A stretch of DNA of 64,000 bases from Ginglymostoma cirratum (lineage: Eukaryota). A program made the position numbers and the translations under genes. Under the pieces are notes generated by a model, which had not been told where the DNA came from, did not search any database, and saw only the letters and a program-made list of their open reading frames with translations. How positions within the stretch are numbered: the first letter of the stretch is position 1; each line of letters begins with the position of its first letter. The stretch covers positions 3,312,795-3,376,794 of the forward strand of contig JAHRHZ010000032.1 of NCBI GenBank assembly GCA_024137785.1, read 5' to 3'. Positions 1-64,000 of this stretch are shown piece after piece.

Positions 1-410
1 TTATATCAAGCAGTTGCTTGACTAGTCACTGGGACAATTCCCCAAATTTTGGCACAGGCTCCTAGATGTTGGTAAGGAAGATTTTGCAGGGTAGACAGGG
101 CTGAGATTGACATTGTCATTTCAAATGCCTACAATTAAATCAGGCCGTTTGTCTGATTTCATTCCTTTCTGCACACTTTACAGTGATTTAGATACAACTG
201 AATGGCTATTTCAGAGGGCAGTTAAGAGTCAGCTAAATTGCTATGAGTTTGGAGTCATATGTAGGCCAGATCAGGTAAGAATGGCAGATTTCCTTCATTA
301 AAGGACTTCAGTGAACCAAGTGGATATTATAACAATTTACAGTTGTTATTCTGAGTATTAAACAAGTTTTTAACTTCAAATTTTATTGCATTCAAATTGT
401 ACCACTTGCC
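1..410 (-). mobile_element. Fragment of an interspersed retroposon (5' part of a CR1-like LINE or its partner SINE)
   Basis: The block ggagtcatatgtaggccagatcaggtaagaatggcagatttccttc recurs in degenerate form at about 1860 and about 17860. Strand is tentative. Confidence 0.5.
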
Positions 411-1193
411 ATCAGCCACATTAAGGAATCCAGTCATTAGATCAATGAAGAAAAGGCAGATGGTCATGTAGCTAAAAATGCTAACAAAAGTATCTCTGGA
501 GAATTTTATCTTAGAGGATAACTGGAATAGTGTGGAGAATTAATGTGGACTTCAGAGAGCTAGAACATGCCTTTGGGTTGTTAAAAATGAATGAACTTTC
601 AAGATGTTGTCAGATATGGGATCTCTTGGGTGGAGCGTATAAAGTGGAACTAAGTCTATAGAATAAATCTTCAAAAGCTACAGTGTGAAATTAGTGGTGC
701 TTGCTTTGTTTCATTTCTTTTGTTTTTGTATACAGGAAAGTTTGTTTCTTTTCATCAAGTACAGGCCGGGTGGTTAATCATAGAGTATTCAGAATAACCG
801 GTCAGACTCCTAATTTCGCACAGCACAATCTTACAAACATAATAAACGTCTACTTTGAAAAATGTTGAACGAAATCAATATAATGCCACTCAGTAGAACA
901 CCGAATAAGAATACTAGTCAGAGTAGGACCGAGTCAAATAGGTAAAGTGGTCTCAGGTTTAATTCCTAAAGCATACTGAATGAATTATGGCGAGATGAAC
1001 TAGCAAGAAAAACATTGTACTCGTGGACTAAAAGGCTGAAAAGAAGCAACTAGAGATACATCTTAATTGGTATCCAGTTGGCAATGCTATGACATGAGTT
1101 TAGGATAGAATTGTTGCACTGTTTCTAAGGTTACTTGTTGCTGCTGATCCCAAGTTGCCCTGATACGGCAAGACTGGGCAGCTTCTTTGAAAT

Positions 1194-1766
1194 CAGAGAT
1201 AATAGGTACTGCAGATGCTGGAGAATCCGAGATAACAAGGTGTGGAGCTGGATGAACACAGCAGGCCAAGCAGCATCATAGGAGCAGGAAAGCTTGACGT
1301 TTCGNNNNNNNNNNNNNNNNNNNNNNNNNNNNNNNNNNNNNNNNNNNNNNNNNNNNNNNNNNNNNNNNNNNNNNNNNNNNNNNNNNNNNNNNNNNNNNNN
1401 NNNNNNNNNNNNNNNNNNNNNNNNNNNNNNNNNNNNNNNNNNNNNNNNNNNNNNNNNNNNNNNNNNNNNNNNNNNNNNNNNNNNNNNNNNNNNNNNNNNN
1501 NNNNNNNNNNNNNNNNNNNNNNNNNNNNNNNNNNNNNNNNNNNNNNNNNNNNNNNNNNNNNNNNNNNNNNNNNNNNNNNNNNNNNNNNNNNNNNNNNNNN
1601 NNNNNNNNNNNNNNNNNNNNNNNNNNNNNNNNNNNNNNNNNNNNNNNNNNNNNNNNNNNNNNNNNNNNNNNNNNNNNNNNNNNNNNNNNNNNNNNNNNNN
1701 NNNNCGAAACGTCAAGCTTTCCTGCTCCTATGATGCTGCTTGGCCTGCTGTATTCATCCAGCTCCA
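1194..1766. mobile_element. Penelope-like (pLTR) insertion with inverted arms flanking the gap, family A
   Basis: Right arm 1705-1766 is the reverse complement of the inner part of left arm 1194-1304. A 15-bp direct repeat cagcttctttgaaat at 1179-1193 and 1767-1781 is the TSD. Confidence 0.75.
1305..1704. other. Assembly gap (400 N)
   Basis: Run of N. The ORFs spanning it are artefacts. Confidence 0.99.
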
Positions 1767-2715
1767 CAGCTTCTTTGAAATGTTGGTGGTAACTTGATGC
1801 AAGTGATTTGGTAGGTCGCTCCAGAGGGGAGTTAGGAGTCAACCAAATTTTTGCAGGAATGGAGTCATACAGAGGTCTGACTGGACAAGAATAGAAGGTT
1901 TTCTCACCGAAATGGCATTAGTGGGTCACTTGAATTTTTACAACAAGCTTACAGCTTGATGGTCAGATTTTTTAAATCTGAAATCAAATTTTCCAGTGGC
2001 TCCAGAGGAATTTGTGCCCACAGAGCTGGGTTTTGTTGGGGTCACAGTGGCTTCAATACTGTGCTTGAAAGATGGTAATATTCCCACCTTGGGCTTTTGG
2101 GGGATGTGTTCCCCACCCAATGGATCTATGCTAACCCCAGAAGCTGATGTGCTGCTATTGAGGCTTTCATCCATTTAAGGCCCAATATCCCAACTTCAGG
2201 AATTGTTGAACATTGGAGGTAGAGCAACACTTCAGTTCCAATTGTTCTGTCAATCGTGGGTGGGCACAAATGGTACTGCATCCAGTTGAGATACAGTGAT
2301 GGAAGCTACCTTCATAGCAAGGTATGTGGAATTGGGTCATCAGGCCCAGTTAAGCAGGTCCCATTGAGGGGTGTGAATGGATGATGAGGGTGGGGTTCTG
2401 GTAATGCCACTGGAATCACCATTGCTGCAGGTGCCTGATTAGGATCTCTCTGCAAGTCTCCAGGACTGTCATACCCAAATCGTGATATGCAATTTAGAAG
2501 AAAAAGTTGTGGAAGCATATGTAATCTTACTCTTAAGATCTTGGAGAAAATTCATGCTGAATGCAGGGAAGTGCACTGTAAAATCTGAAACAGGGATAAA
2601 TTAGGACACTTAAAAATTATATTTGGTTTGTGATTTTTCTATTTTTAAGACTAGCTTCTTCGTATTTAGAATTTTCATGCAGGCTGATTTCAAGAGGTGA
2701 TTACGTGATAAGAGG

Positions 2716-2932
2716 TAGTCAGTTTAGCTCAGTTGGCTGGATAGTTAGTTTGTAAAGCAGTGTAATACCAACAGCATGGGTTCAATCCTCACACCAGCTG
2801 AGGTTACCATGAAGGACTTTCCATCTCAACCTTTCCCCTTGCCTGTGGTGTTGTTGTTAGGTTAAATCACCATCAGTTGTCCTTCTCTAATGAGAGAGCA
2901 GCTCTATGGTCTGGTAAGACTATGGTGATTCA
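2716..2932 (+). mobile_element. tRNA-derived SINE
   Basis: A-box-like tagctcagttgg and B-box-like ggttcaatcc, followed by a non-tRNA body and a (ttca)n tail. No cloverleaf 3' end. Confidence 0.65.
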
Positions 2933-5900
2933 TTCATTCAAATGCAAAGAGTAGTATGTTTTGCATGCACTGAATCACCTCCTCTGAGGTGTTGTCAATT
3001 GCCTACTGCAAGTTTTAATACAAGTAGGTTGTTGGGAGGTTGACTGTAACATGGTTTATTTAGCTAATGTCGCTCTTAAAATGGAACTAATTGTAAAGGG
3101 AACAAAATGCCAAACCAACGCACTGACAGAACTGCACCATTCCAAAATGCAGCTTTGATGGTGCTCTGGTAGTAAGTTCTGGAGAAGGATGGATGTTTTT
3201 GAAATGGAAGGACACTCTAAAGTCAAAGAAACTGTCAAGAAACCTAGATATATGTGATAAGTAGAGTGAAGCTTGCCTCATCTGTGTTTCAGACCTAGGA
3301 GTGAGAGAAGGATCTTTGTGTTGGTTTATTTCAAATTGCCAAGGTAAGTCTGCTCACAGTTTGCATCAATTAACAGTGTGTCTTACACCGTATCATAACA
3401 GCATTCCAATTTAAGTCTAGCACAACATCAAAGGGTAACAAACTTGCATTTATTAGGTGATGTTAATAATATTTCAAAGCACTTCAGCAAATTTGTAATT
3501 TTGAAACTTTGTATTTTTGAAACCACAGTTGTAATGTACAGCCGAATAGTTTATATACTCTCCAAATGCACATACTCAGGTTATACCAAATCATTTCACT
3601 TTTCAGCCGGCAAAATGTAGCCTAAGAAATGTGATAAACAAAAACACCAAGGACATTACTACAAAGTGGCTGAAGTTACATCAGCATACTGAATAAACAG
3701 GAAGTCGGTCCAGGCTGCTAGAACATGCAATTCTTTCATATTGTTTTTTTTCTCACACGTTTTTGGCATCAGAAAAAAGCAGATAGGAAAAAAAGTAGCT
3801 ACTACTGCGATCAGTGATCATTTATAGCTGAGCACACAGTAGATGCTGAAATTCTGACAATATGGTAGGAGCTGTTTACAGGTCCCAAACTCATGGCTAG
3901 TATCATTCATTGAATATTAGGTTTTATCTCCCTATTTACTTATTTATGCATTCCTTTTTTCACAGGGATGTCTTACGAACAACAGTCCAATATACAAACT
4001 CTTCTGCCAGAATCCAACAGGCAGCTTTAAACAAGCATTTAACACAAATCATTCCTATGATGCCAATATATCCAGATGCATATATGGTATGATGATACCT
4101 GTATGAAGCAATTGGTGAAGAACAAAGAAAAAGATACACTTGGAGAAATTTCAACCTTCTGTCTAAGGGCCAGTTCAAGCAGTTGTGCAGCAAACAAATG
4201 AAGCTGTTTGAGAATGAGCAAGGAACAATTTGAGACACCCACTGAGGAGTTCAAAACTTGCCGCCATATTCTGTTGCTTCACTATGTGTCAAGATTAAGC
4301 AATGGTTATGGAAAATGACACCACTTCTGACCAGAGCTCTTTTACCTGATCTTCTAGGTTCCTCATAAGTGCTTTAACTGAGGGTCTGCAGAGCTTCGAT
4401 TCCTATATCAACTTGAGGTAGTCGTAATATGGGTCTTCGAAAACCTTATAAATCTCTCACACAGATCTCTGAGGGAGTCCACAGTTTTGGGTAAATTATG
4501 GAAACAAGTAGGGAAATTGACATGTTTCACACAATGCCACAACTTCAATCTACATAGGTAGCCATTGGATGAGTATACACAGTGCCTGTTGTTCCAGGGT
4601 CATCAACTGACCCAGCACAGCAAATAATTAGCCAAATTCAGCCCAGAAACAAATATTGACACTACTTCATGTTGTCTTGTCAGTAGGAAACATTTAGAAA
4701 GACCATTCAGTTAGGAAGGAAAAAGCAAATACTATTTATATTATTTAGTGAGAAGCCAACAGGAAATCTACTTTGAATCTGTCCATGTTAGTTAGCTTTT
4801 CAATTATGAAAGGTTTTTAGACATGCCTCTGTCTTTACTTCACATCCCTGCCTGTGTTCTGCACATCAAGAATTGGAGCCTTGACTGATTTATTAAAAAA
4901 TCTGATTCCTGCATTTATCACTGACATTGAAAACTTGAAAAGCAGTCAATGATTTTTACCTGAAGATCCAGTATGCCTGGTGTTGACACACTGTTTATGT
5001 AATGGACAGCATCACTCATTTGCTAAAAAACAACTTCACACGCAGAAGCTCTCTGCTTAACGAGGCTGCAGTAAACAAGAATTATGCAGCTGTTCTGATT
5101 TATACAATAAACTTTCCCCAACAGTGTACTGAGCCAATGATATGAGAGTGAACATCTTCTAGTACTGAGCTTTCTCTGATCCTGTCCCACGGTTTTTCCA
5201 TTCATTCAAAACTTCCACAAGACTCTTCCCAATCAGCTACTCCACTCCTTTCTTAATTCTCACATTTTATTTAAAGGTTTTGAGAGTGTATTTTTACTCT
5301 AAACCATACTCTAGAATTAACTCATACAAAGAAATCACAAAAGGCCAGTTTTGAACAGGTATACAAAATGAAAAAATAATCTAGTTATTTCCTGCTCGAG
5401 ATAACCTGTTGCTGTGGAGATGAAAAGAAATGAGGCTGGGCAGCTGTTGCTTTGTACAACATCAACAGTCATTAGCCTCTAACTGACCTTAGGGACTATT
5501 TCAGCACTTCCACAGAGGAAGGACCTGACATGCTGTCTTACAGGGGCAAACTCAGATACCAGCTAAACAAAATGGTCACCATTTTGCCCACAGGAGATCC
5601 AAATAAGGAAAGTGAAAATATTAAAAATGATCAGACTTCAACTCCACATTGAAACCTAACAAAGATGTTACTTATCTACACAACAAGAAGATATATGCAA
5701 ATATACATGCCCTATAATAAATTTATGCTATAGATATGGAATATGGAATCTAATTTTAATGTTTCACTAATAACAAATACATTCCGTGCTATTGTATATA
5801 TTGTATATATGTCCTCATAGTGCACTCTGCCAGAACAAATCCCAAGTTGTTCTATAGCACCTATAATGCTCTGCCTCAAACATTCCGGTCTTATGCCAGT

Positions 5901-6482
5901 ACTGTTTTCACTCTCAAACTGCAATTAAGTTATAATGATGATCTCAGATTGATACATATGGTGTCTATTCGCAGCCAGCGCCTCCCTGTTTATGTCATCT
6001 AACTGCAAATCTGATCCTGCCAGCCAGGATAATTTTAAAACAGCCAGACTAGATGTTTCTCCATAATGTGTCCAGACACAGCAAACCTCCGTTCTTAACC
6101 AGAAAATGTCAAATGTACCAAGGAGAAAGGTGGTAGAGTTCTCAAAGTCATGTTAATGAAATAAGTTCTGCTTCAGTTTATAATTGGTATGATATGCCAA
6201 AAGATTAACAGTGCAGAGCTTGTGAGTTCCATTTTATCACCATAGGTTTGCATTGCATTCAGTAAATCCAGTAATTCATGCCCATTAACCAAGACTGCAA
6301 ATGGCTAAATTGTTATAAGTACTTCAGGAAAGGGAATGTTCTATTTCTATCTGGCGTGGCCTACCAGTAAATCCAGGTCTGCACTATATGATGGCTCTCA
6401 TTCATTAAGCCTTAATGCCCTTGAGGCAACCAAGGAAAAACAATCAATCCTGTCTCCTCAGCATCACCAACACTCAGACAGC

Positions 6483-6580
6483 ATTTCTGATGAAGGGTCT
6501 AGGCCCGAAACATCAAGCTTTCCTGCTCCTATGATGCTGCTTGGCCTGCTGTGTTCATCCAGCTCCACACCTTGTTATAT
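6483..6580 (+). mobile_element. Penelope-like short insertion, family A, with hammerhead core
   Basis: ctgatga-agggtctaggccc-gaaacatc (6487-6514) followed by the family-A body aagctttcctgctcctatgatgctgcttggcctgctgtgttcatccagc. Confidence 0.7.
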
Positions 6581-8379
6581 CCAATTGAACCTTCAGCACA
6601 TTTTCAAATGATCGTGACACCACACTTGACAATGATTTGTAATCCAAAGAATAAGAGGTATCCTCCTCCAGGTAATCTCAGACTGCTACTCATCACAGGA
6701 AGATCTCAGCTACACTGTCATCCTTAAGCTACCTTGAAGCTTTACAGAGATGCTAAGCAGAAATATAACTCAGACTCTTTAACATTGATAACCATCTAAA
6801 AAGGAAAAATCAGATTATTCTTTCAATTAAAACTGCACTTCAAAAATATTAATAGATATCAGCCAAACTGCTTAAGATTTTCTTAAGCTACTTTTGAAAT
6901 TCAAAAGTCTCTCAGCCACTTTTGCACATTCTTCTATCTTTGAATCCCATGTCCTAACTAGTAACACTACTATTTGTACACTATTCAGTATATTGTTTAA
7001 AAAAGTGCTTTGTGAAATGGGGTAGCAATAACTGAATGGCAGATGTTACATAGAGAGCATTATGCAAATTTAAATACTTCAATTTACAAAGCTTTTTAGT
7101 TGTCATTGGCACATTTTTTTTAAGAAAGTGGGCCTGTTAGAAAAATGCAACAAGCCTGCTGAATTGCAATTATCTGGAGGCATTACTTTTGATATACTGT
7201 GTTATGACACTTCTGCAGAACAGTAAATTATGAATGTGGAATTATATGATAACAATTTGTAACTCAACTTTTAAGTCGCTAAGTGAGTCAATCCCTACTT
7301 TTCAGTCTTTAAATCTTTCTTAAAGTGCATTCTAGGGTTTCACAGAGTAAACTATGAATACTAGATTCTAATCTAGTATAAAATTTCTCATACTTCATAT
7401 GGAAACCTATTCTTATTGCGATTTAAGCATCTCTTAGATAAAATCGGATTAATTTCAAACCTTTTTTGTGGCCAGGCACTTGGAAGTTATATATAGTTTC
7501 ATACTTCCTCTATTGACCTCTATCCATCCATCAAACATAAGACTAATCAGTATTCAGTCCAGAAATACAGATCACGCCAAGTGTCTCTGATGCCTGACTG
7601 CACTGAGACCATTGATTCTGCCAATAATAACATAATAAGCTATCAATAGATCAGGTAATGGCAGAAAGACACCTTCTAATTATTGCTCAGTGTTCATATA
7701 TTGCAGGAAATTAATGATTATACCTTTGAGTTAAACATCTTTCAGTAAAAGTTTAAAAATTAATAGTTATAAAACTTAAAATTCATCTCTGTGCACGTGT
7801 GTCATAGTTGTTATGCTGCAACAGTGCTTTAGTAGGCTGAACTGTGACTAGCATTCACAGACTGTGATTTGTGACCGTCAGCACCAGGGCTACACTGCAC
7901 ATTGTCTGTCATCTTCTAAAAGTCAGTAGAGAGGCTTTGTCTTATGGCCATTTTCACAAAATATTTCAACTAACCTCCAGTAAGTTCATAAAAGATTGAG
8001 GAAGTTCTAGCACTTCGTAAACTTGTCCAGGTCACATGCTTACATTATACCCCCATTTATTGCCAAATTCAAGTGATATAAATCAGAGTGGGAAACATAC
8101 CAAACACTGTTCCCAACTCAGAATAGAACCTGATTCTGGAGTAAAATCAATTTTAGGTCAGGTTTTCATCACTTTGCAGTGAAGTAAAGTGTTAACATAA
8201 TTATACCTTTAATCAAAATGTTTTCATGCAATTCTAATTTATCTAATTGGACAATATTGGATACTGTATAAATATTGTGTGGTGAATGTGAAATACCTGG
8301 TTGGAAAAGATTTTGGGAATCTGGGCAAACAGAGAGTTAGATGAGACTTACTGGATTACCCTTGTAAAGTACACAAATA

Positions 8380-11300
8380 TCCAAATTGTCAATGATGGGG
8401 AAGCCCAGCACATCTGTGAGAAGACAAGGCTTAAGCATTTTGCAACCATCTTCAGTCACAAGTGCAAAACAAATGATCCATCTTGCCTCCTCCTGAGATT
8501 AAAGCATCACAGACACCAATCTTCGTCCAATTTGATTCACTCCACCTGATATAAAGAACAGCTGAAGGAATTGGATACAGAGGCTAGGGGCTGACAACAT
8601 CTCAGAAAGAGTGCTGTGTCCTTAACCAAGATGTTCCAGTACAGTACAATGCTGGTATCTATACGGCACTGTGGAAAATTGCTACTCAACAGTTCACTTT
8701 CAATCAACAGCAAAATGATAAAAGGTGTCATGTACAGTGATACCACACAGTACTTAGTCACCAACCACCTGCTCACTGATGCTCAGTTTGGGTTCTCCCA
8801 GGGCCACATGACACCTGACCTCATTGTAACTTCGATCCAAACACGGACAACATCAGATCGCAAGAATAAGGTGAGAGTGACTATCCATACCATCAAGCTA
8901 GCATTTGATCAAGTGTGGCATCAAGTAGCCATAGCAACACTGACGTCAATGGGAATGAAGGGAAAACTTGGCAGTGATTGATCCAGAAAGGACCATGGTT
9001 GCGTGAAGCCAATAATTTTATTTCCAGGATGTAGCTGCAGGAGTTTATTGAGGTAGTGTCTTAGACCTAACAATCTTTAGTTCATTCATTAATGACCTTC
9101 CCTCCATCATAAGGTCAGTAATGGAGCTGTTTCCAAATGATAACATAATGTTCAATACTGTTTGTGATTCTATTATGATCCCTACTGATGTAAATACTGG
9201 ATAAGACATATCCTGAAATAAAACCGAATTTAATAGATCATACCTTTTAAAGTTGGTTAATGGCTCATTACTGAAACATATTCACACAAGGCTACAGACA
9301 TTCTTTAACAGCAGAATATAAGATTTAAAAGAAAACCCAAGGCTTTACAAGCTGTTTTCTTTATCGGCTTGGAACAGACCACTTGTGACTTCTGTCTCAA
9401 CCTCTCAAAATTAAGGATAATCTATGTCTTTTCAAGTCGTAGTGTCATCACAATAAAGCTTTGTTTACTTTTTTTATAAATTGGAATAGAAGCAGCACGA
9501 AGGGGTGGGGTCAAGTTCTCACAGAACCAGGATTTTCGTTTAGCTTTCAGTAGCTATTGGGATTTGAAAGCTGCTATACATCTGTCCCTGCTACAGCAAA
9601 ACACTTGAGTTCCCTCTCTCTCTCTGAGTTGTCTCTTGATGTTCTTTTCTCCTGGACTGGAGAATTGCATGTGAGACAATCTATTTTACTGAATTTACCT
9701 TTTCAAAGGGTGTGTTTATGAGATGTTACCATATTGGAACAGTTGTTGTTTAATAATTAAATAATCTATTATTCTGTTAAGTTTTCCAAATCTCCATTTT
9801 TTTGCTTGCATTTTAACTATAGTACAGGAATAAAGTGTGTTTTGCCTCAAGTCTGGTAGTTTGACAATCAAATTGTATCTGGAACACAACACCTTACACT
9901 TGCCTTTAAAAAAAAGAAGTTGGGGGTCAAGGCTATCTTCTTAAAATATTTTGATGAGGTTTTAGTCTAGTCTCCAACATTATATACAGAAGACAATTAC
10001 TAAGAACTTAACACAAATATTAAAACAAAGTTTCAACCTGTTTATATCAATATACTTGTTACAGAGACTGACTGCTACCACTGTTAGTAAAACCTTTACC
10101 CAACTGATGTTCCCCCATTTCTCTCCAAGTCTGCTGACATGAACCACCTATGAAACCATTTCAGTTCTAACAACTTCCAACTTCTATACAAGCTCTTCTG
10201 GGTTGGTAGCTCCATAGACTAGAAACCAATTCTGTTGTGGTGACTGATTCCCCTGAAATGAACTGAAAAATGTAATCCTTCTTCGATGACAATAACTCCG
10301 CTTCACTGAACAGAACTCAGTTCTTCTGAAATGAATCTTTTAACCTTCTGGTCTGGGGCCAAAACTAATTGTTTAAATGAGTTTGCTGCATCAGTCATAA
10401 ATTTAACTATACAAATGTTTTATCCATCAACATTTCAGGGGTTTGCTCAAACAGTCGACTGTAGTCAAATCCTTCTTAGAAAAGATGTATTTAAGTTACT
10501 GTCCAAATTACTTTCAGAACTATATTTTTGAAGTACCTTCACAAAACTGACCAAAATCCAAATGCTCTTATTTTAAATCCAAATCCCAAAACGTGGTAAT
10601 GACATACTATACACGTTTATTACATGTCTCCAAAACTGAAGTCATCTATATCTCTGTCAGCAAGATTTAGACAATAGTCCTACTTGGGTTGATAGGTAGC
10701 AAGTAACTTTTATGCTACACAAGTGCCAAGTAATGACCACCTGCAACAAGGAAAAATCTAACCACTGCCCCTTACATTCAATGGTATTACAATTGCTGAA
10801 TCCACCACAGTGAATATCTTGGAGATTGCCATTGACCAGAAATGGAACTGGAATAAGCTATATATGTACAGTGACTACAAGACTAGGTCACGGGCTAGGA
10901 ATTCTGCAGTGAATCTTCTCCTGTTTCTGTGCAATCTGTATATGATATGTAAGGCATGAATCAGCAGTGTGATGAAATACTCTCCACTTGCCTGGATAAC
11001 TGTGCTTGTAACAATATTGAAGAAACTCAACACCATTCATGGTAACTTCATTTGCACCCCACCAATTAGCTTCAACATTCATTCTCTCCTCCACAGAAGC
11101 ACAGTGGCAGCAGCAAGTACAATCTACAAGAAAGCATTTTGGTAACTCATCAAAACTCTTCCAAAAGCATCTTCAAATCTTGAGACATCATTGCTGAGAA
11201 GGACAAGGGAAAAAGATGCATGGGAACACCACCACCTGTAAATCCCTCTCCAAGCCACACACCATCCTGTCTTCGAACTATATCGCTGTTGCTTCACCGT

Positions 11301-11435
11301 TGCTGGGTCAAAACTCCAGAACTGATTGGGGAGTTACAGAACATGGGCTGCACCAGTTCAAGAAGGCAGCTCACCAGTGCCTTCACAAGGGCAATTAGGG
11401 AAGTACAATTGTTGGCTTAACCAGCAATGCCAGTT
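8380..11435 (+). mobile_element. Degenerate CR1-like LINE (RT region to 3' end), interrupted by a nested insertion at about 9171-10655
   Basis: ORF 8616-8981 reads HLLTDAQFGFSQGH...LAFDQVWHQ (RT motifs). The LINE resumes at about 10660 and ends in the family tail gggcaattaggga...ccagcaatgcc. Homologous to 28920-30140 and 61190-62930. Confidence 0.8.
9171..10655. mobile_element. LTR-like insertion(s) nested in the LINE
   Basis: Non-LINE sequence that separates two collinear LINE halves. It contains an internal segment (about 9340-9979) with AATAAA, a T-rich U5-like tract and a ...ccaaCA end. Confidence 0.45.
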
Positions 11436-14400
11436 TATTTTAAAAAAAGCTTCAAAAATTGTCAAAGACTGACATGACCAAATGGTTCCTCCTGTGTTGC
11501 ATTACTGCACGATTCTATTCACGTTTGAAGGGAAACAAAATAGAATAGCATTAGCGAAGAGAATGGTTTTCCACAGATACAGGAATGGATCTTCCTGATA
11601 TCCCTTCCTTGGGTTGGCACGTAAAAATCAGTAAACCGCACCTTCTAAGGCTAGAGTACATGTACATAAAAATAGTTGGGCAGGTTTTTTTTTTGAAACA
11701 AGGTTCTGAAAACCCTGTGCAATCTGAGAAAGGAACCCGAGGTGACCTGCCCAACCAGTGACTCCAATATGGGGATATTCCCTTGGCAACCCTTACCCAA
11801 CCGGGACGAGGCAGACTCGCGGACACCTATCTACAAGTGAAACCGCTCCCCTTTGGGATTATTTGCGTAGACTGCGGTACCTGGGCTCGCACATGGTCTC
11901 TGTCTTGCATCTTCCTCCTGATCAGGTTACCGCGAATTTTGTAATCTCCCCATTTTTCGGCTCTCTTGTTTAAAAACTAAACGGGCTGTAACAATGCCTA
12001 TTTCTGTGTAATGAGCTGCTCTGGGAATCTAGAAAACAAAATGCAGAAATACAGTTCGCTGTGTAACACTGATGACTATGGACCCAACTAAATCAGGTCG
12101 GTCTCAATGTTTAATTCCCAAGTTGAATGTTCTATCGTTTTAAAGCACCCATTTTCTTTTCATTTAGGGTTGGTTATCTGACCTTCACAATTCCTGGCTC
12201 CCGAGAAAATCGTAACATTGAACCTATTTTTCTAATGGGCAGATGCATTGTTTTGTTTTGCTTCGTTCGCATAGCAAAACACACCATTAAACAAATGATT
12301 TAAAATGACCAAAATCAAACACCAGGCTCTGTGGATATTCACACCAGCGTATCAATAATTGCACCTATTGTCTTTTCGAATGCAATTTCTTTGAAGCCCA
12401 TCCAACTCATCCACTGACCGCTTCTGCTCCCTTATATTGCCTTAGACAAAGGGACCGAGAGGCTTTTCACAGTGTAACCAGTATCATCTTTCTGGTTAGA
12501 GCCCTTCTTTCAGATGGAATCATCCCTGATTATTTAATGGGCGCCTTGAAATAATTATTCAATTTTGGAAGAAAAATTGAGCAAACAATTTTTTGTGAGC
12601 AAACAGGCTTTAGTATTGATGAAAAAAAAATCACTTTTGTATCCCTTCCAGTCTTTCTAATAAATAACATACTCATCTAAATGGTTTTGATGTACTTCTG
12701 CCCAGTATTGATTCCTTATGAAAACAGCACGAGATTGAACCAGTTCTGGTGGATTATTCGCTGTCAACACACTGGTGACATGGGAGAACCAGATTGCTGA
12801 TTTAATCGGTTTCAGCTATTACCAAAATCTGCTCACCTTCAGGTTTAACCGAGTCACTGACAAACAAGTAAAAAACCCGCTAATTTAATACTATTATCTT
12901 CTCCTAATGTATGGGCGACCCTGCAATGCTCCAGCTCTCGAACCATCTTAATCTATCTTGCAACAACTCTTAATCTCGAGCCCCGATTTCAACCAAAGGT
13001 TGCACTTGACATTTTTAGGAATTGGTTCTTCAAATCTGAACGGTCAGAGCACAGAGAGCGGGAATTGTGAGCGATAAAAGGCATCTCCAAGGATTGAGGA
13101 CGTTTCTATTATTCTTACTACAGAGAATGCGTGAGAACTCCCTCCCAGACCAGGCACAGGTCTCCAGCACAGCCTTCAGACTTATTCATAGGGAGCGAGA
13201 CAATGTTCTATCTCCCCCGTTTTGCCTAAAGCATTTCCAAGTTTTAGTCTAAAGTTTCAACAATGTCGATTCCCATGCGTTGCATTTAGGGACAAGAAAA
13301 TAAAGGCGTGACTGAATTGTTGCGGGAACACTCGAAACTTAATGACATACTTAACAGACTTTATCTGAAGTTATTAAACTGAATAATTTTTTTTTGAAAA
13401 CTGATTTTTCGGTAAAAGTTTAACAGCATGGTGAAGTCTTCAAGTTGTGTTCAGACAGGGAAATTTTCTGTTATTAAACTGCGTCCCCACTGCAGAGAAT
13501 AACGACTTTCGTATCACATGCCAAAGCCGTTCTTTTTTTTCCAAACATTAGAATAAGCATTTGTTTACTTGCACTGCAAGTCTCTTTACTATTGCTCGTT
13601 AAGTCAGTCAGGGTAGCCAAGGTATTATTGCACACCACTGCAGCAAGTGGGACTTCAACTCAGGTCCCCTAATCCAAAGGTAGGTACGCTACTTCTGCCC
13701 CACAAAAGCCCTAATGCATCACTTGATAACACTGTTGATGGGCCATGAACCAATTTACTGATAATTGGGACCAGGTTGGAGTAAATCCTGGTGGAAGTCT
13801 ACACACGCCACATAGGATCATCCACTCCACAGTTTGGGTTGAAGATACTTTAGCCTAACTTTGTATTGCATTCTGAATCAGGAGTGTTCATTGAAGGCTC
13901 TGCTGTCAGTTAGTTCCCTGGTTGTCCATCAGCATTCTTCAATGGACCTAATCAGGTCAGAGAATTTGGGTCTGATTTGTTTTCCTGTGATTACTTTGTT
14001 GTGTCTATAATTTGATGCAGTTTGGTGTTTAGTGTACGGTTAATCTGATGTAGTATCATCACTTGGCCCAGGTAATATTCTACAAAATATATCGTGCTCT
14101 GCATTGTAGATATTTTCTCATCAACTGTTCATGTTACTAAACACCTCTGGAGCAGGTAGGACTTTAAGTTGAGTCTCCTGGCTCCGTATTGTATATGCTT
14201 TCTTGGGGTGGGCCAACTAGTTTAATGGTGATGAAGACATTTGGAAAATGCTGGGTAATGATATTACTGATTGAGAAGTAATGCTTCAATGTTCCCAAAG
14301 GGGACATTCCATTTAGTGTTGCTAGACCTGCCTTTAATCTGTCTCATTGAAATATTGCATTGGAACAGTATCTCTTTGAATGTATGCATCCAAATTAGAT

Positions 14401-14859
14401 AAACAAGACTTTTGAAATGGTATAATGAAATTACAATTCTCACTTTTCTTTTAGATCTTAATAAATGGTATAAATTCTGTGTGTTTACCTAACCCTTGTC
14501 TAAATTGACCTTGGGCTTGTTGGAAACTCAATTCAGTAATTCTGATAAATTGTCTCCTAGCTTCTCACCAAAGAAGTATGCAATGAAAATTGTTGAATTC
14601 CTTGTTTTTTAAAAATGGTTCACTAATGTCCTTATCAAGAAACCTGCTCTCCAGACATATATCAAACCCTTGGCCCAGACTTTATTATTGTTTTTTCATG
14701 ATCTCAGAGCAAACAAGAACGTACAGTAAGTATTGGGTTTTGATACCATCCAGATTTCAAACTATATTCTAAAATTACTGTGAGCATCATGGAAGTGCAT
14801 CAATATAAATAACCTGAAGAGCTACAAATGCCAAATCAAGAGATATATGTTCTACGACT

Positions 14860-15310
14860 ACAGCAACACAGCCTTTAAAGTAAAATATCTCAAGTCCTAC
14901 ACAGGAGATGGTTCAAGCAAACTTTAATATGAGCCATATAATAAGATATTAGGACAGGTGATAGGGTAATTTTGCAGGTATATTTTAATGGAGAATGGTA
15001 GAGAAGTTTGGGGATGGGAGAGGAGTGGAAATTCCAGAGCTTAGGGCTAAAATTGAATGCATGGGTGACCTAGATTAATATTAGAGATATGCAGAAGATC
15101 AAAATCTCAGAGGGTTGAGGGATAAGGCATGAAATGTTTTGAAAACAAGAATGATAATCTTAAAATTGAGATATTGCTGAACTGACAGCCAGTGTCGACT
15201 TGATAGGTGAATGGGACTTTGTACAGGTTAGATACAGACAGCAGAATTTAGGTTCACTCAGCTGGACATTGGAGGAAGGATGTTGGAGGAAGTTAATGCA
15301 GTCTGCTGTC
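14860..15310 (-). mobile_element. Old L2-type LINE/SINE 3' fragment
   Basis: Degenerate ggaaattccagagcttaggg and tttgaaaacaagaatgataatcttaaaattgag motifs resemble L2 3' ends. Recognised from memory, not aligned. Confidence 0.45.
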
Positions 15311-16624
15311 AAAGTCTGCAGCCGGGTCAAGAAAGCTGTGAAGGGATAGATTATCATGGACACACTTCCGTAAGCTGTCTCATATTATTGTATGAAAACA
15401 TTATAATGTAAACAGAGCCATCTAGCTTGGATGTGGATAATTTGCACATGCTGAGGAAAGTGATGAGAAAGATTAAAAAAAAGGTGGAAATGAACAACAG
15501 CTACCAGATACAGACCACTAACAGGAAAAATTGGAACAGGAACTATATAGACAAGCAAGAACAATGTATATGAGTGAATGCAGTTGTTAGTGTGCCTTCA
15601 ATTTAACAGGGTAGTTTTGGAAATCTATTAAATGTACTATAGATGTAAAACCATAATGTTTGGTACAGTGTTAAACGGTCACATTAACACTTCATTGAGA
15701 AAATCATAATGTTTAGACCTACGCTGCAGTTAAAACCAGGGGCTGGAAATGACAGTCAAGTCAGCAAACTCTTTAAGACAACTGTTTACAACATGGTAAA
15801 TTTAAATCTTTAAATGAGAGAATGGGTGCAACGGAAATATTCCTCTGTCAGATTGATTATTGATTTTTGCTGATAACAATGTCGCATGTTAATAAATTAA
15901 GCAAATTTTGAGAGATCTGGAGATGAGTCAAAGAAACTGGACTGGCTACAGCATTGTTAGAATGAAAGAAGTGTAGATATGTTTTGCAAAACAGAGATTT
16001 TAGAGTTAAATAACTGAGAGAAAAGATCAATTTGAGTAACAACAGTAGTAACAAAGTATGCAAAGAGAAACAGAGAATGATGTTTTGCTTCCCAACTTGT
16101 CTGTTCTAAATGTGGTGGAGGAGCTGAAACAAATACCAAGTAAATGGTTTAAACAGTTTTTGCTGAGTTTTTTTTTTCAGGATTCTGTTGGTTCTTCCAG
16201 CAAAGTCATGGCTTTGTTGCTTTCATTTTGGGATTATTAAGAAACGGATTAATGCCTGAAGACTGGAAAGCAGCTTACACAAAATACAGTTGTAAAATGG
16301 TGTATTGGACCAGTAACATTTTTGTGTTTCCCATTATCTTTTTGCTTTAAGTATTTTTAGATTCATATTTCTGGTGATTCTGTTGATAAGTTGTATCTTC
16401 GTGTCCCATAAAATGTTTTCACCTAGAGAAAATGTTGAGAAACCCTGATTAACAAAGTGGAAAAGCTGTCCTTAAAATACTTAGCTACTTCTTCTCTCCT
16501 GTGGCTTCAAAGGACTCTGCAACTCACCTCACCTTTGAAGAGAAAGGACAAGACTGCAGTAAGAATCTGTCTTTTCCAGACTTTAATTGATAATTACACA
16601 TATTATCTAGTGAATAAGCAATAA

Positions 16625-16975
16625 ATCATAGAATCCCTACAGTGTGGAAACAGGTCATTCAGCCCAATGGGTCCACACTGATCCTCCGAAGAGCATTCCA
16701 CCCAGAGCCATCACCACCACCCATGCCACCACTCCATCCCTGTAACCCTGCATTTCCCATGGCCAACCCCTCCCCCATCCAGCACACCCGTCCCTCCCCC
16801 CCACCACCCCAACCCCAGCCTGCACATCCATGGACACGAGAGGCAATTTAGCATGGCCAATCCACCTAACTTGCACATCTGTGGACCGTGGGAGGAAACC
16901 GGAGCACCCAATGGAAACCCACACAGACTTGGGGAGAATGTGCAAACTCCACACAGACAGTTGCCAAGGTGGAAG
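16625..16975 (-). mobile_element. HE1-like V-SINE (5'-truncated)
   Basis: Minus strand carries the V-domain gtgtggagtttgcacattctcccc...gggtgctccggtttcctcccac and a CR1-derived tail ending ctatgat. Homologous to 60380-60735. Confidence 0.8.
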
Positions 16976-18664
16976 AAATACTGGTACTAGCCCCATATGT
17001 GTTCTCAAAGTATTTGTATAGGTTAGCTAGTTCTTTTTTTGTTGCCAAAAATAATATTTAATTTACAATTATTATGTGAACCTGAGTTACGCATTATATT
17101 TTTACAAAGCAGGTTTCTTCATCAATCACAAAAGCTAGTTGTCCTCAATTACTGTCTTTGAAAACTTTAAATGGCTTCTCTTTAAAGACTTCAGGCAGAC
17201 CAATGTATTTCGAAAAAGCTGATAACTTCTGACTGAAATTTAACAGAAATAAATTGCAGTTCAAAAGTCCAACTCAACAAACTACTCAGAATACTTTTTG
17301 ACTTAAATAATTTGGCCTCTTTCCTGGGCACCTGTCTTTAGATAAAGAACATCTAAATGTTACAAGACATGATTCAAAAATAAGCTGGAAGAGTTTTCCG
17401 TGAGTGAAGTTATTTTTTTTAAATCCAGTATGCACTGACAGAACTAAAACAGGTCATGCCGTGCTAAGTTGTAAATAGATACAATTTGCAAAAAATGAAA
17501 TGCGCAATTTCTGATGCAAAGATGACTCAGGAAACTACAGTCTCATTAGACAAAAATCTGTTGTAGGTAAATAGTGAGAAGGCATTCTCAGTGAGAAGGT
17601 AGCAAAACATATAGATGGTGATGACATGCTGAGTGTGAACATGGATTTATGTGATGTATGTTGTGTATGGATTTATGTGATGTGGCTTCTGCCAAATGTA
17701 ATGGATTTCTTAAAGAAAATTACAACAGAAATTCTGTGAAGCAATATGTTCATGCATATGTTAGGTACTTGTATTAAACAAATGTTTTATTTTATTTATC
17801 TACAGGATGATCTATGTGAAGCACACTCCTATATACTTGGCACATTTCTGAAGGTCTGGAGTGATATTCAGACTAGACTGAGCAAAGATGGCAGATTTCC
17901 ATTCTTCTAGGATTTTTTGCTAGATCTTTCATGATCACTATTACTTACCTAATTTAGTCACCTAATTTGAAATAAACAAATTTATTTTCCACAGCTTAGA
18001 TTTGTTCATTTAGCATGGACAAATGCTTGGCAGTGTTTCTGGGGAATTAATTAAACAATAAACTAATGATTTGTCATGATTAGGACCTATTGAGATGGAT
18101 TGGAATTTGGCAATGTTCAGATAAAGCAAACTGGGATGAGAGAGGGTAGTGTTATTCCGAATAGAGATGTACCAATATGGCAAGGGATCAGTGAAGTGAC
18201 TGCTGCATTTAATGTATGCATATGATTTGAATTTAGGAACATTAGTAAAGGTGTTTGAGTTTGCAAAAGATGCCATGACAGGATGGAGAATAGTGGAAAT
18301 TCAAACAATACAAATTAAGCAGACCAATTATGAAAGGTCTCAGTAGTTTCAAAAACTGAGATGATGATTATAAATTTATAAATTCCAATCATCATTGACA
18401 AAATTCAACAATAATTCTAGGTGCAGGACTTAAGCAATAAATTAAATGGATCTAGGCTATAGGACATAGTGCAGGATTTGACCCAGGAGTCTTGATGAAA
18501 ATGAACTGAAACCAACAGCATAATGCATGAATCTGGATTATTAGATTAAGAAGATTATTTGGATCTTGAAATACATGAGAGAGAGAGATATGACAAAAAT
18601 CCAAGAAGTGACAGTATGTCTGAAAAAAGAACAGTATCTAAACTGTGGCTCATCTAACAGATTT

Positions 18665-19060
18665 GGAGAACTTTGAGTTCAAGTCCCTTCCAAGAATCGA
18701 GCACATAATCAAGGCTAACATTCTTGTGAAAAACTGAAGGAATGTTGCATTGTAATAACTCAATTACTGTCTACCATCTCAGTGCAAATTAAAGATTTAA
18801 TGGAAGTACTGGACATACTTGTGCCCTTTTCAACCCATACACCCTCAATGCTCAATGTCTTAGCTACCAATGTTCCCTTGACCAACACCTAAAAGAAAAT
18901 TATCCGATCATTGTCTTACCATTGCAATTCAGGTCTTGGTGTTCATGAACTGGTTGTTACATTACAACTGTGGCTGCACTTCAAAACTAATTCATTGTCT
19001 ATAAAGCAATCTGGGACTTGTTGAGATCAAGACAGACAGTATATGCAATCTCTTTCTTTT
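18665..19060 (+). mobile_element. Old Deu-domain SINE (SacSINE1/AmnSINE1-like)
   Basis: B-box-like gagttcaagtcc head, then attacaactgtggctgcacttcaaaa...ctgggac. Homologous to 53560-53895. Confidence 0.6.
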
Positions 19061-22000
19061 CAGACACATATAATTCTGGTCAGTGTACTACAGTAGGTAT
19101 ATTTGAGTATTGCAGGTAGTGTGGAAAAGTCAAACAAAATTCACTGAACTAAAACCATATGAGACGTGAAGACAATGAATTGCGCAATATAGGGAAAAAG
19201 TATTAAAAATTAAAAAGGTTGTAAATAAATTGAACTTGATGTTATGTTCATGTTTTCCAAATTAGAACAAGGGACATGTGTTCCTGTTTAGAAACAGGAA
19301 AATGCACTATTTAAAGGCAACTACATGGAAGGTGGCGAATCTATCAAATAAATTGCTCAAGGAACCAATGCGACAAATGTAAAAAAATTAAGAAAGAATT
19401 GGATAAATAAAAGAAGAACTGGAAGATCAATAAGGGTGATGGTTTTAGGGACTAATTGGATGGTTATGCTCTTAAAGAATTGCACTGAAAGTGCAACACT
19501 GTCCCTTGAAAAATATTGCAACCATTATAACAATGCATCTGTAAAATATTATATTAAACCTAGGTACTTATCAAATAACAACACTTCTTTTCCTAAAATA
19601 TTGCACTGAAATTATACTTCTATCACTAAAGTATCAGAGAATTTGCAACACCTTAACAATAATGCACCAAAGCGACAATACTGTGGCATTGTGCAATACA
19701 AATTACAAAACGGTATGTTCCAATGTATTACATGATAAATCACTTAATTACAATACTGCTTCCTCTTAAATGTTACGTGAGCATTGCAACCCTGTCTCTG
19801 TCTGACTATCAACAAGAAATTTCAATTCTACAACAGTTAAAATTTGTAATCTGGAAAAATTCAGTACAGATGTACGATTTGTTCAAAGCTCCTGCAGTAC
19901 CTGTTACTCATATAGCTGGTTCTGCTATGCATCTTTTCAAAGTTAAAGCTGTAACAATGCAATACACAATAGCTGGTACTTCAGCATTAGGATTTACATC
20001 ATGATGTGACTGCACATTTAGAAGCTCACAAATTGATCAAATGGTTTGTGATTTTTTTGTTGATACTTTTTTTTCTCAGTAACTGAAATTTCTATATCCA
20101 AAGTGAAATTTCAATAAAAAGTTGAACAATTAAAAAATGTAAATTTGGCAAAATGAATGACTGAGTTTTCTCTTGTGTCTTCTAATACTTGCTTCATTGC
20201 TTTTATTTAAAGACAGTGCTCTCCTAATAGCTTATGTTTTGACAGATGATTTGACCCATAACAATGACTCACTGAGCTTAATTTGAAATCTGAAATCTGA
20301 ACATATGTATCTAGTTCCCTAAGGGAGAATGAAAGAGACAGACAAAGAGAGAGAGCGCGAGACAGAGATTCTGTTTGAGCTGAGAAGTAACAACGTTCTA
20401 ATTGCATATCTGCTGTTATTTCAATCAACTTTTAGATAATATATGAAGATGAGGGTTAATGGAGTGAGAGGAAATCTTTGGCTCCAAAAATTCCATGGGA
20501 TTCAATCACAACATTGCATCCACTGCTGTCCTTTTCATTTCTGGAACCCACCTCATCCACACAGTGTTTATAAAAATGTCAAACTGAAATGTCAACTCCA
20601 CTTAAATTGCTTAAATACCACACATTGGAACTGAATCTTCAAAAAAATTCTACATCATGCTTAAGAATCTACTTGTTCTGAAACATAGTGTCTAACTTCT
20701 AATATTGTGTCTTTCAGCAAAGCACACTGAAAATTTTGCTCTTATAGAAGATTTTTAATGAAATCACAGTGGTTCTATTCCAATTTAATATCTGAAATTA
20801 CTTAAAAAAACTTCTAGATTAATACACCAAAGAAATAACACAGCCACATTTAAAATGTTGTAGTGACATTGCTTAATCTAAACAGATTGCATTTAAATTC
20901 CAACTGTTCAGCTTCTAATTTATATTACATTTATGATACTGTCCTATACAAAATATTTAACACAAATTATAATACTGCTGCTTTCAACATATTGCAAAGA
21001 AATTAAAAATCTCAACCAAACTATTGAACTCAAAACACCGTGCTGTAACTTGCATAACATTACTAGAATTAAAACATTGCATTTTCGAATGAATTACATT
21101 AGACCTGCATGAGGGTTAATTCTAATTTTCCAGTTTCAGCTCTGATTTTATAGTGACATGACAGAAGTTTAAAAGTATTGCACCCACAATACAACCATTT
21201 CAGCATATTAGATATATTTTACATTCCCACTTTTTCCAGTGTATGATATAAAAATTACAAATCAGCATTTAGTTAAAAAGACACCTTAATTAAAATATAC
21301 ATCGAAAATAGGATACTAAAATTACACTATCTCTTTTTAAATTATTACACTGAAATTGCAATATTTCTATAGTACCACAACCAACATACAGGACAGGAAT
21401 CTCTGAAGTATTATAATGAAAGCACAACAACTTAGTGACAATAGCAACTTTCTTTTTACACGGAAACCGCATGTCTTTTCTGCGGGACTGCATTGAACGG
21501 ACAATTGTCTTTTCGAAAATATTGCATTCAAATAAGAAGTACTTCGTTCAAATTGCAATGCTAGTTTTGACTACATATCTACCGCTTCAAAACTAGTACT
21601 GTGGAAATACAACCACACCTCTTGACCGTTTCCTTTCCGCTAAAATTGCCTCGTCTCCTCTAAAACATCGCGGCCTTTTCTCCACATACAATATATAAGA
21701 TAAAATTGTGCGTGAAATACATAAACGCTTCTACTAAAATACCAACAGAAATGGCCAACTTGTTTCTTTTTTTTAAAAAAATGTATGACACTGAAACGAC
21801 AATGTTTTCTTCTCAAGTGTCCTGTCCTCGCTGTTAACATTACCTCCACTAAACGTAATTCCCCAAATATTCCTCTCAAGACCTTGGACGTGCCATTTCA
21901 AGCTATTAGACAAAAGTGTGATCCAAATATTAGCAACCAATTATAAATCAAAGTCGGCGTCGCTTCCAGACACTACCTGTTCAAGTACTGTAGTCTATGT

Positions 22001-25000
22001 TTTTGAATCACTAAATTTACATTTCAGTAGAATTGATGAATTCAGGGTAATTGTCCTTGCTATGCTGAATGGCGTGGAACAAGACCTACAATAAATCATG
22101 AAATAGAATTTCTGAAATTGACAGAACGAAAGCGTGGAACCAAAATTCCAGTTCTTTCCCCATTGACATAAGAATTAAAAGACGGAATAGAAATATATTT
22201 ACGGAATGCTAAATACCATGGAACCTCGCGCCTTGAATGTACTTGGCTGAAAGCAGGATGCACCTTCTAAAATATTATCGCCTTCCTCCCTGAAATATTC
22301 GGCCGTTTGCAGAACCAAGTCCGTTATCAAGTAATTTTACAAAAGCCTCCCTAGGCTTAGTTTTAAGTTTTCAACTCCTCAGTCCTCCTTTATTAAAAGT
22401 TAGAAGTGTGCCCTAAAGAAGCCGCGAGATGTCAGCTTCCCGTGCACAGTGCTGATCCCAGTAATATATCATCCCGGCAGCTCAGGCACAGCTGCTGCCT
22501 TTTCGCAAATGCTGCAAGGATCCTGAAAGAGAGCGGAGGGTTGGGATCTTGTGCAAAGGCGACAAAGCCGCACTCAACAGAACTCACTGCGTTATTTCAC
22601 CATCATTCCGAACAGGCCAGTGAGTAACGACGGCTGTCATTAATTTTAAACAGTCCTGTACAAACCTGTACGCCGAGTATTTGGAGTGATCAGACACAGC
22701 AAACAGTTCATGAATAGAAACTGGTAATGGGGAATTTCTGATACAACAAGCGGATTGGTCCTAAATAAGGAGTAGTTGAATCAGCTCATGTTCACATCTG
22801 TGTTTCTTTCCGAGAATCTGTTTCTGGGACTTGGCTAGTTTTCCTTTACATCACGTTTGGAGAACTGGCCGAAATCGTTTGATCTAACCACAGTTTCCTC
22901 TTTGTAGTTATTGGCGGGTGGGTAGTGGGGGTGGGGGTGGGGGTGGGTAAACTTGTTAATAAGAAGAATTGGACGGAAGGACATTATATCATCAGTTTTG
23001 TTTTAAGAGAGATTAAAACCTTTTCCGCTATCAGCTATCAGAAAGGTTGTGTGGTTCTCTCTCTATAGTTAATGTTGGGAGAACCGAAATGTAAGCTGTC
23101 AGTGTGGCGTCCGGCTAACAAAACTGGCTTTTTAATTCTAATTCCGAATGAAGATTCTTGTCTTCAATCCCAGCAGTGCCCAAGCGCTGGATTACTCTGC
23201 AGTCGTGACTTCTTACTCGGGGCTTTAGGTGCTGTTTGAGATAACAGCAGTGAGAACCCAACCTGGTGTTAGAGAGTGGGACGATTTGCCTTTCTTCCTA
23301 AAGAGAGGAGTGCTGTACCAATGTTTCATTTGCTTCTATGTTATGTCTTGATTAATTGAAACTAATAGTTCCTGGTTTCTTCCCATCTTTAACCAGCATC
23401 CCAGAGAAACGTTCCAAGCGTTCATCACAATTACAAATAACGGGGTGGCTGGAACCGGTGCTCGCTCAGGCACCTGTCACTTAAATACTCTGCTGACATT
23501 ATCCTACATACACACAAACATGCGCCCCTGCTTCCGCACGGCTTCTTAGTTTCTCCCTGGGAAAGAATGACTGAAGGTTACACTAAGGCTGACGGCAGTA
23601 GCGGGGCTGCAATCCGCAGCTACTGGAAAAAAAGACCGGTTTCTGCCGATTCAATTCACGTTAAACCCCGATCAGACTAGCCAGTGGGAAACGGGAACTT
23701 GTGAAGGTGTCGCATTGACATTGCCTGTGCATGCCTCCACACCAGTTTCCCCCTTGCACCGATGCCTTGCTTGACTTAATTCTTTACATAGTTTTGTTTA
23801 AAGATGCAACCCTACATTTTGGAATATCGGCGCATTTCTAGTCCTTGGGGCTTTTTGTGGACAATTGTGAAACACTCTTGCGGTGACACCGAAAAAGGGA
23901 AAAAGGACCTAGTGTCTGATAAAATTTACTCTGCAGTAAATGAGCGGAGCCGTGGGCACAGCTACATCTTCAACAGTCTCGCAACAACATGAAACATATT
24001 GTCAGGGTTTGTGAGAAGTACAAATTCTCCCAGATAACCGTAAGAATGGTGTATCATCTTTGACAGCTACTAAAACAAATCCTTAACAATAAAACATTCC
24101 ATAGAAACCCGTCTTCAATGGAATGGAATCTTACGGCTAACCGTGCCTATTAATTTCTCAATCAAATGCCAGGTTTTAACTCTATTGAAGTTGATGTGTA
24201 ATTGTGACTTTCGGTTCTGAAAGTGTTGGAATTTGGAGCCGTGTTTTTAAAGTAATCATAACGGAACAGGATCTCTTGCAGTGCTGGGAATCAACTGCGG
24301 GGTGTAGATAGCGGCCTGCTGTGTGTTGGTGAATCATCCCGTTAGCCCGCAGCCCTGAGCTGTCACAGCGTTTACCGCAATCACAGGACGATCGGACTCA
24401 CAACGGGACAACATTGTCCCTCAGCCCTGACTCCGGCCAAACAGCGGATCCGTGTTTCTGCTACAGGCCGGCGGCACAGATGCGCAACTTCAATGAAATG
24501 GGTCGACACCGGGCAAAGTGGCGTGTCGCAGATCTCACATTCCTCACTTAAAAATAACTTAGCGAAATGACAAAAGACTGAACAACAATGTATGAACACT
24601 AAACAGTGGTCTAGTATTATCCCGCACCCGCTCCCCTCGAAATAAACTCGGCCAAACGCCAGCTTGGCCTCTTTTTTTACAAAACTTTTATAAAATAAAA
24701 ACTGGCAACACGTGCACTGCGTGAAATCCTAAAGTTAGATCCGGAAAACGAGTTAAAAGTTCGCGTTTAAAATCAACATGATTAAGTATTGGTTACTTTC
24801 AAAAAAAAGAGAACACAAGCGATTTGGTCCTGCCATCGAGATTAACACGTCGCCTCGAAAACGGGATTTGGATAAAAACTGCACGCGAAAGATTAAACGT
24901 TTCTTTCAACAAAACGAAGCTTCAGATTTTGGGTGTGAGAGAAATGATCTCCCGCCATTCTTTTTTTTTAAGAAAAGAATCTACCGTTTGTGGAGCGAAG

Positions 25001-25075
25001 CTGCAGTCAAAAGGATGTTTTGGGGAAACCCGAGTGTATGCGTGCGTGTGTGTGTGTTTTTTTTTAAGGACTAAC

Positions 25076-25277
25076 CAGAGTTGATCTCCATACACTGGCT
25101 TGAATCCACGTTGTCTGCAAGCTCCGAGTCCGGGTTTATACTGTCCACACTCAGTTCCATTGTCTTCTCGCCCCATTCCTGGATTTTTCTCTTTTTATTT
25201 GTCCCGATCAGCGCTTCCACCGAGAAGGCGTGAGCCCTTGAACTGAGGGCAGCTGCTGATCGCCTCCTTTCACTCAT
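25076..25277 (-). CDS. TBX15: TBX15 first coding exon; remaining exons presumably lie beyond the left edge of the window
   Basis: MSERRRSAAALSSRAHAFSVEALIGTNKKRKIQEW... matches the TBX15 N-terminus, with the eh1/Groucho motif FSVEALI and a basic KKRK NLS-like stretch. Phase-1 donor G|gttagt; 202 nt. It lies downstream of WARS2 in the same orientation, as in other gnathostomes. Confidence 0.94.
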
Positions 25278-25439
25278 CGCCCGAAGAATGGTCCAAGAAC
25301 CAGCAGATACCAAACTTTCCTTCAAACGCACGGAGCCTAGAGGTCGCGGGCCGGCGATAATGTTCGGTGGCGGGTTCCAAATTCAAAAACAAACTGGAAA
25401 GGATTGCCACAAGGTTTGGACTTCAGGCGTACAGTCACA

Positions 25440-25720
25440 ACAGCAGTGCAGAGCTGGTCACACCTCTCAAAGTCCCAGTTAGCATGGTGCTGACTGAGTG
25501 AGAGCGCTCATTGAACTTAGTCCACTTTCTGCCTCTACTCTGTCATCCTCCCTAGTCTCCCCCAGCCCCCACCCCCTACCCCTGGCTGATTGATACAAAC
25601 TTCTGCAGCGTTTTACTGCAGGGGGCGAGGTTTCAATGCCAATCAAACTCTCCCGTCCAATAGTCACACGGCCAGCAGCCAGTATCCAATGACACGCCAG
25701 CAGAATTCCAAGACAAACAA
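25440..25720 (-). promoter_or_regulatory. Putative TBX15 proximal promoter / 5' leader
   Basis: Three CCAAT boxes (25639-25643, 25657-25661, 25686-25690), a PBX-type TGATTGAT (25587-25594), G-tracts (25559-25582) and a T-box half-site (25458-25465), all in CpG-rich sequence just upstream of the ATG. Confidence 0.65.
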
Positions 25721-26802
25721 CCGCAAGTTTGGACTCTTGGTCGCCAGCAGGCACCTTGATGCTCACCAGCGACTGCACAGTGCCCAGATTTAACCGTTTA
25801 GGAACCATGAGCGCCCTTCTCCCAGGTTTGTGGCTAATTGAAATGAAACTTTTCTGTCTCCCTGCTGTATGTCCCGTGCACTGTTTTAAAAATGATCAGG
25901 AATGTTGGCGGCTGCTGACAAATCCAGTAATAATAAAACCAATAGAAGCATTTTTCTTAAATTTCCTCGCGCATTTCAGACATCAGTAGACAGTGATATT
26001 GAATACCTGTATTCATTTGAAGGATTTCTCCGCATGTTCCACCAGTTCCGTCCCACCGCTACCAAGTGGTTAACTTTCATCTATGGTTCTCTTTCTCTTG
26101 CAATATTGCACTGGAACAGGGGAGCGGACTGGAAAGAGCTACAGCAAAATATTGCCTCAGACAGAAAGCAGAAACTTTTCTGCGTTCCAGAAATATTGAA
26201 GCAGAGCTGTTCAGTTTGCTGTACTTACTCGGCGGGATTTGTGGTTGCTGTCGGGATGAGTCCTGTACTGGTTACAGAAATGACCAAAAAAAATTAAAAG
26301 GTAAAACTAAAGGGAGAAACAGTCAAATCGACAAGCACCGTTCCATTGATTATTCTGTACTGTTAGAAATTTGCAATTTAGGTTTTTTTTTCAGTAGAGT
26401 CAGTTGTTGGTTGGCTGTAGATATTGAGAGCCATACTCGTTTTACTATTCACCATTTTTAATTCATGTAGCCATTACTGAAATCCAATGTGCTCTTGGGA
26501 GACTTATTGACATCAGTGGTTATATTTAACTATATCAAAGTAAATCTGGTTGTATTTAAAACCATGCGTTTAGCACCCTGGTGCTGGCTGCATGTGCCCA
26601 TGGGAATTAGCATAAAGCAGATATTATGATTTTAAAATCTGCAAAAATAAACCCCAAAATGTTTTAAGATAACCTTCGTCGGGAATGTATTGTAACATGT
26701 AGAGATCAAGTCACAAATTACAGACTGCTCTGGAAATACACGCCACTCCCAATGGAATCTGTGCAGAGACAGGTTAATGGTTAAGATGTAGATCTCCCCA
26801 TC

Positions 26803-27156
26803 CTACATACATACATACACTTACATGCGCGCACACTTGCATATACACAGAACTTCCGCGTACGCGCACACTTAAAACTACGCAGGCACGCACAAATTCT
26901 GAAAGCGCACACACACATACACACACTTACATTCACCCACACCAAAGTCTAAACGCCCACGCATACAATTCCTAAAAGATTCACACATGAATACCCGCAA
27001 ATACACACACGTACGCAAAACACACTCATACATAGGCACACACAAAATACATAAGCACACACATACAGAGACGCAAAAGCATACACCAATGCATAAAACT
27101 ACACAAACGCACAAAATTACACACATGCACATTCACATTCAGAAGTACACACAATG
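26803..27156. repeat. Degenerate (CA)n-rich low-complexity tract
   Basis: Imperfect acacac/atacac/acgcac repeats, which generate the spurious H/T-rich and C/V-rich ORFs. Confidence 0.85.
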
Positions 27157-28919
27157 TGTAATCGCAGAACTTTCTCACTGATTTTAAACTTTCATTTATA
27201 AATATGTCTCCTGAAAGTGGAGAGGATGGTAATACCATTGCCCTTTACTTTTTACAATGTTATACAATGACGTAGATGAATCAATGAATCTCACTCGCTG
27301 TTATTCTTGCCGTGATTTAACTAGAGCACTTGTGTTAGGAAATAATTCAGAATAAGATCATAAACCGAGTTTCTCACTATTCAAGTCAACAATTTAAATC
27401 AAGACTAGAGGGGGATGCGTTAATTCCGTATGCGAATACCAGATCCATATATTTGCTTGTTACAATATAAAGTGTAATTCAGGTGCGCACATACCACATC
27501 ATGAATATTTGAATAAAGCCTAGCAGAAACTATTAACATGCATTGGTCTATTCATTTCCGCACTGCCGTTATTCTTTCGCAAATTACAAGTTTAACATGT
27601 TCTGAATTCCAGTTAATATCCAGTAAATAATTTTCTTCCATCCTTACCGGCAAATTGGACGACTCCCACTCTTCCCACATCCAGGATCTTCCCCCACCTC
27701 CTCCCTCCCCATTCCACCGAAAATTGTTGGTGTTACTCTGCAAATATCTTACAGCGTACCGGGAATCAAGAAGAAAAAAAGTCTTAAGAGTACAGAAGGA
27801 AGTTATGCGTTCAGGAAGGGAACGTTTTCCCCTCTGTATATTTAACGAAGTACGCTGTGAGGCAAGTGTTTGTTTCCAATGCTGGCAACTTTTTCTGACT
27901 TCAAAATATTACATTTCAAGCCGCGCAACTTTTATTTTACTAAACTGCCTGCAAGGATAACGTGAATGTCTTTTAGTCTGTTTTCCATTACATTTTACTT
28001 ATACATTGAGTTCAAGACGAAGAAATACCCCCGTGTTTGAATTTCTTAATATTGAAGAGCAGTACCGAGAGAGGCGTTAATACAGATGCTCTTGTGTCTT
28101 CCTTACATTAGCTATATTTTCAGGATAATTAGAAGGACCAGGAAACTAAACTACTTCAACCACGATTCTCTTTCTCATAGATTCAGACAGACAAATGTAA
28201 TTTTTAAATCTGATTTAGGAATTTTAATGCTAACTCTTTCGAGACTTTTGATATGAAATACACTTAGAATAGACGAATACAACTGCCAGCGTTCATAAAG
28301 ACAAGCCATAGAAATTGAGATACAATAAAGGCTAACCGAAGACCTGAAGGTATGGCGTTAGTTATTGTCAAAAACGCAAAAGTCGGATGGCAGTAAACCA
28401 TGAGAGTATAATAGACTGATGTTGTGGTTATGAGTATATTTATAGTCTCGATTTGAAATTTCTCTCCATTAATGGTTGCAAATGTATCGGACGGTTTTAC
28501 AATTCAGTACATCACATTCCGAAGTTGTTGGAAAGCAGTGCTGTCCATGTCTAACACATAGGTATGCTGTCCAAACTTGAATGCTCCTTGTATGTGTGCG
28601 TTTCAATGGCCGGCAAAGGATGACGTTTGTAGTATCAATTAATTAATGTAGAACTATTTAATGACATAAATATTTAGCCATTTCTTTACTTCTATTTTGT
28701 AATAAGAATTAGCTCAGTTTTAGTTGGTTGGTTAGCCATTATCAAACAACAGCTCACTCCCATTAGCATACTGTCAGAATTTTATCACAGATAATAGAGG
28801 TCGGTTGTCCACTATCTGTCTATCTTAAAGACATATCCTGATATGTGACTTTTTTTAACAGGAATTTTTTTAAGTGCTATGACGTATGATTTTAATATTT
28901 AATAATTAATTTATAGGGT

Positions 28920-30140
28920 ATAGGCACTTCTGGTTAAGCCAGCATTTATTGCCCACGCGTAATTACTCTCACCTTCCTGAACTGCTATAAACCCTTGTCA
29001 TGCGCGGACTCTCACAGTGGTATTAGGGAGTGAGTTCAAGGATTTTGACTCAACGACAGTGAAGGAAGGATGATATAGTTTCAATTCAGGATGATGTGTG
29101 GTTTGAAGAGGAACTTGCAGGTGATTGTGTTCACGTGTTTGTTGTCCTTGTCCTTCCAGGTGATAAATGCTGTGGATTTGGAAGATGCTATCTAAGGAGC
29201 CCCTCCTAAATTGTTGCTGTGCACCTTGTAGGTGGCACACACTGCTGCTATTGTTTGTAGGTAGTGAATGTTGAAGGCTGTGCGAGGGTATGTATCAAGT
29301 GGACTGCTTTGTCTTGGATATACTTAAGTTTCTTAAGTGTTGTCGAAGCTGCAGTCAACCAGGCAAGTGGACAGCATTCCAACACATTTCTGACTCGTGC
29401 CTTGTGAACGGTGAACAGACTTTGAAGAGTCAGGACGTAAGTTAATTGCCGCAGAATTTCCAGATTCTAACCTGCTTTTGTAATCACAGTATTTATAAGA
29501 CTAGTCCAGTTCAGTTTCTAGTGAATGGTAACCCAGGACATTGCTGTTGGTGGATTCAGTAATAGTAAAGTGCCATTGAATGTTAAGAGCAACAGTTAGA
29601 TTCTCACTTATCTGACACTTGTGTTGCGTGAATGTTACTTGCTATTAGTCACCCCAAGCCTTGATATTATCCCGGTTTTGCTGAATTTGAACATGGTCTG
29701 CTTCAGTATCTGAGGAGTCGCTAACGGTGTTGAAAATTGTACAATCATAAACGAAAATCCCACTTCTGACCTTACAATAGAGGGAAGGTCATCGATGCAG
29801 CAACTGAAGATATTTGAGCCTAGGACACTATCATGAGGATCTCCTGCAGTGATTTTGTGGAGCTGACATAATCGATCTCCAACAAGGACACCAATTTCCT
29901 TTGCGATAGGCATAACTCAAAACAACAGTTTCTCTGAATCCCATTGAATCAAGTTTAGGCAGCGCTCCTTGATGCCAGACACGGTGAAATGTTACCTTGA
30001 ATGTAAGGGCACTCATTCTCATCTCACTTTTGTCCATGACTGGACATCGGTTGTTATGAGGTCAGAAGACAAGTGTACCTGAAAAAATCTAAACTGGACG
30101 TTAGTGAGCAGGTTATTGTTAAGTGAGTGTCCCTAACATA
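28920..30140 (-). mobile_element. Degenerate CR1-like LINE (RT region to 3' end)
   Basis: ORFs 29831-30037 (TFHRVWHQGALPKL) and 29635-29913 (PHDSVLGSNIFSCCIDDLPSIVRS) are frameshifted RT motifs. Same family as 8380-11435. Confidence 0.82.
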
Positions 30141-30991
30141 CTTCGTGTTATTCGGAACAGAGAAAATTAGGCTAGGTTTACAGGACTTATATCTCCGAAT
30201 TACCTCTGTTTCACCTCACGTGAAGTCACTATCAGTTAGTTCTGTGCCCCCGTCCCTCTAAATAACACATAGTAGATATTGCGGCGGAAATGATGGGATA
30301 TTGCGAATAGCAAACAGTCACAACATTCAATAGGGATGGAGTGGTTAACAGATCACAGAATGAGTTGGCAATCACTGGGTATTTTTTGCATTGATGGTCT
30401 CCTGAATTTATTCTATTTATGCCGCAAAACTCTTGCAAGAACAGAAGATTGTCTTCACTTTAAAATAAAGTTGAAGAGTTTTGTTTTGTTTATGTGGGAG
30501 TGCTGTCACATCTGACGGTGTCAGTTATTAATGACAAGATATGGAGTTAATCCAGCCACTCTCGCCATGGCTACAAAGCTCGAAGGAATTCCTATTGACA
30601 GGAAGGTAACTGGTGTGAGGTGACACTGGACGCAAGGCCGCTTTCTGTGCATGGTGCCTGGCGCCAGGTAAAGTTGATTCAAAACAGTCATGGCTGAAGG
30701 TAGGAAAGTGGGATCTAGATGTGCGTCCAAATGCGATGAGCGCACCATCGTGTCAGATTTCCAACAGCCTTGCGTGATAAGCAATTATTTGGCCAGATAG
30801 TCTATCACATTCTGTTCGCATCCAAAGAAAGAAAGAGGGAAAGTGCGCCAATAAATGCCTCAACAAGGGCCTCCCATAGATCTTCACAAACATAGGCTAC
30901 TTTTGCACTCAGTCATATTGCAATTAAATCAGCTACTTTGGGCAAAACTGGGCTCGTACGAACAGTTCATAAAGCCATTAATTAATTTTGA

Positions 30992-31027
30992 TTTTCTGAT
31001 GAAGGGTTCAGGCCCGAAACGTCAAGT
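30992..31027 (+). ncRNA. Minimal type I hammerhead ribozyme motif
   Basis: CUGAUGA (30996-31002), A, stem II GGGU/GCCC, then GAA-ACGU-C (31016-31023). The palindromic ACGU replaces helix III, as in PLE-associated minimal hammerheads. Confidence 0.65.
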
Positions 31028-31124
31028 TTTCCTGCTCCTATGATGCTGCTTGACCTGCTGTGTTCATCCAGCCCCATGCTTGTTATCTCGGATTCTCCAG
31101 CATCTGCAGTACCTTTTATCTCTG
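30993..31124 (+). mobile_element. Penelope-like short insertion, family A, with TSD
   Basis: Same family as the copies at 1194 and 6483; flanked by the 13-bp direct repeat aattaattttgat (30980-30992, 31125-31137). Confidence 0.78.
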
Positions 31125-31229
31125 AATTAATTTTGATGCTGTCATTGATTGAAGGGGGAATATTAGCCTGGAAAGGTGCGTGGTCTTCAATTGTGCCACT
31201 TATTCATTACCGCTCTTCATACAATGCAA

Positions 31230-31403
31230 GACCAAAAACAAAATTGCTGGAGAGGCTCAGCATGTCAGGCAGTTCTGAGGAAGAGTCACCGGACCCGAAC
31301 GTTAACTCTGTTTTTCTCCTTCACAGATGCTGCCAGACCTGCTGAGCCTTTCCAGCAATTCTGTTTCTGTTCCTGATTTACAGCATCCGCAGTTCTTTCG
31401 GTT
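31230..31403 (+). mobile_element. Penelope-like short insertion, family B, with partial inverted arm and TSD
   Basis: 14-bp TSD ttcatacaatgcaa (31216-31229, 31404-31417). 31242-31272 is an inverted copy of about 31330-31360. Hammerhead-like core agtt-CTGAGGA-agagtcaccggaccc-GAAcgtt-aact at 31271-31307. Confidence 0.75.
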
Positions 31404-34249
31404 TTCATACAATGCAAACTAGTTACAATATTAACTGCGCACCCATTTCTGTTGAGCTCGAAACCAGCCAGAGTATCTGCAGATACAGCCTATTCTGACT
31501 TTTAGTATCTAGAAGCATTGCATTAGACTCCAACCTCGTAGCTTTTTGTTTTCTCTCAGAAAACTTTTTATTCGTCGGAAACCACTTTATTTTCTGTCCT
31601 GTGTTTTGACAATGTTCGGGAGGAGATCATCAAACCAGCAGATAAAAAAATTACTGAGCCAACTTGCAGTCCAAATGATTGTTTTTAATAATTCACAGAA
31701 GCACAGGGTGCAGAAGGAGGCCGATGGTCCATCTTGTCTGTACTGGGTCTCCAAATAAATACCGTCCTTCCTACCCCTCCGCATTGTCGCTGTTATAAAA
31801 TGTAAACAATCGTCTAATACGGCCTGCAATGCCTCGACCGAACCTGCTCCCCACTGTCTTCCAGGCAGTGAGTTTCAGACCTGATGCGCTCATGGCGTAA
31901 CAAAGTTATTTTTCCGCTACATAGCATTTACTTCTTTCGAAAATCGCTTTCGGTCTGCTCCTTCGCGTTTTTGATCGGGTTCAACCAATGGGAACAGTTT
32001 CTCTCCGTCTCCTCTGTTCAGACCCTCGTGAATTGATCCTTCATAATTGGAAGAAGCATGAGCAAAGCAAATTCTCGCCACTTTTCTATTCATCACGTTT
32101 GCTGGCCTACAGCAACAAGGTGCCAGTTTACTTTGGGACTTGCAGATGTCAATTAAAATGTATCCTATATAAAAATCCTCTCGTCCCGGCGTTTTCCAAT
32201 GAACGCTTTCCTGGTAGCGCGTGTTCCTGTTGGAAGTTATAAATTGTTTATTGCAGCTCCGGGTCAGTGAAAAGCCTCAGGCCTGGCATACAATGATCTG
32301 ATTTCTATTTCTGATGATCGTTTTTAACTCACAGCAGTTGCAGAGTAAAGCTACTTGCTTGGGTGCATTTCAACATTGGCGAAGAACCGAGAGCGAAATA
32401 CTGATTTTATAATTCAGTGTTTTAGAGAGAGAGAGGTTGGAATTGATGAAATCAAGGATGGGATTCTTTTAGTCAAGTTATATAGGCCAGACCGTTCTAT
32501 CCAATCAAAGGGAATTTAAAGTCTTTGGCTCAGGTCAAAACGAGCAGAATTACTCAGCAAGTTTATTTGGAACTAAACGGTCCCCTCTCCCTCCCCCTCC
32601 TCTGGATAGAAAGTGGGCCAGGAAAATCCCGTTTCTCCAAACCTTGAAACTCTCTGAATGTACATTAACAGCAGCCCCCAGCCTCCGGGTGAAATGAATG
32701 ACGCGCAGAAAGATCGAAGGAAATTACTGACACTCGTTCAGAAAAGTCTCAGTCTCAGTTTGGCTAGGAACCGCGATCTTAACCCGATTTATACCGGATA
32801 TACCTGGATCTGGATTGGACTAACATCGCTGTATGTTTGTTGGAATGGTCATACCTCCCAAAGTCCGACTGCATCCTCGGATCGGGAATCTGGATACGGC
32901 TTTTTGAACAATGCTATGTGAGGATTTTCTTTTCCTCTGGAGGATTCCCGCTTGCTCAGACGCAGAATGAGTTCTGCACCAACAGAAACACACAAACAGT
33001 ACAAACTGATCCTTCGTTTACAATCTCCGGGTATTCTCTCACCGGTTATCAAATTCAAACCATACACCTCTTACCTTTTTCTTTAATCTGCAGCCGAGTC
33101 AAAACGATAACCCAAAAGTACTGCAAACGCATTTTATCTTGGTAAATTCAACGGTTCTCTGTTTACAACGATGAACTCAGGACTTCAGTCATTAATATTT
33201 AGATTTTTGTTTACAAATGTTTCAGATACATTCAGCCTGATAACTAGCGTCGAAAGCTCAACCCTTGCTAATATTTTCCAGCGTTTTTTTTCCAACTTTA
33301 AAACTAATTGTCGACGCTGTCGTGATGCATTTATTTTGATCGCCCAATGCTCATGTTTGCCATTTACAGTGATCGTCAGTTTAATTCCCCGGAGAAACTT
33401 TGCCCCAGAAGAGAAAACTTATTTTCTGACGCACCAGTTCCTGCCTGATCAACAGAATCGTTGCAACTTTGCCTGCTGACGAACGCAGTTCACAGAAAAT
33501 CCCCCTGACAGAACAGTCCCCACTGTATATATCGGTGTAAGTAGCTTCACTCCATGGCTGGGAACGATTACATCATTAACAGAGAGGCTTAAGGATCAGA
33601 AATCCGGCCAGCTCGTGAATTTCCACCCGTATATCAAAGGATTTTACGCACATTAATTAGATGGCTAACTAGGCTTTATTCGTACATTTTCGTTCTTTTA
33701 ATACCTAACGTTTTTGAATTATTGAACATCAACTATTTTCACCGGGGTGCTTCAGCAGCTTTGCCTCATTTTGTTACACTTTGAAAATTCACTTGGGCTA
33801 GGTCGCAGCCATATTTTAAAAAATGCTCACGACGGTCAGAAATTGTATATATGTTTTTTTCTAAAAAAAAATCCACTCTTTATCTTTCAAAACTAGCAAC
33901 GTGGACATTTTCCTATGGCTATATTTGTTTAAGCACATCTTTTATGAACGTCTAATTGTTCAGTAGAGTTGGCGAGCCTCCATACTAATGGGAATTACAC
34001 AGTATAAATGTATTAGCTTATAACTTTCAACGATATTTTTTTAAAAAGCACATAACATATGCAGGATAGACGAGTTCCTAATCCCAGCTAATTTCTTTGA
34101 GTTTACATCCTCCGATGATTTTTTTCTATATTAACTAAACCATATGAAATAAAAGGAGAAATGAGAATTCCGCCCACAATTTATTTCAGATTTTCCCAGT
34201 CTTTAGCCAATACAGTCAGACAGATTCAGTGTTGCGGGCATATAAATAC

Positions 34250-34700
34250 AATTGACAGTACTACAGGTATACTAAAGTAGTCTTCCATATTACATAAAGT
34301 CTCCATTATTATATACTCATTCAGCCTCCAACACTACAGCTATAGTCTCCAGAATTACAGGTATACTCAGCCTGTCTTTGTTAGTATAGTTATACTCAGT
34401 TTCCAGTATTACGATTATACTTAAATCTGTCTTTTCTATTGCAGATATATAATTACTGAAATCCTGAGACGGTCTCTAGTAAAGGAGACACTCTCGGCAA
34501 GTTGTTACAAATACACACAGACAATCCCATTGCTATGGTTATATTCAGGCAGCCTGTGGTATTACTGTATATCCATGCAGTTTCCATTGTTACAAGTTTG
34601 CTCATGCTGCCTGTAGTGTTATAAGTTGATGAAGGCAGGTAGCAATATTCCACATCTTATTACTGGTATAGCCACAGTCTGAGGCATTAAAAAGATACTA
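34250..34700. repeat. Ancient degenerate minisatellite (unit of about 25-30 bp), left part
   Basis: Recurring variants of cagtctccagtattacaggtatactca. Confidence 0.6.
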
Positions 34701-34759
34701 TTTCAATTTCCATCTCCAAAGAAATAATTGATAATCCTATACCTCTGACTAAAATACAC

Positions 34760-35760
34760 TAACCCACATTTATCTTTGTTGCATTTCATTTGCCAATTAT
34801 TTGCCCATTCTGCAAGTTTATCGATCTCCTCCTGTAATTTGTTGAACTTCCTTCAATGCACACCATTCATTCCCACCCTAACATGTCAGTGTAATCTGTA
34901 ACTTTGAAATTGTATTTGTGATTGCCAAGTCCTAATTGTTAATCTAAATTACGAACGGCTGTGGACCCAGCACCAATCATGACGAAAACACCACCTACCA
35001 CCTTTTGCCACTCTGATTAGTTACCTCACTGTCCGTCTCTGCTTTTTGTCCTTAGGTCAGCTAACAATTCCTTCTGCCACGTGTCCACTCATTCCACATT
35101 CTGGAAACCTGTTCATTAGTCTATTGTGGAGGCAGCTTGTTAAAGGCATTTGGAAAATCTAACTAAATTACATCTGCTAATCATTGTCTACTGTCTTTGT
35201 TACCTCCTCAAAAAAAAATCAAAGTCAAAATTTCCATTTTGAAATTCAGGCTGGTTAATCATTTTTGTATTTCTAATTTCTAGGTGTCCTTCGAGTATTC
35301 TTTAAAAAATGGCTTTGAAAGAAGTCCATTACCACCTTTATCTACTCTTTCTGTCCAAGTCATATCAGGATAGTTGAAATCCCCAGGGATTTTTATTCTA
35401 TGTTTTTCATTCAGTTTTTTTATTTTGTCTCTTTATTTCTTCATCGATGATATAGACTAAATTGACTCATTTGATTGATCCTTTATTTGCTTTTATGTCT
35501 ATGTGGATTCTACTTTTGTTTTGCTGATAATTGTACCCATTTTTCCATCACCAATATGTTATCACAGATAAGTAGTCTAGTACACCTCACCATTTTCCTT
35601 TTTTCTTTCCTAAATAAGTTGCATTCTGTATTGTTTAATTCCCAGTCCTGATTCTAATGTAGCCATGGCTCAGGAAACCCTACTATTCTTGGTTCCTACC
35701 AATGAATGGTTGCTTCCAGTTCCTCAGTTATATTGCGAACATTGTGCACATTACTGTGCA
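34760..35760 (-). mobile_element. Old CR1 LINE fragments
   Basis: Degenerate CR1 RT motifs on the minus strand (+ strand ggacccagcacc, aaaggcatttggaaaatct) and an endonuclease-region motif gttgaaatcccc (GDFN). Confidence 0.55.
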
Positions 35761-36169
35761 CACATTTAACTTAATACTCGTTAGGATTTCCTTTCTCCAT
35801 CTTTAAACATCTCCATTCTTTGTCCTTTTTTTTAGATTCCTGCTGTATTTAGTCACTTGTCATCAATATCCTTTGCTTTATTCTTTCCAATGTTCTCCCT
35901 TTTTTCGTTTACAGCAAGGCTGTTCATATTTCTTGCAGATCCTTCGTCCCATTTTTACTATTTCCCCCCTCGTTTACCTTTTCCTCCAGGATATAAATTC
36001 AGGTGGAGAATGTTTCTGCTCTCAGAACTGATGGCAGCATCCCATGAAAAGGAACCCCTCTCTCCCATATCAGGCTGCTGGCCACATTCTGATTACCTCG
36101 ACCGACTGTGCCTATGCCAATTTTCACGTGCTTTGGGCAATAATCCAGAAATTATTGCAATTGGATCAG

Positions 36170-36562
36170 AACCAGCAGCATAGGTACACCAAGTTTCCAG
36201 TAATGCAGGACCACAAAGGATTACCCAGTGTTGCAGGTAAATTCATCTACATCCGGTATTACAGCTATACGTACACAGTATCCATTATCAAAAGTACGCT
36301 CGGGTAGTTTCAGACTCCTGCGTTACACGTACGCTCCAATAGTGCCCGTATTATATACTCTTGGGTCATCTCCAGTGCTCCAGGTTAGTGTCCAGTCCCA
36401 TGTATATTCAGGAATCCTTACATATGTACTCAGGCAGTTTCCAGTATTACAGGTGTACTCAGTCTCAAGTTGTTTTTACTTGTTGTCAGACAGTGTCCAG
36501 TCTTCCAGGAATGGTATTTTGGCTGCCCCTTGTCAGGGGTATTCACAGTCTGTCTCCTATTA
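36170..36562. repeat. Ancient degenerate minisatellite, right part
   Basis: Same unit as 34250-34700, e.g. gcagtttccagtattacaggtgtactcagtc at about 36434-36464. Confidence 0.6.
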
Positions 36563-37129
36563 ATCCGGCGCTCCGATGGTTAATGCATCTAGAAATACCA
36601 GAGCCGGTGTACGGACCGAAATGATTAATATGCAGCTTGAAAGATTTTCATAACTAGTCCTGAAGGAGGGTCACTGAGTTTCTCCAGGAATTTCTGTTAT
36701 TGTTTGTTTCAGATCTCTAGCGTTCTTTGTCTTATTTCGGAATTATTCTTGATTTCCCTAAAGGCTGTCTCAGAAATAAAAGAAAGTAGAATAAATTCAT
36801 AACAGAATCAAAGCGGTCGAATCCTTTAAAATTCTCAATCACTCCTCGGGAAAGCAACATTTTTTTTTAATTCAGGGAAGTAAATAATTGCAATTACAAG
36901 ATAAACTATTATTATTGTAATGTAATCGAATGAAACTTTTGTTTTGAATAAGACGGACTAGTTACAAATGCTGTACATTACTTTTCAGTAAAGCCCCTAT
37001 GTGACTTTCTTTGGTTCCATTTCCACCGGCTAGGTTTGTAGGTCCCAGTTACTCTGAATGGCCTTCTCCACTGGGTATTTTCAGTGTGTTTTTGTCAAGT
37101 TTGTACACACTGATATATTAAACACGCTG

Positions 37130-37147
37130 TAGTGCCCTCTACTGGCA
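37130..37147 (-). promoter_or_regulatory. CTCF-binding motif
   Basis: Minus strand reads TGCCAGTAGAGGGCACTA, a near-consensus CTCF core (CCAsyAGrkGGCrCTA), in unique sequence. Confidence 0.7.
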
Positions 37148-37677
37148 GAGTGGAGTCGCTCAGCACTAATTTTTTTTAAAAAGGAGCTGAAAGGGAAAGG
37201 GAAACTACAATGCAGTACTCGTTGATGCACTATAATCGGTTACATATATGTTTAGAAGATTCGGAGCTTCTGAATCCAAATGACAAATTTTGAAACTAAA
37301 TTTAGTAAATCAGATAATCGGTGAGCTGAAAGCTGCTGGAATAAAAAGGGAACCAAAAACAGGTTCTTTAAAGCGCATTGATGTCTTTAGGGAAGGAAGT
37401 CTGCTACATGTACCCATTGCCAGATTTTCAGATAGATATTTAATGTTTTCACTTAAGGAATTTTATTTTGGCTCACTGCTAGAAAACAGAACAAGGGGGT
37501 GGGGGGAGAAATATCATTTAACCCAGGAGCAATGACTCCACCATCAGACCAAGCCAAACTTAGTAAGCAAGTTCCTACTGCCACTGCAAAAATATCTTAA
37601 TTAAAAAGAGAATCAGTGCATTCTGAAGAAAAGGTACAACATGACCATCAGCAAGAATGATCTATCATCATTGTCAG

Positions 37678-38460
37678 AATTTAGATAAATGTAAGCTGCT
37701 GCGTTTTGGAAAGGCAAATCAGGGCAGGACTTATACACTTAGTGGTAGGGTCTCAGCGAGTGCTGCTGAACAGAGGCACCTTAGAGTGCAGATTCATAGT
37801 TCCTTGAAAGTGGTGTCACAGGTAGATCGGATAGGGAAGGCAGCGTTTGGTATGCTTGCCTTTATGGGTTAATGCATTGAGTATAGGAGTTGAGAGGTCA
37901 TGTTGCAGCTGTACAGGACATTGATTAGGCCACTTTTGAAGTATTGCATGCATTTCTGGTCTCCCTGCTATAGGAAGGATGTTGTGAAATTTGAAAGGAT
38001 TCAGAAAAGATTTACGAGGATGTTAACAGGGTTGGAGGGTTTGAGCTATACGGAGAGACTGAACAGGCTGGGGCTATTTTCCCTGGAGCGTGGGAGGCTA
38101 AGGGGTGACCTTATAGTGGTTTATAAAGTCATGAGGGTCATGGAGAGGGTAAATGGGGTGAGGGAGTCCAAAACTAGGTTAAAGGTGAGAGGGGAAAAAT
38201 ACAAAAGGGACCTAAGGGACAACTGTTTTACACAGAGGGTGGTGTGTGTATGGAATGAGCTGCCAGAGGAAGTGGTGGAGGCTGGTATGATTACAACATT
38301 TAAAGGCATTCAGAGGGGTATATGAATAGGAAGGGTTTAAAGGAATATGGGCCAAATGCTGGAAAACAGGACCAGATATATATCGGATATCTGGTTGGCG
38401 CACACGAGTTGGATCGAAGGGTCTGTTTCCATGCTTTATATCTCTATGACTCTATGACTT
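37678..38460 (+). mobile_element. CR1 LINE 3' end (relatively young)
   Basis: ORF 37900-38325 LYRTLIRPLLKYCMHFWSP...RLRGDLIVVYK is the CR1 ORF2 C-terminus; ends in the tandem tail ctatgactctatgact. Confidence 0.9.
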
Positions 38461-38842
38461 TAAATCATTTTTAAAAAGCAGCCAGTTAATCTCAGAATGT
38501 GCCTTCAACAGGAGATAAGGAAACCAGTGCAAGGGTTACCTACTTCACCTTTTCCTTGCCATCCTATTTTTATACTGATAAACATAGATATGGTTGGAAT
38601 AATGTCTGCACAGTATTTATTAAGTCTTGTCTTATGAGAAGACAGTCATTATGGCATGTTGCATTATTAATTTGAATAGGGTTGAAAACAGGTGCAGCAC
38701 CCAAAATGGGCCATGATCAGCAAAGGTACTGTATATCACAATATGTAATTTTATGGCTCCACTTCCAAAAAGCTAGAAGCCCAAATGAAAGTTTAATTGA
38801 CAGTACATAAAAATATGGTCAGGGCTTAACAGCAAGCACATA

Positions 38843-39335
38843 ATCATAGAGTCATAGAGCATGGAAACAGACCCGTGGGTCCAACAAGTCCATGCTGGAC
38901 ATAATCCTGAACTAAACTAGTCCCACCCACCTACTCCTGGCCGATATCCCTCCAAACCTTTTCTATTCACATACTTACCTAAGTGTCTTTTAAACATTGT
39001 AACTGTATCCACACCCACCACTTCCCAGGAAGTTCATTGTGAACTACCCTGAGTAAAAAAACTGCCCATCATGTCTTTTTTAAAATCTCTTTCCTCCCAC
39101 CTTAATACTATGCTGACTAGTCATGAAATTCCCATATTCTAGGGAAGAGACACCCACCAATAACTCTATCTATACCCCACATGATTTTATAAAACTCTAT
39201 AAGGTTACCTCTCAACCTTCTATGCTTCAGTGATAAATGTCCCAGCCTATCCAACCTTTCTTTATAACTCAAATCATTCATACCCAGCAACATCCTGGTA
39301 AATCTCTTCTGAACCCTTTCTGGCTTAATAATATC
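38843..39335 (-). mobile_element. CR1 LINE 3' end
   Basis: ERVQKRFTRMLLGM...RRLRGNLIEFYKIM; tail reads tcatagagtcatagag on the + strand. Confidence 0.88.
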
Positions 39336-40280
39336 CACTAAACTAGGAAAAGCTACACCACAGGTTATTGGGTTTGAAGTGTTTGCAAGCAAGTGTTAAT
39401 TACGTTCAAGATGGAAGGCAGAGAGTTGGGAGTAAAGGGTAGATATTCAGAATGGGTGGAAAGTAGTGCACCACTTAGATCAGTGTGAGACCACTGCTGT
39501 GCACAATTTCCATAAACAATTTGGACTTTGGAATAAAGAAACACAACCTTTACATTTGAAATTCTACTAAAAAGTGGGTTGGTGATTGGGAGAGTATGAT
39601 CAATGTCAAGGATTGCAATAAATTATTGGGGAACATTAGTAAATTTGCAGAATATGTAAGTAATTAACGAATGAAGTTCAACAAAGAGGTAGTACATTTT
39701 GATGGTTAAAAAGGGAGGTAATATATTAATTGGAAAGTAGTATGGGATAATAAACGGGATCTCAAGTGCAAATACACTAATCGCTAAAAATCACTCTAAA
39801 GTTTAACATAGCCATATAATAAACAAATAATGCACTCACTTCCATATAGAAAGAATTAAACATAGGGAAGTTATGACACACTTGTATCAAACCTTGGTTA
39901 GATTGCCCCCAGAATACTGGGTATAGTTCTGGTCACCATATTATGAAAAGAATATAGAAACACTGGAGAAGATTTAGAAGGAAATACCCAAAATGTGAGG
40001 TAATACAAATAAGGGAAGGGTGAACAGGATGAGGTTCTTTTGTCTTGAAAAAAAAAGTTCTTTGAAATTATGAAAGGGAGAATTCAATTTGGAGTTCAGC
40101 AGGAACATTTTTTTGAAGTAATGTGTGAGAAAGTGAAATTCACTACCTGAATGGAGGAGAAGCTAGATAAACAAATGTGGGAGCAGTGAATTTACAGTTA
40201 TAATCATATATTTAGATAAGGAAAGATGGATACTGACTCAAGTAGATATTAAATGGACTGGCTTGATCAAATATCCTATG
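39335..40280 (+). mobile_element. Old CR1 LINE fragment
   Basis: Degenerate RT and C-terminal motifs (aggcagagagttgggagtaaaggg; ttggttagattgccc; agttctggtcaccatatt). Confidence 0.6.
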
Positions 40281-40492
40281 TATTCTTTTTTATTCTACAA
40301 AGGTCCCCATCATTAGAGAAATAATTACTGGCAATTGCCAGCAACTTCAATTCACACTTTGTAATGTGTTTTGAGCCCACTGGACACAAAAGAAACATAT
40401 GGATTTGTTTGAGGTCTGTGCGAAATCTGCACAAGTAAGGCACTTTCCAGCACAGAGGTAACAGACATCCAGCTGACAAGGCAGAAAATTGT

Positions 40493-40632
40493 CTAAAATA
40501 GAACAAAGAAATGTGCATACTGGAAATCTGAAACAAAACAGAAATTGCTGGAGAAACATAGCATGTCTGGAAGCATCTGTGGAAAGAAATCAGAGTTCAT
40601 GTTTCAGGTGCAGTGAGCCTTCTCAGAACTGC
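40493..40632 (-). mobile_element. Degenerate family-B Penelope-like copy
   Basis: Minus strand agttctgagaaggctcactgcacctgaaacatgaactctg...ccagacatgctatgtttctccagcaatttctgttttgtttcagatttccag resembles 31271-31400. Confidence 0.6.
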
Positions 40633-40639
40633 GTTTCTG

Positions 40640-41440
40640 TTCTTCCAGCCAAAGTGGTCAAGTTGCGACTTTCACATACTATGCTCCAGCTGCGACACTT
40701 TTTCCCCATTCAAAGCCTAAGTATGTGTCTTTGTGGACACATTTAATCCTTTTCACTACATACTTTTCTACTGATTATTGTTTTATCAGTAGACTTAGCT
40801 AAATCACCTGCTGTTCCTTCATCCAAGTCACTAAAAAAGCTCAGAAGTTGTTGAGACCCCAGAAATGATCTCTGTGGCACTCTATTGCGGATTGACAATA
40901 TGAACCTGAAAATGAACCATTTATCCTGATTATGTTTCCTGTTCATTAGCCAATCCACTTTCTGCATTAATTTTTAATGATGGCACCATGGATTCTTATC
41001 TTATGCAGTAACCATTTATGTGGAATCTTGACAAACATCTGTTGGAAATCCAAATAAATAAACCTACTGGCTCAGTTTATTCACATTGCTTGTTAGGTCC
41101 TCAAAGAACACCAGCAAATTTGTCAAACACAACTTTCCTTTCACGAAAGTCTAATGGCACTGCTTGAGTGTGTTATGATTTTCTAAATGTCATACTAATA
41201 CCTCCTTAATAATGGATTCTAGTATTTTCCCAATGAAGAATGACAGACTAATTGGCCTGCAATTTCCTGCTTTCTTCTCCCTCCTTTTGACAAAAGTGGC
41301 ATTACATTTGCAGTTTTCCAATCTGATGGAAGCTTTCTAGAATCCCAGGAACTTTGGAAGATTACAATACATCAATAATCTTTGTAGCCACTTCCTTCAA
41401 GAGCCCAAGATGCAGGTCATTAGGTCCCAAAGACTTATTA
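40640..41440 (-). mobile_element. Old CR1 LINE RT fragment
   Basis: ORF 40743-40967 contains RVPQRSFLG...SDLDEG...KSTDKT, a decayed VPQGSVLGP / FADDT region. Confidence 0.65.
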
Positions 41441-41494
41441 ATGTTAATCTGAAAACAAAATGTTAGGAAAATTATTCTGTAGTGATTGATTATT

Positions 41495-42290
41495 TTGATT
41501 TGGTTTGATTTTATTTATTGCATCACATGCACCTAAGTACAGTGAAAAGATTTGTTCTGCAAGCAATACTGGCAGATCATAGCAAACAAGGACATACAGA
41601 TCATGGTTTGCCTAGACAGAGTGAGGCATACAATGTTACGGCTGCACAGGCTGTGTGCAAAGTGAGATTAACATTAGCTAGATCAACATTATTTATAGTC
41701 AGAGAGGTCAATTCAGCAGTCTAAGAATGGCAGGGAAGAAGCTGTTCTTGAACCTGTTGGTGCATGTGTTCAATTTTCTGTATCTTCTGTCTGATGGAAG
41801 AGGTTGGAAGAGAGCATTACCAGGGTGGGACGGGTCTTTCATGATGTTGGCAGCCTTCCTGCAGCAACAAGAAATGTAAATGGAGTCCATGGATGGGAGG
41901 TTGATTTCTATGATTGTCTGGGCTGTGCACACAACCTTCTGTAGCTTATTGTGGTCAGAGTAGTTGCTGTACCAAGCTGTTATGCACCTCGATAGAATGA
42001 TTTCTATGGTACATCTGTAAAAGTTAGTGAGGATCCTTACAGATATGTTGAATTTCCTAAGCCACCTGAGGAAGAAGAGGCGTTGTTGTGCTTCTTGACC
42101 ACTGCATCTACGTGGGAGGCCCAAGACAGATTGTTGGTTATCTTCACTCCGAGGAACTAGACACTCTCGACCTTCTCCACCTCAGCTCTGTTGACGTAGA
42201 TGGGGATGTGTCCTCCCTTCTTCCTGAAGTCAATGATCAGTTCTTTTGCTTTGCAGACATTGAGTGAGGCTGTCATCATTGCACCACCAT
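41495..42290 (-). mobile_element. Rex1/Babar-clade LINE 3' fragment
   Basis: ORF 41708-42124 AQQRLFFLRWLRKF...NFYRCTIE...KDPSHPG...LPSDRRYR...RFKNSFFP is the typical Rex1/Babar ORF C-terminus. Confidence 0.85.
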
Positions 42291-43079
42291 TGTTTCATGT
42301 CTTTTGGTTTTCTGCTATTCTTGAGATACTTTGAGCTTTCAGAAGTCAGATACAAAATATTTTTTCAAGGTCTCTGCAACTTCCTTGTTTCCCACTACTA
42401 ATTCTTCAGGCTCACTCTCTGAGGAACCAATCCTTGATTTAGATACAGTCTTCTTTTTCAAATACATGCAAAAGCTTTTACTGTCTGCTTTTACATATTT
42501 TTGCTAGAGGAACTTCTTAGGGAACCATTCTCAGTTTAACCTTCCTCTTTGAGCTGGGTACAGTTTTGTCAAATATTGCATAATACTTACCATATGTAAA
42601 TTGTATGAAGATATAAAGCATTAGTAAAGTTGGTTATTTTCTCAAATGACATTACCAAATGATTTGGAAAGTATATTCTACATAACATCAAGTCACTCAG
42701 CATTTGTAAAGAAAATACAGGCTGAGACACTTTGGAATGTACTGCTTCAGAGTGAACCTATTAATTGCATATTTCCCAATATTTTCTGATTATATTTCAG
42801 AACCCCTACATTTATTAATTTACTTCATAATTTAATCTGATACTTACTAATATTAAATAATGTTTTTTTCATTACTGCAAGGACTCAAAGCATGAGCATA
42901 ACCTGTCACATACAAATCTCAGTGTTAATTATACCCCTAAACAGCAATACTCTGAAAAAAAAAGCTCTAATGTGATCTTTGAAAGGTAAGAGGGAAGGTA
43001 GAAAAGACTTTAAAAAGGACAAATGGTGTTTTGAGCTATTTACACCATAATATCGAACATTAAAACAAAGAAATTATGT

Positions 43080-43625
43080 TTACTGTGCACAGAATAGTGG
43101 TGAGACCACAGTTGAACTGCTGCCTGCAGCATAAATGGGACCCCCCACCATGTAGGAAGGATATGGGAGGAGCACTGAGAACATTCATTAAAATGATACG
43201 TTAAATGAAAGAGTAATATTGTGAAGAAGTGTTTTTTAAATCTAAATTTCAAATGTAACAGAGGGGGTTTGCAAAGTTTGCTTATGAGATCACAAAAAGT
43301 AATTGACTGTTTTCATGGGATCTTGCATCATTAGCAAAGGAATCCTAGCTTGAGACAGCCACCAGAAGAACCAAAGTGGAAGCTAGAAGAATGTTCTTCT
43401 ACAAAGAGGATTGATAGAATATGGAATGCTTTATATGGCAAGTAGCCCTTGAGGTAGAAACTATATCATTTAAAAGGAAATTGGATAAATACTTGAAAAG
43501 GAAGAATATTAAAGGATAGAGAAATGGGAGGGAAATTAGATTAGACAGCTCCAGATGCGTAGCTTGGATCGACCTATGCACAATGGGCCGAACAACCCCC
43601 TGCTGCGCTGTTCATTCTGCAATAT
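43080..43625 (+). mobile_element. Old CR1 LINE 3' fragment
   Basis: Degenerate tail atcatttaaaaggaaattggataaatacttgaaaagg...atgggccgaac. Confidence 0.6.
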
Positions 43626-44507
43626 GAGAGCATTTCATACAAGTTTAAAACCAGTAATAGCACCATAACTTATTGCAATATTACTGTGACAAAATTAATA
43701 GATCTTGGTATAACTTCTGGGTCAGTACTACAGCTTAAATTCTATCTGCACACTGACTCGAATTTTAACAGCTAGCTAAAACTAAACTCAAATTGGGCAG
43801 CTCTGACATAATGTTGTAAAGATTACTGTGTTTGCTCTGTTAACAGGCTTTAAGGAAGTCCAAGCCACAATTGTTAAATACATTTATAGATTTTGAGATT
43901 GGGGCATCTCACTTACAATTCATTTTGGAATCTTAATGACTTCAAGTAGTCCTCGATTAACACAGTTATGAAAATCACCGCAATAAGTGGAACTGCATTA
44001 TTCAAAACATATATTCCCATAGAAACCCATGTAAGTGTTTGGATTATGGTTCCAGAATGTCAAACAAGAACAGAATACAAGCACAAAGTTAAGAGAATAC
44101 ACCCAAATAGGCATGAAATTATGGAAAAAAAAATATTTTAACATGCCTTGCCTCATATATAAGATTGCCTATCTGGAGATGGAAGGCTGTGAATCTTCAT
44201 TCAATTCATCTACTGCTTCAAAACTTGAAGTTTGAGGATCATCAGACTGCTCTTTTGTTTAGAGGCAGAGGGTTGACTGTCCTTAGGGACATTTTGAAAA
44301 ATGCATCCAGCTATAATTGAGGCTGGCAATGATCAAAATGAGCTGAACAAACAGGACGTGCCCAGGAATGCCCAGTTTTGGCATGCAGTTATTTCTCCAC
44401 ATGGCTGGGAGTTGGGCAAGAACCACACAATTGCAAATCAGGCATGTATTATTGGAATCATGCAAAATAAAGTAAAAACCATGTTCTGGTAAAAGCATAT
44501 TTATCAA

Positions 44508-45220
44508 ACATAGAGTCATAGTGTGATATGGTACAGAAACAATCAGTCTATGCTGACCATAATCCCAAACTAAACTAATCCCACCTGCCTGCTCCTGGCC
44601 CTTATCCCTCTATCCAAGAGTCTTTTAAATATTGTAATTGTACCCACATTCACCACTTCCTCAGGAAGTACATTCCACGTGCGGACCATCTTCTGTGTAA
44701 AAAATTTGCCCCCATGTCTTTTTTTAAATCTCTCCTTTCACCTTAAAAATGTGCCCCTAGTCTTGAAATCCCCCCTCCTAGGGAAAGACAACTACCATTA
44801 CCTCTATCTATACCGCTCATTAGTTTATAAACTTCCATCAGTTTGCCTCACAATCTCCTGCACTCCAGTGAAAAAAATCCCAGCCTATCAAGCCTTTCTT
44901 TATACCTCAAACCTTCCATACCTGGCAAATCTCTTCTGAGCCCTCTCCATCTTGATAATATCTTTCCTATAACTGGGCGACCAAAACTGGACACACTGTT
45001 CCAGAAGAGGCCTCACCAATGTCCTGTACAACCTCAATATGACTTCCCAACTCCTTTACTCAAAGGACTGAGTAATGAAGTCAAGCGTGCCAAATACCTT
45101 TTTAACCACCCTGTCTATATGTGATGCAAACTTCAAAGAATTGTGTAATTGCACCCCTAGGTCCCTCTCTTCTATAACACTACCCAAGGTTCTACCGTTA
45201 ATTGTCTAAGCCCTACCCTG
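44508..45220 (-). mobile_element. CR1 LINE 3' end
   Basis: catagagtcatag tail on the + strand; strong similarity to 38843-39335. Confidence 0.85.
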
Positions 45221-45795
45221 GATAAGCTATATTAAAAAAACATTATTAAGAGATTTATACTTTAGAATCAAGCTGTATTTAATGGAATGTAATGAATAAA
45301 TACAAGCAGGGTGTATGATGTGTGGCTGACCTTAACCCATCAGATTTCCACATGTGCCCAAGTTAAAATATAGTTCATTAAATCCAAAGACGTCCTTAAC
45401 AGCGTGTTAAAAATATCAGATCAATCATGAGCTTCTGCAAAAGTCCAGTGAGTCAGTTCTTTAAAACTACAAAGAAACAACTGGTGGCAGTTTGAAAAGC
45501 ATAAACAACTTGAAATTCCTGGATGAAAAGCATTGCGTATTTTAATGTTGTCTATGGAAGTTGAGTTTGGCTTACATATGCACAGCTGGAATTGCAATGG
45601 AGCTATCCTGATCTCCCATCAGAAATTCAATGGAAAATTGAGGAAACCTTGAGAAAAATGGCAGATACATTTCCATCATTGTTGGGCATTATTGATACAC
45701 TGGAACAGTATGGTTGGAGAAATGACAAATTCTGCTACATAGGTGTTTTGCATCACGGGAAGATGTTGATAGGGCCAACAGTTGTTGTTGAGTTT

Positions 45796-46420
45796 TGTGG
45801 GATCATGTCCAAAGAAACAGACAATCGAGATCAGTGAGTGTCAAAAATAGCTTCTTTATTGTACGTTCACAGCAGGACAATGTGAGGCGAAAATAGAATC
45901 CAAAATCATAGCTCAAAAGTAGCCTCTTTCATACATAGTTTGTGTATACATCAACATTCTAACACTTGAGTGCTAATTAGTGGCAATCGTACAGAAATCA
46001 GTCCTGCAGGAAATCAGAGGTGGTTTAAACACTTGCCAAGTGTTGGTGGTTATTCTAATGAGATTAGAGTGGCTGTCTGGTTTGTCCTTGCATAATTCAA
46101 AAGGCATTAGCCCTGTTATCTCCAAAGTTAAAATGTTGGCAAAAATGTATCTGTGTGCTAAATAAAAATTTGGATTTCTATTAGTCGTGGATTTCTATGA
46201 CTTTTGCTTACTATCACCTATTCATTCAGTTTCACAGTCGCTTCTGTCTCTGAGTTCTGTTTACTACCACTCATTCATTCATTCAGTTTCACAGTCGCGT
46301 CTGTTATAGTAGCGCTCTCAGTTTCATTCATACTTTCATGAATTCAAAGTCCTGCGGTGCTGGTCATAGCGTTGTTAGTATTATAGGTAGGTTAAAGTTT
46401 GCTTACATACATGACATTGA
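45796..46420 (-). mobile_element. LTR-like segment
   Basis: Minus strand ends ...AATAAAgaagct...catgatcccaCA. Internal 28-bp direct repeat at 46220-46247 and 46277-46304 (one mismatch), as in U3 enhancers. No second LTR, PPT or TSD confirmed. Confidence 0.45.
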
Positions 46421-48720
46421 ATAAAAACCTAAGGCAGGATAAATCCTGTCACCTACAAATTATAACATGCTTAATCTAATACCCGTCACAATACAATAAA
46501 GTGCAAAAAAGTGACAATTTGCTTTTAAAGAAGAGATCTAATCCAATTATTATCTTTGAATGATTCTTGGAGCCACACTGGCTGGAAAGGGGTTTAGAGT
46601 AAGGGGTTTGGGGATCCCACCTATTCAAGGCTGGGTTTTCATGAGAAAAGCACTACTTTTGGTATGGAGGTCTAAAGATGTTTTATCTGGTGATATTTAT
46701 GCAGCCTTGTTAAATGAAGCCATGTACACAGCACGTTATGCATCACTGCACCTTTGAGTGGAATGTAACCTGTTATGGTAATACACTTTTGAGTCAGTTT
46801 GAATGGGGCAGTTAGTACACATAAGTCTGATTAATATTACATGTGATCGTGAACAGTGCTACATACAATCACGAATAATTATTAATAGATATGAATTACG
46901 ATATATCCTCATACCCTTACTACTGGAATCTACTATTGGCAACTCTGCAAGTAAGAACATTGGAGGCCAAAGACTTTCTACCACTTGGCCTTTAAGGATA
47001 AAAATAATTGGAATACCTTCAGCCTTGACTCTTGTGTTCACATGTTAGGCTTCACCATGATAGCTGATGGGAATGTTCACGGTTTCCCCCTCACTTGTTA
47101 GTTTCTTGGGCATCTACCAGCATTCTCAAACAAGACTGGTAAGGATAAAGAACTCAGCTCTCATTGGTTGATTGCTGTACAACTGAAGTGAAAAATCATC
47201 CATTATCTGAAGCACAGGAGTAATGTCAGTGCAGACCAAAGTAAGCAAAAGATTAGACGTAATGTTGGGCAGGCACATATAAACCATTCTGAAAGTAGCT
47301 TTATTTGAGTTTAGGCACACCTTTGTGGTTATCTCGAAGTCCATTCTCAATACATCACTAATGGAAAGAAACATCATTAGTATCCCATCCACCACCGTAC
47401 AGTCCACACATAATTACCAGAGGGAAGGCTGATATGTTCGCAAGAATTTATTGTGAAAAGCATCTCGTGGAAAATCATACTAGGCCTCCTCTCAATATCC
47501 ATAGTCATTCTTGTACAAAATACTATGACAACCATTATTCAACATAAAATTGCATCAACCTGAAAAGTCACCAATCTAACATGCAATTATGGTTGTGGTT
47601 AGCTATCTCCAAGAAAGCACGTTGTGCTGTTATTGCATTGTGTGTGGTCCGTAAAGCAATAGCAATTAAAGTGATGGCACAAGACAATGGTTGTAACACT
47701 CCATGATCCATTAAGCAATGTAATTTTGGAATGCTTACAAAATGAACTACTTTAAAACGGTACACATAAAACAAAAGCAGTCATGTAAAAATGCCTGTGG
47801 TACAAGTACTTCTTCACACGAGTTCCACCTCCATAAGGACAAGATGATTCATGGAAAAGATCTCAGATATTACAAGCTACACATATGTGCCTGCTGATGT
47901 GGTTTCTGGATCAGTGATTATACTTGCACTTACTTTTAAACCAGATGTGATTTCAATCAGAACAATTTCATTTGAATCACTTGAAGTGATAAGTATATAC
48001 AAGTTTATTACTTTTTCCTCTGGAGGTATATAAATCAATGAAACAAATGAAAGAAAGGACAAGAAGTGATTTCTGATAACCAACAACTCTCAAGTTTACT
48101 GGACTAGGTGGTTTATCTGCATCCTTGTGTAACTGTACTAGCTTACTTTGCAAAACAACCATGTTTAAATAATTATATGTACAATGTATCCCAAAGATTT
48201 ACCATGGACCATCCAGCATCTGAACATTTTGCAACTGGTGTTTTGCTAATCTGTAGTTTGGTTGGAACACATTGAAGTTGGAATTTAATGATATGAAATT
48301 GTAATGACTTTGGCAGTAGCTCTCATGCAGCTTTTTCCACAGTTTCTATTAATACATAGTTGAGAAAGTTGTTTGTTTTCAGAGCTGGGCAGAAATATGG
48401 TGCAATTATAAAATAAGTTATAGTATTTACCATACCACAGATCATCTTGGTTTGTGAAGCCAACTTGGCTAATGTTGAAAAATTAAAGTTCAAAGTGAAC
48501 CATCTGCATCGTGTTGGCTTTCTAAACTGGAATTCACTAGCCAACTTGGATAAATAGTCACGGAAAATATTAGATGTAAAGAATTCAGCAGAAATAGACA
48601 AAATCAGCAGCTACTCCAAAATGCCACACACCAGACCGACAACAGAAACAAATACTATGGAACCTTTGGTATCATGACACAGCAAACAAAGCTCATTAAG
48701 CTTGCATAAATGGTAAGTGC
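46420..48720 (-). pseudogene. Degenerate intronless Cys-rich coding relic, possibly ERV env/accessory
   Basis: Six minus-strand ORF pieces of 60-93 aa in about 1.8 kb, pairs of which share a frame (47407/47041; 48086/47774). A hydrophobic Cys-containing segment lies at about 48610-48700. Adjacent to the LTR-like segment. Confidence 0.3.
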
Positions 48721-50339
48721 TCACCAGCTATAGGAGTTGTGAGATGAATAGGAGGCTTACATATTTAATATACAGGAAAATCGAACAGTGACTGGTCTTG
48801 AGTAGAATTAGACAGCAGTTATTCTCAATTCACTTTTCTGGCATCATGGATTACTCATGGGCATGCATTAAAAAAAGGTTTACATTTACACAACATCCAT
48901 CACAACCCCAGGTTCTCCCAAACACTTAGCAATGACCACATTTCAAAAGTAATGCGCTAAACATCATCAAGGGAACACAGGGCAAGTATATTTTCCAAAG
49001 TTCCCATTAATATATGTGTATTAGAAGTTCCAATTGCAAATAAAACTTGTCCTCATTTAAATTTATCCACAAGTGATAAACAAGCACAAAGGTGTCCTGA
49101 TAGCATGAGATCAATAATTTTACCATTTTTCAAATACATGTACTGCTGAGCATTCCATTTTCTTGCCAGTAAGAGATCAATTGAGTTTAACACTTCAGTC
49201 CTTAAATACACTGCATAGCAGAGATGCAATGATCAGAAACCAGAAAAATCACAACTTTTAAGTCTACATCTCAACTGTACAGATGGTACAATAGGCCTCA
49301 CACCCAGCAATCAAAAGAAGAGTAGAGAGGTAAAAGAGAACAGGAGAAAAATAATCAGTTAGGTTTACCTGATCTTGATCAATATTTAAAAAAGGACATT
49401 AGATGAGGACAGCATTGGACCATGCTGATTTAATCCTCTTCCTCCTTTAACAGAGAAGGCTGAATTCAAATTTTAGGTTCATCTATAAAGGTATAGCAGA
49501 TCATCCATGAATAGTATTCCAGCACAGTTGGGGAGATCATTTAAGAATAAAACACATTTTTAATTCTGCTGCATGAGATTTGCCTTTCCTAACACAAAAT
49601 AGCTAATTTATAACAAGTTCACAGTCTTTCTGTTTACTATCTCCTGTTTGATTAGGCTCCTTGGACTATTTATGAGAACACATGCTACAGGCTACTCATG
49701 CTTTCACTTTAATCAACAGAGAAATTAGGCCAGTATTGGACATAATGTAGTATCTAAAACATATCACAGGCGTGTTAATGATACATGTAAGTATTTGGAT
49801 TTTACTGGTTTTCATTCCAAATACCACTTCTGTTTTTCAATGAAAATGTGCACATTTAGCAACAATAATTATTTATTTTGCTGACAAAGTGGAAATGGTC
49901 TTCAGAGAAATGTTAAATTTTCATAATGATTTTCCAATTATTTTAGGTTCATCTCTCTTTCCATCTGAGGGCAGGCAATTTACTCTCATCCCCTGTGGGT
50001 TTCAGTTGGCAGGCAGGAAGTATAAAGGAGTATTCCAGGGTATATTCCTCAAAATTTCCTTTTCTCCGTGCCAAGGCTCAGATGCACATCACCTCCCAGT
50101 GTCACAGTAAACCAAGGAAATGCAGGCAAATTAATCACAAGCTGCATTCTCTACGCAAAAGGTTCAGAGACATTACTTAACCAATGCGGTGGCAAAACCT
50201 TTCTCCTCTTGAAATCTGGGAGCAAATCCAAACTCGATAAAATGAAAACTTTTCATCCCTGACATAGGAAGTAGCAGGCACAGCATTTAGGCCATTATAT
50301 TTTTCATTGGGACATCAGTTCTAATCCAATTAGGCGACA

Positions 50340-51110
50340 GAAAATGCAGAGTGCAGGGAAGAGTGCAATTATCCACTATGACAGGAAGAATGGAAAAAGC
50401 AATTTTTAGTACTTAGAGGATTTGGGGTCCTCACAAATAAGTCACAAAAATACATCAATGCAACATGCACCAATTATAAATTATATCGTACATTAGCCTT
50501 TATCACAAGGGGGCTGCTATGCAAGAGCAAGTAAATCTTGCTGTAATATATGAAGCTTTGGAGACATCACAGCTGGAGCACTGTATACTGTTTTGTCTCC
50601 TTGTCCAAGGAAGGCAACAGATGACTTACAGTGGGTGCAACAAAGATTCACAAAGGTTGTTTCTTGAGTTGAAAGGGCTGTTGTATGAGGAAATACTGAT
50701 TGGAGTGAGCCTATGTTCTCTAGAGTTCAGAAGAATGAGAAGCAATCTCATTGAAACATATACAATGCTTGGAAGGTTTGAGAGGGTAGATGTTGAGAAA
50801 CTGCTTCCTCTGGCAGAAGAGTCTCAAATATGTGGTCACAATCTCAATATAAAGTTTATAAAAAGTTATCATTGTAATTTTATATCTCAAAGTCAAGGGT
50901 ATGGATACTAAACTGTTAACCATAATTAAGACTAAGAATAATAGATTAACCATAGTAGTAGATTTTTGGATATTAAACAAATCTGAGGACAAAGGAATTT
51001 ATGGAAGAGGGATACATAGGGGAGCAGAAATTGATGTTCAGCCATGATCTTACCAAATGGTAGAGTAGGCATGATGGCCGAGTGGCCAGTCCTGCCTCTA
51101 CTTCTCATAA
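50340..51110 (+). mobile_element. Old CR1 LINE 3' fragment
   Basis: ORF 50519-50911 contains LEHCILFC...LKGLLYEE...SLEFRRMRSNLIETY. Confidence 0.75.
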
Positions 51111-51207
51111 TGCAGTACGTTTATAATTATTTCATTGTTATAGACATTTCATTTTCTTTGGGAACTGGCTTGAATCTAGGTTGGCTGTGATAAGCCATGT
51201 TCAAAAT

Positions 51208-51213
51208 TTTATT
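51208..51213 (-). terminator. Candidate WARS2 polyadenylation signal (AATAAA)
   Basis: tttatt on the + strand, about 315 nt downstream of the WARS2 stop; the first canonical hexamer I noticed in the 3' UTR. Confidence 0.5.
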
Positions 51214-51528
51214 TTCACTTCTAATTAGTATGCTTTTGGGCAAACCCCTTGTTTTCCACTCTACCCATGGTATTCTTCTCTGTATTCAGTATTTTTATAA
51301 GACATACAAATAAATTATGATTTCAGAATTATACCAGTCATGATCAACAGGTGCTTCTACACTTAGTAAATAGTAACTAATACAGATCTTAAATATGCAT
51401 GTACCATAAATAATACAGACCACCCTTTATGTAGGTCATGACTGAATTGAAGCCCTGAGGAAGAGTCAAATAGATTTTATCAAAATGTTAACATATCCCA
51501 GTAACTACAGGTCATTATTGATATAGGG

Positions 51529-51977
51529 TTAACTGAAACCAACCAGTTTCCGGATTTCATGGTAGATGGGGCTTGCTAATTCTTTGGCTTTTTCAGCTCC
51601 ACAGTTTAAGACGTGCTCCAAGAAGCCTTTCTCAGCTGTAAGTCTCTCAATTTCATTCTTAATTGGTGCAAATTTCTCAATGACGGCTTCAGCCACCACA
51701 TATTTGTAGCGTGCAGTGTCCAATCCTTTGCTTTGATGCACTACTTCCTCAACTGTGAGTCCGGTCACTGCTGCATGCATTGTTACCAGATTTGATACTC
51801 CTGGGCGTGTCTCTGGGTCATACGTCACTTCAGAGGTGAAGTCTGTTACTGCTTTGCGAAACTTCAATCGTATATCCTCTGGTGAATCTGTGATACTCAC
51901 AGTTGCTAACTTTTGAGGGTCTGACTTTGACATCTTTGCAATAGGGTTTCTCAGTGATTTAATTTTTTTGGTTTCAC
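51529..51977 (-). CDS. WARS2: WARS2 last coding exon (exon 6)
   Basis: (S)[26 protein letters not shown]...EIRKLVGFS*, containing the class I KMSKS motif. Acceptor ctttgcag; TAA stop at 51529-51531. Confidence 0.96.
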
Positions 51978-52682
51978 CTGCAAAGAAAGGAGGAATCATG
52001 GAAAATTGCTCATTAGTAAAGTAATATTCAAATACAAAGCAATATTGAGCTTGCAAACTTTCTCTTTCACAAACAGAAACCGGGCCTGAACTTGTTCCAC
52101 TTCAACACTTAACTGACAGAACCAATTCTATTCATTTCCCATCAGTAACTTCAAGCCCTAGTGAAAATTTCAATGCCTTGCACTATCCAGAACCAAACTA
52201 CAATGTCACATCTGGCCTGTCATTAATATAGCCTCCCTCATTAATTTTAGCATGGTCTTTGACACCTCTTCAATTCCACTGCTCCTAAAATCGTCACAAT
52301 CTTGAAGTTTGCTTTTTCCAGCATTATATTCCATCAAGTCTAGCATTATTTGCCATCTCATTCTTACTCATCTCCAATGATTTTCTCACTGACTGTTCTC
52401 TCATTTTGAAATGCCATCTCTGCTATGTTATGCACTTCTCCACTACATTCAGCAGTCATCACCAAAATCACCAAACATTATGCACACACATTCAAATTCT
52501 CCTTTTAAACATCTACGTCTTGCAACCTTCATATCATTTTCTAATTACTTCTCAAAATCCAGTTTTTTGATCATCTCTCTTAGCTGGTTTTCTACTTACT
52601 GCCTGAATAATTGCAATCTCCTGTATAACACATGCCCAAAGTGTTTAAAAAAAGGCACTACAATAGTTGTTAATGCACTCAC

Positions 52683-52801
52683 TCAGAATAGCTTTTGGTA
52701 CAGGAAAAAAATAGCCGTAATGGTTGTTGAAAATTCGGGCTACATCCTGTGCCAACTCCAGATGTTGTATCTGATCCTCTCCGACAGGGACATGGGTTGA
52801 C
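52683..52801 (-). CDS. WARS2: WARS2 coding exon 5
   Basis: Read by hand: [39 protein letters not shown], with the VPVGxDQ motif. Acceptor ataag, donor A|gtgagt; 119 nt, phases compatible with exons 4 and 6. Confidence 0.94.
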
Positions 52802-53559
52802 CTTATTGGACATAAGTAGAATCAATTGAAATGAGATCTTTCCAAAAGAACAACACAGTTAACATTTCAAAGAGAGATCTAATAGTAAGCCCCTTGGTCA
52901 CCCCATTATACATAATGCTTGCCTGAAGCACAGCATCTCTGCAGGGAAGTCTCTTCATAAGCAAATCAGGTTCCAGCAGAGTTCATGCTCCTCCAACAAA
53001 TGACAAGCTTCAAGGAGGCAATCACTTCATACTTAGTGCTCAATGGAGACATTGAAATATGGCTCACACTTTGAAGTGGTTTGAACATCTCACTGGTAAC
53101 ATCAGGCTGGCAGTGCACATCCTCCGCTGACTTCATGTCCCATCCAGGCAGAAATCTAAAATTACTCCTGCAAACAGCCCTGAAGGTCACTCATGCCATG
53201 ATGGTGCAAAAGTTTTTGGCGTTGCACATCAGTTCGTTAAAATTGCAGAATAATTTTGATTATTAATCTGTCTGAACTTCTGCTGAAAGTGGTATGATAT
53301 TATCTACGAGTAGTCTCACACTAGGTCAATTTGATACTGAATTATTTGCAATTTCAGTGTGGAGAGAAATCTGGTTTATGAAGTGACCATTGGTTCTCCT
53401 AGGTTTCTGAGTCTATTTTTTTGAAGCTATCCCAAGTTAACTTAAACAGTTACAGTCTAGAGACTTAGCTCCCTAAATTCTCTAAACATTCAACTGCCTG
53501 GCTTTGAAGAAGAATCTCTTAGTACGCAGATACACTGAATCTGCCCAGGACAGATCTCT

Positions 53560-53895
53560 ATCTGGAAAGTATAGATGAGACACTGTCTTGATAGAACCAA
53601 CATCACAGACTACTAAGCTCAGGGGAATGGCACAGATCTCATCACACTATTTCAAAGAGCAGCAACGGATGTATCCCCGGTGTCCTGGTCAATACTTATC
53701 TCTCAATCACAAAATGAGATGGCTTGATCATTATCACACTGCTGTTTGCACAAGCCTGTTATGTATAAATTGCATGTTGAATTTCCCACATCACAACAGT
53801 GACCATACTTCCAAAGTGTTTCAACCGACCTGAAATTTCCTTGGGACATCCTGTGCTTATAGAAAGATGCTATACAAATGCAAGCTTTTCATTTC
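53560..53895 (+). mobile_element. Deu-domain SINE (SacSINE1/AmnSINE1-like) in WARS2 intron 4
   Basis: ccccggtgtcctggtcaata...cattatcacactgctgtttg...acaacagtgaccatacttc...ttgggacatcctg...atgctatacaaatgcaag resembles the Deu-SINE central domain and tail. Confidence 0.65.
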
Positions 53896-54435
53896 TTTTA
53901 AATTATTCAGAGATAGGGAGCTGTAGTATGAGTCATAATTACACGTGCCCTTGGAAATTGATGGAGCTAACATTGTTTAATTCAGGCACATAGAGTTATT
54001 TACAGCTAATGACCAGCTGTGGTTTAGGTGCTTAAATTGGTAGAATTAAATTGTCCAAAGTTGATAAATAGACCATCCAAATCTAGAAAATTAGATAAAT
54101 CAGTTCCAGCAAAAAAGACAGTCTGCGTCATGCATCCAATGATAGGTAAATGTGTTTGGCCAGATCAGAATACACATTATAACGAATAAGAGGAAGCAAC
54201 AGGACTGAACATGGAACACATCTTTGAATTTCAGTAAGGCAAGTCAAATGACAGAAGAATATCCAAGTGTTGAACAAAGCTTGTTGAATGTTAATACCTG
54301 TATTTATTTGCATCGTTAGATTAAGGAAAAATGGCTAGAGGTACAGAAATTTACACACAGGTATTTGTGAAGAGGTTGACTAGCAAATCCCCAAATCTAA
54401 TTACAATTATTTGTATGCTAGTTAATATATCTTAC

Positions 54436-54521
54436 TTGTATAATAGAACATCTGCGGACTGCAGAACTGGGTAAGTGAACAGTCCCAAACTGCCCTCTTC
54501 CTTCTGACCAGAGCTTTTCAT
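54436..54521 (-). CDS. WARS2: WARS2 coding exon 4
   Basis: Read by hand (not in the ORF track): MKSSGQKEEGSLGLFTYPVLQSADVLLY(K), the TrpRS YPxLQxADxL motif. Acceptor tttttgcag, donor AA|gtaag; 86 nt. Confidence 0.95.
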
Positions 54522-55499
54522 CTGCAAAAATATCATAAAAATAACTAACCTTTATAAGGATTCAGGAATGTGTTTTTAATTTAAAGTGGTTTGCTTCTAT
54601 TAGTTGTTTCACTATGGTTGGACTCCTAATGTAGATTTTGTTTGGACAACCAGGGTCTTGCATATAGGGATGTTTAAAAGCTACCCTTTACTCTTCTAGT
54701 AAAAAGCAAATAAAATGTCCAATTTATCACAATAGTTCACTTCTTGAGCAAGAAGAAAGCACGAATAATTTTAGAGAACAACATTTTCATTAGTATATCC
54801 TAAATGCTTCTATCCAAAGAACTACTTTTGAAGAGTAGTTATTATTGCCTGGAGAAACACACTGCTGAGTGCTGCACTGCAAGATCTCATAACTGGCTTA
54901 ATCTGTTTTAGTTGAGGGAAAAGTGTTGGGTAGGACACAAGCTAAATTACTATTTCTTTCCAAATAGTGTGGAGGGATTTTTTACATACACTTGAACAGG
55001 GAGAGTCTTAATTTAACATTTTATCTGAAGAAATCCACACCAGGCAGCAAGGCAGTCTCACTGCTGCAATGAAGGGTTGGCTTAAATGATAAAGTCTTAG
55101 AATAGGCCCAGGAGTTTCTGCATCTGGGGTGTATGCTTTACCACATAACCAAACTGATACATTAATGTTAACTGCACATTGAGTACTGCTAACTCAGGTA
55201 TAACCTTTGTAGAGCTAAGGTATGAAATAAATTGCAGCAGTTCAAGGTCTGTCTAATTTTCTTTTTGTTCTACAGCAAGAAAATAAAGTTCTTGAAAGCC
55301 TAAAATAAATTCAAAAAAGTGCAAGGTTTGAACACATTCCTTTTGTTTGCAGAGAATGTGAAAACAAGTCCATGTATATGAATGATTGTCACTTATACAA
55401 AGCTTAAACGTGCCACATTACAAGCCTAACCTGATTTAAGATTATCAGTCAAGCTTGTAACCCAACGGATTTCAGATTACAAATATACAAACATGTCAA

Positions 55500-56412
55500 T
55501 TAGAAGCTGTTGAAAGCTATTTAAGCCCTTGAACCAGCTCCACCATTCAATAAGACTATACAAGATCACAGCCTCAACTCCACATTCCTGCTTACTATCT
55601 CCCTTCCCCCAATTATCTATGGCATTCTTCTTTGTCAAGTTGACTCTAACTCCACTGCTTCTCTATTGGGGTTCCAAAGGAGCTGAACCCTTTGGAAAAA
55701 AAAAATTCTCCTAATCCCAGACTTAAATGGAAGATCTGTTAATTTTAATCGATAGTTCTAGTGCCTCCCATAATGGGAGCATCTCTCTGTATCCACCCTG
55801 TTAAGTATCCCAACGAATTCTTGTCTTATTGACGTCACTTCTTACACTTTCAAATTTTATGGATAGATTCCAATTCCCCAACCTTCTCTCATAACAGTAT
55901 TTATCATCCCAGATAGTGGATGGGCGAACCTTCTCTGACCTGCTTTGAAGGCATTTATGTCCTTCTCCAAATAAGGACACCAGCACTCCAGGTGTTGTCT
56001 CACCAATACCCTGTTCAATTTTACCTAACGTGGCACTCTTCAAATCCAATCCCCTTAGAATAAATGGCAACCTTCTATTTACCTTCCTAATCTCCTGCTG
56101 CACTTGCCTACCAACTATGTACTTCATATACCAGGACAGCCAGATCTCTTGTTAGCTCAGAATTCTACAATCACTTTCCATTTAAACAACAGACTGTTTT
56201 TCTGTTCTTCACAGTAAAGTGGACAAATTCATATTTTTTCTACATTATACTTCAACTACCATACTTACGCTGACTGACTTGACCAATCTATATCTCTTTG
56301 TAGGCTCCACATTAGCTCTTCGGAAACTACTTTCTTACCTGTCTTTGTTGCATTTAGTCAACACAACAGCCATATATTTTTCTCCTTCATCCAAGTCAGT
56401 GACATAGTTCAT
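55500..56412 (-). mobile_element. Old CR1 LINE 3' fragment
   Basis: Minus-strand pieces VTDLDEG and QVQQEIRKVNRRLPFILRGL are decayed CR1 ORF2. Confidence 0.65.
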
Positions 56413-56939
56413 ACACAGGGACCCGTTCTCTGGAAAGTAAGGGAACATCTTCAAGCTTTGCCCATTTTGTGAATTACCTGGGAGCATAAAGCTCACCATT
56501 GCTTTCTCCATTGCAACCCTTTGGCCAATCAGAGATGATTTGTCCACCAACCAGTACTCCTTTTTTCCCCTCCCGCTGGTATAAAATAGCTGCGCTCATT
56601 TGGAATTTAGCATTCTGCATTTGTTTTGAAGCGTGCAACATGAAATGCTTTGGCAACACAGAAATAGAAGGCATTTTGAGTCTGCTTGGCTGTTCAATGT
56701 GACTACATCTCAATGTCATTCTCCTCTTTCTCTACATATTCCTCAATGTCTTTAATATCTAAATAAAAATCTAATTCTTGACATGTCTCTCATATTCAAG
56801 TTGTAAAGAATATATCTTTGTATTTTTCTGAACTTTTAATTATGGACTGAAATGGGAAAAGAACCATTTTAAAAATTAAGGACTATTGAAGGATTGCTGC
56901 TCTTTTTAAAATCAAGTAACCAACACTCACTGTATGTAC

Positions 56940-57741
56940 TGTTAGCACAGCTGCTTGTTCCAGCAGCAGTGGAAGATTAGTTAACAGATCAACTGGGGCC
57001 AAGGGATGTGTATGAAGGAAGCTTTGGCCAGCAACAAATAGCTGATTGATCACTGGTCACTAGTCCACTGACCAGGGACGAATGAAAAAGACCTTATGCC
57101 TGCCAATAACTACGTTATTGGTTTCTAGATATCTGAACAGCTTGGGAGGGTGAAGGTTTTGGCAGAAATTATTGGGCTGCTGGAGGACAAAGCGCTGTTT
57201 GTGCTCTACAGTAAAAAGCCTGAAGGTAGCTGGTCTATTTCCCCATTCCAGATGCTATAGGCTGTGACTTTTAATTAATGAGTCAAAGACCTTTAAAGTG
57301 AGCCCTAGTCACCCTGTGCCCCCTGCAAACTAGTGAAACTACCTGGAGAAGGAAATAGTGTTCTAAGGTTCATCTCAGCAAACGCTGCAAACAGGGACCA
57401 TTGAACCACTTTCCTAGTCTTTCCCTCCATCTATAAAATTAATGCTCTTTTTCTTGTCTTTGTTGTGTGCGTAGGGGTAGTTTTTAATGGGTTTAGAGTT
57501 TTAATTAATAAATTATATGCTGATGGTTCATAATTAGTTACCTGCAGTTAGAATCCATGTATTTGCAATAAATCGTCATTCTTGTTAAGTACAGAAGGCC
57601 AGCCCATGCTTTCTGTCAACCTGAGACTGAAAGATATGTAAACTGGGGAATTCTGAGTACCTGTTAGAAATCTTTACTTTTGTGTTGACTCTGGGAATCG
57701 CGAGGCTTGATTTCCAGGGCCTACTTCAGTGAGGTGCAACA
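56940..57741 (+). mobile_element. Solo-LTR-like element
   Basis: TGTTA...CAACA termini, with an internal ctataaaa and a downstream AATAAA. TSD not found. Confidence 0.45.
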
Positions 57742-58099
57742 AAGTTTTGTACTACCAAGTGACTGTGCAGGAAATATCTGTCCTGTTGAGTAATTATAGT
57801 AAGAAGTCCCCTTCTTGAACGTTTTGTGATCATTAAGATTTGGGCTGTGAGTGACTAAGTCTGAAATATTTGAATTATTTTCAACCTCTTTAATCCACAC
57901 AGGAAAGACATACGCAGCTGCAATCTGTATGCTTTTTGTTCTTTGGATGTGAGTGTCGTTAGTTAGACCAGCATTTGATGCCCATCCCAATTGCACTTAA
58001 GATTTTCCAACAACCTTACCAATACCACCTCACAAAAATAATTGTTGTTGTAGTGAGGAGTTCATACAGACTTTATGACCCAACAAGGGAAGAGAATAC

Positions 58100-58180
58100 C
58101 TTCCATTGAGGTAAGTGACGTAATCGTGGCAGACTTGTCAGACAACTCAGAATCCAAGCTAATTCTGTGTGTTCGGAGAC
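58100..58180 (-). CDS. WARS2: WARS2 coding exon 3
   Basis: Translates [27 protein letters not shown]. Acceptor cttacag, donor AAG|gtattc; 81 nt, in frame with the neighbouring exons. Confidence 0.95.
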
Positions 58181-58209
58181 CTGTAAGAGAATAACATATG
58201 TAAACTGGT

Positions 58210-58327
58210 TCAGAGATAGCAGGAACTGCAGATGCTGGAGAATCTGAGATAACAAGGTGCAGAGCTGGATGAACACAGCAGGCCAAGCAGCGTGAGAGGA
58301 GCAGGAAAGCTGACGTTTCGGGCCTAG
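58210..58327 (-). mobile_element. Family-A Penelope-like copy, 5'-truncated, in WARS2 intron 2
   Basis: Near-identical to 1194-1304 plus ggcctag; lacks the CTGATGA half of the hammerhead core. Confidence 0.75.
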
Positions 58328-58444
58328 TCTAGATCATTTGAATCTTCTCTGAAGAGACATTATTACCATATAGCTGTCTCATACAGTGACTGTAGAGTTT
58401 TCCTGATGGCATTTCAATTGAATTGATGTTTACATGAAATAATA

Positions 58445-59790
58445 AGAACATAAGGAACAGTAGCATAATTGGACCATTTGGCCCAGCCCTTCAAAGCTGT
58501 TCAATGTTCGAATAAGACCAAGGTTAGTCTTCTCCCTCAACTTTACATTCAACAATCTAGCCTGATGATCCTTAATTCCCTTGGTACTCTAAATCTATTG
58601 ATTCCTGTCTTGAACACTTTCAATGGTGGAGGGAGACGATTCAAAAGAATCACAAACATTTGAGTGAAGAAATTTCTCCTTATCTTTGTCCTAAATGGCC
58701 ACCCCTTATTCTGAAACCATGGCCCTGATTCTCCACCTGGTGTAAACAGTATGTCAGCATCTCTTCTGTTTCACTCGAAGAATTTTGTGTGTTTCCATTA
58801 GATCACTTCAATCTTCTAAATGTTAGGGAAACATAGACCTCATGTACTTAATCTCTCCTCTTAGGACAATCCTTCATTCCAGGAATCAGTCTCATGAATC
58901 TCTGTTGCACTCTCTGTAATGTAAGTATGTTATAAGAAGACCAAGAGAAAATGCTGTACTCCAGGAGTGGCCTCATCAGTATCCCGAAAAAAATGCAAGC
59001 CTACTTTAATTTTTTTACTCCAATTACAGTCACAAGTAGACAGGTTTGTGAAAGTGGTGTTTGGTATGCTTGCCTCTACCGGTCAGTGCATTGCGTATAG
59101 GAATTGGGAGGTCATCTTATGGCTGTAAAGGACATTGGTTAGGCCATTTTTGGAATATTGCATTCAATCCTGGTCTCCCTGCTATAGGAAGGATGTTGTG
59201 AAACTTGAAAAATGGTTTAGAAAAGATTACAAGGATGTTGCCAGGGCTGGAGGGCTTGAACTATAGGGAGAGACTGAATAGGGTAGGGCTATTTTCCCTG
59301 GAGTGTCAGAGGCTGAAGGGTGACCTTATAGAAGTTTATAAAATCATGGGGGGAGCTTAATAGGATAAATAGAGGGCGGTACATGTATGGATTGAGCTGC
59401 CAGAGGAAGTGGTGGAGGCTGGTACAATTACAACATTTAAAAGGCATCTGGATGGGTACACGAATAGAAAAGGTTTAGAGGGATACGGGCCAAATGTTGG
59501 CAAATGGGACTAGATTTATCTAGGAAATCTGCTCAGCATGTATGATTTGGACTGAAGGGTCTGCTTCCATGCTGTATAGCTCGATGACTCTATGATTCTT
59601 AAAAAACATGATAGTAACCTTCCCAATTACTTGCTAAATCTGCATGCTAACTTTTTAGTTCATATACATACAAGGATACGCAAGCCACTGAATGCAAACA
59701 TTTATTGGTTCCATCACTATTCAAAAATATTCTGCGATTTCATTTCTCCTACGCAAGTGGATAACAACAATTTGCCATATTGCATTCCAC
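58445..59790. mobile_element. Old minus-strand CR1 with a younger plus-strand CR1 3' end (about 59027-59597) nested inside
   Basis: The inner copy matches 37810-38460 and ends gactctatgattct. The flanks are collinear halves of a minus-strand CR1 (tail ataagaacataag). Confidence 0.75.
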
Positions 59791-60379
59791 ATCCCAATTT
59801 CTTGTTAACTCAAGCAACTTGTGTACACCATCCGGCAGGCTCTACATCCTTTGGTTCAGCACTGCAACCTTGCTATCACAGACCGTGTGTGTGTAGTATT
59901 CACTTTACTTTGGTAGAAACATTATTTTTTGGAAGGAATGATTAACATCGGCAACTTCTGTGCATCTTATATGACTAACAGATCAACTGGTTGTCTTTGT
60001 AGTCTTAGATCTAAGAGATGAAAATAGCATTTCTTCTACTTATTCTGAATAGTTGCCAACTTTCATTGAACAACAACCAGGCCTCTGAATCAGTCAGCTT
60101 TTACACAGTTGTCTAATATGGTGCATAAGGTAACAACAAACTTGGGGAATTGTTCCTCTAGGTATTCTCCTCTCAAAATCCATCTGGAAAATTCCTACTC
60201 ATCTACCTCCCAGGTTTCTACCACCACCTAAACCTTAGATTGAAATTGTGGATCCTGCCCCCCTCCATGCTAATGATATAAGCTAACCATCAAAACAAAT
60301 AGAGAGTTAGATTCTGTTGCTAAGCAAGCATACCATTAGCAAAGGCTGGTAGCAGGGTTGTTTCAGCTACACTATACTT

Positions 60380-60735
60380 TCATAGAATCACTACAGTGCG
60401 GAAAGAGGCTACTCAGCCCATTGAGTCTGCACCAACCCTCTGAACAGCATCCCACCCAGACTCAGCCCCCACCCCGTCCCTGTAACCCCACATTTACCAT
60501 GGCCAACCCACATGATCTACATATTCCTAGACACTACAGGGAAATTTAGCATGGCCAATTCACTTAAGCTGCACATCTTTGGACTGTGGGAAGAAACCAG
60601 AACACCTGGTGAAAAACCACAGAGACACATCAAGAACATGTAAACTTCACACAGACAGTTACCCAAGGCTGGGATCGAACCTGGGTCCCTATCGCTGTGA
60701 GGCAGCAGTGTTAACCATTGAGCTATTGTGCTGCA
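60380..60735 (-). mobile_element. HE1-like V-SINE (near full length)
   Basis: tRNA-like head (ggttaacactgctgcctcacagcg...ggttcgatccc), V-domain and ...gattctatga tail. Confidence 0.8.
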
Positions 60736-61189
60736 CTTTGGATAGGGGATTTAATTTTCAATCATCATAAGTGAGTGAGCAGCACTACTAACGGCTGACT
60801 CTTGAAGGGGATACCTGCCAACATGCCTGAGAGAACTAACAGAAAAGAAGAAAAACTTACTCAACCCCATCCTCATAACCTATCTATCCATGTCAGTATT
60901 AGTGTCAGTGACAACTGCACAATACCAGTGGAGACAAAGTTCCATCACAATATGAAGGCCACCCCTCCATCATTTGTACACGACTACCACTGTGTCAAAT
61001 GAGATAGATAGATTCAGAGCTGGTCAAACAGCTTAAAACTGAACATTCATGAGGAACTCGAGGCCATTAGCAGCAACAGAACTGTAAAGTAGCACAATTC
61101 CTAACCTTGTGGCTTGGCAGATCCCTCAATTTACTATTATCATTAACCAAGGGACCAGCCCTGGTTTAACTAGGAGCTTGGAACAACAT

Positions 61190-62930
61190 ACTAGGACCAG
61201 TGCCAGGCATTCTGAAAATGAGATGTCAACCTGAAGTTACCATGCAGGAATACAGATATGGTAAAATATTTCAAGAAAATGGCTACGGACAGAGCAAAAT
61301 GATCTTGTGACCAATGGACGAAACCAAAGCTTTGGAGTCTTGTCAAATCTAGACATGAATGTTGGTGGATAATTGATCGATTAATTGGACACTCCATAAC
61401 ACCCAGGTCCAGCATATGATTTCAAGAGACAAGGCTGAAGTGTTTACAACCATCTTCAGCAGGATGGATAATGCACATTGGCTTCCTGAGATCCAAAATC
61501 ACAGATGCTAATCTTCAACCAATCAGATTCACTTCAACAAAATATTTTTTTAAAATGGCTACATGTAAGATACACAGTAGAGGCTGTTATACTCTGAATA
61601 GTCAGTCTGTAAAAGAAGAAACCAGAGCCAGAGCCAGTCTTTACTTGGTATAAATTTATTCACAGAATGAAATATTACAGGTATAGATCTACTGACACCA
61701 CTCTACTCCTGTGACACTGAATGTCTTTTTATGCGTGCTCACATAACCACCAAAATACCGTCCTCAAATGTGTATGTACTTAACCTCAATTGGTACAATT
61801 AATGAAGGTTACAGGCACCAATAAAATTGCAGCTCTAATACTGAAGACATCTGTTCCTGAATTTATCATGCTTCTAGCCAAGCTGATCCAGTACAGTTAC
61901 AACATTGCCATTTAACCAATAAAGCGGAAAATTGTGCTGTATATCCTGATCACAAACAAGTAGGACAGATCCAAAACTAGCCAATTATTGCCTCATAATT
62001 CTACTCTCAATTTTACATTTCTTTTGTCAAAGTGATGCAAGAAGTCAGCGACAGTGCCACCAGGTGGCACATACCCACCAATTACCTGGTCTTTAATTCA
62101 GAGTTTGGATTCCACCAAGGGCATTCTACTCCAGACCTCATGATGGATCAAACATGAAGACAAGAGTGGAATTCCACATAGTGAAACAGTCTGAGCCCTG
62201 GACAATATTCATACTTGGCCTCATAAGTAGCAAGTAACATTCATGCTGTACAAACACAAGGTAAGGACTACCTCCAAGAAAGGGGAGTCTAACCATCTCC
62301 CCTAGTCATTCAAATATATCACCATCATCATTCTGGAAGGTGATCACCATTGACCAGAAATCTAACTGCATCTATATATGGCTGGGTATTTTGTAGCCAG
62401 TGACTCACGTCCTGACTCCCTAAAGCACATTCACCATCTATAAGGTACAAATCAGGAACGTGACACAACACTTTCCACTTGTCCTTCTGAATACAGCTGA
62501 AATGATACTCTAGAAGCTGGACACTGTCCACAGCAGAGCAGTCTCCTGCTTGTTTGGCACCTAATCAACCACATTCATTGCCCCGATTAATAGTGCACTC
62601 TGGTAACAGAGTATGCCCTGTACAATATGCACCAAGAGCAACTCACTAAGGCTTCAATGTAAGAATCTCCTTAAACCTGCAACCTTTACCAACTAAAAAA
62701 TGAAGAACAGTAGGCAAATGGGAATCTCCCCTGACTTGGAAATTGATTACCATTTCTTCATTACCGCTGGGTCAAAATCTTGAAACTCCTTCCTTAACAG
62801 CTCTGTGGGTGTCCCTTCACAACAGGGACAACAGTTATTCAAGAGAAGGCTCACTACCATATCTTCAAGGGCAATTGAGGATGGGCAATAATTGCTGGCC
62901 TTGCCAGAAACGGCCAGACTACAATGATTA
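61190..62930 (+). mobile_element. Degenerate CR1-like LINE (same family as 8380-11435)
   Basis: acaaggctgaagtgtttacaaccatcttcag, gagtttggattccaccaagggcattc (FGFHQGH) and the tail gggcaattgaggatgggcaataattgctggccttgccag. Confidence 0.75.
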
Positions 62931-63643
62931 ATAAGCACCAGTGTTCAGCAGAAATTTTTATGAGGTATAGAAAAAAAATGCTTTGGAAACCAATACTGTA
63001 TATATTTCAGATGGTATTGAGTCCAATATTTTCAGAAGAGGACATCTATGGTTCTCGACTATAATAACATACAGTGAGTGACTTTTCTGAATAACACAAG
63101 AATGAATAGGAATTCATAACATAAAACAGACTGTACTTCTTTTCAATTTACCTGTACAATAAAAGCTCCCAAAGTTTTGTTATGTAATAAATACAGTTTC
63201 AATACTTTGAAACAATTCCATTTTAGAAAGCTGAGGGTCCAAATTCCATAGTATAAGGCCTCAATCAAGACCAGAGTGCACACATTCAGAAGTCGAAGAA
63301 AACAGATTTAAGCAATAAAACGTTCTGAAGCAAAAAAAAAAAAATCAGCCACAAACTTTGTGGCAATCCTTATAAAAGCATCCAATTAATGGCATGAAGT
63401 TATTTTCACAATTCAAGACACATTGTAACAACCACCTGTGTCCAACTGCAAAAAGCTGGTTCAGTGCTACAGAGTTTGTTTGGATCTTAAAGCCCCAGTT
63501 AAGTCAAGTATTTTCTTTGGATGAATGTGTTATTTGTACACGTGGAATGCAAAATGTTCAATAATCTTCAGGAGGTCCACAGCTCTGCCAAAGTTAAGGG
63601 GGAGTGGGAAATAAAAAGATTTAGAAAGTTAGCAGGAACTGAC

Positions 63644-63895
63644 CTTGGATTGTTGAAATAGGACTGATTGCTCAGGGTTAATACCACATGCCAGGAGACT
63701 GGCTGTCATGTCGAGAATGTTTTGCCTGAGCTTGCCAGGGTCTTGAGGAACAGTGATGGAGTGCAGGTCCACAATACTGTACAGAATGGAGCTGTATTCA
63801 TCCTGCAGCCTCACCCAGCTCTCTATAGCGCCGAGATAGTTTCCCAGGTGAGGAACACCAGTTGGTTGGATTCCGGAGAAGACTCGGTTAGCAAC
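63644..63895 (-). CDS. WARS2: WARS2 (mitochondrial tryptophanyl-tRNA synthetase) coding exon 2; exon 1 lies outside the window
   Basis: Translates [34 protein letters not shown]...SVLFQQSK, containing the TrpRS HIGH-type motif (HLGN). Acceptor ttttcaatgcag, donor AAG|gtcagt; 252 nt, phase 0/0. Confidence 0.96.
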
Positions 63896-64000
63896 CTGCA
63901 TTGAAAATAAACATTGTGTTCTTTTATAATGTACAAGTTACTAAGCAGTCAGCTTGTGTATCGATTAGCCCTAGATTGGGTTGGATTATATCAGCACCTT

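What the first reader, a model, noticed from the sequence alone, without database searches (positions are those of the whole stretch)
30980..31137. 132-bp TSD-flanked retro-insertion that starts with an intact minimal hammerhead ribozyme
Seen in sequence: uuuu-CUGAUGA-A-GGGU(ucag)GCCC-GAA-ACGU-C-aag, so every conserved hammerhead core nucleotide is present, with stem II, a weak helix I and a palindromic ACGU in place of helix III. The unit is bounded by a perfect 13-bp TSD. Established knowledge: Penelope-like elements carry such minimal type I hammerheads in their pLTRs, thought to cleave as dimers. Inference: this abundant shark repeat is a non-autonomous, ribozyme-bearing (retrozyme/PLE-type) retroposon rather than an ordinary SINE or MITE. 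At least four family-A copies occur in these 64 kb.
Basis: partly seen in the sequence, partly recalled or inferred. Interest (0 to 1): 0.8.

Follow-up and report, generated by a model that had tools for sequence, protein, structure and literature searches.

The report
Ribozyme-bearing head of shark Penelope retrotransposon
The 132-base insertion is real and carries a stripped-down hammerhead ribozyme motif, but it is the short front end of a very abundant protein-coding Penelope-type jumping gene, likely copied off the capped start of that element's RNA, and not a separate self-cutting element.

Summary
Observation confirmed: 132 bp (30993-31124), 13-bp target duplication, complete minimal type I hammerhead core. 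The unit is not an independent retrozyme. It is the first 132 nt of an autonomous Penelope-like element (RT + GIY-YIG, Neptune-type linker): 100% identical to long copies, running on into the ORF, over 52,000 near-identical copies, with the known 35-nt tail and inverted copies. Minimal hammerheads in such repeats were described in 2014, and this scan noted them before in other shark-type genomes. Added here: short copies do not begin at the cleavage site (3 of 76 at positions 30-34). They pile up at the ribozyme's first base (20 of 76), on an initiator-like CA, often behind an extra G (65 of 100, against 20 of 100 at the cleavage site). A second family begins at TCAGTT. This fits reverse transcription that starts inside the RNA and runs off its capped 5' end, leaving the ribozyme uncut. 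One small control for the G was not significant, covariation is weak, and cleavage and the RNA start are untested. New member of a known kind.

The parts
30980..30992 (+). left target-site duplication, 13 bp, AT-rich
   Evidence: exact match to 31125-31137
30993..31124 (+). solo head of a Penelope-like element: unit positions 1-132 of the element's 5' region (pLTR plus tail)
   Evidence: 100% identical to 16 other places in G000; in long copies preceded by 3'UTR and GIY-YIG ORF and followed by 37 nt of 5'UTR and the ORF start
30993..31026 (+). minimal type I hammerhead motif: helix I 3 bp, CUGAUGA, extra A, stem II 4 bp, GAAA, palindromic ACGU, predicted cut after C31023
   Evidence: sequence; descriptor scan 18 vs 0 in shuffles; not the lowest-energy fold of a monomer
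31090..31124 (+). 35-nt optional tail between the two preferred 3' ends (unit positions about 97 and about 132), inferred to be the two RT start sites
   Evidence: 3' ends of 100 copies: 49 at 91-102 and 49 at 122-132; tail = RT start sites in PAc (PMC11167929)
31125..31137 (+). right target-site duplication
31230..31403 (+). neighbouring insertion of a second Penelope-like family (B): short inverted piece, then a decayed hammerhead head; 14-bp duplication 31216-31229 / 31404-31417

Best explanation
The insertion is the first 132 bases of an autonomous Penelope-like retrotransposon with a Neptune-type linker, and it was likely made when the element's reverse transcriptase started inside the RNA's 5' region and ran off the RNA's likely capped 5' end, leaving the ribozyme uncut. 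Shown: the unit is part of the coding element, in the order 3'UTR | hammerhead unit | 37 nt | ATG | RT | linker | GIY-YIG. Copies end at two sites 35 nt apart and start preferentially at the ribozyme's first base. Inferred: an internal Pol II promoter starts the RNA at the A just before the UUU of helix I (CCA+1TTT; TCA+1GTT in family B). The GIY-YIG nuclease nicks AT-rich DNA with a 9-16-nt stagger and RT primes at position about 132 or about 97. On the downstream repeat of a tandem RNA it reads back through the ribozyme into 3'UTR and ORF (long copies). On the first repeat it reaches the cap after 97-132 nt, often adds a C opposite the cap G, and then finishes (solo copy, as here), folds back (inverted pair) or jumps to another template (partial tandem). 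The hammerhead would cut only as a dimer or with the element's protein, and such cutting is not what defines the inserted unit.
For: Identity: 14 of 30 best loci run upstream into 3'UTR/ORF. Pfam GIY-YIG is above its cut-off and RVT_1 just below it (E about 2e-6). DKG, YIDD, C-x4-CxxC and CCHH are seen in long copies. Near-full copies L343, L344; 3'UTR-unit-5'UTR-ORF in L341; partial tandems L342, L345-L348 whose second unit starts at position 0/1. 52,087 exact matches of a 41-mer. No short-versus-long variant. Start site: of 76 copies not cut by N, 48 reach position 3 and 20 of them stop in -3..+3 (0.074 per nt, against 0.0028 per nt over -4..-200; p 3e-17). Genome-wide a non-C base precedes A0 in 2,455 copies against 18,398 with CC (11.8%), but precedes the cleavage-site base in only 821 against 50,151 (1.6%). 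That base is G in 65 of 100 listed at A0 and 20 of 100 at the cleavage site (hand counts; background share 0.25). Among true truncations G is 18 of 30 vs 4 of 23 (p 0.002), and 11 of 17 when copies beside an inverted piece or a gap are left out. Family B: 8 of 30 run upstream, 1 is cut by N, 21 begin within about 2 nt of the A of TCAGTT (read by eye). Literature: internal RT start and cleavage not needed in PAc (PMC11167929); internal Inr/DPE promoter in Penelope (PMC2377424); extra G read as a cap copy in L1 (PMC9341517).
Against: No RNA evidence: only assembled contigs were available, which cannot show starts. At random upstream truncations G was 6 of 14, not significantly below 65 of 100 (p 0.14). 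7 of the 18 G cases adjoin an inverted copy or gap, and several copies with a resolved duplication have no extra G (L018, L230, L325, L335). The window copy itself starts at position 1 behind ...GAT of the duplication, so it is uninformative on the G. 19 of 76 copies start at +4..+23, partly by microhomology in fold-backs. Members of one inverted insertion are counted twice among the 100. A hairpin is predicted across the start site in long RNAs and could stall RT instead. The Inr consensus is recalled, not from a call.
Confidence: 0.7

Rival explanations
1. Same element, but the pile-up at position 0 is ordinary 5' truncation: RT copying the downstream repeat stalls where the C-rich 3'UTR or a hairpin begins, and the extra G comes from terminal transferase bias or from adjacent inverted copies.
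For: Predicted hairpin pairing UCAGAA of the 3'UTR with UUCUGA of the core; C-rich tract directly upstream; second cluster of starts at +9..+13; G control not significant.
Against: G excess is absent at the cleavage-site control and stays in non-inverted copies. Family B, with a different upstream sequence, stops at the same place relative to the core. Elements that carry 5'UTR and ORF also begin at -1..+1 (L253, L255, L269, L280/L342).
Confidence: 0.17
2. One reading: an independent non-autonomous retrozyme or SINE-like family with its own RNA, released by dimeric hammerhead cleavage and mobilised in trans.
For: Short copies are the majority in unselected DNA. Solo heads would keep an internal promoter and the RT start sites, so some could be re-copied. 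Retrozymes are reported to derive from pLTRs (bioRxiv 10.64898/2026.07.22.740005).
Against: No variant separates 37 short from 33 long copies. The window's rare loop variant occurs in the long context in 89 of 158 exact matches. No head-to-tail arrays. Starts do not match the cut site.
Confidence: 0.07
3. Circular-template model (PMC4209133): hammerheads cut the tandem RNA at position 31/32, the monomer is ligated into a circle, and RT reads across the sealed cut site.
For: Explains why almost all copies span the cut site intact and why the ORF can lie both upstream and downstream of the unit.
Against: A circle has no end at position 0, so it does not explain the pile-up or the extra G. PAc hammerhead mutants still insert in vitro, and no RNA reads ended at the cut site (PMC11167929).
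Confidence: 0.06

Closest known systems
Minimal hammerheads (min-HHR) of metazoan Penelope-like elements, Cervera & de la Pena 2014 (PMC4209133; parts 1-2 of 4 read)
   Same: Core without helix III, extra base before stem II, G10.1-C11.1 pair, palindrome at 15.2/16.2; mostly single dispersed motifs, some close pairs on opposite strands, a few in full elements, including fish Neptune elements.
   Different: Helix I is 3-4 bp and stem II 4 bp (shorter than their Schistosoma motifs); sharks are not named in the parts read; tens of thousands of near-identical copies, where they stress high variability.
Canonical EN+ PLEs, Neptune clade (Craig et al. 2021, PMC8557442; passages read)
   Same: RT with DKG, C-terminal GIY-YIG with CCHH, CX2-5CxxC linker, 5' truncation, partial tandems, adjacent inverted copy, 30-40-bp tail.
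   Different: Clade placement rests on the linker motif only (shared with Nematis); no RT tree with named references was made. Clear 9-16-bp duplications in non-microsatellite targets.
PAc, Poseidon element of Anolis (Frangieh et al. 2024, PMC11167929; main text to Methods read)
   Same: Hammerhead at the pLTR-ORF junction; two internal RT start sites defining the tail; no sign that the cut site defines copy ends.
   Different: In PAc the ORF starts inside stem II and RT starts 111-118 nt into the ORF; here the likely ATG is at unit position about 170, downstream of both ends. They do not report a capped start or run-off copies in the text read.
Animal non-LTR retrozymes (PMC7229834, passages; bioRxiv 10.64898/2026.07.22.740005, parts 1-3 of 5)
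   Same: Type I hammerhead, short non-coding unit, kinship to pLTRs, dispersed monomers exist.
   Different: Defined as tandem arrays, usually with canonical hammerheads, giving circular RNAs; here single or inverted units that are pieces of the coding element.

Membership tests
EN+ Penelope-like element | single ORF with RT and C-terminal GIY-YIG endonuclease | tested here: met
   (GIY-YIG above cut-off; RVT_1 E 2e-6, 1-2 bits under cut-off); about 1,020 codons estimated from L344; no uninterrupted full ORF seen
EN+ Penelope-like element | DKG motif in RT and CCHH motif in EN | tested here: met
   KPADKGG; YCIRCTRCGFLYIGE...EH...NH in long copies
EN+ Penelope-like element | pLTR partial tandems and adjacent inverted 5'-truncated copy | tested here: met
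EN+ Penelope-like element | optional 30-40-bp tail | tested here: met
   35 nt; 49 of 100 short ends, 49 of 100 long ends
Neptune clade | CX2-5CxxC linker between RT and EN | tested here: met
   CNRRKCYTC
Neptune clade | RT groups with named Neptune elements in a tree | not tested
   no named reference sequences on hand; homologues are unnamed or uncharacterized
PLE minimal hammerhead | complete core, extra base before stem II, G10.1-C11.1, palindrome in place of helix III | tested here: met
PLE minimal hammerhead | covariation in helices I and II | tested here: inconclusive
   20 copies, 19 of them chosen by a scan that demanded pairing: 85.6% of cells paired, 3 of 9 pairs changed on both sides, 40-261 of 500 shuffles as high; U-G to G-C between families A and B
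PLE minimal hammerhead | self-cleavage as a dimer | not testable with these tools
   monomer hammerhead fold -4.0 vs best fold -9.3 kcal/mol; co-folding two 40-mers did not give the dimer hammerhead
non-LTR retrozyme | tandem array of two or more hammerhead-bearing units | tested here: not met
   window copy is single; 3 close same-strand pairs in 90 loci, two the same place
non-LTR retrozyme | independent non-coding lineage | tested here: not met
non-LTR retrozyme | expressed as circular RNA | not testable with these tools
   only contigs available
tRNA-derived SINE or MITE | tRNA-like head, or terminal inverted repeats | tested here: not met
   no Rfam match in the window; no terminal inverted repeat of 30 nt or more for this copy; Pol III boxes not scanned separately

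The most novel reading that the evidence does not exclude
The solo copies are a fossil record of the element's capped RNA start. The hammerhead occupies the first 31 nt of the mRNA, so cleavage, possible only when two RNAs pair through ACGU or the element's protein assists, would cut off the cap. The ribozyme would then be a concentration-dependent off-switch or translation switch of Penelope-like elements, not a tool for releasing the copying template.
Probability: 0.2. Interest if true: 0.7.

Novelty: new member of a known kind. Interest (0 to 1): 0.33.

Why it matters
As an object it is ordinary: a shark member of the hammerhead-bearing Penelope-like elements, worth annotating because it is very abundant and young and its short or fold-back copies look like SINEs or MITEs. 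What is useful is the statistics of the copy ends. The role of these ribozymes is called unclear in PMC8557442. Tens of thousands of copies show that inserted DNA starts at the ribozyme's first base and not at its cut site, which supports in a genome what was seen in vitro for PAc and gives an exact position to test by 5' RACE.

Tried and rejected
Rfam at gathering thresholds: nothing. Sequencing runs: only Logan contigs, RNA status guessed. Laying four runs showed loose ends at unit positions 1 and 130-131 but cannot show RNA starts or cleavage, so it is not used as evidence. Unselected sample: 502,000 of 864,000 bases read N, so only 362 kb counted, and no genome-wide copy number is extrapolated from it. 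Covariation test: weak and biased. Folding gave no support for the active fold. First G control underpowered; a second was run. In one search the upstream translations of minus-strand loci were mis-anchored and were not used, except L305, checked. Lunse et al. (dimer cleavage) is not held and is known only through a review passage. Not in print as far as searched: a shark hammerhead/Penelope report and a capped-start run-off origin of solo pLTRs. These cover only the open library. Repbase/Dfam, the closed supplements of the 2026 preprint (one chondrichthyan genome) and the unread supplements of PMC4209133 may hold this family. Rejected: SINE, MITE, chance motif, independent retrozyme.

Full report
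Observation. The window holds a 132-bp insert at 30993-31124 between exact 13-bp duplications. It opens with UUU-CUGAUGA-A-GGGU(UCAG)GCCC-GAAA-CGUC-AAG, a complete minimal type I hammerhead core with C31023 as the predicted scissile base. The bare core pattern is at chance level in the window and Rfam has no match, but a descriptor with both stems finds 18 motifs in 362 kb of N-free unselected genome and none in 20 shuffles. The window has 5 pieces of the family at 4 places.

What it belongs to. A genome search found 16 other places identical over all 132 bp. In 14 of the 30 best loci the unit is preceded by a shared C-rich stretch and a reading frame that matches Pfam GIY-YIG. Twenty longer loci show RT motifs (DKG, YIDD), a C-x4-CxxC linker and a GIY-YIG domain with CCHH. 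By the criteria in PMC8557442 (passages) this is a canonical endonuclease-positive Penelope-like element with a Neptune-type linker; no tree was made. The closest named homologues are uncharacterized carpet-shark proteins at 89-93%. A 41-mer of the unit has 52,087 exact matches.

The unit is the element's head, not only its tail. 1,003 copies run on past position 132. Most of the 30 examined continue into one sequence that leads after 37 nt to an ATG and the N-terminus of the ORF. L341 shows 3'UTR, unit, 5'UTR, ORF; L343 and L344 show 5'UTR, ORF, 3'UTR, unit; L342 and L345-L348 show ORF pieces joined to a second unit that starts at position 0/1. In 100 copies taken in genome order by the 41-mer, 49 end at 91-102 and 49 at 122-132. 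This is the optional tail, which in PAc lies between two internal RT start sites (PMC11167929). Duplications of 9-14 bp were found in 16 of the 100, and up to 16 bp elsewhere. Head-to-head inverted pairs are common.

No separate lineage. At every position with 3 or more deviating letters, 37 short and 33 long copies did not differ (p 0.46-1.0). The window's rare loop variant sits in the long context in 89 of 158 exact matches. Head-to-tail arrays, which define non-LTR retrozymes (PMC7229834; bioRxiv 10.64898/2026.07.22.740005), were not found beyond 3 close pairs in 90 loci, two of them one place.

Where copies start. Of the 100, 24 are cut by N gaps and left out. Of 76, 20 start at -3..+3, 19 at +4..+23, 3 at 28-32, 6 at 33 or later, and 28 further upstream. 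The stop rate at -3..+3 is 26 times that over -4..-200; pairs from one inverted insertion count twice. Genome-wide, a non-C base precedes position 0 in 2,455 copies against 18,398 with the natural CC, and precedes the base after the cut site in 821 against 50,151. So copies start at the ribozyme's first base, not at its cut. That base is the A of CCATTT, and in a second Penelope-like family (B; 1,202 exact matches, GIY-YIG remnants upstream in L351, L352, L373) the A of TCAGTT. Both fit the initiator consensus (recalled), and Penelope has an internal promoter with Inr and DPE (PMC2377424). The base before A0 is G in 65 of 100 listed copies, against 20 of 100 at the cut site and a background share of 0.25. 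Among true truncations it is 18 of 30 against 4 of 23 (p 0.002). An untemplated G is read as a copy of the cap in L1 (PMC9341517). Against: a smaller control at random upstream truncations gave 6 of 14 (p 0.14); 7 of the 18 G cases adjoin an inverted copy or gap; several copies with resolved duplications lack the G; a hairpin is predicted over this site; and no RNA reads were available.

Mechanism. Shown: anatomy, two 3' ends, one preferred 5' end, shared variants. Inferred: a capped RNA starts at position 0; the nuclease nicks AT-rich DNA; RT primes internally at about 97 or 132. On a downstream repeat it yields long copies. On the first repeat it runs off the cap and yields solo heads such as this one, fold-back pairs, or template jumps that build partial tandems. 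The ribozyme motif is conserved across families (U-G to G-C in helix I; formal covariation weak) and is not the favoured monomer fold, in line with dimer or protein-assisted cleavage reported for such motifs (PMC4209133; review PMC6765202; PAc). Whether this one cuts is untested.

Known and new. Minimal hammerheads in pLTRs, dispersed single motifs and opposite-strand pairs were described in 2014 (PMC4209133), and solo pLTRs and Inr-like motifs in rotifer elements (PMC3846280, passages). Three earlier notes of this scan on other shark-type genomes reach the same class; they were read after the analysis. The capped-start run-off reading was not found in the searches made, which cover only the open library; unread supplements and repeat databases may hold the family. 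PMC6155905 was seen as passages only. Verdict: real, new member of a known kind; interest 0.33, with a 0.2 chance that the cap-removing switch reading holds.

Noticed in passing
window 31216-31417: Second Penelope-like family (B) inserted about 90 bp downstream: inverted piece, decayed hammerhead (one A of GAAA lost), tail, 14-bp duplication; 1,202 exact young matches in the genome.
   Followed up: yes
window 1194-1775: Head-to-head pair of family A heads across a 400-N gap; such palindromes commonly break this assembly, so inverted copies are undercounted.
   Followed up: partly
window 40534-40664 and 56193-56229: Older, decayed pieces resembling family B heads (families D13, D14).
   Followed up: no
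window 37815-38464, 38837-39335, 44509-45124, 59029-59602: Several copies, on both strands, of another abundant repeat of about 600 bp or more (73-88% alike), probably the 3' part of a LINE.
   Followed up: no
window 16725-16965 and 60465-60663; 10670-10850, 29324-29675, 62197-62368: Two further dispersed repeat families (72-87% alike), unidentified.
   Followed up: no
L299, L300, L302, L305-L307 (N-terminal ORF): The element's ORF has a variable-length Thr/Ala/Pro/Asp-rich repeat linker (ADVTPPTA-like units) between the N-terminal domain and the RT.
   Followed up: no
L086:3102-3149, L149:1362-1407, L267:2498-2543: Further hammerhead variants (CUGAAGA core, other stem II pairs) suggest more, older Penelope-like families in this genome.
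   Followed up: partly
P0103: A ray protein annotated as divergent protein kinase domain 1C isoform matches the element's ORF at 65% over two thirds of the query, probably a gene model that absorbed an insertion.
   Followed up: no
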